From a bacterium (GTDB lineage Bacteria > UBA8248): a stretch of 64,000 nucleotides of DNA. The position numbers were made by a program, and so were the translations under genes. Numbering within the stretch: the first letter of the stretch is position 1; each line of letters begins with the position of its first letter. The notes under the pieces were generated by a model that saw only the letters and a list, made by a program, of their open reading frames with translations, was not told the origin of the DNA and searched no databases. Below are positions 1 to 64,000 of this stretch, one piece after another. The stretch covers positions 320,001-384,000 of the forward strand of contig CBDCRP010000002.1 of NCBI GenBank assembly GCA_965221165.1. The letters are read 5' to 3'.

Positions 1-128
1 CCGAAGCGATGGGCCTTCAAATAGCGTTCAGCTTCTACGCCTCGATGTTCGCCGTCGGCGGATGCATCGCCATCTTCCTGCATAGGCAAAGCGTTCTTCA
101 GCCCCAGGCGCACGGGGGCAGAATATGA
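1..128 (+). CDS. 3' end of a membrane protein, probably an MFS transporter (partial)
   Basis: Frame 3 reads EAMGLQIAFSFYASMFAVGGCIAIFLHRQ...GGRI* (a final TM helix). The stop TGA at 126-128 overlaps the next ATG at 125 (ATGA). Confidence 0.55.
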   Translation, partial: EAMGLQIAFSFYASMFAVGGCIAIFLHRQSVLQPQAHGGRI

Positions 129-1324
129 GCCGGGCGGGAGAGATCGACGCGAGTCTAGGCACGGAAGGCGCGGCGCAGAAGATTCCCTGGGGGGCGCTCG
201 CCATCCTGTTCACCGCGCATTTCGTGGTGGACGGCACGGTGAATTTCATAGCACCTCTGCTGCCGCTGATTCGGGAGAAATTTCAGGTCTCACTCTCCAC
301 GGGCGGCCTGCTCCTTACGTTCGTCTCGATGAGCGCGGCGCTCTCACAACCCGTGACGGCGATTCTCGTGGACCGCTGGCCGGGCCTCCCCTGGCTCGCC
401 GTGGGGATGGTGGGCAGCGCGCTCTTCATCACCTCCATCGGTTGGGCGCCCAATTTCACGGTGCTCACCATCATGGTCGCCATCGGCGGCTCGATGGTCG
501 GCCTGTGTCATCCCGACATGGCGTCGCGCGCGGGCGCGCTCTCGGAGCACCGCAAAGGGCTGGTGGTGAGCGTTTTCATCGCCGGAGGGCGCGTGGGCCA
601 CGGGCTGGGACCCATCATCGCCATCGGCATCGTCTCGCTCGGGGGCATGAAATGGCTCTGGGCGTTCACCCTCGTCGCCTTCGCGATGGCTCTGGCGGTC
701 AAATATGGACTGCCGGAACCCGAATCGCCCCCCACGAGCGGCGGGAAGGCCTCGATATGGGATTTCGTGGAGGCGCTGCGCTCAGCGGGCACGCCGCTGC
801 TCCTGCTCTCGGGCGTCACCATTTGCCGCGCCATCGTGAACATCAACTTCATCAGCCTCATACCCTCGCTTTATGCCGAACACGGCATGAGCATCTGGAG
901 CGGGGGAGCGGCCAGCGCCATCATGTTGATCTCGGGCGCAGTGGGCGTCCTGGCGGGCGGTTTTTTGGGAGATCGTTTCGGAAAAAAAGAGCTTATCGTC
1001 GGCGGTATCGGGCTGGGGGCCTTGTGCGTCTGCGCTTTTTTGATTGCGCCGCCCGAGTGGGGCTTCGTGCTTCTGGGTTTCCTGGGCGTCGCCACCTACC
1101 TCCCGATGGGGGTGACGATGGCCTTCGCCCAGCAACTGATGCCTCACAATCGGGGTCTGGCCAGTTCCATCACGCTCGGCCTCTCGTGGTTCATCGCGAG
1201 CCTTTCGGTCTATCCGATGTCCGTTCTCGGCGAGTGGTTCGGCCTGGCCAACGCCTTCTGGGCGCTGCCCGGCTTTTTCATCGCCGCGTGCGCGTTCGCC
1301 TGCTTCCTGCCGAAAGTCCGCTGA
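125..1324 (+). CDS. MFS transporter (Fsr/fosmidomycin-resistance-like)
   Basis: 399 aa, about 12 hydrophobic segments. Motifs HFVVDG..NFIAPLLP, HP..A and GGFLGDRFGKK. Confidence 0.85.
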   Translation: MSRAGEIDASLGTEGAAQKIPWGALAILFTAHFVVDGTVNFIAPLLPLIREKFQVSLSTGGLLLTFVSMSAALSQPVTAILVDRWPGLPWLAVGMVGSALFITSIGWAPNFTVLTIMVAIGGSMVGLCHPDMASRAGALSEHRKGLVVSVFIAGGRVGHGLGPIIAIGIVSLGGMKWLWAFTLVAFAMALAVKYGLPEPESPPTSGGKASIWDFVEALRSAGTPLLLLSGVTICRAIVNINFISLIPSLYAEHGMSIWSGGAASAIMLISGAVGVLAGGFLGDRFGKKELIVGGIGLGALCVCAFLIAPPEWGFVLLGFLGVATYLPMGVTMAFAQQLMPHNRGLASSITLGLSWFIASLSVYPMSVLGEWFGLANAFWALPGFFIAACAFACFLPKVR

Positions 1325-1339
1325 CGCCAGCGCGCGCAT

Positions 1340-1373
1340 AAAAAAAGACGGCCCCGAAGAGCCGCCTTTTTTT
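1340..1373. terminator. Bidirectional intrinsic terminator
   Basis: A7-GACGGC-loop-GCCGCC-T7 between convergent genes. Confidence 0.7.
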
Positions 1374-1385
1374 GTTTCGCTTCGT

Positions 1386-2024
1386 TTAAGCCGTAACGGC
1401 CTGCTCGGCGAGCAACTCATCGAGCACACGATCGACTCTGGGCTGCTCCGTCCAACTCGCCTTGTAGGCGATGTTCCCGTCCTTGTCGATGACGAAGACC
1501 ATGTTCGGCATGCGGCCATAGGCGTTCACCACCGTCTCGTCGACGTCATCCACCAGAACGGGAATTTTCATGCCGAATTCCGCCACCAACTCCTTCGCAT
1601 AATCTATCTTGTGCTCGAAAGAAGTGTGCTGGGAGTATTTTTTGAAGTACTTGCGCTCCTGCGCGTGGGGCTCTTTCGAATAGACGACGAAGAACTCGAC
1701 GTCCTTGTCCTCGTAGCGCTCATGCAACTCGTCCATGCCCGGCACCTGCCGGCGGAAGGGAGGTCACGTGATGGCGCCGAACTCCAGGACGACGTTCTTC
1801 TTCCCGCGAAAATCGGCCAAATCCACGAGTTCGCCCGACGTGCTCTCAAGCTTCACCGGAGGCGCGGGCCGGCCGGGTTTCAACTGATCCTCAAACGCCT
1901 TGTGGCGGACCTTTCTGAATCCGCTCATTTCGCGCTTGATCATCAAAAACGGATCCAGATACCAGAGGCTCCACAAGCCTCCCAAAGGGCCGGGCGGCCT
2001 GTCGATATATTCTTCTTTCTGCAT
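1386..2024 (-). CDS. Deiodinase-like thioredoxin-fold selenoprotein (in-frame UGA read as Sec at 1766-1764)
   Basis: ORFs 1764-2024 and 1386-1745 are in the same frame and joined by one TGA, giving VLEFGAIT-U-PPFRRQVPGMDEL...VVYSKEPH. This matches the deiodinase motifs FGSCTUPPF and YIEEAH. 212 aa. Confidence 0.88.
1731..1763 (-). promoter_or_regulatory. Putative bacterial SECIS element
   Basis: Hairpin CCGGC-AGGT-GCCGG (1752-1739) starts 11 nt after the UGA. It has a G-containing apical loop and an extendable lower stem. Confidence 0.7.
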
Positions 2025-2132
2025 CTAACAATCTCCTATAGAATGATGAATGGCGAAAGGAAAAATTAGTCTATTCCCGGGTTTTTGTCGATTCGCCCGC
2101 TGAAGCGGCTTCTGGCGCAAGAGTAGCCGGGA

Positions 2133-2906
2133 CTAGGATGAGCTTGGGCCTCTCTCGAAGGCGCTCCAGTAGACGTCCATCACCCTTTTGAAGCCCACGC
2201 TTTCGAATACGCGCTCGGAAGCCTCGTTTCCCCCCACGATGTAGCAATACGCCTCGCGCCCCCTGGCGAATCGCTCCTCGACCAGGGCGGACACCACCAC
2301 GCGCGCGAGGCCCTGGCCGCGGAAGCGACCCATCGTGTGCAGCATGCCGAGCGAACCGTTCGCATGAACCACCATGTAGGAGGCGAGTTCGCCGCCGATG
2401 CGTATCGCCGCCGTCGACCCGTTTTGGATTCTCGCCAGGGCGTATTCCTCCCCCTGGTCGTAGGGTGAATTCTCGGCCAGCATCTTCGCATCCTCAGTTA
2501 GCAGGCTTTCGATGCGGTGCGTGCTGAAGACGGGCCTGAAATCCTTTTTCTCGAGAATGAACATGCCCACGGGCGAACCCCGGATGAGTTTTCTTCGCCT
2601 CTCAACTGCCTTTTGAATCTCGATCGGGACGGAGGAGAGCTTGAGATAGCCCTCGCTCCGCTCCATCTGGGCCGATAGGCGCTCCATCTCTTCGAGTTTC
2701 GAGAGGACGGCTTCAGGAGGCCCCAGCGGCGTGAGCCAGCCGCGCCCAGCGTTCACCGCCATCTGCGGCGCGGCGAGGTCGTCCACCCAGAGGGAGAGGG
2801 ATTCTCCCCCCTCGGCGATGGCCTCAGAGAAACGCACCCTGAGCGGACCCTGCGCGCTTAAGAATTTTTGGAAAGATCCGCCCTGGGGGTTCTCCAATCG
2901 AAACAA
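2133..2906 (-). CDS. GNAT family N-acetyltransferase (FR47-like C-terminal domain)
   Basis: LGMLHT..RFRGQGLA acetyl-CoA motif and N.AS.RVFESVGF. Confidence 0.8.
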   Translation of the reverse strand: MFRLENPQGGSFQKFLSAQGPLRVRFSEAIAEGGESLSLWVDDLAAPQMAVNAGRGWLTPLGPPEAVLSKLEEMERLSAQMERSEGYLKLSSVPIEIQKAVERRRKLIRGSPVGMFILEKKDFRPVFSTHRIESLLTEDAKMLAENSPYDQGEEYALARIQNGSTAAIRIGGELASYMVVHANGSLGMLHTMGRFRGQGLARVVVSALVEERFARGREAYCYIVGGNEASERVFESVGFKRVMDVYWSAFERGPSSS

Positions 2907-3025
2907 TTTCCGCTACACTCCCCTGCTGATGAAAAACGCCGCCCTTTCGGAGGAGTGATTATACCCGCTCATCCTCCCGAATGCAGAGACGGGGAATCTC
3001 AAAACAAAGCGCCTCAGGAGAGAAA

Positions 3026-4099
3026 ATGAAGGAATACCGCATCATCACCATCCCGGGGGACGGGATCGGCCCCGAGCTCATGGAATCCACCACTGCCGTC
3101 CTCGAAGCCGTGCAGGGGGCGGACGAGACCTTGAGGCTGAAACTGGAAGAACATGAAGCGGGAGCCGCCCGGTACGCCAAGCATGGGAAACGCATCAGCG
3201 ATGAAACCATACAGGCTTGCCGCGAGGCGGACGGCGTCCTCAAAGCGCCCGTGGGGAATCCGGCGGTTCGCACGCCGGAGGGCACCGAGGCGGGGCTTCT
3301 GGGCGGAGTTCTGAGAACGGGGCTCGATCTGTTCGCCAACATGCGGCCCGTGAAACTCTACCCGGGCATCCGGAGCCCCCTGGCGGGCTATGAAGCCGGC
3401 GGCATCGATTACGTCGTGATTCGCGAGAACACGGAGGGTCTCTACGCCTCGCGCGACAAGGGAGTCGGCGGCCCCAACGCCGTGGCCGACACCATGATCA
3501 TCACCCGCCCGGGAGTGGAGCGCGTCGTGCGGTTCGCCTTCGAACTCGCGCGTAAAAGAAACGGCGCGCCCGAAGACGGCGTCAGGCGCGTCACCTGCGT
3601 GGACAAGAGCAACGTACTTCGCTCCATGGCCCTGTTCCGCGAGGTATTCTTTGAAGTCGCGGCCGAGTATCCCGAGGTCGAGGCGGAAGCGGTGTATTCG
3701 GACGCCTGCGCCAACCATCTGGTGATTCGCCCGGCGCACTACGACGTGCTGGTGATGGAGAACATGCTGGGAGATTTGCTCAGCGACCTAGGCGGCGCTA
3801 CGGCCGGCGGCCTCGGCATGTGCCCCTCGGGGAACATCGGGGAGAAATTCGCCTTTTTCGAGGCGGTTCACGGCTCGGCCCCCGACATCGCCGGCCAGGG
3901 AATCGCAAACCCTCTGAGCCTCGTTCTCTCCGCCGCCCTCATGCTCGCCCACATCGGGGAGAGCGAAGCCGCGAACCAGATAGAAACCAGTGTGTGGGAA
4001 GCGCTCGAGGCCGGGGAGATTCGCCTGGACGGCAAAGGACGCTCCATCGACGGCACCAAAGCCATCACCGATGCGGTGTGCGCCCGCCTGAGGGGATGA
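3026..4099 (+). CDS. Isocitrate/isopropylmalate dehydrogenase family protein
   Basis: IPGDGIGPE, RENTEGLY, VDKSNV, ENMLGDLLSD and FEAVHGSAPDIAGQGIANP. SD AGGAG precedes ATG 3026. Confidence 0.9.
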   Translation: MKEYRIITIPGDGIGPELMESTTAVLEAVQGADETLRLKLEEHEAGAARYAKHGKRISDETIQACREADGVLKAPVGNPAVRTPEGTEAGLLGGVLRTGLDLFANMRPVKLYPGIRSPLAGYEAGGIDYVVIRENTEGLYASRDKGVGGPNAVADTMIITRPGVERVVRFAFELARKRNGAPEDGVRRVTCVDKSNVLRSMALFREVFFEVAAEYPEVEAEAVYSDACANHLVIRPAHYDVLVMENMLGDLLSDLGGATAGGLGMCPSGNIGEKFAFFEAVHGSAPDIAGQGIANPLSLVLSAALMLAHIGESEAANQIETSVWEALEAGEIRLDGKGRSIDGTKAITDAVCARLRG

Positions 4100-4106
4100 G
4101 TGCAGG

Positions 4107-4793
4107 TTAGGAAAACCGCTCGCGCAGGAGCGTCCATACGGCGATAAAACCGTCTCGCCAGGTTATCTTCTTTCCCTCCGCGTAGGTGCGCCCGTAGTAG
4201 GAAATCGGAACCTCGTAGATGCGCCACTTCGCGGGTTTCAGGATTTTTGCGGTGAACTCCGGCTCGAAATCGAACCCTTTGGCCCGGATTTTGATGTCCT
4301 TCACCACCTCGCGCCGGAACATCTTGTAGCAGGTTTCCATGTCGGTGAGCGTGCAGTTGAACAATATGTTGGCCAGGGTGGTCAGCATATGGTTGCCCAC
4401 CTTGTGCCAGAACATGTGCACGCGCTGGGGTTTTCCTCCAAAACGCGTTCCGTACACCACGTCGGCCGCTCCTCGGCGTATCGGATCATACAAATCACCG
4501 AATTCGGCGGGGTCGTATTCGAGATCGGCATCCTGAACGACGATCACGTCCCCGCCGGCCGCTGCGAAGCCATCGCACAGAGCGGCTCCTTTGCCTTCGT
4601 TTTTCTCCCGGTAAATGACGCGCACGCCGTCGTTTTCGATTTCAGCCAGGATGTCGCGGGTGCCGTCCGTGCTGCCGTCATCCACGATGAGGAGTTCGAT
4701 GTTCATCGGCACCGCCTGGACGCGTGAGACGATTTCGCGAATCGTGTCGCGCTCGTTGTAGCACGGCATCACAACGCTCAGTAAATCGGGCAT
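4107..4793 (-). CDS. Glycosyltransferase family 2 (DPM1/polyprenol-phosphate GT-like)
   Basis: LSVVMPCYNE, VDDGSTDGT, GKGAAL, QDADLEYDP and DMETCYK. The start could be as far upstream as 4841. Confidence 0.9.
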   Translation of the reverse strand: MPDLLSVVMPCYNERDTIREIVSRVQAVPMNIELLIVDDGSTDGTRDILAEIENDGVRVIYREKNEGKGAALCDGFAAAGGDVIVVQDADLEYDPAEFGDLYDPIRRGAADVVYGTRFGGKPQRVHMFWHKVGNHMLTTLANILFNCTLTDMETCYKMFRREVVKDIKIRAKGFDFEPEFTAKILKPAKWRIYEVPISYYGRTYAEGKKITWRDGFIAVWTLLRERFS

Positions 4794-5009
4794 CCGGCCA
4801 TCATCGTTCACGACAGTTCTCCCCATCTGAGGGTCGAGCACTCCATGTAATCTACGCTGGCATCGCGCGAAAGACTACATGCTCCCCCCCGCACGGTCAA
4901 TTTGTTTTTTCAGCGCCTACGGCTCTCCGGCTTGGCAAGCGCCGCCCCCCCGTGAGAGTATTCGCCTCCAAGTGTTTATCGAAAATCACCACAATTCCGG
5001 GATCATCAA

Positions 5010-6137
5010 ATGCCGTCACCTCTGATTGAACGAATGAAGACGCTGTGCTCCCTGCCCGGCCCGCCCGGCCACGAGGGCGCCGTGAGAGACGCCATCGCGG
5101 AGATGGTGAAAGACAGCGCGAGCGAGTTGCGGCGCGACGCCATTGGAAACCTCATCGCCCGCCACGAAGCGAACGAGGCGGCGCCTCACCTCCTCCTGGA
5201 ATGCCATATGGACGAGGTAGGCCTCATCGTCACGCGCGTGGAGGCGGGCGGCGCGATCAGGTTTGAAAAAGTGGGCTTCGTGGCGGATGCGATTTTTCCG
5301 GGACGCGAAGTCGCGCTCCTGACGCTGGACGGGAACCTTCACCGCGGGGTCGTCAACGTGCGGAGCGGACACCTCCAGTCCTTACAGGGCCAGGAACATC
5401 CCGGCGTCGATGAGATGTGGATAGACTTGGGCGCCTCGGGTGATGAAAAAATTCGCGCGCTCGGAATCGAAGCGGGCACGCCGGGCGTATTCCACGGCCC
5501 TTTCACGCAGCTACCCGGAGGAGCGTGGAAATCGAAGGCGGTGGACAACCGCTCGGGCTGCGCCCTGTGCGTGGAGGCGTTCATCAACACGGCCAACTCC
5601 TTGTCGGACAAGCTCCGCCTGAGCGCCGCCTTTTGCGCCCAGGAGGAAATCGGCGGACGCGGCGCTTCGGTGCTTTCACTCGGTGAAAAAGGGGACGACC
5701 CGCCCTCTCTCGCCATCGTGCTCGACAACGTGCCCTCCGACGGTCCGGGCCGCTCCGACGCCCGGGGCTCCAAGATCGGAGCGGGGCCGGTATTGAGGAG
5801 ATACGACCACCAGCCCATGAGCCTGTACGGCTACATCACCCCGCCCGAGTTGATCCGGTGGGTAAAAGACACGGCGAGCGACGCCCGCGTGCCCTTACAG
5901 GAAGACGTGTTCCTGGGCACTTTTCTGGATTCCGCCACCTTGAGCAAATCCCGGCCGGGCGGATTGCCCACCGTGCCGATAAATCTGCCCAGGCGTTATT
6001 CCCATAGTCCGGTGGAGACCTTCATGGAATCCGACCTGGAAGCCACAGCCGCGCTCATCGGCGCTCTTTTGCGCTCCGCCGCCGAGGGAGGAGCGCCGAA
6101 CCTGAGGCGGGACTATCTGTCACCCTCTGATGCGTAA
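5010..6137 (+). CDS. M42 family metallopeptidase/aminopeptidase
   Basis: HMDEVG, KAVDNRSG, QEEIGGRGA and RYSHSPVE. Confidence 0.85.
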   Translation: MPSPLIERMKTLCSLPGPPGHEGAVRDAIAEMVKDSASELRRDAIGNLIARHEANEAAPHLLLECHMDEVGLIVTRVEAGGAIRFEKVGFVADAIFPGREVALLTLDGNLHRGVVNVRSGHLQSLQGQEHPGVDEMWIDLGASGDEKIRALGIEAGTPGVFHGPFTQLPGGAWKSKAVDNRSGCALCVEAFINTANSLSDKLRLSAAFCAQEEIGGRGASVLSLGEKGDDPPSLAIVLDNVPSDGPGRSDARGSKIGAGPVLRRYDHQPMSLYGYITPPELIRWVKDTASDARVPLQEDVFLGTFLDSATLSKSRPGGLPTVPINLPRRYSHSPVETFMESDLEATAALIGALLRSAAEGGAPNLRRDYLSPSDA

Positions 6138-6175
6138 AATCTCACGAAAACCGTATTCCTGGAGAAACGAAACCT

Positions 6176-7027
6176 GTGTCGAAAGTAATTCGCGTCGCGC
6201 ATAGCCCGGATTCGGACGATGCCTTCATGTTCCACGCCCTGGCGAACGAAAAGATCGCGCAGGGTGCGTATGAGTTCACCCATAAGCTCCATGACATCGA
6301 AACGCTGAACCAGGCCGCTTTCGAGGGCAAATACGAGGTGAGCGCCATCAGCTTTCACGCGTATTGCCATCTCGCCGATCGCTACGCCATTTTGCCGCAC
6401 GGGGCGAGTTTTGGGGACGACTATGGCCCCGTCATCATCTCGCGCGAGCCGATGACGCCAGAGGCGCTCCGGGATGTGGAAATCGCCATCCCCGGCCTGC
6501 TGACGACGGCCTATCTCACGCTCCGCCTTTACCTGGGGGGCGAGGAGCCGAAACACCGCGTGGTGCATTTCGACCAAATCATGGACGAGGTGAAAACAGG
6601 AGCCTCGCAGGCGGGTCTTTTGATTCACGAGGGCCAGCTCACCTTTGAGGAGGAGGGCTTCCATCTCGTGGAGGATCTGGGCAAGTGGTGGATGCGCGAA
6701 ACCGGCGGCCCCCTGCCCCTGGGGTGCAACGTCATCCGGAAAGATTTAGGGCCCGAGGTCGTGGGCGAGGTGAGCCGCCTGCTTCACCAAAGCATCGTCT
6801 ACGCGCTCGAGAACCGCGAGGAGGCGCTCGACCACGCCATGGCCTACGCCAGAGACTTACCGCGCGAGAAGGCGGACGTTTTCGTCGGCATGTACGTGAA
6901 CGAGTGGACGCGCTCATACGGCGACGCCGGGCGCAAGGCCGTCTCCACCCTGTTGGGCCGCGCAGCGGAGGCGGGCATCATCCCCGCAAGGATAGAGCCG
7001 GAGTTCATATCCTCACCCACCGACTGA
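6176..7027 (+). CDS. mqnD: 1,4-dihydroxy-6-naphthoate synthase (futalosine menaquinone pathway)
   Basis: AHSPDSDDAFMF, DIETLN, GLLIHEGQLT, PLPLG and MYVNEWT. Confidence 0.85.
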   Translation: MSKVIRVAHSPDSDDAFMFHALANEKIAQGAYEFTHKLHDIETLNQAAFEGKYEVSAISFHAYCHLADRYAILPHGASFGDDYGPVIISREPMTPEALRDVEIAIPGLLTTAYLTLRLYLGGEEPKHRVVHFDQIMDEVKTGASQAGLLIHEGQLTFEEEGFHLVEDLGKWWMRETGGPLPLGCNVIRKDLGPEVVGEVSRLLHQSIVYALENREEALDHAMAYARDLPREKADVFVGMYVNEWTRSYGDAGRKAVSTLLGRAAEAGIIPARIEPEFISSPTD

Positions 7028-7044
7028 AAAGCGGAGGCGGATTC

Positions 7045-7428
7045 ATGCTGGAGGGAATGCACCACATATCCATCAGCGTCGATGATCTGGAAGAAGCGCG
7101 CGATTTTTACGCCGGTCTTCTCGAACTTGCGGAAATCGACCGCCCGAACCTGCCGAACCCAGGCTACTGGTTCCAGGCGGGCGCCTGCCAGCTTCATCTC
7201 ACGGGTCGCCGGGATCGCGCGAGCGAAACGAGCATCCCGGGCACCGGTGCGGGCGAAACCCACTTCGCCTTCGCGGCGTCTGATCTGGAACCCGTGAAAC
7301 GAAGGCTGGAAATAGCGGGCGTGGACGTAAAAGACGGCGTCAACGCCGGGCTGGGACTGCGGCAACTTTTCTTCAGAGACCCCTCGGACAACCTCGTGGA
7401 AGTGTTCTGCACGCTGGACGAGTCTTGA
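7045..7428 (+). CDS. VOC/glyoxalase family protein
   Basis: MHHISISVDDL, HFAF and QLFFRDPSDNLVE. SD GGAGG precedes ATG 7045. Confidence 0.85.
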   Translation: MLEGMHHISISVDDLEEARDFYAGLLELAEIDRPNLPNPGYWFQAGACQLHLTGRRDRASETSIPGTGAGETHFAFAASDLEPVKRRLEIAGVDVKDGVNAGLGLRQLFFRDPSDNLVEVFCTLDES

Positions 7429-7432
7429 AACC

Positions 7433-7861
7433 ATGAAGCGAAACAGATTTCACCTGGCCGGGGCCGTGCCCTGGCGAAAAACGGAAGACGGGCTGAAAAT
7501 CCTCCTCATCACCACGCGCGACAGGCCCTTGGACGACGACTATCCCTGGTGGATAGTGCCCCAGGGCGGCGTGGAGCCGGGGCAGACCGCTCAAGAGGCC
7601 GCCATCGTCGAAACCTGGGAGGAGGCGGGTGTTCGCGGAGTAGCGTCACAGGAGCCGTTCGCGTACTACGACTATCCCACCGGCACGGGCAGGTGTAGAG
7701 TCGACATCTTCGAGATAGAGGTCGAAGCCGTCGAGGACGACTGGCCCGAGAGCCATGAGAGAAGACGCGTCTGGCTCTCTGCCGAGGACGCCCTGGAAAC
7801 CATTTCGGGAGAAACGCTTAGAAGCATCCTGAGAGAATTCTTGAGGAGAATGGGGGTTTAG
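7433..7861 (+). CDS. NUDIX hydrolase (diphosphoinositol/Ap6A-hydrolase-like)
   Basis: Nudix box GGVEPGQTAQEAAIVETWEEAG and WPESHERRRVW. Confidence 0.85.
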   Translation: MKRNRFHLAGAVPWRKTEDGLKILLITTRDRPLDDDYPWWIVPQGGVEPGQTAQEAAIVETWEEAGVRGVASQEPFAYYDYPTGTGRCRVDIFEIEVEAVEDDWPESHERRRVWLSAEDALETISGETLRSILREFLRRMGV

Positions 7862-8553
7862 GGCTTTCGCGCCGCGATGAGCGCGCGGTTGTAGTGCAGA
7901 TACAGGGGCGCGGCCAAAAAGCCTGCGGCCGCAAGCCATTCGACTTGCTCATTCAGGCTTAAGGGGTAATCGCCCTTCCCGTCGTAGCGCTCGCGATATT
8001 CACCGAACGTCATCGGCGCATCCACCCCACGGTTCAATCGATTCCACACGCGCTCATATTCAGCGGGCAAGTCGTCAAAGCGCGGATCGATCCGATCGAG
8101 TATGTAAAAAGCTCCCCCCGGACGCAGGAGTTCGAACACTTTTTCATAAACCGCCCGTTTGCTCTCGTGGGTAATTTCATGCAGGGCCTGGCTGCTGAAA
8201 GCAGCCGCATAGGGCGCACCGGGAAACTCGACCGCTTCCAGATTGTTCATATCGCCCGGAATCGGGTGGTATCTGCTCTCATAAGCGCATAAACGCTCGG
8301 AGGCGAGCTTCAACATCTCCTCCGAACTATCGAGACACGCCACCCTCACATGGGGAATGCGCTCGAAAATGAGGGCTTCCACCTGGCCCGAGCCTGCGCC
8401 CAAGTCCAGAATCCACCCATCCTCCGTTCCCACGCCCTCCAGCAGGGTGATGAGCAGATCGAGTTGATTCGCCCGGTCGGGATTGTCCCGCGCGGCGTTC
8501 ACCGCATCCCAGTTTTGGGCGAAACTCCCCTCCCCCCAGGCGTCTTTCGCCAT
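7858..8553 (-). CDS. Class I SAM-dependent methyltransferase
   Basis: ILDLGAGSG, LDSSEEML, SQALHEI and LRPGG. The ATG overlaps the upstream TGA. Confidence 0.85.
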   Translation of the reverse strand: MAKDAWGEGSFAQNWDAVNAARDNPDRANQLDLLITLLEGVGTEDGWILDLGAGSGQVEALIFERIPHVRVACLDSSEEMLKLASERLCAYESRYHPIPGDMNNLEAVEFPGAPYAAAFSSQALHEITHESKRAVYEKVFELLRPGGAFYILDRIDPRFDDLPAEYERVWNRLNRGVDAPMTFGEYRERYDGKGDYPLSLNEQVEWLAAAGFLAAPLYLHYNRALIAARKP

Positions 8554-9935
8554 CAAGCGGCTCTGCAAGCGCTCATCAAGGCGTTTGCGTCCGGCGCCGT
8601 TTCGAATTCCAGTACGGCCTCCACGGCGGAATCGACATTGCCCTCAGGCAAAACGCGGCGCGCGTTTCCGCGAAACTTGGCCTCGACGTCCTCCCATTCC
8701 ATCGGGTTTTCCGGGTTTCCCCAGTTGACGGGTTCATCGCGCTCCAGGACGCGGCCGTCTTTGAGCGTCATCTTCACGCCGCCGTGCAGGTACTTTGGGA
8801 AGCGATCGGAATCCACTCCCGTGCACTTCACCTTCCCGGCGAGATCGAGCACCTGGGCGTCGCCTAAATGTTTTTCCTCGAAATCATCGAGCGTGGCCCG
8901 GCCCTTCACCACGTTGACCGCCAGGCAATAGGGCAGGCTGAAAAGGGCCGCATACTGCGTATTGGGCTTTCGCTTGTGCTCGATGGGTTCGCACACGATA
9001 TGGAGAATCGGCTCGGGCGTGATGGTCTCGATCTCATCGATCTCATCGATGGATATGCCCGCCTCGCGCACCAGGCTTTTCGCCGCGTCCATCGTCGCAT
9101 GATTGAAATGGCAGCAGGGATAGGGCTTGAACGAAATGCGCAGCGTCTCCCAGCGCTCGCCGAGTCCGCCCGCCAGGATTTCCGGGTCATAGGCCGGATC
9201 GCTCAAATGGGTGGCGTAGAGGCCGAACCTGCCCTCAAAGACTTTTCGGGGGCCCATGAACCCGTGGCCCGCCATCTGCGCGGCGGTGACGCCCGCATGA
9301 GAGGCCCACCCCGGATGGAAGCGCTTCACCCAGCTTCCATCGTCCAAGAATTCCTGAATTCCCGCCGCCTGGCTCCCGCACACGCCGAACGCGTTGGCTA
9401 TTTCCGCCGGTGCGTGCTTCATCAGACGCCCCATGATGGCCGCCGCCCCGAAAGCGCCGCATATGGGCGTGGCGTGGTAGCCCTCTGCATGAAACGCCCC
9501 CGGCACCGCGCCCCCGATTCTGGCGATGACCTCATAGCCCGCCACCATGGCCGCCAGGATGTCCTCCCCGCTCGCGCCGACGGCCTCGCCGGCGGCCAGG
9601 GCCGTTGGCACCACGCAGGCGCTCATGTGGGTGATGGAATCCGTATGGGTGTCGTCGAAATCAAGGCCGTGCACGTAGCTGCCGTTCACCATGGCGGTGT
9701 GCGCGACCGGCAGTTTGTCCCCGTATCGCCAAACGGTGGCCTGGGGCTTACCGCCCCAATCACGCGCCGTTTTCGTCACCGCGTCGGCGTAGGGCTCGCG
9801 TGTCGCGGCCAGGCCTATCCCCAAGGCGTCGAGAAGATGGCGTTTCGCCTTCTCGACCACCTGCTCGGGAATGTCTTCAAAAGATAAGTTCGCGGCGAAA
9901 CGCGCCAGCTTGTCGCTCATCGTTTCCATGTTCAT
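8553..9935 (-). CDS. MmgE/PrpD family protein
   Basis: HGLDFDDTH, GYEV, KRFHPG, KPYPCCHFNH and GNPENPM. Confidence 0.9.
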   Translation of the reverse strand: MNMETMSDKLARFAANLSFEDIPEQVVEKAKRHLLDALGIGLAATREPYADAVTKTARDWGGKPQATVWRYGDKLPVAHTAMVNGSYVHGLDFDDTHTDSITHMSACVVPTALAAGEAVGASGEDILAAMVAGYEVIARIGGAVPGAFHAEGYHATPICGAFGAAAIMGRLMKHAPAEIANAFGVCGSQAAGIQEFLDDGSWVKRFHPGWASHAGVTAAQMAGHGFMGPRKVFEGRFGLYATHLSDPAYDPEILAGGLGERWETLRISFKPYPCCHFNHATMDAAKSLVREAGISIDEIDEIETITPEPILHIVCEPIEHKRKPNTQYAALFSLPYCLAVNVVKGRATLDDFEEKHLGDAQVLDLAGKVKCTGVDSDRFPKYLHGGVKMTLKDGRVLERDEPVNWGNPENPMEWEDVEAKFRGNARRVLPEGNVDSAVEAVLEFETAPDANALMSACRAA

Positions 9936-9963
9936 CTCCTGAACTCGAATCCGGCTCTGCTCT

Positions 9964-11328
9964 CTAGGCGAGGTGCGCCACCAATGCGTTCATCCTCTCC
10001 ATCTCGTCCAAACTTGAAACGGCCTCTATCAATACATCTTGAGAGTCGGGCGAAATCACGCCACCCGTAATTTGCCTGAATTTCCCCGCCACCATGTCGA
10101 AATCCATCGGGTTTTGAGGCGATCCCTTGGGACCCGCGACACGGCTCTCGAGTTCTCGGCCATCATGGGTGCGAATCGCCACTTTCGCGGGAAAGGTTTT
10201 GGGGTAGAGTTTCTCGATCTCGGAGTCCACCGTGAAGCGCGCCCGCCGGGCGAGAGCCACAAGCTCGGGGTCGGCGATGCGCTCGGGCGTGAACTGCTCG
10301 GGCCCCGCCTGCCCGTCGGTGAGCGCCACCGCGGCGCAATACTCGATGTTCATCTGCGCGCGGAGCGAACTCACGGGTTCATAACGCCACGAACACTGTT
10401 GTTTCACCACGCTGTGGTTCATGATCTCCATTTCCCGCACGTCATCCGGCGCGACCCCATGCTCCCTGCGCAGGGCGAGAACGGCGTCGATGGTCGAATG
10501 CGTGCTCCCGCAGCAGCAATAGGGTTTGAAGGAAACGCCTTCCGTCTCCCAAAACGCGCCCAAATCCTTCGTCAGGGGTTCCGGATCCCCGCAGCCGCTG
10601 AACGCCCGTATAAAACCCCCGTCCTCGTACTCGAAAATCTCCTTGGGGCCCGTATAGCCCCTCCCGGCGAGGGAGGCGGCCATGAGGCCGCTTTGGGCCG
10701 CGCGGCCCGCGTGAAAGCGCTTCGTCTCCGAGCCGTCGCACTGAAAAGCCCATGTTCCCGCGCCCTGCGTCCCCGCCAGGCCTAAGGCGTTGGCCGTTTG
10801 CTCGGGGTTTAGTTTCATCAGATGCGCCGCAGCAGCAGCCGCGCCAAAGGGGCCGCACAGGCCCGTGAGATGAAATCCCCGCCTGCGCACCTCCAGGGCG
10901 TCGGCTGCGATGCTCGCGCGGATCATGGTTTCATAACCCACCGCGCAAGCGGTCATAAAGGCCGCACCACCCACCCCCATCTTCTCGGCAAGCGGAAAAG
11001 CTGCGGCGAAAACCACCGCGCCCGGGTGGAGCTTGGCGCCGCTGTGGTAGTCATCGAGTTCGAACGCGTGCATCCAGGTGCCCAGGCAAAGCGCGACGGG
11101 CCCCACCGGCCCGCGCCATGCGTTTCTCCAGAGGGTGGCTTCCGCGCTGCCGCCTTGTTCCTGGATGAAACCGGACAGTATTCGCCCCGATTCGGTGGTC
11201 GTGCCGTACAAGCCACAACCGAGCGCATCCAGAAAATGCTTGCCGATGCAGGCGCGCAAATTATCGGATAAATCATCATAGGAAGTTTCGCTGATGAATC
11301 GCGCGAGTTCGCGCGTATGGCCGTTCAT
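9964..11328 (-). CDS. MmgE/PrpD family protein (second paralog)
   Basis: HAFELDDYH, HPGAVV, KRFHAG, KPYCCCGSTH and KGSPQNPM. Confidence 0.9.
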   Translation of the reverse strand: MNGHTRELARFISETSYDDLSDNLRACIGKHFLDALGCGLYGTTTESGRILSGFIQEQGGSAEATLWRNAWRGPVGPVALCLGTWMHAFELDDYHSGAKLHPGAVVFAAAFPLAEKMGVGGAAFMTACAVGYETMIRASIAADALEVRRRGFHLTGLCGPFGAAAAAAHLMKLNPEQTANALGLAGTQGAGTWAFQCDGSETKRFHAGRAAQSGLMAASLAGRGYTGPKEIFEYEDGGFIRAFSGCGDPEPLTKDLGAFWETEGVSFKPYCCCGSTHSTIDAVLALRREHGVAPDDVREMEIMNHSVVKQQCSWRYEPVSSLRAQMNIEYCAAVALTDGQAGPEQFTPERIADPELVALARRARFTVDSEIEKLYPKTFPAKVAIRTHDGRELESRVAGPKGSPQNPMDFDMVAGKFRQITGGVISPDSQDVLIEAVSSLDEMERMNALVAHLA

Positions 11329-11337
11329 TCTCTCACC

Positions 11338-12213
11338 TCATTCCTTCGGCAGATACTCTGCTTCTATCGCATGATAGGCGTCATAATCGAGGAGTCGATA
11401 GAGCTCTTTGCGCGTCATCATGTTGTCCAGATAGCCCGCCATCGTGCCTTTTTCCTTAAGTTCATCGAGCAGCGATTCGCCCGCCCTGAGCATCGCGCGC
11501 ATGATGCTCACCGGGAACAGGATGAGCTTATACCCCATCTCCTCGAAATCCGCTTTGGGAATATGCGGCGTTTTGCCGAACTCCGTCATGTTGGCCAGCA
11601 GAGGACCCGGGCAACGCTCGGCATACTCGATGAACTCATCGCGCGTCTCGAGCGCCTCGATGAAGATGACATCGGCCCCGGCAGCGAGCGCGGCCTTGCC
11701 GCGCTCCACGGCCTCATCCATCCCGTGGACGTATTTGGCGTCGACGCGCGCCATGACGGCGAAATCCGGATCCGCCCGATGATCCACGGCGGCGCGGATT
11801 TTCCCTATAAATTCCTCACGGCTCACCACCTGTTTCCCGTCCAGGTGGCCGCACCGCTTGGGCAGCACCTGGTCTTCTATCTGAATGCACGCCACGCCCG
11901 CCCGCTCGAAATCACGCACCGTGCGCACGACGTTCACCGCGTTGCCGTAACCTGTATCCACGTCTACCACCAGCGGGATATCGACGGCGTCCGCTATATA
12001 CCTCGCGTTCATGAGCACCTCGCTCGAGGACGCCAGTCCATTGTCGGGCAGACCCGCGAGGGCATTCACCACGCCCGCCCCCGACATATAGACGGCCTCG
12101 AATCCCTTCGAAGCGATGAGTCTGGCCGTCAGCGCGTCGTGCGCGCCGGGGATGATCGTCGCCACCGGGCGTTCGAGGATTTCTTTGAATTTTTTTCGCA
12201 CAGAACCGGCCAT
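11338..12213 (-). CDS. prpB: Methylisocitrate lyase-like (ICL/PEP mutase family)
   Basis: PGAHDALTA, DVDTGYG, IEDQVLPKRCGH and LANMTEFGKTP. The exact substrate is uncertain. Confidence 0.75.
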   Translation of the reverse strand: MAGSVRKKFKEILERPVATIIPGAHDALTARLIASKGFEAVYMSGAGVVNALAGLPDNGLASSSEVLMNARYIADAVDIPLVVDVDTGYGNAVNVVRTVRDFERAGVACIQIEDQVLPKRCGHLDGKQVVSREEFIGKIRAAVDHRADPDFAVMARVDAKYVHGMDEAVERGKAALAAGADVIFIEALETRDEFIEYAERCPGPLLANMTEFGKTPHIPKADFEEMGYKLILFPVSIMRAMLRAGESLLDELKEKGTMAGYLDNMMTRKELYRLLDYDAYHAIEAEYLPKE

Positions 12214-12386
12214 ACATCCTTCCTTCCCGGAAATATCGATGGATTCAAGCGATGACCGCCTTCTCGCTAAACCGCATCTTCTTGTTGATATCAATGGACT
12301 TATAAGCCACCCTCGCTTCAAGATAAGCTCCCTTTATTCTTTCACACCATCCGGCATTCTCGCCAGGGCCTCAAGCTGATTTTTCC

Positions 12387-12417
12387 TTGACAAACAGCCG
12401 AAGAAAAGTGACATAAT
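12387..12417 (+). promoter_or_regulatory. Possible sigma70 promoter of the TPR gene
   Basis: TTGACA-19 nt-CATAAT with an extended -10 TG. The spacer is long. Confidence 0.3.
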
Positions 12418-12458
12418 TTGAGCGGCCATGATGTTTGGTTGCGGGGGAGGGACGCCGA

Positions 12459-12995
12459 ATGACGAGTGAATCCGAAGACGTGAATTTCGATGAAAAATAT
12501 GAAGACGAAGCGAGAGTCAACTCCGATCTCAAGCGCGCCCTGGATCTTCTGAGCGAAGGAGGCGCCGCCCACTCGAAGGGAGACCTCGACAAAGCCATCG
12601 AATTGTATCGAAACTCCATCGCCTACTACCCCACCGCGGACGCGCACACCTATCTGGGCTGGATGTACAGCAAGCAGGGCCGCCTGGAGGAAGCAATCGA
12701 AGAGTGCCACATGGCCATCGAAGTCGACGATGAGTTCGGAAACCCATACAACGACATCGGTTGCTATCTCATGCAGTTGGGCGAACTCGACGAGGCGGCC
12801 GGGTGGCTCGAGAAAGCGAAATCCGCGCCGAGGTACGAGCCGCGCCATTTCCCCTACATGAACCTGGGGCGCATCTACGTGCAACAAAAAGAATACGGCA
12901 AGGCGCAAGGGGAGATTTACGAGGCCATCAAGCGCGCACCCGAACTGGATAGTCTGAAAAAAAACTTCCTGGAGCTTGTGTCGCTCCTCAACTAG
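12459..12995 (+). CDS. Tetratricopeptide repeat protein
   Basis: Repeated helical motifs AHTYLGW..GRLEEAI, PYNDIGCYL and PYMNLGRIY. Confidence 0.85.
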   Translation: MTSESEDVNFDEKYEDEARVNSDLKRALDLLSEGGAAHSKGDLDKAIELYRNSIAYYPTADAHTYLGWMYSKQGRLEEAIEECHMAIEVDDEFGNPYNDIGCYLMQLGELDEAAGWLEKAKSAPRYEPRHFPYMNLGRIYVQQKEYGKAQGEIYEAIKRAPELDSLKKNFLELVSLLN

Positions 12996-13006
12996 ACATG
13001 AACACG

Positions 13007-13037
13007 AAAAAAGCCGGCCGCGAAGGCCGGCTTTTTT
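13007..13037. terminator. Bidirectional intrinsic terminator
   Basis: A6-GCCGGCC-GCGAA-GGCCGGC-T6 between convergent genes. Confidence 0.85.
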
Positions 13038-13055
13038 CTTTTTGCCGCTCAAAAA

Positions 13056-13508
13056 CTAGCCGGGAATCTTGTCCCTCGTATCCTCTTCCATCCATTCGTT
13101 TTCCACATAGATCGTCTTTGCGGCGTCCCGGTTGGGACAATTGCCATAGGTGAAGACGAGTTCGGCATCTTCTGTTTCGCTCGGGTTGTAGAGGCCGTGA
13201 ATCTCGCCCGCCGCGCAATAGACGAACGTGCCTGAGGGCACCGTGTGTTCTTCCCTCTCCTCTCCCATCCAGACGATGATCGGGCCTTTGACGATGTAGA
13301 ACGTCGCGTCGCACACATGGTAGTGCCTCTGGTTACGGCCCTGGGGCGGAATGATGGTGCGCCCCATCGTGATGGTCTGGGTGCCGGTGGCTTTGCTGTC
13401 CACGCCCCATGCGATGATGAGGGGCGGCTCATACTTCTTGTCTACGCCGATGGCCGTGGAATCAATGAGACACCAACGCTGTTTGGTGGGTGCGGATAAA
13501 ACAGACAT
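13056..13508 (-). CDS. Cupin domain protein
   Basis: RHYHVCDATFYIVKG and GEIHGLYN cupin motifs. Confidence 0.8.
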   Translation of the reverse strand: MSVLSAPTKQRWCLIDSTAIGVDKKYEPPLIIAWGVDSKATGTQTITMGRTIIPPQGRNQRHYHVCDATFYIVKGPIIVWMGEEREEHTVPSGTFVYCAAGEIHGLYNPSETEDAELVFTYGNCPNRDAAKTIYVENEWMEEDTRDKIPG

Positions 13509-13618
13509 GTGAACTCCTTTTGATGGTAAGCGATAGGAAATGGTTCGTTCTCTTGAAAGCCGTGTAATCTAGTCGTTCGGCTCTCAGAGCGCAAGGGCGG
13601 AGCCGAAACGGCTGAGGC

Positions 13619-14632
13619 TCACCCTTCCAGGAATAGCTGAACCTCGCTCAAAAGCTCCATCCTGCGTTTTTCCAGTTCCATGAAATGCGTGCCGTCGTTG
13701 ATGATGACGTAGCGCTTGCCCCGGCTGTTACAGAGCGCCATATACAGCCCCCAGGCTTCCGGATCGGCCGAGGCGCCGTCCTGGTCTCCCCGGATGAGAA
13801 GAACGGGACACGTTATTTTGCTCGCATCATAGTAGGGTTTGTTTCTCGCCCGATCATATAAATCCGCCAGGGAGCCGTTCGCCAACCGAAACGCGGGCGT
13901 CTTGCGCTTGGCCCCCTCCGGGTCATAGCAGAGGAGTTCCCGGAAATACGCCTTGAGCACCTTGGGCTCGCGCCATTTGTGGTGAGCGTCCCCTGGTATA
14001 TGACCCCACCATCGTTTGTGCACGTCTTTTTCCGTACACCAGGACCAGGCGCCTCGCCTCGCGTCGAATTCCCCGGGTTTTCGGGGGTCTTCCATCTGTT
14101 TCGCGCGCACGGGATTGTCATAGGCGTAATAGGGCGCATACAGCACGAGCTTTTGCACATGGGCCATATTATCGGCCGCGTAGGCCGGCCCCGTCGTCGT
14201 CCCCCATGAACGGCCCAGAACGCTGAGCTTGTTCACGCCCCGCTGCTCGCAAATGAAGTCGACCGCCGCCTTGATGTCCCTCACGGCCACCTTGCCCGGA
14301 ATCGCGGGAGGCTTGCCTCCGGGGCTTGTGCGCATCTCCTGCGGCCAGGTCGATTCGCCAAAACCCCGAATCGAGAGCGCAAAAACATCGAACCCGCGCG
14401 AGGCGATGTAATCCATCCAGGAATAGCCGGGAACCGGGAGATCATAGGCCACGGGGCCGGGCGCCATTCGTCCGTGCACGATGAGGAGCGTGGCCTGAGC
14501 CTCGAATTTCTTCTTGCCCTTCGTGCGCTTTTCTCTCAGGTGCAGCCTGATGCCGGGATCGAGCGAATCAATATTGTGATCGATTCGCTCCACTCCCCCC
14601 GAAGCCACATTCTTTCGTGGTGAAGCGCCCAA
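13619..14632 (-). CDS. Alpha/beta fold hydrolase
   Basis: VHG oxyanion motif, RGFGES, nucleophile elbow GRSWG, GDQD and GTHF. Confidence 0.85.
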   Translation of the reverse strand: MGASPRKNVASGGVERIDHNIDSLDPGIRLHLREKRTKGKKKFEAQATLLIVHGRMAPGPVAYDLPVPGYSWMDYIASRGFDVFALSIRGFGESTWPQEMRTSPGGKPPAIPGKVAVRDIKAAVDFICEQRGVNKLSVLGRSWGTTTGPAYAADNMAHVQKLVLYAPYYAYDNPVRAKQMEDPRKPGEFDARRGAWSWCTEKDVHKRWWGHIPGDAHHKWREPKVLKAYFRELLCYDPEGAKRKTPAFRLANGSLADLYDRARNKPYYDASKITCPVLLIRGDQDGASADPEAWGLYMALCNSRGKRYVIINDGTHFMELEKRRMELLSEVQLFLEG

Positions 14633-14644
14633 GCCCAGATTCCC

Positions 14645-15592
14645 TTAATTTTTCAGATGAGAATAATCCTGATCATACGCGGGCGGCAGCGCCCCACCTC
14701 GCCCCAGAACGACATGGAGCTTGCCCCATCCCCGGCCTGAATTGCGAAACCCGCGCGTGACGCCCGCAGGCGCCCAACACATGTCCCATGGTCCGAGAAT
14801 TTCCTGATGCGACTCCCCCGTCTCATCCACCCAGGACACCGTCCAGTCGCTCTCCAGGGGGATAAAGGCCTCTTCCAAATCCAGATGATCGTGCAGCGGA
14901 GCGCCCGAGCCCACCCGGTTTTCGTTGATGACGAAGGAGAACTCACCCTCCGGCAGGGAGGGGGGCGGACCCACGCCCTCGAGTTCACCGCCCACGTGTC
15001 CCACGTAGCGCCGAATCCCCCGCACGCCCTCGGGCAGGGAGGCTTCATAATAAACCTGAAAATTCATGGGGCATTCATCATAACGCACCACCTGGGTAAG
15101 GGGATCGACGAAAGAGGCGCTCTCGCTCGCCGCGCCCTTCCCTTCTCCCTGATACACGGGCGGCTCATACGCGCCGCGCCCGTGAATGTAGTAGAGAAAG
15201 CCATCGTCATCTCCACAATTCTTATAACCCCGCATGACGCCCGCCGGCATCCGGATGGCGTCATAGCGCCCGAGTTCTACGGTTCTGATTTCCCCGTCGC
15301 GCGCATCGGCCCAAACCACTTCGAACGCACCCTCCCACACCATGAAAACCTCTTCGAACCCATGGCTGTGCAGGGGGGCGCCGTTCCCGGGGGGGGCCAT
15401 CACAATCCCGTTGGCGAACTCCCAGCCGGGGAGCGCCGCTCTGGGCTCCTTATCCCTCGGCCCCCCGATATAGCGATAAACGGCCCGATGGTGCCCTTCT
15501 TCACGCGCATCGGGCGATGAGCCCCAGTCGGGCATGATTTCCGCGAAACGCACTATCGTAGTGGGTACGGCTTTGGAAATATGTTTCGTCAT
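14645..15592 (-). CDS. Bicupin (two cupin domains)
   Basis: Duplicated motif GAPLHSH..EEVF / GAPLHDH..EEAF, each followed by PAGV.RG[YF].N. Confidence 0.8.
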   Translation of the reverse strand: MTKHISKAVPTTIVRFAEIMPDWGSSPDAREEGHHRAVYRYIGGPRDKEPRAALPGWEFANGIVMAPPGNGAPLHSHGFEEVFMVWEGAFEVVWADARDGEIRTVELGRYDAIRMPAGVMRGYKNCGDDDGFLYYIHGRGAYEPPVYQGEGKGAASESASFVDPLTQVVRYDECPMNFQVYYEASLPEGVRGIRRYVGHVGGELEGVGPPPSLPEGEFSFVINENRVGSGAPLHDHLDLEEAFIPLESDWTVSWVDETGESHQEILGPWDMCWAPAGVTRGFRNSGRGWGKLHVVLGRGGALPPAYDQDYSHLKN

Positions 15593-15617
15593 CTTCAGCA
15601 CCTCGCCGGTTATAAGG

Positions 15618-16973
15618 TTATGGGAGGGTCGCTTCGCGATATAAACCCTCCGCCTCATACGCCTCATCGAGCAAGACGACGGGATGCACCACCCGAAGGT
15701 CCATATCCCGCTCGCGGGCGCCGAACGCTATTTGAATCTGACAACCAGGGTTGCCCGTGCAGACCACGGGCGCTTCAGAGTCTTTCACGTGCCCCATTTT
15801 TCTGTCGAGAAGCTGCATGGAAATCTCCGTCTGCGTGAGATTGTAGCTGCCTGCGGAGCCGCAGCACCAATCGCTCTCCTTGAGAGGCACCACCTCGACG
15901 TTGCGAATCGCGGAAAGAACATCGAGCGGCTCCTTGCGGACCTTGAGTGCGTGAAACAGATGGCACGGGTGGTGATACGCGATTTTCCGGGGCTCCGGGT
16001 GCGCTGCTTCCCGGACGCCGATTCTCGAGAGAAACACGGTGACGTCCATCGCCTTGTCGCTGAACGCCTTCGCGCGGCTTGAATATACGGGATTATCCGC
16101 AAGCAAATCCTGATATTCATGGAGCATGGCCCCACAGCCGGATACGGCCAGTATGACGGCGTCGAACTCTCCCGCGTCGATGGCATCGAGATTCTCGCGC
16201 GCGAGGATTCTCGCCGCCTCCCTGTCTCCGGCATGGGCTTGCAGCGCGCCGCAGCAGGTCTGCGCGGCGGGGAACACGACGCGCACGCCGTTCGCCGCCA
16301 ACGTGCGTATGGCGGCCCTGTTCACATCTCCGAACAGGGTGGATTGAATGCACCCGCCGAAGAAGGCGACGCGGTGTTTTTCCTCTCCGACGGGCGCTAC
16401 TTCGGGGGGAAGAGCCCGCATCGAGGATATGGGCGGAGCTTCCGGCATCATGGGCTCGAGCGCGGCCAGCTTTTTGGGCAAAAGGCCCAGGCTCTTCACC
16501 ATGCCCTTCAAAAACGTGGTCTGGTACAATCTGGTGGCCACGCCCGCCAGATTGAGCAACGTTCTGTTGGGCAGAAGCCAGCGGAAGAGGATTCTCCTCA
16601 AAACCCGCACCGACAAAGGGCGTTTTCGTACCTTTTCGAGTCCTTCGCGCGCCGCCTCTATCAAAGAACCATAGGGCACGCCCGATGGGCACGCCGTCTC
16701 GCAGGCGCGGCAATCCAGGCATCGATCAAGGTGTTTCATCACCGTCTCGTTCGGCGCCATCTCGCCGTCCGCCACCAGGCGCATGAGGTAGATTCTCCCC
16801 CGGGGGGAGTCCATCTCGTTGCCGAGCAGCGTGAAGGTCGGGCAACTCGTGCCGCAGAATCCGCAGTGGATACACCGCTGAATCATCCGCCTGTCGGGAG
16901 CGTCCGGTCCGACGAAAGGGTTCTCGTATTCAGGAAAAACCTGCGCGAAACCTACTTTTTCACCTGTCGCCAC
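15618..16973 (-). CDS. glcF: Glycolate oxidase Fe-S subunit
   Basis: CIHCGFCGTSCP, CLDCRACETACP, two CCG domains and NPGC. Confidence 0.85.
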   Translation of the reverse strand: MATGEKVGFAQVFPEYENPFVGPDAPDRRMIQRCIHCGFCGTSCPTFTLLGNEMDSPRGRIYLMRLVADGEMAPNETVMKHLDRCLDCRACETACPSGVPYGSLIEAAREGLEKVRKRPLSVRVLRRILFRWLLPNRTLLNLAGVATRLYQTTFLKGMVKSLGLLPKKLAALEPMMPEAPPISSMRALPPEVAPVGEEKHRVAFFGGCIQSTLFGDVNRAAIRTLAANGVRVVFPAAQTCCGALQAHAGDREAARILARENLDAIDAGEFDAVILAVSGCGAMLHEYQDLLADNPVYSSRAKAFSDKAMDVTVFLSRIGVREAAHPEPRKIAYHHPCHLFHALKVRKEPLDVLSAIRNVEVVPLKESDWCCGSAGSYNLTQTEISMQLLDRKMGHVKDSEAPVVCTGNPGCQIQIAFGARERDMDLRVVHPVVLLDEAYEAEGLYREATLP

Positions 16974-16987
16974 TTACTTCTCCCACC

Positions 16988-18367
16988 TTACATCCGGCCT
17001 AAGAAGCGGCCGGGACTCAAAATTCCTTTCGGGTCATATGTCTTCTTGATGTTCCGCATCACCTGCAACGCCGCGGGTTCGAGCGCGTCCTCACCCCATA
17101 CGGATATCTGCTTTTTAAGCAAATCCGGCCCGGAATCCATACGCAGATGCACGGAACGCGCTTCTTTTGCATCCCTCCCCTCCCTGCAAAGAGAGGAAAA
17201 GGCGCGCCACGCCTCAAGCCCTGAGGATTCCGCATCCTCAGGCGCAAGCCAGCACCTCAACACGCCACTGCCCGCGTGCGCCGAAATCGCGCAGCGATAT
17301 TTCCCCGCCCCGGCGGCTTGCCTCGTCGCCTCCGCAAAGCGGGGCAGCTGATCGAGACGGCCCGAGGCCCTGAGAACAAGCGCCTCGGCGTTTGAGAAAT
17401 CCCCTCCGGGAGGATCGGCCAGGGCGCGGCCCAGGCGCGCGGTTTCCCCATCATCAAGACGCAAAATTTCATCCCCGCCCTCTTTCGCGAGAATTTCCTC
17501 GAACCGGGTCATCTGATCTTTCAATCCCTCTTCAAAATCACCGAAAGCAGCCACCAGGCACACGGGACCGGGCAAGTCGATTCCTCCCCCCGTTGCCGGC
17601 GAGGCGATGCGCTTATCGTTCAATACCTCTACCCACACGGGCATAAGGGGCGAGGCCATCAGCGCCCTTGCGGCCTTGAACGCGGCATCGGCGGACCCGA
17701 AACTAGCAGCCCTCGCCCCGATATACTCAGGGGCCTTATACAGGCGAATCGCCAACTCGGTGACGACGGCCAGCGTCCCCCAGCTTCCCGACAAGAGACG
17801 GTTCATGTCGTAGCCGGTGACGTTTTTCACCACCAGCGCGCCATAGGTGTGGGTCGCACCATCGGCCAACGCCACCTTCATGCGCATGACGCGGTCCCGC
17901 GCCTTGCCCCAGCGCACCCGCATGGGACCCGAACGATCCGCGATAATGGTTCCTCCCACCGTGGAGGTTCCCGGATGCGAAGGGTCGAGGCCCGCCGTCT
18001 GGTCTTCGGCCCCCGTCAACCTATTAAGAGCTTCGACGCTCATCCCCGCTTCCATCACGGCGGTGAGGTCGTCTTTGAGAAACTCCACCGCCTTCGACAT
18101 GCGCTCCAAAGAGAGAGCCACGTCGTACTTCGCAGGCGCATACCCCGTTCCCCTGCCGGTGCCTCCTCCCCAGGGGAATACGGCCAGGCCCGCTTCGTTC
18201 GCGCGCGCGAGGACGCGGCATAAGGCTTCGTGATCGGCGGGACTCACCACGACCGAGGGCGTCTTGCCCCCCAGTTTGAACGACTCCGCCCTTTCGTCCG
18301 ACAAGAGAACGGAATCGCCTACGTCTGCTTCTACCGATTGAGCGAACGAATCGAGTGTCAGGGCCAT
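16988..18367 (-). CDS. glcE: Glycolate oxidase FAD-binding subunit
   Basis: VVKNVTGYDMNRLLSGSWGTL and DPKGILSPGR. Lies between glcD and glcF. Confidence 0.85.
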   Translation of the reverse strand: MALTLDSFAQSVEADVGDSVLLSDERAESFKLGGKTPSVVVSPADHEALCRVLARANEAGLAVFPWGGGTGRGTGYAPAKYDVALSLERMSKAVEFLKDDLTAVMEAGMSVEALNRLTGAEDQTAGLDPSHPGTSTVGGTIIADRSGPMRVRWGKARDRVMRMKVALADGATHTYGALVVKNVTGYDMNRLLSGSWGTLAVVTELAIRLYKAPEYIGARAASFGSADAAFKAARALMASPLMPVWVEVLNDKRIASPATGGGIDLPGPVCLVAAFGDFEEGLKDQMTRFEEILAKEGGDEILRLDDGETARLGRALADPPGGDFSNAEALVLRASGRLDQLPRFAEATRQAAGAGKYRCAISAHAGSGVLRCWLAPEDAESSGLEAWRAFSSLCREGRDAKEARSVHLRMDSGPDLLKKQISVWGEDALEPAALQVMRNIKKTYDPKGILSPGRFLGRM

Positions 18368-18374
18368 GGTTTTC

Positions 18375-19820
18375 CTACTTCGTCATCCCGCCGCCCATCC
18401 TGGCGACGCCGCCGCCGAGAGCAACCGGAAACACGTTGTCCTCATCGGGTATCAGTTTGCCGGGGTTCATCAGGCCATCCTCGTCGATGGCGTCGCGCAC
18501 GCGCTCCATGATCTCGAGCGTGGGTTCATCGAACTGGTCCTTCATCTCTCTGATCTTCTCGATGCCGATGCCGTGCTCGCCCGAGAGCACGCCCCCTGCG
18601 CGTATACATGCGCGAAGCACCTCCGCCCCGCATTCTATCGCCCGTTCCGTCTCACCGGGGACCCCATCGTCGAACAAGACGTTGGGATGCAGGCTCCCGT
18701 CCCCGGCATGGAAGACGTTGGTGATGCGCAAATCAAAACGGGAGGAAATCTCGTCGAATTCCTCCAGCACCTGCGCCAGCTTCGAGCGGGGAACCGTGCC
18801 ATCCAGACAATAATAGGTAGGAGCGATCACCCCGAAGGCGCCGAACGCCTTTTTTCGGCCCATCCAAAGGCTCTCGCGCTCCTCTTCTGTCTGCGCGATC
18901 CGGAACGAAGAGCAATTGTTCTTCTCGCTCACCTCGCGAATGAGGGCTTCGAGCGGTCTGATGGAAGACGGCAGGCCGTCGAGTTCGATCAGCAAGACGG
19001 CCTCGGCATCCTTGGGATAACCCGCCTGCACCACCATCTCGACCGCCTCGATGGTGTAGCGATCCATCAACTCCATCGCAGCGGGCACGGCCCCCGCCGC
19101 AATGACGTCGCTCACCGTCCGGCACGCATCCCCCACTTTTGCAAAACACACGAGCATGGTGCGCACGCTCTCGGGGTTCGGCGTGAGCCGCACGGTGAGT
19201 TCCGTGATGACGGCGAAAGTGCCCTCCGAGCCGATGAAGAATCCGCGCAGGTCGAAACCCGGCGTCTCCTCCCCGTCCGCACCGAGATGCACCACCTCGC
19301 CCGTGGGCAGGACGACGGTCATCTCCATGATGTGGTTCGTCGTCATCCCGTACTTGAGGCAATGCGCGCCGCCCGAGTTCTCCGCCGCGTTGCCGCCGAT
19401 AGTGCAGGCCGCCTGGCTGGAAGGATCGGGCGCGTAATGAAAGCCATGCGGCAGCGTTTCGTGAGAGAGATGAAGGTTCACGACCCCGGGCTGCACGCGG
19501 GCGAGGCGGTTTTCATAGTCGAGTTCCAGAATCTTGTTCATCCTTGTAAAGACGATGAGCACGCCGCCCGGCAGGGGCGTCGCGCCACCCGAGAGGCCCG
19601 TGCCCGCTCCCCTGGCAATCAGGGGTACCCGGTATTCGCGGCAGACTTCGACGACTCGCCGGACTTCCTCGGTGTTCTCGGGCAATACGACGGCCGATGG
19701 CACGCCCTTGTAAATCGTGAGTCCATCGCAATCATACGTCCTGAGCGCCACCGGATCGGTGTGGATGAATTCCTCCCCCACCGCTTCCGTCAATTTTTGA
19801 ATGAACCCGGCGCTATCCAC
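18375..19820 (-). CDS. glcD: Glycolate oxidase subunit GlcD (FAD-linked oxidase)
   Basis: RGAGTGLSGG, PDPSSQAACTIGGN, HAGDG.LHP and GEHGIG. Confidence 0.88.
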   Translation of the reverse strand: MDSAGFIQKLTEAVGEEFIHTDPVALRTYDCDGLTIYKGVPSAVVLPENTEEVRRVVEVCREYRVPLIARGAGTGLSGGATPLPGGVLIVFTRMNKILELDYENRLARVQPGVVNLHLSHETLPHGFHYAPDPSSQAACTIGGNAAENSGGAHCLKYGMTTNHIMEMTVVLPTGEVVHLGADGEETPGFDLRGFFIGSEGTFAVITELTVRLTPNPESVRTMLVCFAKVGDACRTVSDVIAAGAVPAAMELMDRYTIEAVEMVVQAGYPKDAEAVLLIELDGLPSSIRPLEALIREVSEKNNCSSFRIAQTEEERESLWMGRKKAFGAFGVIAPTYYCLDGTVPRSKLAQVLEEFDEISSRFDLRITNVFHAGDGSLHPNVLFDDGVPGETERAIECGAEVLRACIRAGGVLSGEHGIGIEKIREMKDQFDEPTLEIMERVRDAIDEDGLMNPGKLIPDEDNVFPVALGGGVARMGGGMTK

Positions 19821-19918
19821 CTCAAAACCCTCGCAGCGCTTCCTGAATCAAGAAAAACCCTTTAGAGTGTCGCCATTATACCCATGCTTCAGAAAAAAAC
19901 GAAGAGAAAGGCGACTTC

Positions 19919-21220
19919 TTGGACAAGTCCGGCGGTCCCACCCCGGTTTCCGGCTATTCTTCCAGACCCGGGAGAACGAGCGGTTTATATTATGGATGGG
20001 TGATCGTCGGCTTATCGTTCTTCACCATGGCCTTCCACATTTCGGCCAGTTTTTCTTTTTCCCTGTTTCAGGTCCCTCTGATTGAAGAATTCGGCTGGAG
20101 CAGAGGCGCCCTGGGCGGCGCATTCGCCGTGAGCATGAGCCTCTATGCCATCTGTAATCCCAAGGCGGGATCCATTCTGGAGAGAAAAGGCCCCAGGGCC
20201 CTGATTCCATGGGGTTCGGTCTCGATTGGCCTGGGACTCATGCTGGGCTTTTTCATCTCATCTCTTTGGCATGTGTATCTCTTTATTGGTGTTCTAATCG
20301 GCCTGGGGCTTTCGATGAGCGGCTTCGTGACGCACAGCGCGCTCCTGCCGCGATGGTTCTTCAGAAACCGGGGTCTGGCGGCGGGCATCGCTATCTCTGG
20401 CATCGGCATCGGCTCATTCATCCTGATGCCCACCATCGAAAGACTCATCGCCAACTTCGGCTGGCGCTACGCCTACCTGATTTTCGGCGCCTCGATACTT
20501 CTCATCATCCTGCCGCTCAAAATACTCCTGCTCAGAAATCATCCCTCCGACGTGGGTCAGAACATCGACGGCGTATCGGACGCAGAAGCCGCCGGGTTTC
20601 CGAAATCACCCGCCTCCCAATCGCAAAAAGTGGGAGAAGTATTCCAGCGTATAAAAGGGGAGAAAAATTTCTGGGCATTGACGATCCTCGTTTTCGTCAT
20701 CGGCCTGAACAACAACTCCATCTGGAGCCAGCTTCAGATACTCTTCGTCGACGCGAATTTCAGCACCGCCTTCGGCGCTTTCGTTTTCGGGCTCACGGGC
20801 GCTATCCGGATTCTGGGCAGCGTGGTCCTTGGTTGGGCAAGCGATCGCATGCCGCGCAAAAGGGCCCAGGCCATCGCCCTTTTCCTGTCGGGAATCGGCG
20901 TCCTCATCTTGCTTCTCGTGCCCTATATGGGCAACGGCGTCGTCCTCGCCTTTTTGTTCGCCGCCATCTACGGCTTCGGCGTCGGCGGCATGACGGCATG
21001 CTATGCGGCCATGACCGCGGACGCCTACGGCGGGCGCTCGTTCGCCGTCATCATCGGATTGCTGGAAATCTCTTTCGGACTCGGGGGATTCATCGGCCCC
21101 CCGATGGCGGGCTTCATGTTCGACTACACGGGAAGCTATGTTCTGCCCTTCTGCATCGTGGTCATTTTCCAGGCGGTTGCCCTCCTCGTCTGTCAGTTCG
21201 TCTACAGCACCGAGAAGTAA
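19919..21220 (+). CDS. MFS transporter (OFA/MCT-like)
   Basis: YYGWVIV, EEFGWSR and WFFRNRGLAAGI, about 12 TM segments. Confidence 0.85.
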   Translation: MDKSGGPTPVSGYSSRPGRTSGLYYGWVIVGLSFFTMAFHISASFSFSLFQVPLIEEFGWSRGALGGAFAVSMSLYAICNPKAGSILERKGPRALIPWGSVSIGLGLMLGFFISSLWHVYLFIGVLIGLGLSMSGFVTHSALLPRWFFRNRGLAAGIAISGIGIGSFILMPTIERLIANFGWRYAYLIFGASILLIILPLKILLLRNHPSDVGQNIDGVSDAEAAGFPKSPASQSQKVGEVFQRIKGEKNFWALTILVFVIGLNNNSIWSQLQILFVDANFSTAFGAFVFGLTGAIRILGSVVLGWASDRMPRKRAQAIALFLSGIGVLILLLVPYMGNGVVLAFLFAAIYGFGVGGMTACYAAMTADAYGGRSFAVIIGLLEISFGLGGFIGPPMAGFMFDYTGSYVLPFCIVVIFQAVALLVCQFVYSTEK

Positions 21221-21230
21221 GACACATCTC

Positions 21231-22508
21231 ATGAGACAAAGAAAAAACACCCGCCCCTGGATTTACTACGGGTGGATAATCGTCGGCACGTCTTTCACCG
21301 CGATGGCGTTTCATCAAGCGGCGCGTTATTCCTTTTCCATCTTTCAGGTTCCCTTAATCGAAGAATTCGGCTGGGGGCGCGGCGCCCTGGGCGGCGCCTA
21401 CGCCCTGATGCTGGGCAGCTACGCGATGTTCAGCCCCATCATGGGGAACCTGTTCGACAAAAAAGGAGCGCGCGCGATCATGCCCTGGGGTTCGGTGTTC
21501 GTGGGCACAGGCTTCGTCCTCGCGTATTTCATCAGCGAACTCTGGCACGTCTACCTCGTCCCCTGCCTGTTCGTGGGAATCGGAATGGCGCTCAGCGGCT
21601 TCGCGCTGCACAGCGCTATCATGCCGCAGTGGTTTCAGAGAAAGCGGGGCCTCGCCACGGGCTTGGCCCTCTCGGGCAGCGGGACGGGAATTCTCCTCTT
21701 CATCCCGCTTATCGAATGGCTCATCTCCACCAAGGGCTGGCGACTGACTTATCTGATTTTCGGCCTGGCCGTGCTGTTCATCGTGGTCCCCCTCACGGCG
21801 CTACTACTCAGAAAAGGGCCCGAGGAAGTGGGCCAATACATCGATGGGAAATCCGAACCTCCGTCCGATTCACGCCAAAAACCAGGCGAAAAATCGCCCA
21901 GCCCGCCTTTACTCCAGGTATTTCGCCAGGTCTATAAGGAAAAAAATTTCTGGACGCTCCTCATCGTCGTCTTCATCATCGGGTTGAACAACAATTCGGT
22001 ACTGAGCCAACTCCAGCTATTTCTGGTGGACGCCGAATACGGCACGGCTCTGGCGGCCTTCTTTTTCGGGATGCTGGGCGCGATTCGGATGCTGGGCACC
22101 TTTTCGGTGGGCTGGCTGAGCGATTCCATCGGCAGGCAGCGCGCCCAGGCCCTCTCGTCTTTCATCACGGTCTGCGGAATAGCAATTCTGCTCTCCATCC
22201 CCCATGTGTCGTCGAAAATCCTGATGGGCTGGGTTTTCATATTCGTCTACGGAATTGGCCTCGGGGGGATGAGCGTATGCCATTCATCCATGTCCGCAGA
22301 TGCGTTCAGAGGCCCCTCGTTCGGGGCCACCATCGGACTGCTCGAAATTTTCTTTGGCCTCGGGGGATTCATCGGCCCCCCGCTGGCGGGCTTCATTTTC
22401 GACTATACGGGAAGCTACATGATCCCCTTCGTCGGGATATCGATCGGCCTGTTGTTCTGCATCTTCATGTGCCTGTTCGTCTATGAAACGCCGCGAGGAG
22501 CCTCATGA
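21231..22508 (+). CDS. MFS transporter (tandem paralog)
   Basis: YYGWIIV, EEFGWGR and WFQRKRGLATG. Colinear with the upstream gene. Confidence 0.85.
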   Translation: MRQRKNTRPWIYYGWIIVGTSFTAMAFHQAARYSFSIFQVPLIEEFGWGRGALGGAYALMLGSYAMFSPIMGNLFDKKGARAIMPWGSVFVGTGFVLAYFISELWHVYLVPCLFVGIGMALSGFALHSAIMPQWFQRKRGLATGLALSGSGTGILLFIPLIEWLISTKGWRLTYLIFGLAVLFIVVPLTALLLRKGPEEVGQYIDGKSEPPSDSRQKPGEKSPSPPLLQVFRQVYKEKNFWTLLIVVFIIGLNNNSVLSQLQLFLVDAEYGTALAAFFFGMLGAIRMLGTFSVGWLSDSIGRQRAQALSSFITVCGIAILLSIPHVSSKILMGWVFIFVYGIGLGGMSVCHSSMSADAFRGPSFGATIGLLEIFFGLGGFIGPPLAGFIFDYTGSYMIPFVGISIGLLFCIFMCLFVYETPRGAS

Positions 22509-22520
22509 GCGTGTCGGGCA

Positions 22521-23345
22521 TCAAAAGGGCCTGCTCAACACCTCCAGGACTTTGGTGGCCTTCGCCCTGTCTCCTTCGATGCGGAGACGGCCCGTTCTTT
22601 CCTTATCCTCCAGACTCGCCCGCCCCGTGGTGAGTAGAACCAGGTCGCTCCCGCCGCATACAACGCGCGCGTCACAATCCGCAAGCTCTGAAAACACGAT
22701 TTCAGGATGCCCCATTTCGACATGCAAGGCCCATTTCCGCTCAGGATTTTTCGTCTCGAAGCAGATGGTTCCGCCGAAATCCTTATCTCCCCTCGCCCTG
22801 AAAAAGATGGGGAAGCGCTCCGACAGGCAATCCACGGCCATGGGAAGTGCCTGGGAGTGTAAATCCCCATCAGGCTGATTCCTGATATCCCAATCATGCA
22901 GGATCAACTCGTACAGCCTTTGTCCCGGAAACGTGCGAATCGGGCACGGCGCGAGCCAATGCCACGCGTCTTTATCCACATCATCGGACCCAATCCCCTC
23001 GAAGATTCCTTGTAATCGCCATACGGCTTCAGAAAAGGCGCGTATCCGCTCATCGGCGGAAAGCGCAACGAGTTCATCCCCCACTTTTTTCCGGTACGCC
23101 CAAAACGATTCCAAATCCATGGCGCCGAAAGGCATTTCCAGACGCCCGGCGGCGCCCGCGGGGATGACGTGCGCATAAAAACGCGCGCCGAGCGTCATAT
23201 GCGCCACCACGTCGGACACACACCAGCCCGGACAAAAAGTGGGTGCGCGCCACTGTTGCTCATTCAAATTTCGCAAGCTTGCAATGAACCTGTGGTTTTC
23301 CTTCGCCACCCGGGATAAGACGTGAACGAGGGGAGCCAGAGTCAT
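22521..23345 (-). CDS. Maleylpyruvate isomerase (MDMPI/DinB superfamily) protein with SCP2-like C-terminus
   Basis: WRAPTFCPGWCVSDVVAH, ELILHDWDI and GRLRIEGD. Confidence 0.8.
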   Translation of the reverse strand: MTLAPLVHVLSRVAKENHRFIASLRNLNEQQWRAPTFCPGWCVSDVVAHMTLGARFYAHVIPAGAAGRLEMPFGAMDLESFWAYRKKVGDELVALSADERIRAFSEAVWRLQGIFEGIGSDDVDKDAWHWLAPCPIRTFPGQRLYELILHDWDIRNQPDGDLHSQALPMAVDCLSERFPIFFRARGDKDFGGTICFETKNPERKWALHVEMGHPEIVFSELADCDARVVCGGSDLVLLTTGRASLEDKERTGRLRIEGDRAKATKVLEVLSRPF

Positions 23346-23496
23346 AAAATTCTACCCTTGCACTCGGTAATACTGGAACCTGGGTCTCCGCGCATGTCGG
23401 CGCAAACAAGCAGAAAAACTTTGGGAGACAACGACTTTTGGAATGAAACGAGACATTTTTCAGCCAATCGTTCAGAAATGCGAAATTTCATCCACA

Positions 23497-24558
23497 TCAA
23501 GAGAACATGGGCACTTTGAGTTCGTCCGCAATTTCCGCCACCTGTTCCCACACGCCATCGCCCACCGGAATTCCTTCTCGCAGCCTTCTCTCTTTTTCTC
23601 TGAAACTCCGCTCCCCCGGCACACGAATCTCTTCTACTCCAGCGGCCCTGCGCGTATTCTTGACCTCGGTGACGTGGGCATCCACCATCTCTCTAAAAAT
23701 TTTTGGATCTCCAAAAGCCGAAGGGTCGATGGCGATGAACAAATCCCCCTTGTCGTAATGTCCATCACGCACCGATTGGGTGAGCGGCTTGCCGACTTTG
23801 GCTCCGAGCAAAGGCCCCGCCAATAGTCCGATCAACAGGCAAAGACCATAACCCTTGTGGCCCCCGAAAGGCGCAACCGCGCCCGCGGCGGCCGTTTTGG
23901 CATCCGTCGTCGGCTCCCCATCCGGCCCTACCGCCACGCCTTCGGGAATCGGATCTCCCGTCACGCTCGCCTTCAAGATCATCCCGAAAGGAATCGCACT
24001 CGTCGCAAAATCGAGAAGAACGGGCTCATCCGCACTCCTGGGAACGGCAATCGAAAAAGGGTTCGTGCCCAAAAGGCGCTCCACTCCTCCAAAGGGATGA
24101 ACAAGCGGCTGCGTGAGGCCGGTGACGATTCCCACGCAACCGGCCCGGGCAATGCGCTCCGCGTAATAGCCCGCCATGCAGATATGATCGCTGTTCACGA
24201 CGCCCACGGTGCAGGAACCCGCTTTTTCCGCCTTTCTGGCCGCCAGACTCGCCCCGTAAGTCGCACCCACGGGCCCCATGGCGCGGTCGCCCTCCACCAA
24301 CGCGGTCGCCTCCCGCTCGTTCACGATATGGGGCTTGGCCCGGGCGTCAATCATTCCGCTCTGGATTCTTCTGATCATGTTCGGCAGGCGAATCAGACCG
24401 TGGGTGGAATATCCCCTCAGATCGGCTTCTATCAATACATCGGCCGTCGTCATCGATCCTTCGTACGAACAACCCACGGCCGCCAGAATGCGCTCCATCA
24501 AATCGCGCAGGGCGTCCGCGTTGACGATGCGCTCTTCGTTTTGACTCATGTGCGACAA
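23497..24558 (-). CDS. Ldh_2 family dehydrogenase (malate/L-lactate/sulfolactate type 2)
   Basis: ADLRGYSTHGL, GTNP, LDFATS, GGHKGYGL and RVPGE. Confidence 0.88.
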   Translation of the reverse strand: MSHMSQNEERIVNADALRDLMERILAAVGCSYEGSMTTADVLIEADLRGYSTHGLIRLPNMIRRIQSGMIDARAKPHIVNEREATALVEGDRAMGPVGATYGASLAARKAEKAGSCTVGVVNSDHICMAGYYAERIARAGCVGIVTGLTQPLVHPFGGVERLLGTNPFSIAVPRSADEPVLLDFATSAIPFGMILKASVTGDPIPEGVAVGPDGEPTTDAKTAAAGAVAPFGGHKGYGLCLLIGLLAGPLLGAKVGKPLTQSVRDGHYDKGDLFIAIDPSAFGDPKIFREMVDAHVTEVKNTRRAAGVEEIRVPGERSFREKERRLREGIPVGDGVWEQVAEIADELKVPMFS

Positions 24559-24566
24559 AACCTTTC

Positions 24567-25076
24567 TTACAGATCGGGGTTGGGAGCAGAAACGCTCGGC
24601 TTCGTTACGCGCATCATCCAGCAGTAGATTTCTATCCGGTTTCCATCCGGGTCCAGAAAGTAGAACGCATGGCTCCCGCTTCCCCCGATGAATCCGTTCT
24701 CATCCAGTCCTTCATGCGCATGCACATAGGGGCCGGAGACGAACTCCACGCCGCAGGATTTCACATGTTCCTGGGCATGCAGCCAGTCTTCCCGGTCATC
24801 CACCTCAAAAGCGACATGGTGCAGCCCCACGTCTGTTCGATGCTCGGAGTCCGACGTCGTCAAACCTGCTTTCACGGCGTCTTCCGCCAACTCGAAAAGG
24901 ACCACCGTGTGGTGCTTCTCTGCGCAGCGCATAAAACAAATCGGCCGGAAAAAATCGGGCGGACCCCATTTCCCCGTCAGCTTCAGACCCACCACATCTC
25001 GATAAAACTGAATGGAACGCTCCACGTCACTCACGTGGATTCCGATGTGGCCAAGCCGCGCGATATTACAACCCAT
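24567..25076 (-). CDS. VOC family protein (extradiol-dioxygenase-like)
   Basis: LGHIGIHV, HHTVVL, LHHVAFEV and FYFLDPDGNRIE. Confidence 0.85.
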   Translation of the reverse strand: MGCNIARLGHIGIHVSDVERSIQFYRDVVGLKLTGKWGPPDFFRPICFMRCAEKHHTVVLFELAEDAVKAGLTTSDSEHRTDVGLHHVAFEVDDREDWLHAQEHVKSCGVEFVSGPYVHAHEGLDENGFIGGSGSHAFYFLDPDGNRIEIYCWMMRVTKPSVSAPNPDL

Positions 25077-25222
25077 GCCTTCTTCTCCCGAGACGAATGT
25101 AGTGCAGAAAAAAACAGTTTGCCTTTAAGAGTTCGCCATCATACCATGCCTGCGTTTGGTTGGCGCACGCGAGTCCATATTCGTATTTCTGCCGCTTCAT
25201 ACCTCGATGAAAGGCCATTTGA

Positions 25223-26050
25223 ATGCCTAAAAAACCGGGTTTTACAGCAGTTTTACTTTTGGGAGCAATGGTATTCACCAGTGTTTTCCTGCTTCCATCT
25301 GCCAACAGTCAAAAGGACAAAAACCCTGCAACCGCGCTCGCTTCTCAGGAATCAAATCCGAATGAAACGCCCGCCCCCATGCTCTTGGCGCAAAACGTCG
25401 ATAAGGAGCGCATCGAAAAAATCATCAGAGAATACCTCATCAAAAACCCCGAAGTGCTCGAGGAGGCCATCCGGGCCTTACAGGCAAAGCGCCAAGCACA
25501 ACGCCAGGCCGCGGCCCAGACCTCTATTCAGAAACTCAGAAAACAAATCTATGAGGACCCCGGAGACCCCGTGGGCGGAAACCCCAACGGGGACGTGACG
25601 ATTGTGGAGTTTTTCGATTACCGGTGCGGGTTTTGCAAACGGGTGGCCCCCGTCGTGGAAGAAGCGCTCGCGAAAGACAAGAAAATCCGGATCGTCTACA
25701 AGGAGTTCCCCGTCCTGGGCCCAAATTCCGTATTGGCGGCCCGGGCGGCGCTCGCCTCGCGCGCGCAGGGCAAATACATAGCTTTCCACAAGGCCCTCAT
25801 CAAGGCCAGAATCTCTTATGATGAAGCGAGCATCATGAAAATCGCCGCCACCGTGGGCATCGACACGGCCCGCCTTAAGAAAGACATGCGGTCGCCTCGA
25901 ATCCAGGCCCAGCTCGATAAGAACCGCGCCCTGGCGCGCTCCCTGGGCATACGCGGCACACCCGCCTTCATCATAGGAAAACAACTCTTCCCTGGCGCGC
26001 TCACGCCGGACCGGCTTGCCGGCATGATTCAAGCGGCGAGAAAGAATTAA
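25223..26050 (+). CDS. DsbA family (Com1-like) periplasmic thiol:disulfide oxidoreductase
   Basis: Signal peptide, EFFDYRCGFCK and GIRGTPAF. Confidence 0.9.
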   Translation: MPKKPGFTAVLLLGAMVFTSVFLLPSANSQKDKNPATALASQESNPNETPAPMLLAQNVDKERIEKIIREYLIKNPEVLEEAIRALQAKRQAQRQAAAQTSIQKLRKQIYEDPGDPVGGNPNGDVTIVEFFDYRCGFCKRVAPVVEEALAKDKKIRIVYKEFPVLGPNSVLAARAALASRAQGKYIAFHKALIKARISYDEASIMKIAATVGIDTARLKKDMRSPRIQAQLDKNRALARSLGIRGTPAFIIGKQLFPGALTPDRLAGMIQAARKN

Positions 26051-26054
26051 AACG

Positions 26055-26087
26055 AAAAAAAGCCCCGGAGATAACTCTCCGGGGCTT
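26055..26087 (-). terminator. Intrinsic terminator (U-tract on minus strand)
   Basis: AAGCCCCGGAGA/TCTCCGGGGCTT stem with A7 on the plus strand. Confidence 0.8.
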
Positions 26088-26102
26088 GCGGACTACAAAA
26101 AC

Positions 26103-26555
26103 TCAGTCCACCGTCACCGAGCCCATCAACATTCTGCGGTAATCCCACCATTTCCACTTTTTGGGCACCATCGTGATCCGCACGCGTATTTTTTGCGCAA
26201 TGGGCGTATTGACGTAATTCGCCCACATCTCCGGCCCGAAGAAGTGATCCACCACGCTTTTCAACCCCTCGTGGTCGGTTCCCATCACCTCGGAGATCTG
26301 CGCCTCTCCCTCCACGACAACGGCGCGGAAAGGAGCTTCGGAATCATCGATGCAAATCGAAAACGCCGGATTTTTTCTCAAATTCCTCACCGAAACGGAA
26401 TCTTCCCCCGTGCTGATGAAAAAACTTGCGTCATCGGGATAGAACAGATACAAAAGCGGGATGACGTGCGGCGAACCGTCCGGATTCGTGCTGGCGATTC
26501 TCGCCATATGCGGTTCCAGTAAAAATTCATCCATCTCCGTTGGGCGTTCGGCCAT
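26103..26555 (-). CDS. Pyridoxamine 5'-phosphate oxidase-like split-barrel protein (PPOX class, possibly F420-dependent)
   Basis: ARIASTNPDGSPHVIP, RNLRKNP and VVVEGEA. Confidence 0.8.
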   Translation of the reverse strand: MAERPTEMDEFLLEPHMARIASTNPDGSPHVIPLLYLFYPDDASFFISTGEDSVSVRNLRKNPAFSICIDDSEAPFRAVVVEGEAQISEVMGTDHEGLKSVVDHFFGPEMWANYVNTPIAQKIRVRITMVPKKWKWWDYRRMLMGSVTVD

Positions 26556-26690
26556 TTCCCGTCTCCTCTCGAAAAGTCATGATGCTATGAATAATGTGTA
26601 TCTCATTGTTATTTCTGAAATTCCTCATCCCTTCCATCAGCAGAGCCAACGCTCCGTCTGCAAAATAGCTTCAAATGATAACGGAGTCAT

Positions 26691-29303
26691 CTAGCCTTTC
26701 ACAATGAGGTTCACCAAGCGGCCCGGCACGACGATGTGTTTTATGATTTCCTTGTCGCCTATATAGCCTGCCGTGACGGTTTCCGCTTTTTCTTTCAGCT
26801 CCTCCTCCGGCGCATCCGGCAGCGCCATGAACGTGCGCCTCGTTTTTCCGTTCACCTGTACGGCGAATTCTTTCTCCTCGGCGGCGATGGCCGCCTCATC
26901 CACTTCCGGCCACGACTCTCGAAAAAGACTCACCTCTCCTTTGCCCGCTCCCAAAGCCGCCCAGAGTTCCTCCGCCACGTGGGGGGCCATGGGCGCCATG
27001 CAGCAAAGCAGAATTTCCGCCGTTTCGCGTTGAACCGCATCTTCGGCCCCGGTCTCTGCGCGCAGCGACGTGGCCAACTCCATGATGCGCGCCACCGCCG
27101 TGTTGAAAGAAAATGAGTTTTCATAGACTTCCGTCACAGCCTTCAAGGTGGCATGGGCGTCGCGCCTGAGTTTTCTTCCCGAAGCGGACAGCCTGCACCC
27201 GTCTCCGGAATAGGATTCGGATTCGCGCCAGTCCCCAAGCCGCTCCGCAAACGTGAGCCAAAGCCTTTGCAAGAACCGGTGCACGCCAATCAAACCATCA
27301 TCGCGCCATTCCTTCGCTCGCTCGGGAGGGCCGATGAACAACGTATACAGCCGACCCGCATCCGCCCCGAATTTTCCCGTGCATTCTTCGATCGAGACCC
27401 CGTTCATCTTCGATTTGCTCATCGAGGCCATCTCGGCGACCACCTTTTGACCGGCCCCGTAGCCGCTGCCGCTGGGGCCATCGGCCGTAACGACCAGAGA
27501 TTCCTCATCCACATCCTGATAAGGCACCCAGACGCGGCCACGCGCCTCGGTCACATGATAGGCCATCCTGCACACCATTCCCTGGGTGAAGAGGTTCTCA
27601 AACGGCTCTTCAAAAGAGACGAGCCCGAGATCGTAGAGCACTTTTGTGAAAAACCGGGAGTAAAGCAGGTGCATCACCGCATGTTCCGCCCCCCCGATGT
27701 ACTGCGTCACCGGCAGCCAGCGATTCACGTTTTGCGACTGAAATACGGCGTCATCATCACGGGGGCTGACGTAACGCAGGTAATACCAGGATGAATCCAC
27801 AAAAGTATCCATCGTGTCCGTCTCACGGCGGGCGGGCCTACCGGTTTTCGGGCTGATGACGTTCACGAAATCCTCGCTCTGGTCCAGGGGGTTCCCCCCC
27901 CGACCCGTGAACTCGACATCGCGCGGGTGCATGACGGGCAGATGATCGTCCGGCACCGGGGTCACGCTCCCGTCTTCCTCATAAATGACGGGAATAGGCA
28001 CTCCCCAATAGCGCTGCCGCGAAATGAGCCAGTCTCTCAGCCGCCAGTTGATGGTCTTGTCGCCAAAACCCTTTTCCGCGAAATAATCGATCATCCTGGG
28101 ATATGCTTCGCGGTTCGGCTGCCCGTCAAAAGGCCCGGAATTCTCCATCACGCCATCTTCGATGTATGCCTCCTCCATCGTGGCGCCATCGAGCCCCCCT
28201 TCTGGATGCTGAATAACCACTTTGACGGGAATGCCGTATTTTCTCGCAAAAAGAAAATCGCGCTGATCGTGCGCAGGAACACCCATCACGATGCCCGTGC
28301 CGTATTCCATCAGCGCGTAATCGGCCACAAGCAGGGGCACGCGATCTCCATTGACCGGGTTGATGACGAGATGACCCGTGTCGACACCCGTCTTTTCACT
28401 CTCCTCGCTCATCCGGTCCGCGGCGCTTTGGGCCTGCATGGCGTCCACGGCTTCTCGAATGGCATCCGCACGGGGGTTCCCCTCCAGCAATTGATCGATA
28501 ACGGGATGCTCGGGCGCACAGACCATGAAGGTGACGCCATAGACGGTATCCGGCCTCGTGGTGAAGACCGAGAACGTCTCGCCGGTCGTTTCGAGCCTGA
28601 AATCGATTCGCGCGCCCTCGCTGCGCCCCAGCCAGTTCCTTTGTTGCTGCTTGACGTGCTCGGGCCAGCCGACGAGGCCATCCAGATCATCGAGCAAGCG
28701 CTGCGCATAATCCGTAATCTTCAGGAACCACTGACTGAGCCAGCGTTTTTCCACCTTTGCGCCGCTGCGCCAGGCGATACCGTCGTGGATCTGTTCGTTC
28801 GCGAGAACCGTGCCATCCACCGGGTCCCAATTGACGAGGGCTTCTCGCTTATACGCCAGGCCGTTCTCGAGCATTTTGAGGAAAATCCACTGCGTCCATT
28901 TGTAATAGCCCGGATGCGCGGTGGAAATCTCTCGCGGCCAGTCATAGGCGAGACCCGCCATGCGAAGCTGGCGTCTCATGTTGTCGACGTTTTTTTGGGT
29001 CCAGGCGGCGGGATGCGCGCCGGCATTGATGGCGGCGTTCTCCGCAGGCAGACCCAAGGCATCCCAGCCCATCGGGTGTAAGACCTCGAAGCCGCGCATC
29101 TTGCGGTAGCGGCTAATGGCGTCGCCCATCGTGTAGTTACAGGCGTGGCCCATGTGCAGATCGCCCGATGGGTAGGGAAACATCATCAAGGAATAATAGG
29201 TAGGTTTATCTCCGGGATGATCGGAGGTCTCGAATATCTTCTCCTCCGCCCAAAGATTCTGCCATTTCGCCTCATAACTGGATGGACTATAATCGCCGAG
29301 CAT
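26691..29303 (-). CDS. leuS: Leucine--tRNA ligase
   Basis: MFPYPSGDLHMGH, DWLISRQRYWG, DTFVDSSWY and SMSKS. SD GAGG precedes ATG 29303. Confidence 0.97.
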   Translation of the reverse strand: MLGDYSPSSYEAKWQNLWAEEKIFETSDHPGDKPTYYSLMMFPYPSGDLHMGHACNYTMGDAISRYRKMRGFEVLHPMGWDALGLPAENAAINAGAHPAAWTQKNVDNMRRQLRMAGLAYDWPREISTAHPGYYKWTQWIFLKMLENGLAYKREALVNWDPVDGTVLANEQIHDGIAWRSGAKVEKRWLSQWFLKITDYAQRLLDDLDGLVGWPEHVKQQQRNWLGRSEGARIDFRLETTGETFSVFTTRPDTVYGVTFMVCAPEHPVIDQLLEGNPRADAIREAVDAMQAQSAADRMSEESEKTGVDTGHLVINPVNGDRVPLLVADYALMEYGTGIVMGVPAHDQRDFLFARKYGIPVKVVIQHPEGGLDGATMEEAYIEDGVMENSGPFDGQPNREAYPRMIDYFAEKGFGDKTINWRLRDWLISRQRYWGVPIPVIYEEDGSVTPVPDDHLPVMHPRDVEFTGRGGNPLDQSEDFVNVISPKTGRPARRETDTMDTFVDSSWYYLRYVSPRDDDAVFQSQNVNRWLPVTQYIGGAEHAVMHLLYSRFFTKVLYDLGLVSFEEPFENLFTQGMVCRMAYHVTEARGRVWVPYQDVDEESLVVTADGPSGSGYGAGQKVVAEMASMSKSKMNGVSIEECTGKFGADAGRLYTLFIGPPERAKEWRDDGLIGVHRFLQRLWLTFAERLGDWRESESYSGDGCRLSASGRKLRRDAHATLKAVTEVYENSFSFNTAVARIMELATSLRAETGAEDAVQRETAEILLCCMAPMAPHVAEELWAALGAGKGEVSLFRESWPEVDEAAIAAEEKEFAVQVNGKTRRTFMALPDAPEEELKEKAETVTAGYIGDKEIIKHIVVPGRLVNLIVKG

Positions 29304-29380
29304 GGATTTCCTCAATTCTTCGGTATGTGTCTCTGAAATCTCCAGGCAGGCGATCCGCCTGCTTCAAAAGATTTGCTATT

Positions 29381-29803
29381 TTATAGATGTGGCCCCTCCC
29401 CGATGGGCGCGGCCTCTTCCCTAATCTTCTCGAGAATTTCAGGCGGAATGCGTCGTGGTTTTCCGCCCGCATCGGTTCTCGCATGAAGCGTATAGCCTTT
29501 CACCAAAATATGCCCCTCTTGCTCCACTAGATAATCAATCCGGACGCGGACGCCCTCGGGCTCTCTGAACCAGCCGGTGACTTTGACCTCGCCGTCATAC
29601 CGGGCGCCTTCCTTATACCGGCAGTGGCTCTCCACCACGGGAAAGAAAATCCCGCGCTCTTCGAGTTGCCCGTAGGGAAATCCGATTTTACGAAAATACT
29701 CCGTTCTGAGCTGCTCGAACCATACATAATAGACCGAGTGGTGCACCACGCCCATCTGGTCGGTTTCGGCATACCTTACACGAAAATCGATGGAAAGAGC
29801 CAA
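29381..29803 (-). CDS. Acyl-CoA thioesterase (YbgC/FadM hot-dog family)
   Basis: RVRYAETDQMGVVHHSVY. Confidence 0.88.
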   Translation of the reverse strand: MALSIDFRVRYAETDQMGVVHHSVYYVWFEQLRTEYFRKIGFPYGQLEERGIFFPVVESHCRYKEGARYDGEVKVTGWFREPEGVRVRIDYLVEQEGHILVKGYTLHARTDAGGKPRRIPPEILEKIREEAAPIGEGPHL

Positions 29804-29823
29804 GCGGACAAACCTATGGTTGG

Positions 29824-31200
29824 TTATGAAAAAAGAAACAAACGAGCGATGTTAAAGTAAATCAAAAGCCCCAGTACATCGACACCAGTCGTGACAAACG
29901 GCCCTGTCGCCACGGCGGGGTCCACCCGAAAACGATGAAGCAGCAACGGCAAAAACGATGCCAGAAGGGCAGAGAACATCATCACCACACATATCGCAAG
30001 CCCCACGACGAAACCCAGCCAGGCGACTGAGGAGAACTGATACGTCGCCAACAATCCCAACAACAGGCCGTAACAAACGCCCAGAAGCGTCCCGACGGTC
30101 ACCTCTTTCGAGATGACGCGAAGCCATGATTTGGGATCGATGCGTCCTGTCGCCAAGCCACGCACCACGATGGTGGCGCTTTGGGTGCCCACGTTGCCCG
30201 CCATGCCGATGATCACCGGCATGAACGCGGCGAGAGCCACGACCTTGCTCAACTCGTCTGAATACTGATGGATCAACTGAGCGGCGAGAATACCGCCCAG
30301 CCAACTGAAAAACAGCCAGGGCAAACGAATCCATGCAAGACGCCTGGCGGAAAGCGACGTCACCTCATCCTGATAGGAATGCGTTCCCGCCATCTTCAAG
30401 ATGTCCTCGGTCGCTTCTTCTCTAATTACGTCGAGTACGTCATCCACCGTTATGATTCCGACCAGAAGATTGTCGTCATCCACTACTGGAATGGCCAAAA
30501 TGTTGTATCGCGAGACAAGACGTGCGATGTGCTCCTGGTCGGCATGCACGTTCTCGCTCCAGACATTGGTGATCATGATTTCAGACAAGGGCTTGGACGG
30601 GTCCGCCAACAAGAGTTGCCGCAGTGTAATCACCCCTCTCAGGCAACCATTGGAGTCTATGACGTACACATAGAAAATGTAGTCCACCTCGCTGGCCTTC
30701 CTGACCTGGGAGATGGCTTCATTAACCGTGAGTTCCTCATGAAGGGCCACATAGGAATCCGTCATGATGGCGCCGGCGGTTTGCGGCAGATACGCCATCA
30801 TGTCCTGTATCGCCTCTGTTTCCGGCGCATCGAGGAGCGCGACTATTTCCTGGGAACGCTCCTCGGGCAGGGTCTCCAGAATATATCTCGCGTCGTCGCT
30901 GTCCAATTCCTTGATGAGTGGAATAACGTCTTCGTTCGCCACCGGCTCCAGGAGTTCCCGGACGATGTGGGAGTCCGATTCCGTCAGAATGGAGGCCCGG
31001 TGTTCCTGGTTTCGAACCAGGGAAAACGCCTCCTGGCGTTCTTCGGGCAGGAAATGCTGAAAAATCTGCGCCACTTCGGCTGCGTGCATTTTTTCCAGCG
31101 CATTGGAAAGATTGGCACTGGCCTTGTGTCTCAAGAGCCGGCGCACCATGTCTTCTACGCGAAGAAGTCTCGGATCACGCTCGTTCACCATGGTTTGCAC
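29824..31200 (-). CDS. mgtE: Magnesium transporter MgtE
   Basis: N-domain plus CBS pair, GMAGNVGTQ and DPAVATGPFVTTGVD. Confidence 0.95.
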   Translation of the reverse strand: MQTMVNERDPRLLRVEDMVRRLLRHKASANLSNALEKMHAAEVAQIFQHFLPEERQEAFSLVRNQEHRASILTESDSHIVRELLEPVANEDVIPLIKELDSDDARYILETLPEERSQEIVALLDAPETEAIQDMMAYLPQTAGAIMTDSYVALHEELTVNEAISQVRKASEVDYIFYVYVIDSNGCLRGVITLRQLLLADPSKPLSEIMITNVWSENVHADQEHIARLVSRYNILAIPVVDDDNLLVGIITVDDVLDVIREEATEDILKMAGTHSYQDEVTSLSARRLAWIRLPWLFFSWLGGILAAQLIHQYSDELSKVVALAAFMPVIIGMAGNVGTQSATIVVRGLATGRIDPKSWLRVISKEVTVGTLLGVCYGLLLGLLATYQFSSVAWLGFVVGLAICVVMMFSALLASFLPLLLHRFRVDPAVATGPFVTTGVDVLGLLIYFNIARLFLFS

Positions 31201-31389
31201 TCCAGGAAATCACGCAAACACAGCGTCCAAAAGGGCGTAGAGTCTATTGGACACCTTTGGGAGTGTCAATCATCTTGTGTTACGGGCAAACTTGGCATAT
31301 CTTGGTAGCGAATTGTCGTTGACGCCACCGAGATATTGATAGGCGCAGCCATCATCCTATCGCCCGTCCACTCTGGGGAGTACCTCACT

Positions 31390-33105
31390 ATCGCTAGACT
31401 TCATGGTCGCCTCACCGGGCTGAAGCCTAAGCAAATGAAGGTCTTGGAAAGACTTTACCGCCGGAAAATACCCCCCAACCAATTCATTCACTTAGAACTC
31501 GGTCGTGAATTGGCGCTCCTGTCTCATGAAATCTCGCGTCAGATTGGACTGCTCATTGATCGACTAGGCGTAGTGCGCTACGTGATCATCGGCGATGCGA
31601 AGGGAATCGAAATACCGGAACTAGGCCGCGCACGGGCCGGGATGGCCAGATTCAGAGGCCTTCGGTGCGTTCATACACACTTGAACGCCTCCCCGCTGTC
31701 CCAGGAAGACCTGACGGATATGGCCCTTTTGCGCCTCGACGCCATGGGGGCCATCGAAGTATTGGGGGACGGTAATACGGGCCGCTTCCACTTGGCCCAC
31801 ATCACTCCTCGGCCTCCTGCCGAAAATGAACTAGACAACGGCCACTCGACATTTATGGAGAATCGCACTCCCTGGGAAATTCAGTCATTCCCCAACCTGG
31901 AATCGAATCGGATTAACATCGAAGTTCTCATCAACTCCCTCGAAAATGAATTCGCCCGCCTTCAAAAATCATCCATCCAGCTCGAAGAGGGAGAGCGCGC
32001 TTTATTGGTGCATCTCGATAACGGGCAGAACACGAACCGCTCGGCCGAAACCGAGTTTGAAGAATTAGCTCTCCTCACACGCGAGGCCGGTTTCATACCT
32101 TGCGGGAGAATTCTGCAGCGCCGCAAAAAGCCGGACCCTCGTTTCGTCATCGGCAAAGGCCGGCTGGCGGATGTCTTGATGAACTCGATGCAGGTGGGAG
32201 CCGAGGCATTGTTCTTCTCCAATGAGTTGACACCCTCGCAAATCAAGAATTTATCTGAATTCACCGATCTGAAAATTCTCGACCGGACACAAATTATCCT
32301 CGATATCTTCGCCCAGAGGGCAAAGAGCCGTGTGGGAAAACTTCAGGTGGAACTGGCATTACTGCGGTATACGCTACCCCGCATCTCATCCCAACACACG
32401 GCCTTGAGCAGGCTCACCGGTGGTATCGGCGGCAGGGGACCGGGTGAAACAAAATTGGAGATCCACCGTCGCCGCGCATTCGAGCGCATTCGCAGAGTGG
32501 AAAAAGAACTTGAAAATTTACAAAGAAAACGCTCTCAGGGCAGACGCCTCCGCCGGCGTCGCCAAGTGCCGGTTTTATCCCTGGTGGGCTACACCAATGC
32601 GGGGAAATCCACACTTCTGAACGTCTTAACGAATAGCGACGTTTTGGCCGAGAACCGACTTTTCGCCTCTTTGGACACATCAAGCCGAAGGCTCAGGCTC
32701 CCACGCGAGCAGGAAGTCATTATTACGGATACCGTCGGTTTTATTCATGACCTCCCTCAAGAGCTGATAGGGGCATTCCGCTCGACATTGGAGGAATTGA
32801 GTGAAGCGGACCTTCTTCTTCATGTGATTGACGCCTCATCTCCACATTGTGAGGACAACCTCTTTTCGGTAGAGAAAATCCTGGATGAGATTGGGCTGAA
32901 AGACACGCCTCTCATTCGGGTTTTCAATAAAATCGACCAGACGGACGATATCCGCCTGGCCAATCTGTGCCGTCGATTCAACGGCATCGCCGTGAGCGGC
33001 ATAGATCCCGAGAGCCTAGTTCCTCTAGTAGAGGAGGCAGCCTCCCGCCTATCGAGCATGGACAAGCAAGATGAGATGCAAAAATACGAACAAATCGCAA
33101 ACTAA
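31390..33105 (+). CDS. hflX: GTPase HflX (long N-terminal form), start probably ATC at 31390 (TTG 31336 is the alternative)
   Basis: GGIGGRGPGETKLE, GYTNAGKS, DTVGF and NKID. Confidence 0.93.
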   Translation: MARLHGRLTGLKPKQMKVLERLYRRKIPPNQFIHLELGRELALLSHEISRQIGLLIDRLGVVRYVIIGDAKGIEIPELGRARAGMARFRGLRCVHTHLNASPLSQEDLTDMALLRLDAMGAIEVLGDGNTGRFHLAHITPRPPAENELDNGHSTFMENRTPWEIQSFPNLESNRINIEVLINSLENEFARLQKSSIQLEEGERALLVHLDNGQNTNRSAETEFEELALLTREAGFIPCGRILQRRKKPDPRFVIGKGRLADVLMNSMQVGAEALFFSNELTPSQIKNLSEFTDLKILDRTQIILDIFAQRAKSRVGKLQVELALLRYTLPRISSQHTALSRLTGGIGGRGPGETKLEIHRRRAFERIRRVEKELENLQRKRSQGRRLRRRRQVPVLSLVGYTNAGKSTLLNVLTNSDVLAENRLFASLDTSSRRLRLPREQEVIITDTVGFIHDLPQELIGAFRSTLEELSEADLLLHVIDASSPHCEDNLFSVEKILDEIGLKDTPLIRVFNKIDQTDDIRLANLCRRFNGIAVSGIDPESLVPLVEEAASRLSSMDKQDEMQKYEQIAN

Positions 33106-33762
33106 TTTTTACTTTGCAAGAAAATTTCTCTTTTTGTCTATTTTGCTGATGGGTTTTCTGGCTGGTGGTTGTGCTGGAACCGGCCTTTCGTCGCAAGACA
33201 TCTGGGAAAAGACGAAATCCACCGCTCAATCCGCATACGTCAAGACCCAGCGAGCCGTTACGAACACCTTGATCTCCATAGGGAAATACCAACGAGAAAA
33301 CGCATACGAACAACAAAGCACCCAGGAAACAAAAACCACGCCAGATAAAATACAAAAAACAAAAGAAAAACCATCATTCGGCCCACCGAAACACCCCGTC
33401 TTCAAGACCGGTTTCCATCCAGAATGCCTCCTGCGCAGGAAGAAAACCTGAGCCTCGGACAAGCCCGGCAGACCGCCAAGAGAAACACACAGGGTGAAGA
33501 CTCGAGAGACACGGTTTTGGCGCCCCCCACGACGATGGCCCCGGAAGAATTGCGACAACGCATCCAAGAAATCGAACGAGAGCGAATTCACTCAAAAAAT
33601 CCCGACAGAAGACGCACGCTGGCTCATGAACAGAGGAAATTGGAGGAACTGTTGCTCAAATCCCAAAAAGAAGAGGTCATCATCGAGGAAATGGAGCAAT
33701 TACGTCGCCGGTTGAGAAAACTGCAAGAAGATTTGCTCAAAATTCAACAAACCGATCGCTAA
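33071..33762 (+). CDS. Putative lipoprotein with C-terminal coiled coil, split by a frameshift (or two small genes)
   Basis: ORF 33071-33451 has a signal peptide and lipobox LAGGC. ORF 33424-33762 is a coiled coil whose frame is open back to 33349 across an A-rich tract. Confidence 0.5.
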
Positions 33763-33771
33763 AGAGTCAGG

Positions 33772-36495
33772 CTACTTCAAAGAATTGCTCGATACAGTCA
33801 CCAGGCATTCTTTACTCGGCTTCATAAAATGACGCGCGGCTTCTTTGACGGAATTCATATCCACCCGTTCAATTTGCCGCTTAGTTTCTTCGAGCGTTTC
33901 CCATCCCAAACCATGGGTGAATCTGCCCGCCAGGTCGGCCGCTCTCGCAAAGGCCCGCTGATGACTGCGAGACAACCCTCCAATGAGATAAGACTTGGCC
34001 CGATGGAATTCCTCATCACCGAGCCCTTGGAGGCTTACGCGCGCAATTTCCTGACGCATCAAATCGATGGCCAGTTTTTCCTTTCCCCCGGGCGTAGCCG
34101 CATAAATCGAAATGGGGCCCGGATCGAGAGATTCCTGAGAGGAAACGCTCACATCGTAGGCAAGACCACGCTTTTCTCTCAACTCCAGGAAGAGCCCTCC
34201 GCCTTGACTGCCCAAGACCGCCGCGATGACGGCAAGCGCATATCTTGCGGGATCGTGAAATGTCGTTCCCAAAAAAGACATATGGATATGGCTTTGCGAC
34301 GCTCCATCAAGCACATACGAGCGAAAACGCCTCCTCGAGAGGCTTCTGGGCGGAGCCGGCTGGAGAACAGGTGTTTCCCGAGGGGCGCTTCTTGCCCAAG
34401 GCGTCAACATTTCCGGGAGATTTTTTTTCAAACACGAGACGTCAAAATTGCCGGCGACTGCCAGGACCAAATTCGTGGGAGATGTTCTTCTTCGCCATTC
34501 TCGCCTCAAAACCCTCTGGTTGAAGGCGGCTATCGTCTTGGGAGTTCCAAGAGGATGGCGACCCAATGGATGTTTTCCATATAAAAGCTGATACCCCTTG
34601 AGCCGGCAGCATTGCCCCAGATCATCGAGTTCGCTGTCGCGCTCCGCATTGAGCTCGGCCCGGGCGAATTCAACATCATCCTCATCAAAAGCGGGCGCAG
34701 ACATGACCTCCACGAATTTTTCCATCACTTCGGGCAAAACCGCGCTAAGGCCGGAAGCAGTCAGCCCAAAAGTATTTCTCCCGGCAAACCCATCGATACT
34801 GGCGCCCAAACCCTCCACCTCTTTCGTAAGGACGAACGATGGGCAATTCCGGGTCGCCATGGGAGCTACAGACATCATCAGGGCATGCAGTCCGCCCTGT
34901 CGGGCGGATTCATTTCTTTGCCCCCCCGGGAATACGGCTCGTAAAGAGAAAACAAGGGGGCCGCTTCCAGGCAACATGACCAACCGCCCGCCACCGGGAA
35001 GCCTCGCCTCCATGGGTTTGTTCTTTGTCTTTGAGAGCCTTGAATTCCCGGCAAAATCTCTCCTTCGAGAAACGGAGCGGGCATGATCGGATGATGCCGA
35101 TTTTTCCGCTATGTCTCGATTTCTATTCGTGATGTCCTGTTTTTTCTCGCCACCATCGTTGAATCCGCTCAGTATCGCTTTTCGAATTCTTCGCACACCG
35201 ACTCCCGGTGCTTCCCCTTTGGGGAAGAACACGCCCGCGGTCAATCGCGATGGCGCCAGATACCGTCTCGCCACATCCGTGACGTCATTCGCATTCACCT
35301 CCATCAGCATCTTCATGTACTTCAAATAATAATTTGCGTCCCCGGTAATCAATTCGGAATAACCCGCCACATGGGCGCGCCCCGTCATTCTCTCGCGCCG
35401 AAACTCCAAACCGGTCAGATAATTCATACGTACCTTATCCAACTCATCCGGGGTGGTCGGTTTATCCCCGATGATTTGCTTCGCCACCTGAAGAATCTGC
35501 TCGGCAGCCTTCTCGACGTTTTCCGATGCGGCATACCCGCCCAAGAAAAACAGTCCCGGCCCTCCAGACAAACAGGTGTCTGCAGAAACATCGAACATCA
35601 AGGAGGTATCCATGCAAAGATGCCCATACAGGCGGGAGCTTTCGCCCGCTCCGAGAACGATGCCGAGCACCTCTAGCGCGGGAGCATCCCGGTGGGTCAA
35701 AGGAGGAATTTCAAAGGCAAGATCGAGGTGCGCCGTTCCCGTGCGGCCGCGTCGCACAACGATGCGCGGCCCTGCTTTCAGAGGGGCCGGCCCGGGAACT
35801 TTCGGCATTTTTCTGCGACCGGGTTTCGGCCACTTGATGCGCAATTTTTTTTGTCTTTTTCTCAAAATAGATTTGATTCTGGAGACATCGAAGGCGCCGG
35901 CAAACACCAGGAAGGCCGATGAGGGCGAATAGAATTTCTCGTGATATTTTCTCAATTCTCCCGCACTTATATTCTTCAGCGTGCGCCGCGTGCCTAGAAT
36001 GGCGCGTCCATAAGGATGCCGGTAGCCGTACGCCTCACGATAGAGATGATATTGAAGCAACTGGTCCGGTTGTTCGTATGTGCGATTCAACTCGGAGAGA
36101 ATGACCTGTCTTTCCTGGTGAACCTCGTTCTCGTCAAACCGTGGCCACCAAAGCGCATCGAGGAGCGCTTCCAGACACCCCTCGAATTTATCCGGCATCG
36201 ATATCAGGTCGTAATGGGTGGATTCGCTCGTCGTGTAGGCGTTAATGTCTCCACCGGAAGACTCGGCCAGCGAAGCGAGTTCCCCTACTTCCAAATTTTG
36301 GGAACCCTTGAATATCATATGCTCTAAAAAATGGGAGATGCCCTCGAGCGGGTCTGTTTCAGTGAGGCTGCCGACGCGAAACCATGCCTGCACGCTCACG
36401 GCGGGAACTGTGGAATCCGGCAGAAAAAGACAAACTGGGCCTCCCCTCACTCGGGAGACGAGAGGTTCCATATCTTTGGTGAACTCTTCGTTCAT
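33772..36495 (-). CDS. M16 family zinc metallopeptidase (PqqL/pitrilysin-like)
   Basis: Inverted zinc motif HFLEHMIFKG, NAYT and LREKRGLAY. Confidence 0.9.
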   Translation of the reverse strand: MNEEFTKDMEPLVSRVRGGPVCLFLPDSTVPAVSVQAWFRVGSLTETDPLEGISHFLEHMIFKGSQNLEVGELASLAESSGGDINAYTTSESTHYDLISMPDKFEGCLEALLDALWWPRFDENEVHQERQVILSELNRTYEQPDQLLQYHLYREAYGYRHPYGRAILGTRRTLKNISAGELRKYHEKFYSPSSAFLVFAGAFDVSRIKSILRKRQKKLRIKWPKPGRRKMPKVPGPAPLKAGPRIVVRRGRTGTAHLDLAFEIPPLTHRDAPALEVLGIVLGAGESSRLYGHLCMDTSLMFDVSADTCLSGGPGLFFLGGYAASENVEKAAEQILQVAKQIIGDKPTTPDELDKVRMNYLTGLEFRRERMTGRAHVAGYSELITGDANYYLKYMKMLMEVNANDVTDVARRYLAPSRLTAGVFFPKGEAPGVGVRRIRKAILSGFNDGGEKKQDITNRNRDIAEKSASSDHARSVSRRRDFAGNSRLSKTKNKPMEARLPGGGRLVMLPGSGPLVFSLRAVFPGGQRNESARQGGLHALMMSVAPMATRNCPSFVLTKEVEGLGASIDGFAGRNTFGLTASGLSAVLPEVMEKFVEVMSAPAFDEDDVEFARAELNAERDSELDDLGQCCRLKGYQLLYGKHPLGRHPLGTPKTIAAFNQRVLRREWRRRTSPTNLVLAVAGNFDVSCLKKNLPEMLTPWARSAPRETPVLQPAPPRSLSRRRFRSYVLDGASQSHIHMSFLGTTFHDPARYALAVIAAVLGSQGGGLFLELREKRGLAYDVSVSSQESLDPGPISIYAATPGGKEKLAIDLMRQEIARVSLQGLGDEEFHRAKSYLIGGLSRSHQRAFARAADLAGRFTHGLGWETLEETKRQIERVDMNSVKEAARHFMKPSKECLVTVSSNSLK

Positions 36496-36589
36496 ATCGC
36501 CTTGAAATTTCTTGAACCAGCATTAAATAGGCCTTTTTTCGCCCATGTAGCTGATTCGACTTCACCTGAATCCAGAATTGGCGAATCCC

Positions 36590-36617
36590 TTGACTTCTAG
36601 CGAACGGAGCGTATCAT
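36590..36617 (+). promoter_or_regulatory. Possible sigma70 promoter of the ferredoxin-uxaA unit
   Basis: TTGACT-16 nt-TATCAT in a divergent intergenic region. Confidence 0.4.
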
Positions 36618-36720
36618 CTCCCTCTGGTAAAGTCATTCAGAAATGATGTCGAGAGATTTTGAAGCCTCACGCGAAAAAATTCCATAAGAGACTATCGCTA
36701 ATTTGAAAAGAGGATGGCCC

Positions 36721-37062
36721 GTGGAACATATCAAAAGACACGTTTTCGTCTGCATCAACCAACGCCCACCGAATCATCCCATGGGCTGTTGCCAGAGCAA
36801 GGGCAGCATCGAAGTCGCACAAGCGATTACGGAGGCGATTGGCTCGAATGACGACCTCGCTGCGGATACGGCCATGGCAGGCGCGACTTGCCTGGGTCCG
36901 TGCACGATGGGTCCCACCCTAGTCGTCTACCCGGAGGGCGTCTGGTACACGGGCGTGAAGGTAGAGGACGTTCCTGAACTCATAGAGGAACACCTGAGAA
37001 ACGGTCGCCCGGTCGAGAGACTGCGGTTAAGGCTGCCCGGAAACGTCGAAAACAACGATTAG
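36721..37062 (+). CDS. Thioredoxin-like [2Fe-2S] ferredoxin
   Basis: HVFVC..., GCC, TCLGPC..GPTLVVYPEGVWY. Confidence 0.9.
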   Translation: MEHIKRHVFVCINQRPPNHPMGCCQSKGSIEVAQAITEAIGSNDDLAADTAMAGATCLGPCTMGPTLVVYPEGVWYTGVKVEDVPELIEEHLRNGRPVERLRLRLPGNVENND

Positions 37063-37083
37063 AATGAAAATGGAGACCCCTCG

Positions 37084-37356
37084 ATGAGCCGTGGGCTGGT
37101 GATGCACTCGAAAGACAATGTTGCCACCGTGCTGGAGGACATCGCCTCCGAGCAAAATGTGGAAATCGAAGGTGGTGGGGAAATTTTGATGATTTACGCG
37201 ACGGAAGCGATTCCTTTTGGCCACAAAATCGCACTGCGAAAGATATCCTCAAGCGGAAAAGTACTCAAATACGGCGAGGTCATCGGCACCGCCACGCAAA
37301 ACATATCCGCCGGTAGCCACGTTCACGTTCACAACATCAAGAGCACCAGAGGCTAG
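37084..37356 (+). CDS. UxaA/SuyA-like dehydratase small subunit (SAF domain)
   Basis: DNVAT, IPFGHKIAL, KYGEVIG and GSHVHVHN. Confidence 0.88.
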   Translation: MSRGLVMHSKDNVATVLEDIASEQNVEIEGGGEILMIYATEAIPFGHKIALRKISSSGKVLKYGEVIGTATQNISAGSHVHVHNIKSTRG

Positions 37357-37358
37357 GC

Positions 37359-38537
37359 ATGCCCAGAAAAAGGGGCACCCCTACTTTTTGGGGCTACAGA
37401 AGGCCCGAGGGTCCTCCGGGCGGCCGGAATCATCTCGCCATTATCAGCGGGATGGACAATTCAAACCCTATTGTCCGTAGAATCGGCTCACTGGTACGAG
37501 ACGCCACCCCCGTCAACACATCGTTCGGACGCGCTCTGATGGGTGAGGACGAGGAACAGCATTGGCGGGTAATGGGGCACACCGCCGCGCACCCCAACGT
37601 AGGGGCAGCCATTATCGTGAGCTTAGAACCCAAGAGTGCCAACGCCATTGCGGAAGTAGCCACGAGAACATCCCCCTGGATGCCCATAGAGGCTGTGAAC
37701 ATCCAGGAAATCGGGGGCACGCTCAGCACCACCTCTCATGTCGTGGAACTCGCCACAAAACTTTCTGCCCACCTCGCATCCGCCAAGCGGGTTCGCTGTG
37801 AGTTGGGAGAACTCACCATCGGGGCCGAATGCGGGGGTTCTGATACGACCAGCGGCGTCATTTCGAACCCCGTGACGGGAATGGTCGCCGATAAGGTCGT
37901 AGAGGCGGGGGGATCGGTCATCTTCTCCGAGACACTGGAAATTGTGGGGGCCGAGCATCTTCTCGCCCGCCGGGCCGCAGACAGAAAAACGGCGCAGAGA
38001 ATCATCGCTTCCGCCAAAAGCGCCGTTGATTACGCCGAAAGCATCGGCGTCGACTTCATCGGCTCGAATCCGGCGCCCGATAACATCCGGGGCGGTCTTT
38101 CATCCATTGAGGAAAAAAGCCTGGGAGCCATCAAAAAAGCGGGCAGCCATCCCATCGTCGAGGTCGTTGGCGTGGGCGAGCGCCCCTCGAAAAAAGGCAC
38201 CATCTTCGCCGACGCTCCTTGCGCAGGCGTAGAAAACATATCTTCGCTCGCGGCCAGCGGAGCGCAAGCGATTATTTTCTCGACCGGCATCGGCAATCCG
38301 ATCGGTCATCCCATTTCCCCCACCATCAAGGTGACCGGAAATCCCCGAACCGCCCGGACGATGGCCGAGAACATCGATGTGGACATCAGCGGCGTCATGG
38401 AAGGGACGATGCGCATCGATGAAGCGAGGGATTTGCTCGAAAAAGAACTAATCGCGGTGATGAGTGGAAAACTCACGACATCAGAGCTTTTGGGAGAGAC
38501 CGAACTCACGGTCAGCCGGGCCGCATTAAGCCTCTAA
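37359..38537 (+). CDS. UxaA/GarD/SuyB family dehydratase large subunit
   Basis: GYRRPEG..GGRN, HPNVGA, ECGGSD, GGLSSIEEKSLGA and FSTG.G. Confidence 0.88.
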   Translation: MPRKRGTPTFWGYRRPEGPPGGRNHLAIISGMDNSNPIVRRIGSLVRDATPVNTSFGRALMGEDEEQHWRVMGHTAAHPNVGAAIIVSLEPKSANAIAEVATRTSPWMPIEAVNIQEIGGTLSTTSHVVELATKLSAHLASAKRVRCELGELTIGAECGGSDTTSGVISNPVTGMVADKVVEAGGSVIFSETLEIVGAEHLLARRAADRKTAQRIIASAKSAVDYAESIGVDFIGSNPAPDNIRGGLSSIEEKSLGAIKKAGSHPIVEVVGVGERPSKKGTIFADAPCAGVENISSLAASGAQAIIFSTGIGNPIGHPISPTIKVTGNPRTARTMAENIDVDISGVMEGTMRIDEARDLLEKELIAVMSGKLTTSELLGETELTVSRAALSL

Positions 38538-38583
38538 AACCTCTTGTTGCGAGCAACTCAGCCGACCAAAAGACGTCCGCAGC

Positions 38584-39096
38584 TTAAAAACCCATCCCCA
38601 CGATGAGCCGATTCCAGGCGTTGATGAGCGCGATGGCGCCGAGAAGTTCCACTATCTGCGCTTCTGAATAGTGCGCCTTGAGCGCCTCAAAAGTCTCATC
38701 GGAAACACTCACCCCCTGTGTGCTTTCCTCACAAAGGCGCAGCGCCGCTTTTTCTGGATCATTGAAGAGGTCGCTCGAGGAACCCTCTTGCGCGGCTTTT
38801 GTCTTCTCATCACCCACCTTGTGCATCCTTGCCATGTTTGAATGCATGTTCGTGCAAAAATGGCACCCGTTGAGCACCGATGCGCGAATGTTCAGGATTT
38901 CCTTGAAACCTATGTCGATCTCTCCCGGGCCATCCGCCACCGTGGTCAAGCTCAATAAAGATCGCAAGAAATCCGGTTTATGGGCCAAGGCCTTCACCGG
39001 TGGAATCACGACGCCGAATTGTTTTTTCAAATTCTCCATGATGCGTTTTGCGGACGCTTCCGCCTGTTCGGGCTCTAACTGGGAAATCCGTGCCAT
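38584..39096 (-). CDS. AhpD/carboxymuconolactone decarboxylase family peroxidase-like protein
   Basis: RASVLNGCHFCTNMH and INAWNR. Confidence 0.85.
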   Translation of the reverse strand: MARISQLEPEQAEASAKRIMENLKKQFGVVIPPVKALAHKPDFLRSLLSLTTVADGPGEIDIGFKEILNIRASVLNGCHFCTNMHSNMARMHKVGDEKTKAAQEGSSSDLFNDPEKAALRLCEESTQGVSVSDETFEALKAHYSEAQIVELLGAIALINAWNRLIVGMGF

Positions 39097-39330
39097 TCCA
39101 TGCTCCTTAGATTGATTCGTCGGGGTGGATGCTTGCGCACGAGAGATACGCTCATTCCACCGATATTTACGTCACCTCGAGGGTACCGGTCAATGAATAC
39201 TCCAAAACCACCCCGCATACCGCTATAAACTCTAATGAGCGGAAGCACAAAACATCTTCTTTTGTTAAACTATACTCCTGTGAATTTCCTGTTTTCTGCG
39301 GCATTCGCCTTAAACGAATGGATGAACCCT

Positions 39331-40158
39331 ATGGACAAGCAAATTTCTTTACGAGAAGCCGCTTCCCTCATCGAGGATGGAGATGCGATTAGTCCCGGCG
39401 GCACTCTTCTGCACAGGACTCCTGCCGCCCTCGTGCGCGAAATCGCGCGCGCAGGCACCCGGCGTCTAACGCTCATCAAGCCTTCCCCCGGCTATGACGC
39501 CGACCTCCTTTGCGCCGCAGGCGCCGTCGAGAGGGTCATCAGCGGTATCGTCACATTCGAGGCGGAATTCGGATTAGCGCCCCAATATCGAAAGGTGATT
39601 GAGAAAGGGTTGACCGGCCTCACCGAACACGCCTGAGCCAGCGTTCTCGCTGGGCTGCGGGCCGCAGCCTACGGCATCCCTTTTCAGCCCATTCGTGGAT
39701 TCACGGGGAGCGACATTCCGGAGCAAAGCGGTATTTTCACGATTGAAGACCCGTACACGAAAGAGGAACTCTACGCGATTCCCGCCCTCAAACCGGACTG
39801 GGCATTGATTCACGTTCAAAAATCAGACGCGCAGGGAAACGCCCAAATTCTGGGCAACCAGCAGTTTGACGTTGAAATGACGCGCGCGGCGCAAAAAGGG
39901 GTCATTCTCACAACCGAGAAAATCGTTGACCCCGAAGAACTCGCAGCGGAACCCGAGAGAACCACCATACCGGGTTTTCTCGTCAAAGCGGTCGTGGAAA
40001 CGCCGGGAGGGGCGTCTCCTTGCAGTTGCCATCCATACTACGGGGTCGATAAGGATGAAATGGGTCGTTACCTGGCCCTGACCCAAAGCAAGGATGGACT
40101 TGGGGAATATCTTGCCGGTACCGACCAGACACACACGCAAGACGCGTTGAGAAGATAG
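39331..40158 (+). CDS. CoA-transferase family I subunit A (GctA/CatI/IpdA-like) with in-frame UGA, putative Sec102
   Basis: ORFs ending at 39636 and starting at 39805 are one frame with only TGA 39634-39636 between them: TEHA-U-ASVLAGLRAAAYGIPFQPIRGFTGSD...PALKPDWALIHVQKSDAQGN. 275 aa, full family length. Confidence 0.85.
39637..39670 (+). promoter_or_regulatory. Putative bacterial SECIS element
   Basis: Hairpin GGCTGCG-GGC-CGCAGCC (39653-39669) with the loop starting at +24 from the UGA. It is preceded by a second hairpin, CCAGCG-TTCT-CGCTGG. Confidence 0.55.
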
Positions 40159-40160
40159 CG

Positions 40161-40913
40161 ATGGGCAATCGCCTGGCTTCGTTGCCTGAACACGTCATCC
40201 GCGCCGGAAACCAGATGGTCGTCACGCTGTCGCACCTCATCGAAGATGGTGACAAAGTGTTTCACGGGGTCAACTCTCCGCTTCCGATGGTTGCGATTTT
40301 TTTGGCCAAAAAACGACACGCGCCCAACTGCATGCTCATAGAAGTCGCGGGTTCCGTGGACCCGAAACCACGCTTCATGCCGAATAGCACGGCCGACCCC
40401 GAACTCTGCCACGGCGCGGCTTCAATGTTCTACAACCCGGACATGTACGATCTTTTTGCACGTGGAGAGATGGACCTCGCTTTTCTGGGCGCCGCCCAAC
40501 TCGATAAGCAAGGACGAGCCAACATGAGCTATATCGGCGACCCGTTTCACCCGAAAGTCAGGCTCCCCGGTGGAGGGGGAGGCTCCGTCATCATGCCCCA
40601 GGTGAAACGAACGGTTATTTGGCGAACGGTGCACGACAGGCGATTTCTCGTGCCGAGGGTCGATTTTTCGACGCAATCCGGAAATCTGAGCCACGTGGTG
40701 ACATCCATCGCCTTGTTTGAAAAAAAATCGACAGGGCTCGAACTCGCCAGCGTTCACGCGGGTCATTCGATGGATGAAGTGGTCGAGAAAACCGGATTTG
40801 ATTTGCATCGCCCGAACGTTGTCGCGCAAACGCCCCTGCCGAGCGCCGATGAACTAAGCGCTTTGGAGGAACTCGACCCGGATGGCGTGCGCTTTTCAGA
40901 ATTTCGTGTATAA
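40161..40913 (+). CDS. CoA-transferase family I subunit B (GctB/CatJ-like)
   Basis: FLGAAQLDKQGRAN, RLPGGGG, FLVPRVDF and ELASVHAG. Starts 2 nt after the stop of subunit A. Confidence 0.88.
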   Translation: MGNRLASLPEHVIRAGNQMVVTLSHLIEDGDKVFHGVNSPLPMVAIFLAKKRHAPNCMLIEVAGSVDPKPRFMPNSTADPELCHGAASMFYNPDMYDLFARGEMDLAFLGAAQLDKQGRANMSYIGDPFHPKVRLPGGGGGSVIMPQVKRTVIWRTVHDRRFLVPRVDFSTQSGNLSHVVTSIALFEKKSTGLELASVHAGHSMDEVVEKTGFDLHRPNVVAQTPLPSADELSALEELDPDGVRFSEFRV

Positions 40914-40998
40914 ATCACGCTACTTTGATTGAAACGGCAATGATCCCATTGCCACTTGGCGTTGATGGTTTTTGATATGAAGGATATCGGAGAATTTG

Positions 40999-41640
40999 AT
41001 GAGCAGTGAATTGATGAATCGTTTGAAAAACTATTCTGCCTGCCAGGCGGCGGACGCCTTCGATAAATTAAATATCAGAGGCCACATGCCCGACATCATC
41101 CTGTTGTCCCCCGACCCGGATTACCGAATGGTGGGCGAGGCCCATACCGTTCGGATGGTTCCCGCCGGCGGCGGCGCTCTGCCCAAACGCGAGGCCCACC
41201 ATATCGACGCGGCGCCCGGGGGGAGCATCGTCGTCATCAGCATCCCCTCTGGGGTGACGACGGCCAACTGGGGCGGGATGATGAGCACGCGGGCGAAAAT
41301 GATGAACCTGGGCGGAGTCGTCCTGGACGGCAGAGCCAGGGATATCGAAGAACACCGCCAGATGGGATACCCCGTGTTCGCCAGAGGGGTGTCTGTTCAC
41401 GGCAGCGGCGGATATACGGTTCCCATCAGCGTGGGAGAACCGATCAATTGCGGGGGCGTCGCGGTAAGGCAGGGAGACGTCATTCTGGGAGACGTCAACG
41501 GTGTGGTCGTCATCCCCAGGGAAAGGCTCGAGGAAGTCATCGATAAAATGGATGAATTGGCGAAAATTGAAGAAAAAATCATCTCTGAGTTGGAAAAAGG
41601 CGCGAGCATCGGCGAGACGTTCGCCAAGTATCGAGGCTAG
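40999..41640 (+). CDS. RraA-family HMG/CHA aldolase / oxaloacetate decarboxylase-like protein
   Basis: ANWGGMMS, DGRARDIEE and GDVILGDVNGVVVIP. Confidence 0.85.
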   Translation: MSSELMNRLKNYSACQAADAFDKLNIRGHMPDIILLSPDPDYRMVGEAHTVRMVPAGGGALPKREAHHIDAAPGGSIVVISIPSGVTTANWGGMMSTRAKMMNLGGVVLDGRARDIEEHRQMGYPVFARGVSVHGSGGYTVPISVGEPINCGGVAVRQGDVILGDVNGVVVIPRERLEEVIDKMDELAKIEEKIISELEKGASIGETFAKYRG

Positions 41641-41772
41641 CCCAATACCACGACAACCACCCGAATACGCAATTTCATGAAATTTACTGAAAAGGCTTAT
41701 CCATCTGGCAGCAACAGATGAACCTGATATAATGCCGACGTAATTTAAGAAATCCGCCCCAGATAAGCTCAA

Positions 41773-42435
41773 ATGAAACCAAAAAACATCCTATCGCACA
41801 TCATCCCCTCGCCGGGTTTCATCATTTGTTTGTTTTTTTTCATTTCTTTGGGTGGTTGCGCCTTCTACCCTATGTCAATGGGCCACTATATCCAGGGCGG
41901 GGATTTACACGGCATCGCCTCTTGGTATGGGAACCCCTACCACGGGCGCAAGACGGCGAATGGCGAAACCTACGATATGCACGCGCTCACGGCCGCGCAC
42001 CGCACCCTGCCCTTTGGTTCAAGGGTACGGGTGCGCAGAAGCGACGACGGGCGGGAAGTGGAAGTCCGGATTAACGATCGCGGCCCCTTTTTCATAAACC
42101 GCGTTATCGACCTCTCGCAAGAGGCCGCTCGTAGAATCGGCATGTTGCGCAGCGGCACAACCCAGGTTCAGGTCGAGCCCCTCTATGTCCCCCGAGAATT
42201 GAATTCGAAATGGATGATCCTGGTGGGCGGTTTCACCCAAAAGCCAGAGGCGCAAGAATTCGCCGATTACTTTCACCGCAACGGCACGACTTCTGAAATC
42301 CGGCCCGGCTGGCACGGGAACTACAACCACTACCATGTGCAGATCAGAGGATTGGGCCGGGAGAGAAAAGCAAAGAGATTAGTCCAAAAGTTGCAGCGCA
42401 ACGGATACGGGGCATTCATCGTGCGGGCGAAATAA
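41773..42435 (+). CDS. rlpA: Septal ring lytic transglycosylase RlpA family lipoprotein with SPOR domain
   Basis: Lipobox LGGC, ASWYG..HGRKTANGE, TAAHRTLP and RINDRGPF. Confidence 0.9.
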   Translation: MKPKNILSHIIPSPGFIICLFFFISLGGCAFYPMSMGHYIQGGDLHGIASWYGNPYHGRKTANGETYDMHALTAAHRTLPFGSRVRVRRSDDGREVEVRINDRGPFFINRVIDLSQEAARRIGMLRSGTTQVQVEPLYVPRELNSKWMILVGGFTQKPEAQEFADYFHRNGTTSEIRPGWHGNYNHYHVQIRGLGRERKAKRLVQKLQRNGYGAFIVRAK

Positions 42436-42440
42436 AGAAT

Positions 42441-44513
42441 TTAATTCTTCTGGAGCGCTTTTTCGATAGCACTCAGATCCGTGAGCGGTTCCTTGCAAGT
42501 GAAATTTTCACACAGATACACGGTGGTTCGTCCATCCACCATGGATTTCCCGTCGAGCAGGGGCACTGTGGCATCTGCTTCTTCGCCTGATGATTCCGAC
42601 TTGAAAGCCAAAACTTTGTTGGGAATAAAGCGCGAATCAACGGCCCTGAGAGTTGCGCGCGTATCTTCTGAGTCCCTCTCGCCGACAATCGCCACCTCCA
42701 CCGGGGAGTCGAGACAAAAATCCAACGCCACCAGCATCATATGAAAGGCGGCCGGTGCGCGGTCCAGATATTCACCAAACGAGCGCAACACACCCAAGCC
42801 GCATTCCGCGAATTCAGCCTCGCCCGAGAGTTTCGCCAATTTCAGCAAACCCAGCGCCGCCATGGAGTTCCCGCTCGGAGTGGCGCCATCCTGCGTCATT
42901 TTCTTTCTCACGATGAGTTGTTCATGATCGTGGGCCGTAAAGAAAAATGCGCCGCCCTCGTCATCCCAATATCGCGATATCATCTCCCTCGCCAAATCCG
43001 AGGCCGCGCGAATCCACCGGGGCTCAAAGCTCGCCTCGTATAAATCCACCAGACCCACGATCAGAAAAGCATAATCATCGAGATACGCGTTGAACTTGCT
43101 CACGCCTGCCCGGTGGCTCCTCAACAAGCCCCGCTCATCGCGCATGTTGTTCAAAATAAAATCCGCCGCCTTGCCCGCTTCGTCAATATAGGGGCGGTGC
43201 TCCATAATCCTGCCCGCCAAGGCCATCGAGCCAATCATGAGCCCGTTCCAACTCGTGAGAATTTTATCGTCCAGACCAGGCTTCACGCGCCCTTCCCGCT
43301 CGGCAAAGAGTTTTGCGCGTCCCCTTTGCAAAATCTCAAAGAGCTTTTCTTCGGTGATTCCCACTTCTTTGGCGAAAACGCGGGGTGGTTTCTGGATGAA
43401 CAATGCGGAGGTTTTCCCCTCGAAGTTCCCCTCATCCGTCACACTATAGAACCGGCAGAATATGTCCGCTTCATCCTTCCCGAGAATCTCCTCTATCTGC
43501 TCGGGACGCCATACGAAGAACTTCCCCTCCTCGCCCTCGCTGTCGGCATCCTGCGCAGAATAGAATCCGCCGTCCGGGCTGGTCATTTCACGCAAGACGT
43601 AATCAAGCGTATCCCCCACCACGGAGCGATAAAACGCGCTTCCCGTCGCTTGATAGGCCTCAAGGTACACCCTGGATAAGAGACCATTGTCATACAGCAT
43701 TTTTTCGAAGTGCGGGATGAGCCAGTAAGCATCCACGCTATATCGGTGAAACCCGCCGCCGAGTTGATCATACATCCCGCCCAGCGCCATCCTCTGGAGC
43801 GTTATCTCGATCATCTTCAGCAATTCCTGATCCCGGGATCGTCTCCACTTTCTCAAAAGCAACATCAACGCCATGGAAGGTGGGAATTTTGGAGCTTGCC
43901 CAAAACCACCCCAAGTAGAGTCGAATCGATCCTTCAGTTCTCGCGCGGCTTTGTCGATCCACTCCGCTTTCAAATCACCATTTGTGGATGCAACGACTCC
44001 CATTTGCTGCAAATTCGCCGTTATGCTCTCCGCGTTATCCTGCAAATCCTCTTGTCTCGTCCGATAAACTTCGGCCAGCCTCAAGAGCACGTTCTTGAAG
44101 CCGGGCCTGCCCCATTTGTCATGTGGTGGAAAATATGTACCCCCAAAGAAGGGCCGTAAGTCCGGGAGCAGAAAAACGCTCATGGGCCACCCACCCTGGC
44201 CCGTCATCATCTGCACCGCCTCCATATAGATCCCATCGATATCGGGACGCTCTTCGCGATCCACCTTGATGGAGACGAAATGCTCGTTCAGGATTTTGGC
44301 GATTTCCTCATCCTCGAAACTCTCATGCTCCATCACATGGCACCAGTGGCAAGCGGAGTAGCCGACGGATAAAAAGATGGGCTTGTTTTCTTCTCTCGAT
44401 ATGCGGAGCGCATCCTCGCCCCAGGGATACCACTGCACCGGATTGTATTGATGCTGCAAGAGATAGGGGCTCGTCTCCTGTGCGAGGCGGTTCTGCTGCT
44501 GGGGCTGATTCAT
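42441..44513 (-). CDS. YyaL/SPATA20 family thioredoxin-domain protein
   Basis: [26 protein letters not shown] and HFEKMLYDN. Confidence 0.92.
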
Positions 44514-44586
44514 GAATTCCTCATATGAATGGATGGGAAACCGCTAGCCACAAAAGGATGCCTGCCGACAGGGTATGGGAGAATGT

Positions 44587-45090
44587 TCAACAAAACAATT
44601 CCGGCTGGGGAGCTATTTGCGCGTGTGTCTCCACACGCCCGTCTCCACGGATATGCGATATATCCTCATCAAAACTCTCCGCCCAGGCAGCGGATATCAG
44701 GTGGAGGCGATGACAATTTTGGGGATTCTCCTCCGCGCAGAGAATCGCCGTGGGCGTTTTTTCCGCCTGTTCTCTCAGGCGTTCCATAGCGCGGATAAAA
44801 TTTTCACTACGCCTCACTTTTATCCAGTCAATGCACCCTTTGGCGTCAAAGAACTCCGGATTTTTCCTGAAATCGCGTTTTCCGCCCAGCGCCTCTCCCT
44901 CCCAGACATATGCGATGTTTCTCGATGAGAAGCTCAGTCCCATTTTTTCTCTGTTGTACTGTGGATTTCTTCTGCTGTAGGGAATGCTGCGCACATCCAC
45001 CACGCATGCGATGCCGTGGCAGCTCAGCAAGTCCAGGAATTTCTCTGCACTGTGGTTGCTATGGCCTATCGTCCAAAGCGGATGTTTCAA
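44587..45090 (-). CDS. DUF488 family protein
   Basis: WTIGHSNH, VDVRSIPYS and CAEENPQNCHR. Confidence 0.85.
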   Translation of the reverse strand: MKHPLWTIGHSNHSAEKFLDLLSCHGIACVVDVRSIPYSRRNPQYNREKMGLSFSSRNIAYVWEGEALGGKRDFRKNPEFFDAKGCIDWIKVRRSENFIRAMERLREQAEKTPTAILCAEENPQNCHRLHLISAAWAESFDEDISHIRGDGRVETHAQIAPQPELFC

Positions 45091-46427
45091 ACGAGGCCTC
45101 CCATGAGAGTCGCCGCAATCTCGCAGCCACGATGAAAAATCTCTACGTCGATATTCTCATCCGGGGCATGGGTGTTTGAATCCGCATTGGCGAGGGGGAA
45201 CCACACGGACGGGATGCCTAGATCCCTCGTGAACATGCTGTCGGGCACACTGCCGCCGAAGTTCGGATAGATGACGGGCTCGACTCCGTAACCGCCGACG
45301 GCCTTGATCACCCTTTGCACAAAAGGGTCGTCCGCAGGTGTCTTGCTGGCATCGAACGTGGCCATCTTGCGCACCTCGATGTCCTCGAAGCCCTCTGCTC
45401 TCAAAAACGAACACACGTCCTCGAAAAGCCTGTCCGGGTCCTGCTCCACCACGAGGCGGAAATCCAGCTTGGCGCGCACGGAGCCCGGGAGGACCGTTTT
45501 CATGCCATCTTGAGAATATCCCCCCTGGAATCCACAGATGTTCAGGTTCGGCTGCGTGAGAGATTTCGTATAAAAGGCGGAAAGATCCGGAATCCGGTCG
45601 GCGCCTTCTCCGATGACGGCCCGAAGCTCCGCCTCCGGATCGGGAATTCCGTCCAGAGCATCCCGATCGGCATCGCCAATCGGGAGCACGGATTCATAAA
45701 ATCCAGGCACGCGCACCCTTCCTTCGCCGTCGCGCAGACACTGCACGGCATCCATGAGGCGCCAGAATGGATTCGGGGCCGGCCCGCCATAAGACCCGGA
45801 ATGGAGGTCCTTGCCGACGCCGTGCGCAATAAGCTCGATATAGAGCAATCCCCTGCAACCCAAAGAAAGCGTTGGCCTGCCCGATGGGTGCAAGGAACCA
45901 TCCGAAGAGCAGGCGATATCGGCCTTCAGCAACTCTTTGTTCGCCAGTATGAATTTCCTCAGGTTGGGAGAACCCATTTCCTCTTCCCCCTCTATCAAAA
46001 ACTTGAGGGTGATGGGCATCTCCGTGTTCGTTCGGTAGTAGGCTTCCACCGCCTTGATCTGGGCGAAATGCTGGCCCTTGTTGTCTCCCGCCCCACGGGC
46101 ATAGAGGCGGCCATCGCGCATTTGGGGCTCGAATGGCTCGGAACTCCAGCCCTCGGATATATCGGCCGGCTGAACGTCATAGTGGCCATAGATCAGCATG
46201 GTCGGGGCATCTGGAGGCCCCTCCACTTCTCCGTACACGAGAGAAATACCCTCGGTCGGTAAAATATCCGCCTCGATACGTGCACTTTTCATCAATTCCA
46301 CCAAATGCGCCGCCGCCTCCTCGACACCGATACCCAAAGTGCTGATGGAGGGCATTTTGAGATATTCGATGAGTTCCGTCAGGTTTTGCTCCCTTCTCGA
46401 TCGCAGAAAATCGATCACCGTCGACAT
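45087..46427 (-). CDS. M20/M25/M40 family metallohydrolase (dipeptidase-like)
   Basis: YGHYDVQP, ARGAGDNKG, EGEEEMGS and HAPDE. Confidence 0.9.
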   Translation of the reverse strand: MSTVIDFLRSRREQNLTELIEYLKMPSISTLGIGVEEAAAHLVELMKSARIEADILPTEGISLVYGEVEGPPDAPTMLIYGHYDVQPADISEGWSSEPFEPQMRDGRLYARGAGDNKGQHFAQIKAVEAYYRTNTEMPITLKFLIEGEEEMGSPNLRKFILANKELLKADIACSSDGSLHPSGRPTLSLGCRGLLYIELIAHGVGKDLHSGSYGGPAPNPFWRLMDAVQCLRDGEGRVRVPGFYESVLPIGDADRDALDGIPDPEAELRAVIGEGADRIPDLSAFYTKSLTQPNLNICGFQGGYSQDGMKTVLPGSVRAKLDFRLVVEQDPDRLFEDVCSFLRAEGFEDIEVRKMATFDASKTPADDPFVQRVIKAVGGYGVEPVIYPNFGGSVPDSMFTRDLGIPSVWFPLANADSNTHAPDENIDVEIFHRGCEIAATLMGGLV

Positions 46428-46549
46428 TCAACTCTCCTCTGCAACAAGCCTAACTGGCGAGGATGTTGCCGAAATTGTTTCTCCAGATTATCCTCAGACA
46501 TGGCATGAACCTGCCAAATTCTTTTGCGCCGCGTAAAAGTGGACTATTC

Positions 46550-47560
46550 ATGATTCAATCTGTTCTTAGCACAATTCATCGCTTTTTCAAGGTCATCCGC
46601 ATAAGACGGCTCTTGCTCCTCATCTTCGCCATGTTGATGGTGACAAGCTGCGCTCGCCCCCGCACATTGGGTCTTACTCCTGCTCCCGCAGGAAACTATG
46701 GCCATCAGGAAAGCTATGTAGAACTGCCATCAAGCATTGCAAACGCCCCGATATCGGGGTATCTGGCGCGCCCTTTGGGAGAGGGGAGATATCCTTGCGT
46801 CATATTGCTGCACGGTAAAGGCGGTTGGTGGCAGGCATACATCCGCTACGCCAGAAAACTCGCAAGCCACGGATTTTCATCTTTAATCATCAATTATTTC
46901 TCGGTGCACCAAGTGGACCTCTCGGGCCTCACGACGCCATTCGCTCGACGAAAATTAAATTTTGAGCGTCAAAATGAAGATATCAATCGAGCCGTATCCG
47001 CCTTTGCGAAAAGCGCGCATTGCACCAAAAACAAGATCGCTCTCATCGGATTCTCTCTCGGCGCGGATAAGGCTTTCAGGGCGGCCGCGTCGCTTCCGGA
47101 AGTGGGTGCCGTAGTAGCCTACTATGGGCCATATGATTATGTTTCTCTCATCAAAAAGCGCATCAACTCTGTAGTCCTCGCCCTTGCGACCCAAGATTTG
47201 CTCCGCTGGAAAAGATATTTGGAACTACACAGCCCTGCCAACAAGATACGGAACACAAAAGCTTCCGCCCTGATGTTTCATGGCGTGGTGGATGGGGTGA
47301 TTCCCGCGCAGCAGTCACTCACCATGATGAAAAGACTACGCGCAAGAACATCAGGCCACGCAGAACTGAAACTTTATGAGGGCACCGGCCACAATTTTGT
47401 TCTCAGAAGAAGCACTCCTCTGGAAAGAGAAGACTCGATTCGGCGGGTATTGGTTTTCCTCAAAAACCACCTGCCCCAAATCCGGGATCTGCCCAAAGCG
47501 AATGATATGGGTAAAAAGCGAGCAACCTTTCGCCCCAAATACAGAAAACAGGACGGTTGA
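46550..47560 (+). CDS. Dienelactone hydrolase family alpha/beta hydrolase, probable lipoprotein
   Basis: Lipobox VTSC, LHG, GFSLG, HGVVD and GHNF. The start is uncertain. Confidence 0.75.
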   Translation: MIQSVLSTIHRFFKVIRIRRLLLLIFAMLMVTSCARPRTLGLTPAPAGNYGHQESYVELPSSIANAPISGYLARPLGEGRYPCVILLHGKGGWWQAYIRYARKLASHGFSSLIINYFSVHQVDLSGLTTPFARRKLNFERQNEDINRAVSAFAKSAHCTKNKIALIGFSLGADKAFRAAASLPEVGAVVAYYGPYDYVSLIKKRINSVVLALATQDLLRWKRYLELHSPANKIRNTKASALMFHGVVDGVIPAQQSLTMMKRLRARTSGHAELKLYEGTGHNFVLRRSTPLEREDSIRRVLVFLKNHLPQIRDLPKANDMGKKRATFRPKYRKQDG

Positions 47561-47563
47561 TAA

Positions 47564-49786
47564 ATGATGGATACGACGCCAGACGGCAGACACGGAAAGA
47601 GCGAATCCTGGGTTCGTGAATGGGTGGGCTGGAGTGAACTCATTCCCGCCGGCAAGGTAGAAGCGGGCACATGGGGCACTTGGACGATCATCTATCACGT
47701 GGGCAAATATGGCGTGGACGATGGCGGGACAATCGTGCTCTCGCGTCGCTTTGCCAGCGATTGGGCCAAGCCGCAAACCGATGCGCCCGATGAGGCTCAC
47801 TATGCGAACGCGACTACGAGCGGCAACGCCTCCTTGAGAATAAGATGGGACCCGAAATCGAACATCAGGCCCTGGCAGCAAGGCTTGGCTATTGATGTGT
47901 TTGATAGCTATCTGGCGGAAGGCGACACGGTCAATATCGTTCTAGGGGACCAAAGCCGTGGCGGCGCGGGAACCCGCGCGCAAACTTTTTGTGAGAAAAA
48001 TTTTCGTTTCCGGCTCTTTGTCGATTGCTTCGGCTCGAATCGCTTCATCGAAGCAGCCGATACACCCGCATTTTCCATCGTCCCGGGAAAACCCGCCCGC
48101 CTCGTTATGCATGGCGCGACCGAACAAGCGCCGAACGAAACTTCCTGGATGCAAGTGAAACTCGAGGATATCTGGGGAAACCCATGTCATGACATAGACA
48201 CGGAAGTCTCGCTCACCGCGGAAGGAGGAACCTGCGAGGGCTTGCCCAAGGCCGTTCGATTCGAGCGCGAAAAACCCGCCGTAGTTCGCTTGGAGAATTT
48301 GTCTTGGGAATCCGGAAAGTGGGAACGAATACGAGGCGACGCAAACATCGACATTCCTCATGCATACAGCAACTACGTGCGAGGAACGGAGAAAATCCAC
48401 CAATGGCGGCCATTTTGGGGCGACCTCCATGGCCAAAGCGGAGAAACAGTAGGCACGAATACCGTGGATGATTACTTTGCATTCGCCCGCGATATGGCTG
48501 GAGCGCAATTTTCTTGTCACCAGGGAAACGATTTTCAAGTCACGGAAGATACCTGGAACGCCATTCGCGCGGCCACGAAGAAATACAATGAGCCGGGTCG
48601 CTTCGTCACATTCCTGGGGGTCGAATGGTCCGCCGTGACGGGCATGGGCGGGGACAGGAACGTCATGTATCTTGGTGATGATGGGCCCTTGCACCGAACC
48701 AGCCATTGGCAAATGGATGATTGGGATGACCAGCAAACAGACCGATATCCCCTTGATGCCCTCTACGACGCTATGGAAGGACGCGGGGACGTCACGCTCA
48801 TTCCTCACATCGGGGGTCGGCGGGCAAGTCTGGACTATCACCACACAGAGCTCGAGCGCGTCATGGAGATATACTCTTCCTGGGGACGATTCGAGTGGTT
48901 TGTGGAAGAAGCCTTGGAAAAGGGCTGGCGCGTGGGCATCACGGCGGGGAGCGACGGACATAAGGGGCGTCCGGGAGCCAGCTACCCGGGCGCCGCTATT
49001 TTCGGAGTCTATGGTGGTTATGTTTGCATCTATGCAGAAGAACTCACGCGCGAGAGCCTGTGGGAGGCGATTCAGGCGAGGCGCGTCTACGCAACAACGG
49101 GGAAGAAAATTCATCTCTCCTTCTCGGCCGGAGACCATTTTATGGGAGAGGAATTTGAATCCGCCAAACCTCCCGTGTTCAAAGTCCGCGCCATGGGGGA
49201 ATGCGGCATAGAATCGCTAGAATTGAAGCGCGCCTCAAAAACCATCTGCTCTTATCGGCCCAAAGATGCAGACGCGCGAAATTCAGATTGGTTCCGTGTC
49301 TCCTGGAGTGGCGCCCGCATACACCAGCGCAACCGCCAAACCCACTGGCACGGCGGCCTGCGGGTTGATAAAGGAAAGATTAAAGAGCCCAGAAATTGGC
49401 AAGTGGACAACCGGGAAGAAGGCATTCAATCACTTGATGAGCGGAATATCCGGTGGTTGAGCCGCACGACCGGCGATGCGGACGGCGTCGAATTTCGTCT
49501 TTCAGACGCAGATGGCGCAAGGCTCCTTTTCGAAACCAAAGTCGTTTCTTTCGATGTAAAACTCGATGCGGTCGGCACCGTTCCATATGTTGTGGACGCA
49601 GGCGGCGTTCGTCAAAAGGTGGAAGTGCAGCGCATCAGTCCAACTCCTGGAGACCCTGGCGCAAACATCACGTTTGACGTCAGCGAAAATGACTTTCACG
49701 ATGGATGGAACCCCTATTTTGTCAGGCTGATGCAAGAAGACGGGGCATTGGCCTGGAGTAGCCCCATTTTTGTGAAAAAGGGTTGA
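47564..49786 (+). CDS. DUF3604 / PHP-like metal-dependent hydrolase
   Basis: WGDLHGQS, GVEWS, IPHIGG, AGSDGHKGRPG and AWSSPI. Confidence 0.75.
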   Translation: MMDTTPDGRHGKSESWVREWVGWSELIPAGKVEAGTWGTWTIIYHVGKYGVDDGGTIVLSRRFASDWAKPQTDAPDEAHYANATTSGNASLRIRWDPKSNIRPWQQGLAIDVFDSYLAEGDTVNIVLGDQSRGGAGTRAQTFCEKNFRFRLFVDCFGSNRFIEAADTPAFSIVPGKPARLVMHGATEQAPNETSWMQVKLEDIWGNPCHDIDTEVSLTAEGGTCEGLPKAVRFEREKPAVVRLENLSWESGKWERIRGDANIDIPHAYSNYVRGTEKIHQWRPFWGDLHGQSGETVGTNTVDDYFAFARDMAGAQFSCHQGNDFQVTEDTWNAIRAATKKYNEPGRFVTFLGVEWSAVTGMGGDRNVMYLGDDGPLHRTSHWQMDDWDDQQTDRYPLDALYDAMEGRGDVTLIPHIGGRRASLDYHHTELERVMEIYSSWGRFEWFVEEALEKGWRVGITAGSDGHKGRPGASYPGAAIFGVYGGYVCIYAEELTRESLWEAIQARRVYATTGKKIHLSFSAGDHFMGEEFESAKPPVFKVRAMGECGIESLELKRASKTICSYRPKDADARNSDWFRVSWSGARIHQRNRQTHWHGGLRVDKGKIKEPRNWQVDNREEGIQSLDERNIRWLSRTTGDADGVEFRLSDADGARLLFETKVVSFDVKLDAVGTVPYVVDAGGVRQKVEVQRISPTPGDPGANITFDVSENDFHDGWNPYFVRLMQEDGALAWSSPIFVKKG

Positions 49787-49788
49787 AA

Positions 49789-50514
49789 ATGACGGCAGAC
49801 AAACTACCCGCCTTGGATGAAAGTTGGCAGCGGGCGCTGGCCATCGTGGCGCATCCTGATGACATGGAATTTGGCGCATCGAGCGCAGTCGCCAGATGGA
49901 CGGCGCAAGGCAAGGAAATCTCCTATATCCTTATGACGAGTGGCGAGGCGGGTATTGATGGCATGTCGCCGGAAGAAGCAGGCCCTGCGAGAGAAGAGGA
50001 AGAACTTGAAAGCGCCGCCATAGTCGGTGTGGAAAAGGTGGAATTCCTGGGCTACACGGACGGAGTCATTGAATACAATCTGGATTTAAGACGCGATCTC
50101 GCCCGAAAAATCAGAACATACCGCCCTGAAATTTTGATCACTCTTTCCCATCACCTCACCTGGCCGGGCGGACCTTTGAACATGGCGGATCACCGCTGGC
50201 TCGCTTATGGCGTGATGGACGCAGGACGCGATGCGGGAAACCGCTGGATTTTTCCAGAGCTGCTGGAGGAGGGATTAGAACCCTGGACGGGCGTCCGCAT
50301 GGTTTTGCTCAGCGGTTCTCCAAGGCCTACGCATGCCGTAGACATCAGCGAATACCTCGAGAAAGGAATCGCATCCCTACAGGCACATAAACTCTATATC
50401 GACAATCTCGCGCAAGGGTTCGACCCCGTCGGTTTCCTCACCCAGGCGGCTCTCGAAACAGGGAAACATGCAGGATTTCACTATGCGGTATCATTCGAGG
50501 CGATCTCCATATAA
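49789..50514 (+). CDS. PIG-L/LmbE family deacetylase
   Basis: VAHPDDME, TSGEAG and ADHR. Confidence 0.88.
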   Translation: MTADKLPALDESWQRALAIVAHPDDMEFGASSAVARWTAQGKEISYILMTSGEAGIDGMSPEEAGPAREEEELESAAIVGVEKVEFLGYTDGVIEYNLDLRRDLARKIRTYRPEILITLSHHLTWPGGPLNMADHRWLAYGVMDAGRDAGNRWIFPELLEEGLEPWTGVRMVLLSGSPRPTHAVDISEYLEKGIASLQAHKLYIDNLAQGFDPVGFLTQAALETGKHAGFHYAVSFEAISI

Positions 50515-50633
50515 ATTTCTGAAAAAATTGCTTGCCAAGGCTATCTCTTCTCAACTGAATTGGGTAGTATTCGCCTGCGGTTGGGCCATTATGCCCCTTA
50601 TCCTATTGATTTTTACATCTAACGAGGAAATGA

Positions 50634-51578
50634 ATGCTTGACGATGCAACAAAACAGGAACTAAGAGAAAAACACTACAACGCAACACTCGTGGATATCG
50701 TCTGGCAGCATGAGACGCTCGCATGTTTTCGTGTAAAACCCGATTTCGACTTTCCCCAATACAAATCGGGTCAATATACGACGTTGGGCCTGGGCAACTG
50801 GGAGCCCCGTCACGAGGACGCCGTCAAGGAAAAAGAACTTGACGAGAAAAGAATCAGGCGAGTGGGCAGGCGCGCCTATTCCGTCTCCCATCCCGTTGTC
50901 AATGGTTCGGGGGAATTGTATCCGACGGAAAATTTGGATTTCCTGGAATTCTACATCGTCATGGTAGTCGGCGTAGAAAGCGAGCCTGCGCCTCTCCTCA
51001 CCCCGAGGCTCTTTCTCCTAAAAGCCGGCGATCGTGTTCACATGGGCAAAAAGTTCACCGGTGAATACACGCTCGGTTGCATGAACGATATTCGGGACAA
51101 TGAGAACTCTCTCGTGGTCTTCGCCGGTACGGGAACCGGAGAAGGACCCCACAACCACATGATATGGGAGCTTCTTCGCACGGGCTACAAAGGCCAAATC
51201 GCCAGCATCAACGTCGTGCGATACAATAATGACCTGGCATATGAGCCCCTCTATCGAGAGCTCGAGAAGAAATACCCCGCCCTCTCATACCACGCGCTCA
51301 CCACGCGCGAGGCAGACACCGTGAACAATAAAGTGTATGTGCAGGATTATCTGGCCACGGGCATGTTCGAAGAAAACATCGGACGCAAAATGGACCCTGC
51401 GAACACGCACCTGTTCTTGTGCGGAAACCCCGCGATGATCGGCATCCCCAAAGTTCGTGAAGGTAACAAGATATGGCCGGAAGGTGCGCCGGGTGTCATT
51501 CAGATCATGGAAGATCGCGGCTTCACGATGGACTATGGCCGCACGAAGGGAAATATCCATTACGAAAAATACTGGTAA
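50634..51578 (+). CDS. fpr: Ferredoxin--NADP+ reductase (bacterial FPR type)
   Basis: GQYTTLG, RRAYS, GTGTG, LCGNPAMI and C-terminal EKYW. Confidence 0.88.
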   Translation: MLDDATKQELREKHYNATLVDIVWQHETLACFRVKPDFDFPQYKSGQYTTLGLGNWEPRHEDAVKEKELDEKRIRRVGRRAYSVSHPVVNGSGELYPTENLDFLEFYIVMVVGVESEPAPLLTPRLFLLKAGDRVHMGKKFTGEYTLGCMNDIRDNENSLVVFAGTGTGEGPHNHMIWELLRTGYKGQIASINVVRYNNDLAYEPLYRELEKKYPALSYHALTTREADTVNNKVYVQDYLATGMFEENIGRKMDPANTHLFLCGNPAMIGIPKVREGNKIWPEGAPGVIQIMEDRGFTMDYGRTKGNIHYEKYW

Positions 51579-51634
51579 GGCCTACATCTCAGACACCACC
51601 TCGGCGCAAGTAGACAGAATCCGCAGGAGAACCC

Positions 51635-52432
51635 ATGCCCGATTTTATTCATGAAGCCGGGGGCGCACTCTCCACCTTGAAGTTCAACAGAAAAGATGTT
51701 CGCAACGCCATCAACGAAGAAATCATGGAGGGTCTCTCCGATACCCTCAACATCCTCGAAGCATCGCGCGAGCTAAGAGCCGTCATCCTCACGGGCACGG
51801 GCGAAGAAGCATTCTGCTCAGGTGGCGACTTGAAATGGCTACAATCTTTTGAATCCCATGGCGAGGGCTTGGGCATGAGCAGGCGGATGCAGGAAATACT
51901 GGAGCGCCTATCCGCCCTGCCGGTGCCCGTCATCGCCGTTTTGAATGGATACGCTTTAGGTGGCGGGACCGAAATCGCCATGGCCTGCGACATGCGGATT
52001 ATGGAAGAACACGCCTACATGAGTTTCAAGCAAGCTCGGGTGGGTCTCATGACGGGTTGGGGAGGCGGGGGGCGTCTCCTCCACGCTATCGGCTACGGGC
52101 GAGCGATGGAATTGTTGACCACATGTAAAGAGTTAGGCCCGGAAGATGCGCTGGGCATGGGGCTCGTCAATACCGTAGTCCCAAAAGGAGACGGTCTTCA
52201 TGTCGCCAAAGCGATGGTGGAAGAAATTTCCAAAAGCGCTCCGGGTGCGATCCGTTCCTTGAAGGAATTGCTCTTATTCGGCATAGAAAATACACTAGAG
52301 AAAACGACGAGTTTAGAATCATCACTGTTTGCGGATCTTTGGGTGTCACAAGATCATAATGAGGCGGTAAAAGCGTTTTTTGAAAAGCGAAGCCCCGCTT
52401 TCAAGGGAAAACAAACGCGAAATGACAAATGA
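51635..52432 (+). CDS. Crotonase superfamily protein (ECHDC1/acylmalonyl-CoA decarboxylase-like)
   Basis: FCSGGDL, GGGTE and GWGGG. The second catalytic Glu is replaced (FKQARVG). Confidence 0.8.
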   Translation: MPDFIHEAGGALSTLKFNRKDVRNAINEEIMEGLSDTLNILEASRELRAVILTGTGEEAFCSGGDLKWLQSFESHGEGLGMSRRMQEILERLSALPVPVIAVLNGYALGGGTEIAMACDMRIMEEHAYMSFKQARVGLMTGWGGGGRLLHAIGYGRAMELLTTCKELGPEDALGMGLVNTVVPKGDGLHVAKAMVEEISKSAPGAIRSLKELLLFGIENTLEKTTSLESSLFADLWVSQDHNEAVKAFFEKRSPAFKGKQTRNDK

Positions 52433-54008
52433 CCATCCACAGATAAGAACACACTCAGGCCTCGCAGTGGAGAATACCTACGGTCCCGGGGATATGCCTG
52501 AGAACCATGACCCGGGCAAACCAGGCGTCTATCCTCTGACGCGCGGCATCCACCCCGAGATGTACAGAAAACGCCTATGGACGATGCGCCAGTATTCGGG
52601 GTTTGGAACCGCCGAGGAAACGAACCAGCGATACCGCTTTTTGCTCGACGAGGGGAACACCGGGCTTTCCGTCGCACTCGATCTCCCGACGCAACTAGGG
52701 CTCGACAGCGACAATGAGAAATCAGCAGGCGAAGTCGGCAAAGTCGGTGTGGCCATCGACTCGCTGGCGGATATGGAGACCATTTTTCAAGGCATCCCGC
52801 TCGATAAGATCAGCACGTCTTTCACCATCAACTCAACGGCCGCCATTCTGTACGCCATGTACATTGCGGTTGGGAAGAAACAAGGTGTTTCGCCCTCTCA
52901 ACTAACGGGCACCATCCAGAACGATATCTTGAAAGAATACGTTTCTCGCGGCACATGGATATTCCCGCCCGAGCCATCCTTGAGACTGATCGTCGACACC
53001 ATTGAATACGGCGTGAAAAACACACCGAGGTTCAACACCATCAGCGCTGCGGGCGCTCATTTTAGGGATGCAGGCGCCACTGCCGTCCAGGAAGGTGGCC
53101 TCACCCTCGCGGACGCCATCGTCTATGTGGAAAGATGCCTGGAGCGTGGCCTTGATATTGACGAATTCGCCCCCAGAATCAGTTTTTATTTTTATACCCA
53201 CATGGATTTTTTCGAAGAAATCGCCAAATACCGCGCCATGCGGACACTTTGGGCCAAAACCATGCGTGAGCGCTTTGGCGCCAAAAACGAGAGAAGCCGG
53301 CTTTTCCGCTTTGGCGTCGTTTGCGGCGGCAGCACCCTCACCGCACAAGAGCCCGAGAACAACATCGTCAGAGTCACCTATGAGGCGCTATCCGCCGTGC
53401 TCGGCGGCGCCCAAACCATCTTCACTTGTGCTTATGACGAAGCGCTTGCGCTGCCGACCGAGGAAAGCGCTCTGCTCGCCCTGCGCACCCAGCAGATTAT
53501 CGCTCATGAAAGCGGCGTGCCCGACGTGGCCGATCCTTTTGGTGGTTCATATTATTTGGAAAACTTAACTGGCCGCATGGAAAATGAAATGGCGCAAATT
53601 ATCGAAGACGTGGAAGAACGCGGCGGCATGGTCGAGTGCATACAACGGGGCGTGGTGCAAAGGTGGATTGCAGAGAGCGCTTTCCGCTGGCAAAAAGCGG
53701 TGGAGACACAAGAGCAGACCATTGTCGGCGTCAACAAATATGTGCGAGAGGAGCCACCCTCTCAAAAGATATTCACGATTGGCCCTGAACTTGAAGAACG
53801 CCAAAAGAAACAACTGGAAAAGGTGAAAAAAGAGCGAGACTCCGCGCAAGTGGAACTGAGTCTCAAGCGTCTCGAAGATGCCGCCAGGGGCGATGATAAT
53901 CTGATGGAGGCAATCTCCGAGGCAGTGGAAGCCTATGCTACTATTGGAGAGATGACGGACGTGCTCCGCGGGATTTTCGGAGAATTTCAAGAGCCAGTAG
54001 CTTTCTAG
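52422..54008 (+). CDS. Acyl-CoA mutase large subunit (methylmalonyl-CoA mutase N-terminal domain, no B12-binding domain)
   Basis: WTMRQYSGFG, GLSVALDLPT, GTIQNDILKEY and DEALALPTE. Overlaps the crotonase stop. Confidence 0.92.
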   Translation: MTNDHPQIRTHSGLAVENTYGPGDMPENHDPGKPGVYPLTRGIHPEMYRKRLWTMRQYSGFGTAEETNQRYRFLLDEGNTGLSVALDLPTQLGLDSDNEKSAGEVGKVGVAIDSLADMETIFQGIPLDKISTSFTINSTAAILYAMYIAVGKKQGVSPSQLTGTIQNDILKEYVSRGTWIFPPEPSLRLIVDTIEYGVKNTPRFNTISAAGAHFRDAGATAVQEGGLTLADAIVYVERCLERGLDIDEFAPRISFYFYTHMDFFEEIAKYRAMRTLWAKTMRERFGAKNERSRLFRFGVVCGGSTLTAQEPENNIVRVTYEALSAVLGGAQTIFTCAYDEALALPTEESALLALRTQQIIAHESGVPDVADPFGGSYYLENLTGRMENEMAQIIEDVEERGGMVECIQRGVVQRWIAESAFRWQKAVETQEQTIVGVNKYVREEPPSQKIFTIGPELEERQKKQLEKVKKERDSAQVELSLKRLEDAARGDDNLMEAISEAVEAYATIGEMTDVLRGIFGEFQEPVAF

Positions 54009-54142
54009 TAACCCTTGCTCCGTCCAACCCCCCTTGCTCAGACGGACAAAACACGGAATAATCACTGCCTGAAATAACAATCATCTAAAATATATAAACT
54101 TAGAATCCCAAGCGGCATATACACAGGAGGTGGCAACAAAAA

Positions 54143-56011
54143 ATGTGGACAGACGCCAAAAACGGAAACAACGCGGCAACTGATTACAAGTACAGAAGCG
54201 CTACAGTCGATCTCGGCAGTGGAAACATCACGATAGAAGAGAAATCCTGTGAGGATTTAGAGGATTTTCTGGGCGGGATTGGCAGGATTTTCAAAATTCT
54301 CTCACACCACGATGTATCCGACCCCTATGATCCCTCCGCCCCGCTCGTCATGGAACTCGGCTGTTTCTCAGGCACGAACCTGATGACGGGACTCAGGACT
54401 TTCTTCGGCGGCTATAGCCCGCTCAAGAGCACGCTCGCCGGCGCCCCTTCGGCGATGTATTCGGCAGGTTCGGGCAAATTCGGAACCAAGGTAGCCTGTG
54501 CGGGCATAGATGAAATCATCTTTACCGGCAGAAGTGACAAACCCGTCACGCTGGTGATCAAGAGCGATGCTCTCGGCGGCCCTGCGAGTCTCGAACTCGT
54601 GGAAGCTTCATCTCTTGTTGGCCAGGATTCGCACGAGAAAATCATGGCGCTCGCCGATGAATATGACGACGCGCATTTCGCCGTTATCGGCCCGCCGGGG
54701 GAGAATTACGAAACGAACCGCATGGCGTCCATCGTCCTGAGCACCGAAAACCAGCTTAAAACGAGCGAGTGCAAACCGAGATTCTGCGGGCGAGGCGGGT
54801 TCGGCGGCGTCATGGGTTCAAAAAACCTCATCGCCATCGTCGCGCAGGCACCCGACGACAAAACGGCCGTTACGAATATCGTCAAAGAGGCGAACAAGGT
54901 CATCTCCCGAGGCGCCGGCTCTAAAAACTACCGCGACGCCCACAAGGCCGATGGCGGCGGCGGCACATGGCGAAACATCGCGGGTCTGCACCCCATGGGC
55001 TGTTTGCCCGAGAGAAACTTCTGGGCTCCGGGGAATGACGATGCCGTTCAGCTCTACCGGGGCAGTTTTGAAGAACCCTACGTCATCAAAGACGAGTCCT
55101 GCTTCAAATGCGGCATTGCGTGCCACAAAAACATCTACGACAGGCCCGAGGGAGAAACCGCCGAGGGAAGAAGAGCGAAAAAAGGGAAATTCAGGGTCAA
55201 GTTCGACTACGAGCCGCTCGACCTCATCACGGCGAACTGTGGCGTCTACGATGCGGAAGAATCTCTCGATCTTGTCGAACTGGGCGATCGCATGGGCTAC
55301 GACGCCATCAGCCTGGGCGCCACCATCGGCTACGCGATGGAGTGGAACGAGAGAAGTCCCGACAAGCCCGTACTTGACGACATCCGGTACGGCGATGCCA
55401 AAAAGATGGATGAATTGATCCGAAAAGCAGCGGCGGGCGAGTGTGAAGAACTGGCGCAAGGCACCATGCGCCTGGCCCAGCAATGCGGCGACCTTTCCTT
55501 CGCCATGCAGGGCAAGGGCCTCGAATACCCGGCCTACCTGCCCGAAACCAACCCGGGCTACCCCTGGGCGCTGGCCGGCGGCCACATGAGCATGCGCACG
55601 TTCCTGCTCCTCATCCTGGATGGCCAGCAAACGGACATCGATTATTGGGAAAACGCCATCCTGAACGGCATCTACTATACGCGGGATGACCTCATCGGCA
55701 CGTGTAAATTCGCAGGCGTACCCAATGAGAACATCGTCGATAGCTTAAACGATATGTTCGGCCTCTCCCTAACGGAAGGAGAAGTGAACCAGGCCATCAG
55801 GCGCTCTTACTTGAGGGGGCGTTTGCTGGAGAAAAAAGTGGGCTATACCGATGAAGAATACGACGTGCCCTCCCGCGTGTATGAAGGGGCGAATGAGAAC
55901 GTCAAAATGCCCAGCTTCATGACGCGCGATTTCATGGATGAGCTGAAAAAACGAACCGAGGCGAATTGGGACAGGCTCACGGAGGAGGAGGGCATCGCCC
56001 TTCCCGCCTAA
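54143..56011 (+). CDS. Aldehyde:ferredoxin oxidoreductase (tungstopterin AOR family)
   Basis: SPL, GRGGFGGVMGSKNL, CFKCGIACHK, DYE, DRMGYDAIS and KGLEYPAY. SD AGGAGG. Confidence 0.88.
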   Translation: MWTDAKNGNNAATDYKYRSATVDLGSGNITIEEKSCEDLEDFLGGIGRIFKILSHHDVSDPYDPSAPLVMELGCFSGTNLMTGLRTFFGGYSPLKSTLAGAPSAMYSAGSGKFGTKVACAGIDEIIFTGRSDKPVTLVIKSDALGGPASLELVEASSLVGQDSHEKIMALADEYDDAHFAVIGPPGENYETNRMASIVLSTENQLKTSECKPRFCGRGGFGGVMGSKNLIAIVAQAPDDKTAVTNIVKEANKVISRGAGSKNYRDAHKADGGGGTWRNIAGLHPMGCLPERNFWAPGNDDAVQLYRGSFEEPYVIKDESCFKCGIACHKNIYDRPEGETAEGRRAKKGKFRVKFDYEPLDLITANCGVYDAEESLDLVELGDRMGYDAISLGATIGYAMEWNERSPDKPVLDDIRYGDAKKMDELIRKAAAGECEELAQGTMRLAQQCGDLSFAMQGKGLEYPAYLPETNPGYPWALAGGHMSMRTFLLLILDGQQTDIDYWENAILNGIYYTRDDLIGTCKFAGVPNENIVDSLNDMFGLSLTEGEVNQAIRRSYLRGRLLEKKVGYTDEEYDVPSRVYEGANENVKMPSFMTRDFMDELKKRTEANWDRLTEEEGIALPA

Positions 56012-56030
56012 GTCAATATCCAAAAACAAC

Positions 56031-56069
56031 AAAACGCCCCCTCAGGTGCTTCCTGGCGGGGCGTTTTTA
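56031..56069. terminator. Intrinsic terminator between convergent genes
   Basis: AAAACGCCCC...GGGGCGTTTTT stem-loop. Confidence 0.75.
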
Positions 56070-56110
56070 TTTCATGAAACCAATAATTTGTATCTTTTGC
56101 CTAAATGAAG

Positions 56111-56815
56111 CTAGACCCCCCGCTTGTCCCCCCACAACATGACATGAAGCCTCGGGGTGAACCGGAAACCGCGCTTCATCGAAGCCTCCGCCAGGGACAA
56201 CAATCTGTGCTCCATCTGCTCGCGCGTCTTGCCTCCCGGGGAGATGATGATGCGACTTCGCGGGAAATCACAAAGGCCGCATTTTTCGAGAACGGCGTCG
56301 ATTTCATCGAGTTCATCCGCCCGGTGAACCACGAATTTGAGGTAGGGTTCTTTGGCCTGGTGGAGCCAGTCGAGGGTTTTCGGCTGTTTTTCCTCTGAAA
56401 TTTGGGCCGACTGTAGTTTAGGCGAAACATTCCACTGATTCACTCGCTGGAGAGCGTCTTCAGATGGCCGAACGTGGCCGGCCGTTTCCACCTCCACCCT
56501 TAAACCTGCACGATGGAGCGACTCGATGAGCAGTGGAAATTGTGGGGATTCCAGAGGCTCTCCCCCCGTCACCACCACCTGGGCGCCTTCGTGCTCTTCG
56601 CAAAAATCCAGAATTTCAGAAATCGTTTTCTCTTCCAGCGGAGGACCCGCCCAGGAATACTTCGTGTCGCACCACACACAGCCCACCGAACATCCCATCA
56701 GGCGGATGAAGACGGACGCGCGGCCGATGGTCGCGCCCTCTCCTTGTAAAGAGAAAAAAAGCGGATCCGCAAGCGATACCTTGAAATCCGCTTTTTCTTT
56801 TATTGTCATCATCAC
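56111..56815 (-). CDS. queE: 7-carboxy-7-deazaguanine synthase (radical SAM)
   Basis: FFSLQGEG, CSVGCVWCDT, TGGEP, VETAG, SPKL and PRLHVMLWG. Confidence 0.9.
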   Translation of the reverse strand: MMMTIKEKADFKVSLADPLFFSLQGEGATIGRASVFIRLMGCSVGCVWCDTKYSWAGPPLEEKTISEILDFCEEHEGAQVVVTGGEPLESPQFPLLIESLHRAGLRVEVETAGHVRPSEDALQRVNQWNVSPKLQSAQISEEKQPKTLDWLHQAKEPYLKFVVHRADELDEIDAVLEKCGLCDFPRSRIIISPGGKTREQMEHRLLSLAEASMKRGFRFTPRLHVMLWGDKRGV

Positions 56816-56890
56816 TTTAGGCCCGCTTCTTCACCCTAGCCTGTAGACTCTCGACCCGAGAGTCAAAAGGGCAACAACACTTCTTATCAA

Positions 56891-57172
56891 CTACCCTAAC
56901 GCCGCTGCGACGATGAGCGCCACGCCGATGAATATCGCGCCCACTACTATACCGACCGCCCTGTTTTGATCTTTCGATAACGCATCGTTCACCGAGAATG
57001 GCGTAATCCACTCGAAAATCTTGTACCCAATCATCAACAACGCAATGCCGATCAGGCCATATACAATCGAAAGAAACAGGCCCGTGCCAACCCCTATGCG
57101 AGGCGCGCCTTGGGCGAGGGCCACGGCAGGCGTCATCAAGCTCAAAGCGGCTGCAATCGCTAATTTTTTCAT
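56891..57172 (-). CDS. DUF350 family small membrane protein
   Basis: YKIFEWITPF...NRAVGIVVGAIFIG. SD AGGAG precedes ATG 57172. Confidence 0.75.
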   Translation of the reverse strand: MKKLAIAAALSLMTPAVALAQGAPRIGVGTGLFLSIVYGLIGIALLMIGYKIFEWITPFSVNDALSKDQNRAVGIVVGAIFIGVALIVAAALG

Positions 57173-57204
57173 CTGTGAAACTCCTTGTTGGATAAAGGAA
57201 AAAC

Positions 57205-57637
57205 TCAACGTCGAGACATCATTCTCAAAATAAATATCAAGATGAGGGGGAAGAGAAGCATCCGCCCCAGACCGAAAAGACCTAGGCCGCCGAATCCCCA
57301 TCCCCCCAGCATTCCCAAACCCATGCCCATGCCAAAACCGCCTAACCCGCGCCGCCCGGCAGACCTTTGGCTGTAGCCCCGGCCATAGCTTCGCCTTGAA
57401 AAAGAACGCGCGCCGAAAGAACGCATACGCCCGAATCCGCCGAACGACATGCCGCCGCCAAAGCGTCTGGCCTCCGCAATGGATGGTTGAAGCACGAGGG
57501 CAGTGGTGATGGCGGAAATTCCCACGGCGCCGCGCACGATTGGCGGCAGCGAAACGGAGGCAAGTGTAATGAATGCACCCACAATAATTACCGAGAGGTA
57601 ATATACAGGGCGAAACGAGTGTAGGGCTGTTTTCAAT
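57205..57637 (-). CDS. Glycine/arginine-rich membrane protein
   Basis: AEARRFGGGMSFGG...GMGLGMLGGWGFGG followed by a C-terminal TM helix. The start is uncertain (ORF open to 57705). Confidence 0.55.
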
Positions 57638-57715
57638 GCGGCCTCGCATCGGGGGGGCGGTCGAAACAATAGAATGAGCCTAGCAGGGCGTGCGCAATTT
57701 CTCAATCACTCGTTT

Positions 57716-58495
57716 TTAGTCCCATTTCCTGCCCGGCATGTGATTATAGACGCTGTTCAGGATGCCGCCATCGATATCGAGGCGCGAAGCCGTAATCCAG
57801 TCGGATTCCTCGGAGAGCAAGAACAAGATGCCGTGCGCGATATCCACGGGCTGGCCCACACGCCCAAGGGGCGTCACGTCGCTTCTGCCCTTTTTGATCT
57901 CGGGGTCTTGCAGATAGGCGGTGAGCGGCGTTTCCGTGTGGCCGGGGCATACGGCGTTCACGCGAATTCCCTTGCGCGCCCATTCGATGCCCAACTGCTT
58001 CGAGAGCATGATGATGCCCGCTTTCACCGTGCTGTACGCGCCCGACATGCCGTAAGGCTGCACCCCTGCGTTTGAGGATAAATTCACCATGACGCCCGGC
58101 CTTTCGTTCTCTATCAACCAGCGGCCCGCCGCCTGGCACATCAGGAACATGCCCGTAAGACCTATATCCAGCACCAGCTTCCAACTCGCCAAAGGCAAAT
58201 CGACCAAAGGGGCGGGGTCCATCTTGATGGCGCAGTTCACCAGATGGTTCAGGCCGCCGAACTCACTCACCGTTCGCTCCACCGCCGCCTGGCAAGAAGC
58301 CTCATCCGTTACGTCGAGCCTTTGAAATACCGCTTTCTCCTTGCCGAGTCTGGCCTCCAGTTCGACTCCCAACTCCTCGTTCACGTCTCCGATGAGAACG
58401 CGCCCGCCTTGTTCCACGTACATTTCACACGTCTTCGCGCCGATGCCCCGGGCGCCCCCCGCGACGATGCAGACATCTCCATCAAAACGGCCCAT
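57716..58495 (-). CDS. SDR family oxidoreductase
   Basis: AGGARGIG, S..., YSTVK and RVNAVCPG. Confidence 0.9.
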   Translation of the reverse strand: MGRFDGDVCIVAGGARGIGAKTCEMYVEQGGRVLIGDVNEELGVELEARLGKEKAVFQRLDVTDEASCQAAVERTVSEFGGLNHLVNCAIKMDPAPLVDLPLASWKLVLDIGLTGMFLMCQAAGRWLIENERPGVMVNLSSNAGVQPYGMSGAYSTVKAGIIMLSKQLGIEWARKGIRVNAVCPGHTETPLTAYLQDPEIKKGRSDVTPLGRVGQPVDIAHGILFLLSEESDWITASRLDIDGGILNSVYNHMPGRKWD

Positions 58496-58510
58496 GCTCC
58501 ACCTCCCCTC

Positions 58511-59317
58511 TCAAGTCGTCCTATATGTTATTTCCCTGCCGCCCCAGTTTCGCCCGGGCGTATGAATCATCTTGCTCTCCACCTGTCCGCCGTCGACGGG
58601 CAGGTTCGCCGCCGTGATGTATCTCGCCCGGTCCGAGAGAAGGAACACGCAGCCCTCCGCGATGTCCTCGGGCGTGGCCACGCGGCCCATCGGCACCACG
58701 GCGGCGCGGCCCGCCGCGAGTTCTGGGTCCTGGAACATGGCTTCGGTCATCGGGGTGCGCACCTGGCCCGGAGAGACGGTGTTCGCGCGAACGCCGCGTC
58801 CGCCCCACTCCACGCCGAAGAGCTTGCTGAGCATGATGGCCCCCGCCTTGCACACGCTGTAGGCGCCCGCGAGGGGGTAGGTCTGCATGCCGCCGATGGA
58901 AGACACGAAAACGATAGAGCCCGCCCCCTTCTCAAGCATCGCCCCGCCCGCCGCCTGGGCGCAGAGGAAATAACCCTTGAGCCCGATATCCATCACCATG
59001 TCCCAGTCGTCCTCGGGCAGGTCTTCCAGTTTTCCGGGCACGAGCTTGATCGCGCAGCAAACGAGGCCATCTATCGTTCCAAAGGCGTTGATAGCCTCTG
59101 CCGCCATGCGCTCGGCATCGGCTTTTTTCGAGGTGTCCATCTCTATGAGAATCGCCGTGCCGCCCTTTTCCTCGACCATGGAGACCGTCTCGGCGGCGGT
59201 TTCGGGGTTGATGTCGGCCACGGCGACGTCGGCTCCCTCGCCCGAGGCGAGGACGCACGTGGCCCGGCCGATGCCGCTGCCCCCTCCCGTCACGATGACC
59301 TTTTTGCCTTCGAGCAT
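58511..59317 (-). CDS. SDR family oxidoreductase (tandem paralog)
   Basis: TGGGSGIG, YSVCK and RANTVSPG. Shares DIGL and HxPGRxW with its neighbour. Confidence 0.9.
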   Translation of the reverse strand: MLEGKKVIVTGGGSGIGRATCVLASGEGADVAVADINPETAAETVSMVEEKGGTAILIEMDTSKKADAERMAAEAINAFGTIDGLVCCAIKLVPGKLEDLPEDDWDMVMDIGLKGYFLCAQAAGGAMLEKGAGSIVFVSSIGGMQTYPLAGAYSVCKAGAIMLSKLFGVEWGGRGVRANTVSPGQVRTPMTEAMFQDPELAAGRAAVVPMGRVATPEDIAEGCVFLLSDRARYITAANLPVDGGQVESKMIHTPGRNWGGREITYRTT

Positions 59318-59779
59318 GGCGCGCGATCCTCCAAAGATTGATTATTCAATATATTACGGCCCATCGAAGCCCTGTGGAGGACATCTTACGCCAGGGACGC
59401 TTCCCGGGCCATCCTCGATTTAATCGCCTCGGAAGAGAATAATTTTCATCATATATAACAATGAGTTACGTGGATAATATAAAATTATTTCGAGGCTTGA
59501 AAATCGAATTTTAATTTTCGGATATTTTCCCCTTTTTTTCCCTTTTTTCAGATATTTTCACTTATTCATTTATGTCTGTTCCTGGATTTTCCGGCAACGC
59601 TCACGCCCGCCCGAGACGACTTTTGGCGCCTCGCTCCCCCCTTTTGCCCCTATAAGGAGGGAGGCGGAGTATATGCGCGCCAGAAACCCTATCCCACCCC
59701 AAGTCCGGGCAAATGCGTTGGTCAAACCCGACCTGTGAGGGAAGGTTTGACCGACCGATCCAGCAAGGATTGCGATTCC

Positions 59780-59844
59780 TGTAGTGGGGCGTTCGTGAAC
59801 GCCCCACGTTCGTGAACGCCCCACGTTCGCGAACGGCCCCTACA
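59780..59844. repeat. GTAG-type REP cluster with 18-nt tandem units
   Basis: TGTAG-TGGGG, two 18-nt-period copies of GTTCGTGAACGCCCCAC, then GTTCGCGAACGGCCCCTACA. The units are palindromic and bounded by GTAG/CTAC. Confidence 0.7.
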
Positions 59845-59940
59845 GATACAAAACCGCCCACTCTAGAATTTCATACCGAATGTGACGCATCCGGAATATT
59901 ACGCCTCGCCTGAATCGGCGGCCACTTGCGGAGCAATACC

Positions 59941-60372
59941 TTAGGGCAGCACTTTAATCGAGATGGTCGCCGACCACTTCTTGGCGTAGGAGCGGTGCAG
60001 GCCGTCGGCGAACTGCATCGTGAGCTTATAATCCCCGGGAGCAAGCTTGAGAGACGCTTCCGTCTGTCCCTTCCCGTAGTGCGGGTGCATGGCGTCGGTG
60101 GGTATCACCTTGCCTTTGCGCATGGAACCTCCGTTGATGATAATGTGATGATGCCCTGTCCCCTTGACCACCCCGCCCGAGGGTTTGATGGTCATGCCCT
60201 TAAGGCCCATCACGACCTTGACGGGGCTTTTCACCTGCGCGCCGTCTTTGGGTTCGACGAACCAGACGCCGTCTTTCATCTCCTTCTTTTCGGCTCCTTG
60301 CGCATATCCCGTAAACGCCACAAACGCCGCGAATCCAAATGCAAACAACCCGAAGAACACTCGTCTGCTCAT
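59941..60372 (-). CDS. DUF4399 domain secreted protein
   Basis: Signal peptide, VWFVEPKDG, GTGHHHIII, HYGKGQTE and QFADGLH. Confidence 0.85.
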   Translation of the reverse strand: MSRRVFFGLFAFGFAAFVAFTGYAQGAEKKEMKDGVWFVEPKDGAQVKSPVKVVMGLKGMTIKPSGGVVKGTGHHHIIINGGSMRKGKVIPTDAMHPHYGKGQTEASLKLAPGDYKLTMQFADGLHRSYAKKWSATISIKVLP

Positions 60373-60554
60373 TTCGAACTCCTTTCCGGCTCCCGCGCAG
60401 AGAGCCTGCAAGTGATGCGTGAAGGGCGCGATGCCCGCTTGCCGGTTCGAGCAATTCCGCATCAGTATATCGCATAGAGAGTTCGAGTCCACGAAAAACA
60501 CGCAGCGCTCTTCCCTTGAGAGTCAAATCCGAACGGGGCGTTTGCGATTTTTGT

Positions 60555-60688
60555 CCGTCATTCCGGCGCATGCCGGAATCCAGAACCGAGTAGAAGTACA
60601 CCATTGCCGAATGAACATGAAAACAATCGAGCAACAACAAAAAGACGAAGGCAAAATCCCTGGATTCCGGCCTGCGCCGGAATGACGG
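60555..60688. repeat. Inverted REP doublet (dRS3/CGTC-type REPIN-like element)
   Basis: CCGTCATTCCGGCGCATGCCGGAATCCAG (60555-60583) and its reverse complement with 1 mismatch (60660-60688), 76-nt spacer. Confidence 0.85.
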
Positions 60689-60784
60689 CGGGGTGGCCAA
60701 ACCCGACTGAGGAAGGAGGGTTTGCGGGTTTTTGTCGGAATGATGGCAGGGGCTCCCCGATTTTCGCGAGAGGAATAGCGTATT

Positions 60785-60871
60785 GTAGGGGCCGCATATA
60801 TGCGACCCTGCTTTTTCGCCTTCCGTCCTTGGGCCGCATATATGTGTGGCGGACATATATGTCCAACCTAC
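60785..60871. repeat. GTAG-type REP doublet
   Basis: GTAGGGGCCGCATATATGCGACCC ... GGGCCGCATATATG ... GGACATATATGTCCAACCTAC. Confidence 0.7.
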
Positions 60872-60959
60872 GAGTCAATACCGATCGCGGAATGAGGAAT
60901 TGACCCTCAAGGGGGGAGCGATTAGAACCCTATACCCTATAACCCCAAGGAATGGGCCC

Positions 60960-61724
60960 TCACTCACGCGCGCCGCCCGCTTTGAGTATCTCGATCACTT
61001 TATGAAACGGCTCCTTGTTTCCCTCGTTCCCCTTCATGCCGAGCAGGGCTTCGGTGAGGGGCGTCTGCCCGCGGTTGTTCTTCGCGTTCACCTCCGCACC
61101 CGCATCGAGCAGGGTCTGCGCAGCAGCCGCCTGCCCGCCGAAAGCCGCCCAGTGAAGCGGGGTCTTTCCTTGCTCATCGTCTTTGGCCTCTATCTTCGCA
61201 CCGCCTTTGAGCAGCACCTTTATCGCCGCTGGCTGTCCGTTTCCCGCCGCGATGTGAAGCGGCGTCAGCCCCTTCGTGTCTTTCGCGTTCACCTCCGCTC
61301 CGCCCGAGAGCAATGCCTCCATGCTCGCCGCGCGCCCTTTTATCGCCGCCCCATGAAGCGCCGTCGATTCCCTCTTGTCCCTCCCGTTGGGCTCCGCCCC
61401 TCCACGGAGCAGCGCTTCGACCGCCGCCGTGTGCCCCTGAAACGCCGCCCAATCCAGCGGAGCCTTTCCTATCTTGTCTCTTAAGTTCGCGTCCGCCCCA
61501 CCCGAGAGCAGCGCCTCGATACCCGTCGCGCGCCCCTTGATGGCCGCGAGGTGAAGCGGGGTCATCCCCACGTGGTTTCGCGCGTTCGCGTCCGCGCCGC
61601 CTGAAAGCAGGGCTTTAATCTGAGCCACCTCGCCCTTGAACGCCGCCCCGTGAAGCGGAGCCGCGAAAGCGGGGGAGGTCCACAGGCAAATCGCAAGAGC
61701 CGAAATGGTCAATCGGTGGAGCAT
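60960..61724 (-). CDS. Secreted ankyrin repeat protein
   Basis: Signal peptide (AFA-A) and about 6 repeats of G.TPLH.AA..G....ALL.GGA..N. SD GGAGG. Confidence 0.9.
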   Translation of the reverse strand: MLHRLTISALAICLWTSPAFAAPLHGAAFKGEVAQIKALLSGGADANARNHVGMTPLHLAAIKGRATGIEALLSGGADANLRDKIGKAPLDWAAFQGHTAAVEALLRGGAEPNGRDKRESTALHGAAIKGRAASMEALLSGGAEVNAKDTKGLTPLHIAAGNGQPAAIKVLLKGGAKIEAKDDEQGKTPLHWAAFGGQAAAAQTLLDAGAEVNAKNNRGQTPLTEALLGMKGNEGNKEPFHKVIEILKAGGARE

Positions 61725-61857
61725 GGAGTACCCTCCACATACAAGGGAACAAACAACGGAAGCGTGCTTCATTGCTGTACCCAAAAGAAGCTTCGAAATA
61801 AAACTAAAATATTTTTGAGACGCGCCCGAGAGCAGTCTCTCTTCATACCCCAACGTC

Positions 61858-62811
61858 TTATGTATCGTCGCTATTGACTGCGGAATCCACTGGCCACAGA
61901 TCCGTCAGCTTACGCGCTAAGAGAAGCTTAGCGAGCGTCGTATAACGTGGACTTTGCACCGACCAGGGTGGGAGGTCTCGGGATATCGGCTCGATAGCCT
62001 TGGCCTTCTCCGAAAAGATGAGCTTATATTTACCTCCCTCACCGTAAGACTCGATACGCTCGACCGGCGCATAATGCGTGATCGCAGACACAGGTGCTGT
62101 CTGATAACCCGCAACGTACTTGATGCTGTCGAGCTTGCCGCCAGAAATCCGAATGGGGTACCAACAATCATCATCAAGAAAAGTCTCTTTGAATCCTTCT
62201 AGGCGAGCTGGCACAACGATCGTATCTGGCTCGTCGCCTTTCAGAGGATCGCCCATCGGCGGAGTAATGGATCGTGGTTTCGCGACAGTCTTAGGAATCT
62301 CGAAGACACGTAACCCCACCAGAGGCAGGATTTGAAAGATGTCCTTCAGGAAGGCGCGGGTGTCAGCCTTTTCGGCCTCGCTGAGCGGCGGCTCTTGCGG
62401 TGCATTTCCATTAACCAAGTGGCAACGCTTCGTTTTGTTTGCCTGAGCAATGAGCGAATATTCCAACCAAGTCACATGCGCACTGTTCAAGCTATCACTA
62501 CTTGAAACGAACATGACGCCCCAATCCCAGAAATCCTTACTATTGCTACCGGTGTAGTGGGACTGAATCCGCTTTGATACGTCGTCTGTGTGTCCGATAT
62601 AGACGGTCGGAAGATCGTCATCCTGTTCCGTGTACCCGATGAGGATGTATACTCCTGGGCGTTGCGGTTCAGGGCGACGCTTTACTTCCTCCCATTTGTT
62701 GCGAGGAAAAACCAATCCAAGACCGGTCCAATTCATACGGGAGATTAACCGAACACCGTCCGGCTCTCCATCAGGGACGAAAATACGGATGGTGAATGGC
62801 TCAGGCATCAA
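61858..62811 (-). CDS. GIY-YIG nuclease family protein
   Basis: GVYIL...VYIGHT..RIQSH, WLE and NGN. Confidence 0.8.
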   Translation of the reverse strand: MMPEPFTIRIFVPDGEPDGVRLISRMNWTGLGLVFPRNKWEEVKRRPEPQRPGVYILIGYTEQDDDLPTVYIGHTDDVSKRIQSHYTGSNSKDFWDWGVMFVSSSDSLNSAHVTWLEYSLIAQANKTKRCHLVNGNAPQEPPLSEAEKADTRAFLKDIFQILPLVGLRVFEIPKTVAKPRSITPPMGDPLKGDEPDTIVVPARLEGFKETFLDDDCWYPIRISGGKLDSIKYVAGYQTAPVSAITHYAPVERIESYGEGGKYKLIFSEKAKAIEPISRDLPPWSVQSPRYTTLAKLLLARKLTDLWPVDSAVNSDDT

Positions 62812-63024
62812 TAATCTCCGTCTTTAGAGCAATTTGAGTCCCATCGGTTTGGGGTGCTTTTTCATATATTGGCTTGCAATTTTGAAATCCGATAATTACA
62901 GAGTAAATTCAGGATTTGCAAATCTTATTCATTCTCACACTCCCCATCATGTGGACACGGTCGCCCTGAACAAATTCTCCCTCCTCGGCCAGAACAATCG
63001 CTCCCTCTTCGGTCGCGATTGACC

Positions 63025-63399
63025 TCACACAGGAATATACGCCCCTCTAAATTCCATCAAATCATCGCGCCGGGGGCTGAAAATCTGGAGATCCTGCGAG
63101 CCGTCCTCGAGGGCCTTGAGCCAGTGCTCGACGTTCGACTTGCAAACCACCACCTCGCCCGCACCGACTTCGCGCTCTTCTTCGCCCTCGACGCGGAACA
63201 AAAAGCGGCCCCGCTGGATGAAGGACATCTGCTCGTGGGGGTGTTTGTGGGAGGCGACTTCCGAACCCTCCGAGAAGGTCCAGAGCGCCAGCGTCTGGTT
63301 CTCACCCACTATCATCTGGAGTTCGATGACGCTCTCGGGCGGAATGTTCTCGTGGATGATGCGCATCCGGGGAATACCGTCCCATCGCTGAAAGATCAT
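63025..63399 (-). CDS. Cupin domain protein
   Basis: HKHPHEQ and SNVEH, IFSPRR. SD GGAGG. Confidence 0.85.
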   Translation of the reverse strand: MIFQRWDGIPRMRIIHENIPPESVIELQMIVGENQTLALWTFSEGSEVASHKHPHEQMSFIQRGRFLFRVEGEEEREVGAGEVVVCKSNVEHWLKALEDGSQDLQIFSPRRDDLMEFRGAYIPV

Positions 63400-63467
63400 G
63401 TCTCCCTCCTTGTGGTTGAATGAACTGCAAGCCGCTCCGGAGTGTTGGCGAGGGCGTATTGGGAAAA

Positions 63468-63683
63468 TCAGGGATTCGTTGACGTCTCCTCATCGCCCAG
63501 GTCGAGCGGGCGGTAGCCGTAGCGGACGCGCGGCGGCAGTTCTACCCCGTGCTCCGGCCCGAAATACCGCTTGAATACCTCCGAGGGTTTTGCGCGACGC
63601 TCGGCCTCATCCTCTTCATCCATATCGTGAATGGTGATCTCGTCGCTCGCCGGATGACTTCCTCTTGTTTTGTTCCGTCTCAT
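63468..63683 (-). pseudogene. FitA/Arc-like antitoxin remnant
   Basis: ITIHDMDE...FKRYFGPEHGVELPPR resembles the N- and C-termini of FitA-type antitoxins, with the middle missing. Confidence 0.35.
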
Positions 63684-63834
63684 GACGATCGGATGATACG
63701 CCGACTCGTCGCCAGAGAAAACAAAGGGTGCGCACCATTCCCTCTTTAGGGTCTTACCCGACCTAAGAGGAAGGGTTTGCTGCGGATGAAGAAAACATAG
63801 GTTCGCAATTCCTCGCTCCTCGCTCGGAATTGAC

Positions 63835-64000
63835 CTACCCCACACCCTCGCCCGCCATGAAGCGCGAGATTTCCTCCTCCGGCCAGTCGAGCCATTCCCG
63901 GAGAACCTCCCCGGTGTGCTGACCCAGCAGGGGCGGCGGCTTTATATCGGCCTGCGCGCCGCTCATCATCCACGGCGCGCCCACCACGCGAATCTCACCC
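63835..64000 (-). CDS. 3' end of a CaiB/BaiF (family III) CoA-transferase (partial)
   Basis: GEIRVVGAPWMMSG...PPPLLGQHTGEVLREWL...*, not listed in the ORF track. Confidence 0.8.
   Translation of the reverse strand, partial: GEIRVVGAPWMMSGAQADIKPPPLLGQHTGEVLREWLDWPEEEISRFMAGEGVG

Follow-up and report, generated by a model that had tools for sequence, protein, structure and literature searches.

Deiodinase-like selenoproteins of bacteria were reported in 2005 (Zhang, Fomenko and Gladyshev, PMC1088965) and appeared again in the GOS data, in a table that gives no motif for them (PMC2398784). Where two reviews list the family, it is assigned a UxxC motif (PMC9312934, PMC13188914); sections of PMC12025243, PMC8143656 and PMC2375036 also belong to the literature cited. 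In the literature searched (mostly titles outside subscription, with figures and supplements excluded), no functional work on any bacterial member was found, nor any description of the Cys-free A-I-T-U-P-P clade reported here. Either may already be in print, and the U-P-P form may already have been drawn in the alignment figure of 2005.

The animal deiodinases (Dio1-3) are membrane proteins which have been crystallised as truncated Cys mutants, and their re-reduction is treated as unsettled in the sections cited. In human DIO1 the Thr at position -1 from the selenocysteine (Sec) is essential, and exchange of the Ser at -3 for Ala lowers the activity but does not abolish it (PMC9141512). The corresponding Ser167Ala change in Dio3 lowers activity significantly (PMC7506546). 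Dio2 carries Ala in place of the Cys at -2 and has been described as a single-turnover enzyme.

The locus studied here lies on the minus strand of the window, which is the whole 64-kb stretch of DNA that was analysed. Similar to the prokaryotic deiodinase-like selenoproteins, it matches the Pfam family PF00837, has a bacterial-type SECIS downstream of the UGA and has Cys homologues. It differs from the tabulated UxxC family in its A-I-T-U-P-P-[FY] motif, in the lack of any Cys in 48 of the 52 clade proteins, in an N-terminal extension of its own and in the presence of two paralogues in many genomes. The gene and its flanks contain the following features.

1386..2024, minus strand: deiodinase-like selenoprotein gene, full read-through, 212 aa (T4_deiodinase profile, comparison of loci, fold model)
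1884..2024, minus strand: clade-conserved N-terminal extension, residues 1-47, with a Pro-Gly-aromatic stretch and basic helices (pLDDT 62-91 by block)
1764..1766, minus strand: in-frame TGA, predicted Sec87 in A-I-T-U-P-P-F (column conservation, Dio3 alignment)
1739..1752, minus strand: putative apical SECIS hairpin CCGGC-AGGT-GCCGG, 5-bp stem and 4-nt loop with G second (conservation, bSECIS model constraints)
2033..2037, minus strand: Shine-Dalgarno sequence AGGAG, 8 nt 5' of the ATG (sequence)
2063..2091, minus strand: weak promoter-like TCGACA-N17-TAnnnT, recognised by eye
1340..1373, minus strand: intrinsic terminator with an A-run and a T-run (fold -26.8 kcal/mol)

Under table 11 the locus appears as two ORFs of 86 and 119 aa. 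Read through its single in-frame TGA (1766-1764), it extends from the ATG at 2024-2022 to the TAA at 1388-1386, with the TGA as residue U87 of FGAIT-U-PPF (residues 82-90), YSKEPH at residues 115-120 and not one Cys in 212 residues. The in-frame TGA, both motifs and a hairpin 11 nt after the UGA had been described in an earlier sequence-only reading of this DNA, and all of them are present. A purine-rich element precedes the equivalent ATG in the close loci, and the promoter-like arrangement recurs at five of the six paralogue-A loci inspected. The terminator is probably bidirectional and lies between the selenoprotein gene and the convergent MFS gene; similar elements occur in four related loci (L001, L003, L013 and L016). 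A scan for consensus promoters and terminators detected neither flanking element (promoters 0, below threshold).

Related loci were collected with a pair of peptide patterns from the C-terminal part, both outside the Sec column, which were run against a single genome of each species. Among the 63 loci obtained, the column holds TGA in 60 and TGT, TGC and TGG in one each. The 51 close loci, at 57-94% identity, have TGA without exception; the closest stands at 94%, and the window itself is not one of them. The distant set was limited to rows with at least 125 residues aligned, and 20 matches of Prx- or ResA-like type were removed; Cys occupies the column in 110 of the 126 full-domain homologues that it comprises. 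In mouse Dio3 the column aligned with U87 is that of the active site. It had been proposed that genuine homologues should keep Cys or Sec at this position, which is what both sets contain. Both halves of the gene are conserved (mean identity 0.67 and 0.75). TGA terminates the ordinary genes of the window, so the code is that of table 11; a genetic code with Trp or Gly at TGA was rejected for the same reason. The internal stop is very probably read as Sec, within a genuine bacterial gene.

In protein databases the clade gene is systematically split into halves. The FGAIT stretch is missing from 52 of the 54 closest matches, and all 15 short N-terminal matches are 86 aa long and end in GAIT. The two entries that cover the full column (P0002, P0004) have Gly or Trp at the Sec position and are probably gene calls made under other genetic codes. 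What the analysis bears out of the earlier statement, that the gene is missed by the ORF caller, concerns these homologues.

The stem of the hairpin begins 11 nt after the UGA and the loop 16 nt after it, and the GTG start (1745) of the apparent C-terminal ORF sits inside the structure. The bSECIS model specifies a loop of 3-9 nt, a stem of 4-16 bp and a G in loop position 1-2 (PMC13188914), together with a spacing of 16-37 nt and an energy of at most -7.5 kcal/mol (PMC13188914, Fig. 2 legend). In an own implementation of these published constraints, which is not bSECISearch itself, the window hairpin lies within them (4-nt loop, 5 bp, G second, -8.3), its 16 nt being the lower spacing limit. 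The resemblance to the E. coli fdhF SECIS that had been pointed out earlier stands for the upper stem, which begins 11 nt after the UGA in both, and for the CAGGT at the apex. It does not extend to the rest, as the K-12 element has a bulged U and a loop at 18 nt, whereas the window hairpin has no bulge and a loop at 16 nt.

Taken alone, the hairpin is no stabler than shuffles in four stretches (z 0.90, 0.51, 1.11 and -0.23), and 56 of the 2026 TGA triplets in the window carry a comparable hairpin at 16-19 nt. Stability against shuffles was dropped as SECIS evidence and the case rests on conservation. Synonymous heterozygosity across 52 clade sequences, related and unweighted, is 0.04-0.08 at the hairpin codons R91, R92, V94 and G96, compared with 0.11-0.74 (mean 0.51) at 56 conserved, at least four-fold degenerate sites outside residues 88-97; the Pro codons P89 and P88 give 0.04 and 0.67. 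This synonymous freezing fits a bacterial SECIS. When the window peptide was re-coded synonymously 1000 times, a hairpin of equal stability arose in 10 trials and a looser one, at about this spacing, in 77. The stems differ between three groups, paralogue A, paralogue B and a Binatia-titled clade, and each encloses a G-containing loop at 16-17 nt. With the register of the stem kept fixed, 73% of cells are paired, a value equalled by none of 500 shuffles, but a slide of +1 scores alike because the register shifts between clades. The strict hairpin rule (-5 version) is passed by 52 of 61 TGA-bearing sequences, and several of the nine that fail do so through a bulge.

The best family of the read-through protein is Pfam T4_deiodinase (PF00837), with 71.4 bits against a cut-off of 27 and a continuous match over residues 37-189. 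Redoxin (62.9 bits) and AhpC-TSA (60.7 bits) follow, also above their cut-offs; the glutathione-peroxidase profile (GSHPx) is not among the four Pfam families at E 0.1 or better. This ranking, the TGA in 60 of the 63 loci and the frozen hairpin codons uphold the earlier claim of a deiodinase-like selenoprotein with a bacterial SECIS. NF038285 (deiodinase_rel) is the best NCBIfam match (E 1.1e-30, residues 51-190 on profile positions 179-325 of 347). The score of 107.2 bits falls short of the cut-off of 250; P0063 and P0146, bacterial sequences closer to the animal type, reach 213 and 217. On the side of the ResA/TlpA dithiol oxidoreductases, NF002854 gives 60 bits, below its cut-off of 170.

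The structure model was built from 122 sequences and has a pLDDT of 92.5; a poor single-sequence model (pLDDT 51) was set aside. The top VIA-align match is Dio2 (Z 18.6, rmsd 3.0, 163 residues aligned), followed by the Bacteroides ResA-like protein 2LS5 (Z 18.2, rmsd 2.1, 149 aligned) and Dio3 (Z 18.0, rmsd 3.0, 163 aligned). These three are effectively tied by Z, and the two deiodinase alignments are the longest listed. Foldseek ranked ResA proteins first, the best PDB sequence matches are ResA/TlpA proteins, and the folds of AhpE and Bcp follow at Z 16-17. The protein has in common with peroxiredoxins (AhpE, Bcp) and with ResA/TlpA the thioredoxin fold, the N-terminal beta-hairpin and a nucleophile that starts helix 1. 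It differs from them by the absence of PxxxT/S, of the catalytic Arg and of CxxC, and by an extra loop insertion of the deiodinase type. With the fold, the loop insertion and the Thr-Tyr-Glu-His-His set all present, sequence and model support the view that the protein is a soluble selenoenzyme of bacteria and belongs to the deiodinase branch within the thioredoxin fold.

A quick tree, with no animal sequence included, joins the clade (15 rows, 98%) to Cys proteins with Ala at -3 at 94% SH-aLRT, under the starred level. It places the clade in a large P-N...W branch, away from the more animal-like W-P-x-R sequences. The distant family is wide and mostly Cys-based, and U/CxxC forms make up 6 of 126, with L063 in addition. 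Among the distant homologues, P0057, P0089, P0114, P0128, P0134 and P0167 carry Ser, Asn or Gly in the catalytic position; judged by such residues, non-catalytic or differently acting family members exist.

The animal enzymes (4TR3, 9H48), at 25-26% identity, resemble the window protein in fold, loop insertion and the T-U-P-P-F sequence. Residue equivalences were taken from the alignment with 4TR3, and the Dio3 numbering was checked against the relevant part of PMC7506546. Three regions of the active site are involved.

1665..1682, minus strand: Y115-S-K-E118-P-H120, equivalent to Dio3 Tyr197, Glu200 and His202 (alignment with 4TR3)
1608..1664, minus strand: deiodinase-type loop insertion ending in Q132-H133, with K139 (Dio3 Gln218, His219 and Arg225; alignment)
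1503..1511, minus strand: M172-P173-N174 in place of Dio3 Tyr257-Phe258-Glu259 (alignment)

All 52 clade proteins keep the equivalents of Dio3 Thr169, Sec170, Pro171-172, Tyr197, Glu200, His202, Gln218 and His219 and a basic residue for Arg225, so that Y115, E118 and H120 are invariant. Conservation reaches into the 126 distant homologues for T86 (116), Y115 (122), E118 (121) and H120 (118), and His133 is kept in only 62. The changes from Dio3 are Ser167 to Ala84, Cys168 to Ile, Cys239 to Ile or Val, Tyr257 to Met172, Phe258 to Pro, Glu259 to Asn174 and Arg260 to Met. Arg275 is replaced by Trp191, as placed by ungapped extension two residues beyond the alignment. The loop insertion is about four residues shorter than that of Dio3 and lacks Trp207 and Asp211, with Lys125 at the Trp207 position. 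The deiodinase catalytic network is present and the substrate clamp is absent, as far as aligned residues can indicate.

Unlike the animal enzymes, the window protein has no transmembrane anchor and its SECIS lies inside the coding sequence. An anchor was considered and rejected, since the 19-residue hydropathy maximum in the first 50 residues is 0.23-0.99 across the 52 proteins (Kyte-Doolittle 19-mer maximum 0.78 over residues 1-47 of the window protein). The animal motif S-[CA]-T-U is represented by A-I-T-U. The replacement of Ser-Cys by Ala-Ile had been singled out in the sequence-only reading and is indeed there, but the loss of Cys at -2 is not special, because Dio2 has Ala at this position and the five residues most frequent there in the 126 distant homologues do not include Cys. 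What sets the clade apart is the exchange of Ser for Ala at -3, and Ala84 occurs in 52 of 52 clade proteins. As the same exchange in DIO1 only lowers activity, Ala84 does not exclude deiodinase chemistry. All 52 proteins have U-P-P-F or U-P-P-Y and none has UxxC. The lack of an internal resolving Cys, which had also been noted, extends from the window protein to the Cys-free majority of the clade.

The use of Sec by the host can be approached from the rest of the window. The 64 kb contain no tRNA by ARAGORN and no Rfam match, profile scanning of 56 window ORFs found no sel family, and no tRNA-Sec was found in the 60 of 63 related loci that were scanned. The read-through scan gave one further candidate.

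39331-40158, plus strand: CoA-transferase family I subunit A (PF01144), with an in-frame TGA at 39634-39636 (read-through scan)

Of the 120 homologues listed for this protein, 103 cover the TGA position and 88 of the 103 have Cys there; the other 17 begin a few residues past the column. At 23 nt past the TGA there is a hairpin whose loop is rich in G; its stability is not significant (z -0.72, -1.30). The gene for subunit B comes next, at 40161-40913. Subunit A is a probable second selenoprotein of the window; a nonsense mutation is the alternative reading of its TGA, the homologues having been compared at the protein level only. A Sec-containing CoA-transferase is absent from the 119-family table of PMC13188914 and was not found in the literature searched, which lay mostly outside subscription titles, so that one may already be in print; PMC7176365, in the part cited, concerns formate dehydrogenases and not such an enzyme. 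The CoA-transferase TGA may be the more novel selenoprotein of the two. Two independent TGA/Cys genes within 64 kb favour Sec use by the genome, short of showing it.

Other genes of the window include one for an AhpD/CMD-like protein at 38584-39096 (minus strand), which is open under table 11 and diverges from the CoA-transferase gene. In NCBIfam this protein comes closest to a family of YciW-related (seleno)proteins, at 86 against a cut-off of 310. Two MmgE/PrpD-family genes and a PEP-mutase/isocitrate-lyase-family gene lie at 8553-12321 (minus strand), and an ankyrin-repeat protein is encoded at 60960-61853 (minus strand).

The records of the 51 close loci are titled Nitrospinota, Nitrospinae or Nitrospinaceae in 22 cases and 'bacterium' in 29, and 15 assemblies carry two or three loci. 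Selenium and halogens are not mentioned in the available portion of the paper on the lineage (PMC10839748). Paralogue A, which includes the window gene, adjoins a convergent MFS gene in 21 of 21 loci and a GNAT gene in 18 of 21. In 19 of 30 loci paralogue B lies upstream of a luciferase-like monooxygenase, which a flavin reductase accompanies. The two gene contexts have nothing in common. Among the neighbour proteins, 141 of the 152 listed were scanned; no dehalogenase or sel family was assigned and no functional lead emerged. The flanks of paralogue B (L023-L050), from FtsH to the luciferase-like monooxygenase, hold variable toxin-antitoxin, PIN, HNH and Panacea genes, and the site is like an insertion hot spot. 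In L049 a second, divergent (38%) TGA-bearing copy stands at 10803-11405, directly downstream of the first. L063, a Deltaproteobacteria-titled contig, has three deiodinase-like copies at 2890-3630, 3861-4583 and 6723-7475, which read U-P-Y-C (UxxC), W-P-P-F (TGG, with the hairpin retained) and U-P-P-F. The TGG copy is possibly a Sec gene that is dead or was sequenced wrongly.

The reading preferred here, at a probability of roughly 0.4, is a reductive dehalogenase that is recycled by thiols and acts on a halo-aromatic other than a thyronine. SelB would almost certainly read the hairpin 3' of the UGA, with Sec inserted at position 87 to give one protein of 212 aa. From sequence and fold, Sec87 is predicted to lie at the beta1-alpha1 turn, and Thr86, Tyr115, Glu118, His120, Gln132, His133 and Lys139 would form a hydrogen-bond network; the equivalent network of Dio1 and Dio3 is described as anchoring the loop and relaying a proton. 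The selenolate may abstract I+ or Br+ from an activated halo-aromatic other than a thyronine, and the network would protonate the ring carbon. Because the protein has no Cys, oxidised Sec would have to be reduced by an outside thiol, either of low molecular weight or on a partner protein. The N-terminal extension and a wall of M-P-N and Trp191 might conceivably set the substrate, in which the two paralogues may differ.

The points in favour of a dehalogenase are the TGA fixed at a Cys column, the first rank of T4_deiodinase, the fold match to Dio2 and Dio3 and the retained catalytic residues; it has also been reported that fish deiodinases debrominate some PBDEs (PMC7144113). Against it stand the absence of any activity of a bacterial member from the literature searched and the judgement of Zhang et al. 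that a different function, of a redox kind, is likely (PMC1088965). Dio3 Trp207, Asp211, Tyr257, Phe258, Glu259, Arg260 and Arg275 are not kept, His133 is found in under half of the distant homologues (62 of 126), and Ser167Ala costs Dio3 activity. With the thyronine-binding residues lost and the neighbours lacking a halogen link, dehalogenase activity of the clade is something that we infer. The fold tie with 2LS5, the first place of ResA in Foldseek and the U/CxxC members of a wide, mostly Cys-based family, as is seen with general thiol oxidoreductases, count against it as well. They lead to a close rival, a Sec monothiol-type oxidoreductase or thiol transferase, which is a real if lesser possibility. 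Its selenolate would attack the sulfur of a mixed disulfide, persulfide or sulfenic acid on a protein or small molecule and be freed by a second outside thiol, with the deiodinase-like network only shaping the pocket. Monothiol glutaredoxins work by a similar two-thiol route. The absent thyronine-binding residues and the ResA/TlpA sequence and fold matches suit this rival, as does the UxxC motif given to the bacterial family in the reviews (PMC9312934, PMC13188914). Pro173, kept in 113 of 126 homologues, adjoins the thioredoxin cis-Pro position and was counted for it too, but in the 4NMU alignment, with the register taken from the following strand, that position is held by Asn174. Deiodinases have the Tyr-Glu-His set and the loop insertion as well, and ResA has neither.

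Asn174 also bears on the improbable reading that the protein is a thiol-dependent peroxidase with one Sec, or removes HOBr, HOI or haloamines as a scavenger. The Redoxin and AhpC-TSA scores and the AhpE and Bcp folds point towards it, and Sec without a resolving Cys is the arrangement of glutathione peroxidases, the profile of which is missing at E 0.1 or better. Peroxiredoxins have a conserved catalytic Arg, and where the Prx-like matches (P0065-P0084) have Arg the window protein has Asn174. The PxxxTxxU motif of Sec-peroxiredoxins (PMC13188914) is missing in 52 of 52 clade proteins, with I, L or V at position 80 (L80 in the window) and Ala at 84. The 1-Sec peroxidase that the sequence-only reading had allowed for is weakened by these residues, as far as the peroxiredoxin type is concerned. 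A true iodothyronine deiodinase acting on T4- or T3-like molecules from animals of the habitat would agree with the T-U-P-P-F motif, with the catalytic network and with the best matches in fold, but it is very unlikely. Other residues stand where Dio3 clamps T4, the loop is not as long and a membrane anchor is missing; NF038285 gives 107 bits against the 213 and 217 of P0063 and P0146, and the tree, in which no animal sequence stands, sets the clade apart from those two. That the UGA is a real stop, with a pseudogene, two separately made halves or Trp/Gly read-through as the outcome, is hardly credible. The window without Sec machinery, GTG 1745 as a possible start of the second half, the Gly and Trp entries, the TGG of L063 and the nine sequences that fail the hairpin rule speak for it. 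Against these are set the TGA column of the close loci, the conservation of both halves, the frozen synonymous sites and the table 11 code, under which the Gly and Trp entries are most simply calls made with another code; a split would also cut the fold at its active site.

As a family discovery the gene is ordinary, the bacterial family having been predicted since 2005. It is a well-supported selenoprotein gene, a Cys-free and soluble variant of a known prokaryotic deiodinase-like family. To judge from the Sec fixed in every close locus and from the 15 assemblies that keep two paralogues, the function seems to be of importance to the hosts, and the clade bears on what the bacterial members do, a question which has stood since 2005. 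A natural, soluble Sec relative without Cys and with Ser changed to Ala would test whether the Thr-Glu-His network suffices for dehalogenation. The dehalogenase reading can be carried further, to a doubtful form: a soluble Cys-free aryl dehalogenase which strips I or Br from natural halo-aromatics with Sec alone, free of cobalamin, Fe-S clusters and flavin, and whose paralogues, like Dio2 and Dio3, divide the substrates or the positions on the ring between them. If true, this would be the first activity of the bacterial deiodinase family in the literature searched, and the clade would offer a small, tractable model for deiodinase chemistry before thyroid hormones.

Follow-up and report, generated by a model that had tools for sequence, protein, structure and literature searches.

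Introduction

Among the class-I CoA-transferases, the subfamily considered here was founded by glutaconate CoA-transferase, GctAB, of Acidaminococcus fermentans (PDB 1poi). Its B subunit carries out covalent catalysis through Glu54 (PMC5380842). In Myxococcus xanthus, 3-methylglutaconyl-CoA is decarboxylated by AibAB (PDB 5mzw-5n03), which also consists of two subunits with the glutaconate-CoA-transferase fold. Its B subunit no longer has the catalytic Glu, and the enzyme converts an acyl-CoA without CoA transfer (PMC7756340). Cys56 of AibB, which is at the position of Glu54 of GctB, was first deemed catalytic, yet the Ala, Ser, Asn, and Val variants stayed active (PMC7756340). In the steroid catabolism of actinobacteria, the ring of COCHEA-CoA is opened by the hydrolase IpdAB (PDB 6co6, 6co9, 6coj, 6con), the B subunit of which is without the Glu as well and has Gly57 beta (PMC5380842).

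Here, we analyzed a gene pair of this fold, A and B, in which the gene of subunit A contains an in-frame TGA. The pair is located in a stretch of 64,000 nucleotides, which as a whole is referred to as the window. Most known selenoproteins are redox enzymes, and GrdB/PrdB are examples of Sec-nucleophile chemistry. We conclude that the TGA of A almost certainly encodes selenocysteine (Sec), which would place selenium at the likely active site of an enzyme family that has not been characterized; the insertion is inferred, with no direct evidence for selenium incorporation or expression. Our main reading, to which we assign a probability of roughly 60%, is that A is a genuine selenoprotein and a subunit of a non-transferase enzyme of the AibAB/IpdAB type with Sec or Cys as the catalytic residue, whereby Sec insertion, heterodimer formation, active-site geometry, chemistry, and substrate are all inferences. 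The features on which this reading is based are:

39331..40158, plus strand: gene (275 codons) of the A subunit of an inferred heterodimer with the CoA-transferase fold; codon 102 is inferred to encode Sec
39634..39636, plus strand: UGA codon inferred to be read as selenocysteine (Sec102), motif E-H-A-U, with TGA at the same codon in orthologous loci
39653..39669, plus strand: bacterial SECIS-like hairpin, stem 39653-39659 / 39663-39669, loop GGC at 39660-39662
40161..40913, plus strand: gene of subunit B (250 aa), without the canonical catalytic Glu (PF01144, E 6e-19)

The in-frame UGA of gene A

Translation of the A region yielded 275 residues followed by a stop, and the TGA at codon 102 was the sole internal stop. 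The sequence-only reading had taken two seemingly separate open reading frames as one frame of 275 codons with the TGA as its only break, and this translation shows that it was right; the table-11 listing of open reading frames splits the frame into 39235-39636 and 39805-40158. The start at the ATG at 39331 agrees with orthologs in which the open frame, 277-278 aa long, closes shortly (by a few codons) ahead of this position, and the terminal stop codon is TAG. The Pfam family CoA_trans (PF01144) spans residues 6-223 of A and runs straight over the TGA (E 2.4e-22, 79.9 bits with a cut-off of 23).

Each A ortholog had exactly one TGA, as seen in 20 of the 22 same-genus genomes and in one genome of the same family, and all 23 places with at least 67% identity to A (in 22 genomes) likewise contained exactly one. 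Purifying selection acts on both halves of A, with a dN/dS ratio of 0.10 over codons 2-101 and of 0.085 over codons 103-262 (dS about 0.78). The segment after the TGA had been described as the best conserved one, which is borne out by the alignment, where residues 107, 109-120, 123, 126, and 127 of A are invariant. The family-specific invariants alongside residue 102 are R29, K50, Y55, E77, E99, H100, A101, R110, Y114, and Q119, with E99, H100, and A101 belonging to the E-H-A-U/C motif.

The hairpin downstream of the UGA

A GC hairpin with a G-rich loop had been noted at +17 to +33 past the TGA, i.e., 16 nt downstream, and we located it at 39653-39669. Its sequence is GGCUGCG-GGC-CGCAGCC, with a stem of 7 bp, a 3-nt loop beginning with GG, and a free energy of -11.3 kcal/mol; an additional G-U pair (39652/39670) is possible, and the spacing between UGA and loop is 23 nt. 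The bSECIS criteria given in the Fig. 2 legend of PMC13188914 are a loop of 3-9 nt, a stem of 4-16 bp, a G in the first two loop positions, a distance of 16-37 nt from the UGA, and a free energy of at most -7.5 kcal/mol, and the hairpin satisfies these criteria.

In two Sec clades of 31 loci each, codons 108-113, which form the hairpin, showed no variation at all, whereas they varied in 37 Cys forms, so that the synonymous sites of the hairpin codons were frozen only in the TGA forms. The median dS was 0 in these codons versus 0.78 for the rest of A. Among 59 unique sequences, 97.5% of the stem cells were paired, compared with 35-52% when the partner was slid. Double changes were found at three stem pairs, with the observed score being reached by none of 500 shuffles, and alignment columns 22/34 of the stem were compensatory (C-G 34, A-U 23, U-A 1). 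At least 7 of 8 stem pairs could be formed in 59 of 85 unique TGA sequences, the other 26 forming 5-7 of 7 pairs in a shifted register, and in only 3 of 60 unique Cys-form sequences.

The free energies were less uniform. Relative to synonymous-codon resampling, z ranged from -0.8 to -4.4 in the window's clade, and the region after the UGA was no more stable than the synonymous resamplings in the betaproteobacterial clade (z about 0). In this resampling, one locus (L065) was counted as Cys because the pattern matched a second, Cys-type site. We used the codon-freeze and pair-count tests in place of the resampled free energies. Dinucleotide shuffles of 42-nt stretches gave no significance (z -1.27, -0.05, -0.50), and an Rfam scan of 39500-39800 gave no match at E up to 10, although an element of this kind is not expected within the coverage of Rfam.

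TGA (inferred selenocysteine) and cysteine forms among relatives

A search of related loci for Cys/TGA pairs at the column of residue 102 was positive. The same codon was TGA in 115 of 180 DNA loci, which came from several lineages, and TGC or TGT in 64; the remaining locus did not cover the column. As the same-codon TGA recurs in so many related loci, its observation is far beyond chance. Separated by locus set, TGA was found at A codon 102 in 20/20, 43/80, and 52/80 loci. The loci had been gathered with patterns that were partly derived from suspected Sec forms, and the ratio of Sec to Cys forms is therefore no population estimate. The UGA-bearing A members come from bacteria of the Nitrospinota/Tectomicrobia type, from Burkholderiales, and from several metagenomic lineages.

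At the protein level, Cys occupied the residue-102 column in 87 of 120 database homologs. A further 17 of the 120 matches were C-terminal pieces of 157 to 171 aa that had been produced by gene callers and started just past this column. The residues E, N, H, S, and A were confined to more distant relatives. On the tree, the Cys/Sec family separated as one clade (SH-aLRT 98) from the relatives whose residue at this column is E, N, H, or S, and the Sec and Cys forms of A stood side by side within it. At least 4-5 switches between Sec and Cys are required to explain the tree, which included 110 Sec and 64 Cys rows.

Selenocysteine machinery and sequencing

The machinery for Sec insertion is present in the window's own genome, which carries tRNA-Sec (75.9 bits, anticodon TCA), selA, selB, and selD, all above the curated cut-offs. 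There, selA adjoins selB, and selD has a TGA of its own. Of the Burkholderiales-type TGA-form genomes that we examined, 7 of 8 contained selB, and selD was present in 4 of 5 further TGA-form genomes. None of selA, selB, and selD was found in one genome with the TGA form, G043, which has 7.0 Mb and is of unstated completeness.

Contigs from four public runs span the TGA codon, and among the differences listed, none fell within 39597-39702. Two of these runs (X1 and X2) are possibly the sample behind the window assembly, and no RNA data set was listed among the runs.

Position 102 in solved relatives

HMMER placed residue 102 of A on a Glu of IpdA (6con_A, 6co6_A), which is Ala in the variant 6coj_A, and the same column contains Gly in AibA and Gln in GctA. 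The sequence-only reading had cited an IpdA string and had set U102 on its second Glu without any gap. The string turned out to be the same as PDB chain 6con_A in the HMMER output (..areMDEGMLRCGLQAAAQRLPF..), and HMMER found the identical register. Glu105 of IpdA is reportedly the catalytic base, an assignment said to come from Crowe et al. in 2018. Together with the results on homologs, Sec genes, and contigs above, this alignment means that none of the refuting conditions set out in the sequence-only reading turned against it.

At UGA102, the hairpin would act as a bacterial SECIS that recruits SelB with Sec-tRNA(Sec), which would result in the full 275-residue chain. A would pair with the B subunit that is encoded immediately downstream, and the enzyme more probably transforms an acyl-CoA or a related acid than transfers CoA, as do the solved relatives AibAB (decarboxylase) and IpdAB (ring-opening hydrolase). 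Sec102, which we take to be the catalytic residue, would most likely attack the substrate as a nucleophile and be bound to it transiently in a Se-C or selenoester adduct, with His100 as a possible partner. A more specific proposal is that Sec has replaced the catalytic carboxylate of the CoA-transferase fold in a widespread family and attacks an acyl-CoA covalently, without redox chemistry, with the selenoester or Se-C adduct serving C-C cleavage, decarboxylation, or isomerisation; this proposal is tentative, and we would not give it even odds. Both the catalytic role of Sec102 and its non-redox use are inferred, and the precedent of Cys56 of AibB, variants of which kept activity, calls for caution in regarding residue 102 as catalytic.

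Gene neighborhood and a possible redox role

In the window, the neighbors of A are SAF/UxaA, AhpD-like, RraA-like, RlpA, and DUF255 genes, of which the following are relevant here:

37084-37356, plus strand: SAF-domain protein (PF08666), upstream of A
37359-38537, plus strand: UxaA/galactarate-dehydratase-like protein (PF20629, PF04295), upstream of A
38584..39096, minus strand: AhpD/CMD-family protein with a CxxC motif (C-H-F-C), divergent (PF02627)
40996..41640, plus strand: RraA/HMG-aldolase-like protein, directly 3' of B (PF03737, E 1e-31)

Within the window's own Sec clade (31 loci, L025-L055), the RraA-like gene was present in 28 loci and the UxaA-like gene in 22, with short flanks in L025-L044. 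The AhpD/CMD protein weakly matched the NCBIfam model "YciW-related (seleno)protein" (86 bits versus a cut-off of 310).

The AhpD/CMD gene is relevant to the possibility that the Sec is used for redox chemistry. Sec102 would then cycle via a selenenylsulfide or selenenic acid, either in a reductive cleavage as in glycine/proline reductase or as a redox switch, and its reduced form would be restored by the AhpD-like CxxC protein or by thioredoxin. In the window's clade, 29 of the 31 loci indeed have the CxxC gene next to the Sec gene, but it is found in 0 of the 149 other loci, which comprise all other Sec lineages and all Cys forms. Most of the 119 prokaryotic selenoprotein families of the inventory carry redox motifs (PMC13188914), but no UxxC or CxxU motif was found around residue 102 of A. 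A second family-specific Cys, C61, occurs in 98 of 100 members and was considered as the partner thiol of residue 102. However, the outgroup carries I, V, or L at position 61, which suggests that C61 is buried and not a partner thiol, and we therefore think that such a role is unlikely. Neither AibAB nor IpdAB, the solved relatives, is a redox enzyme. In view of these aspects, we regard a redox function of Sec102 as rather unlikely.

Subunit B and the missing catalytic Glu

The B gene adjoins A in 170 of 179 loci, and its product matched PF01144 with 68.7 bits (cut-off 23). The best solved relative of B is AibB (5n03_D/5mzw_D, E 3e-34), and the two align without gaps, with HAP ahead of the catalytic column and GS.DP behind it as anchors, which places Val62 of B at the position of AibB Cys56 and GctB Glu54. 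All 73 of the B relatives have V, I, or L in this column. The equivalence to Glu54 of GctB is drawn via AibB (PMC7756340), as the five best alignments did not include GctB itself. As B lacks the Glu with which CoA-transferases form their covalent intermediate, the A-B enzyme is most likely not a CoA-transferase.

A working CoA-transferase, at least in the window's clade, would have to rely on Glu61 of B, and the part of Sec102 would be limited to adjusting binding or to general acid/base action, with no covalent role. PF01144 matches both subunits, and in IpdA, the residue equivalent to Sec102 reportedly serves as a base. Glu61, which is located one residue ahead of the canonical column, is present in only 9 of 73 B subunits, namely in the window and 8 close relatives, whereas 62 of the 73 have Asn at this position, and the AibB alignment sets Val and not Glu on the catalytic column. 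Moreover, a selenol has a low pKa and is a poor general acid/base but a strong nucleophile. No CoA-ester-forming gene was found near A-B in the window's own clade, and because of this and the Glu61 of B, a transferase-like role is not excluded there. In betaproteobacterial loci, the A-B pair stands beside a family-III CoA-transferase and an enoyl-CoA hydratase, in Comamonas also beside an acyl-CoA ligase, and therefore other enzymes can supply the CoA ester. Overall, we consider a transferase function improbable and keep to the non-transferase reading. As only the A-B pair is conserved family-wide, the substrate cannot be named from the context.

It is hardly credible that the TGA does not encode Sec and instead either terminates translation, the gene having decayed or been split (two peptides, with a possible restart at the next codon), or is read through by an ordinary tRNA: the C-terminal fragments from gene callers, the missing Sec genes of G043, and the ATG that follows the TGA in 28 of 31 betaproteobacterial loci could point in this direction, but the next in-frame start in the window is only at 39805 (codon 159), the codon after the TGA is GCC, CCC, ATC, GTG, CTG, or ACC in other lineages, Met103 is ancestral and not a new start because close Cys forms read C-M-T-L-V, and the purifying selection on both halves of A, the covarying hairpin that is frozen only in TGA forms, and the Cys at the same column in 64 loci speak against a pseudogene or split gene, a reading that we reject. 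An alternative genetic code was set aside, as gene A ends in TAG and the genome has a full Sec system.

Discussion

The sequence-only reading had described the family as one not known among the classical selenoprotein families. In agreement with this, Table 1 of the 2026 inventory, which lists 119 prokaryotic selenoprotein families, contains no PF01144 or CoA-transferase-fold entry (PMC13188914). Our literature search also found no paper that joins selenocysteine to a CoA-transferase-fold protein, whereby supplements such as BSepDB Table S2 were outside its scope and might list the family.

If the Sec assignment of A is true, it adds a new selenoprotein family with more than 100 UGA-bearing members, the genes of which are now split by gene callers. 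The CoA-transferase fold would have a third kind of catalytic residue, with Cys/Sec in A being new relative to the known Glu in B and the Glu in A of IpdA. The family would further be a test case for the use of selenium over sulfur outside the classical redox motifs and, should Sec be covalent and non-redox, would represent one of very few non-redox uses of genetically encoded selenium. The Cys-form operons of the cultured Comamonas thiooxydans and Delftia acidovorans would then offer a practical route to the substrate.

Among the solved relatives, AibA is closest to the window's A (E 1e-31), and a natural Cys-form relative of A scores slightly better against GctA than against AibA. AibA and A have the E-H of the E-H-x-x motif in common. 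AibAB is not a selenoprotein. AibA has the Gly where A has Sec or Cys, and the Cys56 of AibB is replaced by Val in the window's B.

GctA and GctB are homologous to A (E 4e-28) and B (E 2e-21), respectively, but Glu54 of GctB is missing in B, and GctA has its Gln at the Sec102 column. The fold of IpdAB is the same as that of the A-B pair, and its active-site residue comes from subunit A, exactly at the Sec102 column. IpdA has Glu there (Glu105) in place of Sec or Cys, the two are similar only as homologs (E about 1e-28), and Glu-bearing IpdA-like sequences lie outside the Cys/Sec clade. The steroid-catabolic neighborhood of IpdAB (echA20, ipdC, fadA6, and others) was not found in the window, whereas the order crotonase-A-B of the Cys-form loci of Comamonas and Delftia echoes echA20-ipdA-ipdB, as given in the gene table of PMC5380842.

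The known selenoproteins formate dehydrogenase alpha subunit, SelD, and GrdB/PrdB differ from A in their fold, and A is devoid of a UxxC or CxxU redox motif. With the known selenoproteins that occur as Sec/Cys pairs, such as the formate dehydrogenase alpha subunit and SelD (PMC13188914), A nevertheless shares the hallmarks: the UGA lies in frame, orthologs carry Cys in its column, a hairpin with a G in its loop follows at a distance of 16-37 nt, and the genome has selABCD.

The gene of subunit A is a single frame interrupted by one UGA codon

We translated the subunit A gene and obtained a single frame of 275 residues, whose sole in-frame stop is the TGA at codon 102, just as the sequence-only reading had described; genetic-code table 11 divides this frame into two ORFs.

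39331-40158 (+), subunit A gene
39634-39636 (+), in-frame TGA, codon 102 of A
40161-40913 (+), next gene, subunit B, a second CoA_trans protein (E 6e-19)

In Pfam, PF01144 (CoA_trans) spans the TGA and matches residues 6-223 of A (E 2.4e-22), while neither A nor B meets the cut-off of any NCBIfam model (best 39 bits versus 128.5). Codons 2-101 had a dN/dS of 0.10 and codons 103-262 one of 0.085 across 23 loci of the genus, including three genomes fetched twice (dS about 0.78), and therefore both halves of A are translated and constrained. The invariant, family-specific residues are R29, K50, Y55, E77, E99, A101, U/C102, R110, Y114, and Q119, with H100 (96/100) and C61 (98/100 family members) being nearly so. 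C61, the second cysteine of A (D-L-L-C-A-A-G; window 39511-39513), is I, V or L in the outgroup and Cys also in IpdA; it may be buried or a partner thiol.

TGA and cysteine codons share position 102

In 41 related genomes, all matches with at least 67% identity to A have exactly one TGA (23 places in 22 genomes, namely the window's own genome, 20 of the 22 genomes from its genus, and one other from its family), and the weaker paralogs in these genomes have none. The TGA was at the identical codon in 20/20 fetched loci. A scan with one genome per species (80 loci) found TGA in 43, TGC in 31, and TGT in 6 cases at this column, and a metagenome scan (80 loci) found TGA in 52, TGT in 17, and TGC in 10, with the column not covered in one. 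Three metagenome loci came from genomes already present in the first set, and as the queries derived partly from suspected selenocysteine (Sec) forms, the TGA:Cys ratios are not population estimates. Among 120 listed protein homologs, 87 have Cys within the motif E-[HN]-A-C, 17 are fragments of 157 to 171 aa that begin just past the Sec102 column, and the remaining 16, which are more distant, have E, N, H, A or S there. Homologs with Cys or TGA at this column, for which the sequence-only reading had proposed to search, thus exist. In a tree, Cys and Sec sequences group as one clade (SH-aLRT 98), apart from relatives that have E, N, H or S. Within a tree of 110 Sec and 64 Cys rows, from which rows below 200 aa were left out, at least five state changes are required, at least four of them forced by well-supported branches.

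The window's genome encodes two further, stop-free A paralogs outside the window (G000:C2:1220247-1221023 and G000:C3:965498-966256), one 47% and the other 35% identical to A. The 47% paralog belongs to a same-genus group with Cys at the column (E-H-A-C-S-T-V), and A and both paralogs are present in nearly every genome of the genus. At four loci (L073, L084, L102, L119), the A protein falls within the betaproteobacterial clade under titles naming Streptomyces, Streptomycetaceae or Chitinophaga MAGs, labels that look wrong for these contigs.

A SECIS-like hairpin follows the UGA

A GC hairpin with a G-rich loop had been noticed after the TGA, and it was found exactly there.

39653-39669 (+), hairpin GGCUGCG-GGC-CGCAGCC, free energy -11.3 kcal/mol

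Its geometry (UGA-to-loop 23 nt, loop GGC, 7 bp) lies within the bSECIS constraints, with those quoted in a 2026 review (PMC13188914) as yardstick. Codons 108-113 (G-L-R-A-A-A/S; median dS = 0) are almost invariant in nucleotides in two Sec clades, the window's and a betaproteobacterial one, which comprise 31 loci apiece, with GGG in 31/31, CTG in 31/31, and CGG or CGT in 30-31/31. In 37 Cys forms, the Gly codon of this segment is GGT (14), GGG (7), GGC (6) or GGA (5), and the Arg codon AGG (16), CGG (10) or others.

In 59 unique UGA-form sequences, 97.5% of the cells of an 8-bp helix are paired, compared to only 35-52% when the 3' partner was slid by 1-3 columns as a control. Three helix pairs showed changes on both sides, and one covarying pair (C-G 34, A-U 23, U-A 1) goes together with two coupled substitutions in the protein, Leu109 to Met and Ala113 to Ser; the covariation score was reached by 0/500 shuffles. 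The other 26 unique UGA sequences, all betaproteobacterial, fold into a 7-bp helix that is shifted by one register and has 5-7 of its 7 pairs, and only 3/60 unique Cys-form sequences have at least 7 of 8 pairs. Only in the window's clade was the free energy significant against synonymous resampling, shuffling the dinucleotides of 42-nt stretches gave no significant hairpin stability, and an Rfam scan of 39500-39800 had no match.

The assembly-graph contigs of three runs (X1, X2, X22) all have one of their ends within a few bases of 39639-39652, between TGA and hairpin, probably due to strains converging on the invariant hairpin sequence.

The genome encodes the selenocysteine machinery

The window's genome (3.69 Mb, 96% complete) has a full Sec system, so that the suggested look for selA, selB, selC, and selD was answered by finding all of them: a tRNA-Sec (75.9 bits, gathering score 47; anticodon TCA), adjoining selA (564 bits) and selB (384 bits), and selD (330 bits). 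This selD (C2:975065-976027 (-), outside the window) contains one in-frame TGA and so is itself a selenoprotein. Burkholderiales-type UGA-form genomes had selB in 7/8 and selA in 2/3 tested cases, and selD with its own TGA was present in 4/5 further UGA-form genomes tested (G051-G054). The one genome missing from each of these counts is G043 (locus L094), a TGA-form 7.0-Mb MAG of unknown completeness in which no selA, selB or selD was found; it may be incomplete or contain a wrongly binned TGA contig. As selA and selB also occur in Comamonas thiooxydans and Delftia acidovorans, whose genomes have the Cys form, the machinery is necessary for the UGA form, yet does not discriminate between the two forms. 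Sec insertion at UGA102 is inferred, without expression or selenium evidence.

Among the 119 prokaryotic selenoprotein families or subfamilies in Table 1 of the May 2026 review (PMC13188914), as far as this source was available, there is no PF01144 or CoA-transferase-fold entry, and there is none in the main texts, the only parts considered, of deep-Sep (PMC12013277) and BSepDB (PMC13326102). Full-text searches gave no relevant work that joins selenoprotein or selenocysteine with CoA-transferase or glutaconate CoA-transferase. An earlier listing, for example in supplementary tables or in Haft & Tolstoy 2025, cannot be excluded.

Only the A-B pair is conserved in the gene neighborhood

The B gene lies beside A in 170/179 loci, and only this pair is conserved throughout the family loci.

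Table. Neighbors of A in the two Sec clades (31 loci each)
Window's clade (L025-L055): divergent AhpD/CMD protein with C-H-F-C motif, 29; RraA/HMG-aldolase-like gene, 28; SAF-plus-UxaA dehydratase pair, 22
Betaproteobacterial clade: TctC receptor, 27; D-2-hydroxyacid dehydrogenase, 21; Lyase_1 protein, 20; family-III CoA-transferase, 14; Zn-type dehydrogenase, 14; crotonase, 10-12

The Cys-form operon of Comamonas thiooxydans has the order family-III CoA-transferase, crotonase, A, B, acyl-CoA ligase, and acyl-CoA-ligase-like genes lie near 17/80 metagenomic loci. CoA esters could thus be made by other enzymes, in keeping with an A-B pair that converts an existing acyl-CoA and does not itself produce it.

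A further gene lies 1.5 kb downstream; it was found at nine loci in all, eight of which belong to the window's clade and have the TGA form.

42441-44513 (-), DUF255/thioredoxin-like protein, 690 aa (PF03190)

In some Burkholderiales loci (about 9/30 betaproteobacterial loci; L118:6662-7312 (+)), some 580 nt separate A and B, and the gap is filled by an ORF that weakly matches the uracil-DNA-glycosylase superfamily (38.8 bits) and, in a different frame, overlaps with the end of A.

Subunit B and the question of CoA transfer

Among proteins of solved structure, AibB matches B best (E 3e-34); its Cys56 replaces the catalytic Glu of glutaconate CoA-transferases (PMC7756340). According to PMC5380842, this Glu is Glu54 in GctB and missing in IpdB, and IpdAB showed no CoA transfer. 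The B/AibB alignment is gap-free between the common HAP and the common GS.DP, which sets Val62 of the window's B on the Cys56 column, with Glu61 one residue ahead. In 73 family B subunits, the catalytic column is V (42), I (30) or L (1). The canonical CoA-transferase nucleophile is therefore missing from the family as a whole, although a working CoA-transferase remains a rival reading of the A-B pair. One column earlier there is N (62), E (9), S (1) or a gap (1), with L-I-E-V-A-G-S around Glu61 in the window's clade, whose B also has a Cys in E-L-C-H-G.

Proposed mechanism and comparison with solved relatives

We propose that the hairpin and SelB would assist in inserting Sec at UGA102, and that A and B would then assemble into the usual heterodimer, with Sec102 at the active site in place of the IpdA Glu. 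Selenolates are strong nucleophiles but perform poorly as general acids or bases, and Cys was exchanged for Sec independently in several lineages; we therefore favor covalent catalysis, a mechanism that is itself an inference. In the bound acyl group, Sec102 might attack a keto, thioester or Michael-acceptor carbon, possibly paired with His100 two residues before it, and C-C cleavage, decarboxylation or isomerization could follow, with subsequent hydrolysis of the adduct. A use of Sec102 for redox chemistry is also still open. A warning for calling Sec102 catalytic comes from AibB, as Cys56 was first thought to be essential, but the Ala, Ser, Asn, and Val variants stayed active (PMC7756340).

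For A, the best matches among solved structures are AibA (5mzw_A, E 1e-31), the IpdA chains 6con_A, 6coj_A, and 6co6_A (E about 1e-28), and GctA (1poi_A, E 4e-28). HMMER places Sec102 on a Glu in 6con_A and 6co6_A and on an Ala in 6coj_A, which is otherwise the same protein as 6co6_A and so carries a Glu-to-Ala substitution here. The natural Cys homolog P0002 aligned with IpdA in the same way, and the ungapped alignment by which the sequence-only reading had set U on this Glu is therefore correct. Crowe et al. (2018) are reported to have assigned the role of catalytic base in IpdAB to this residue, which they number Glu105. The other two relatives differ at the Sec102 column, where AibA has Gly and GctA has Gln.
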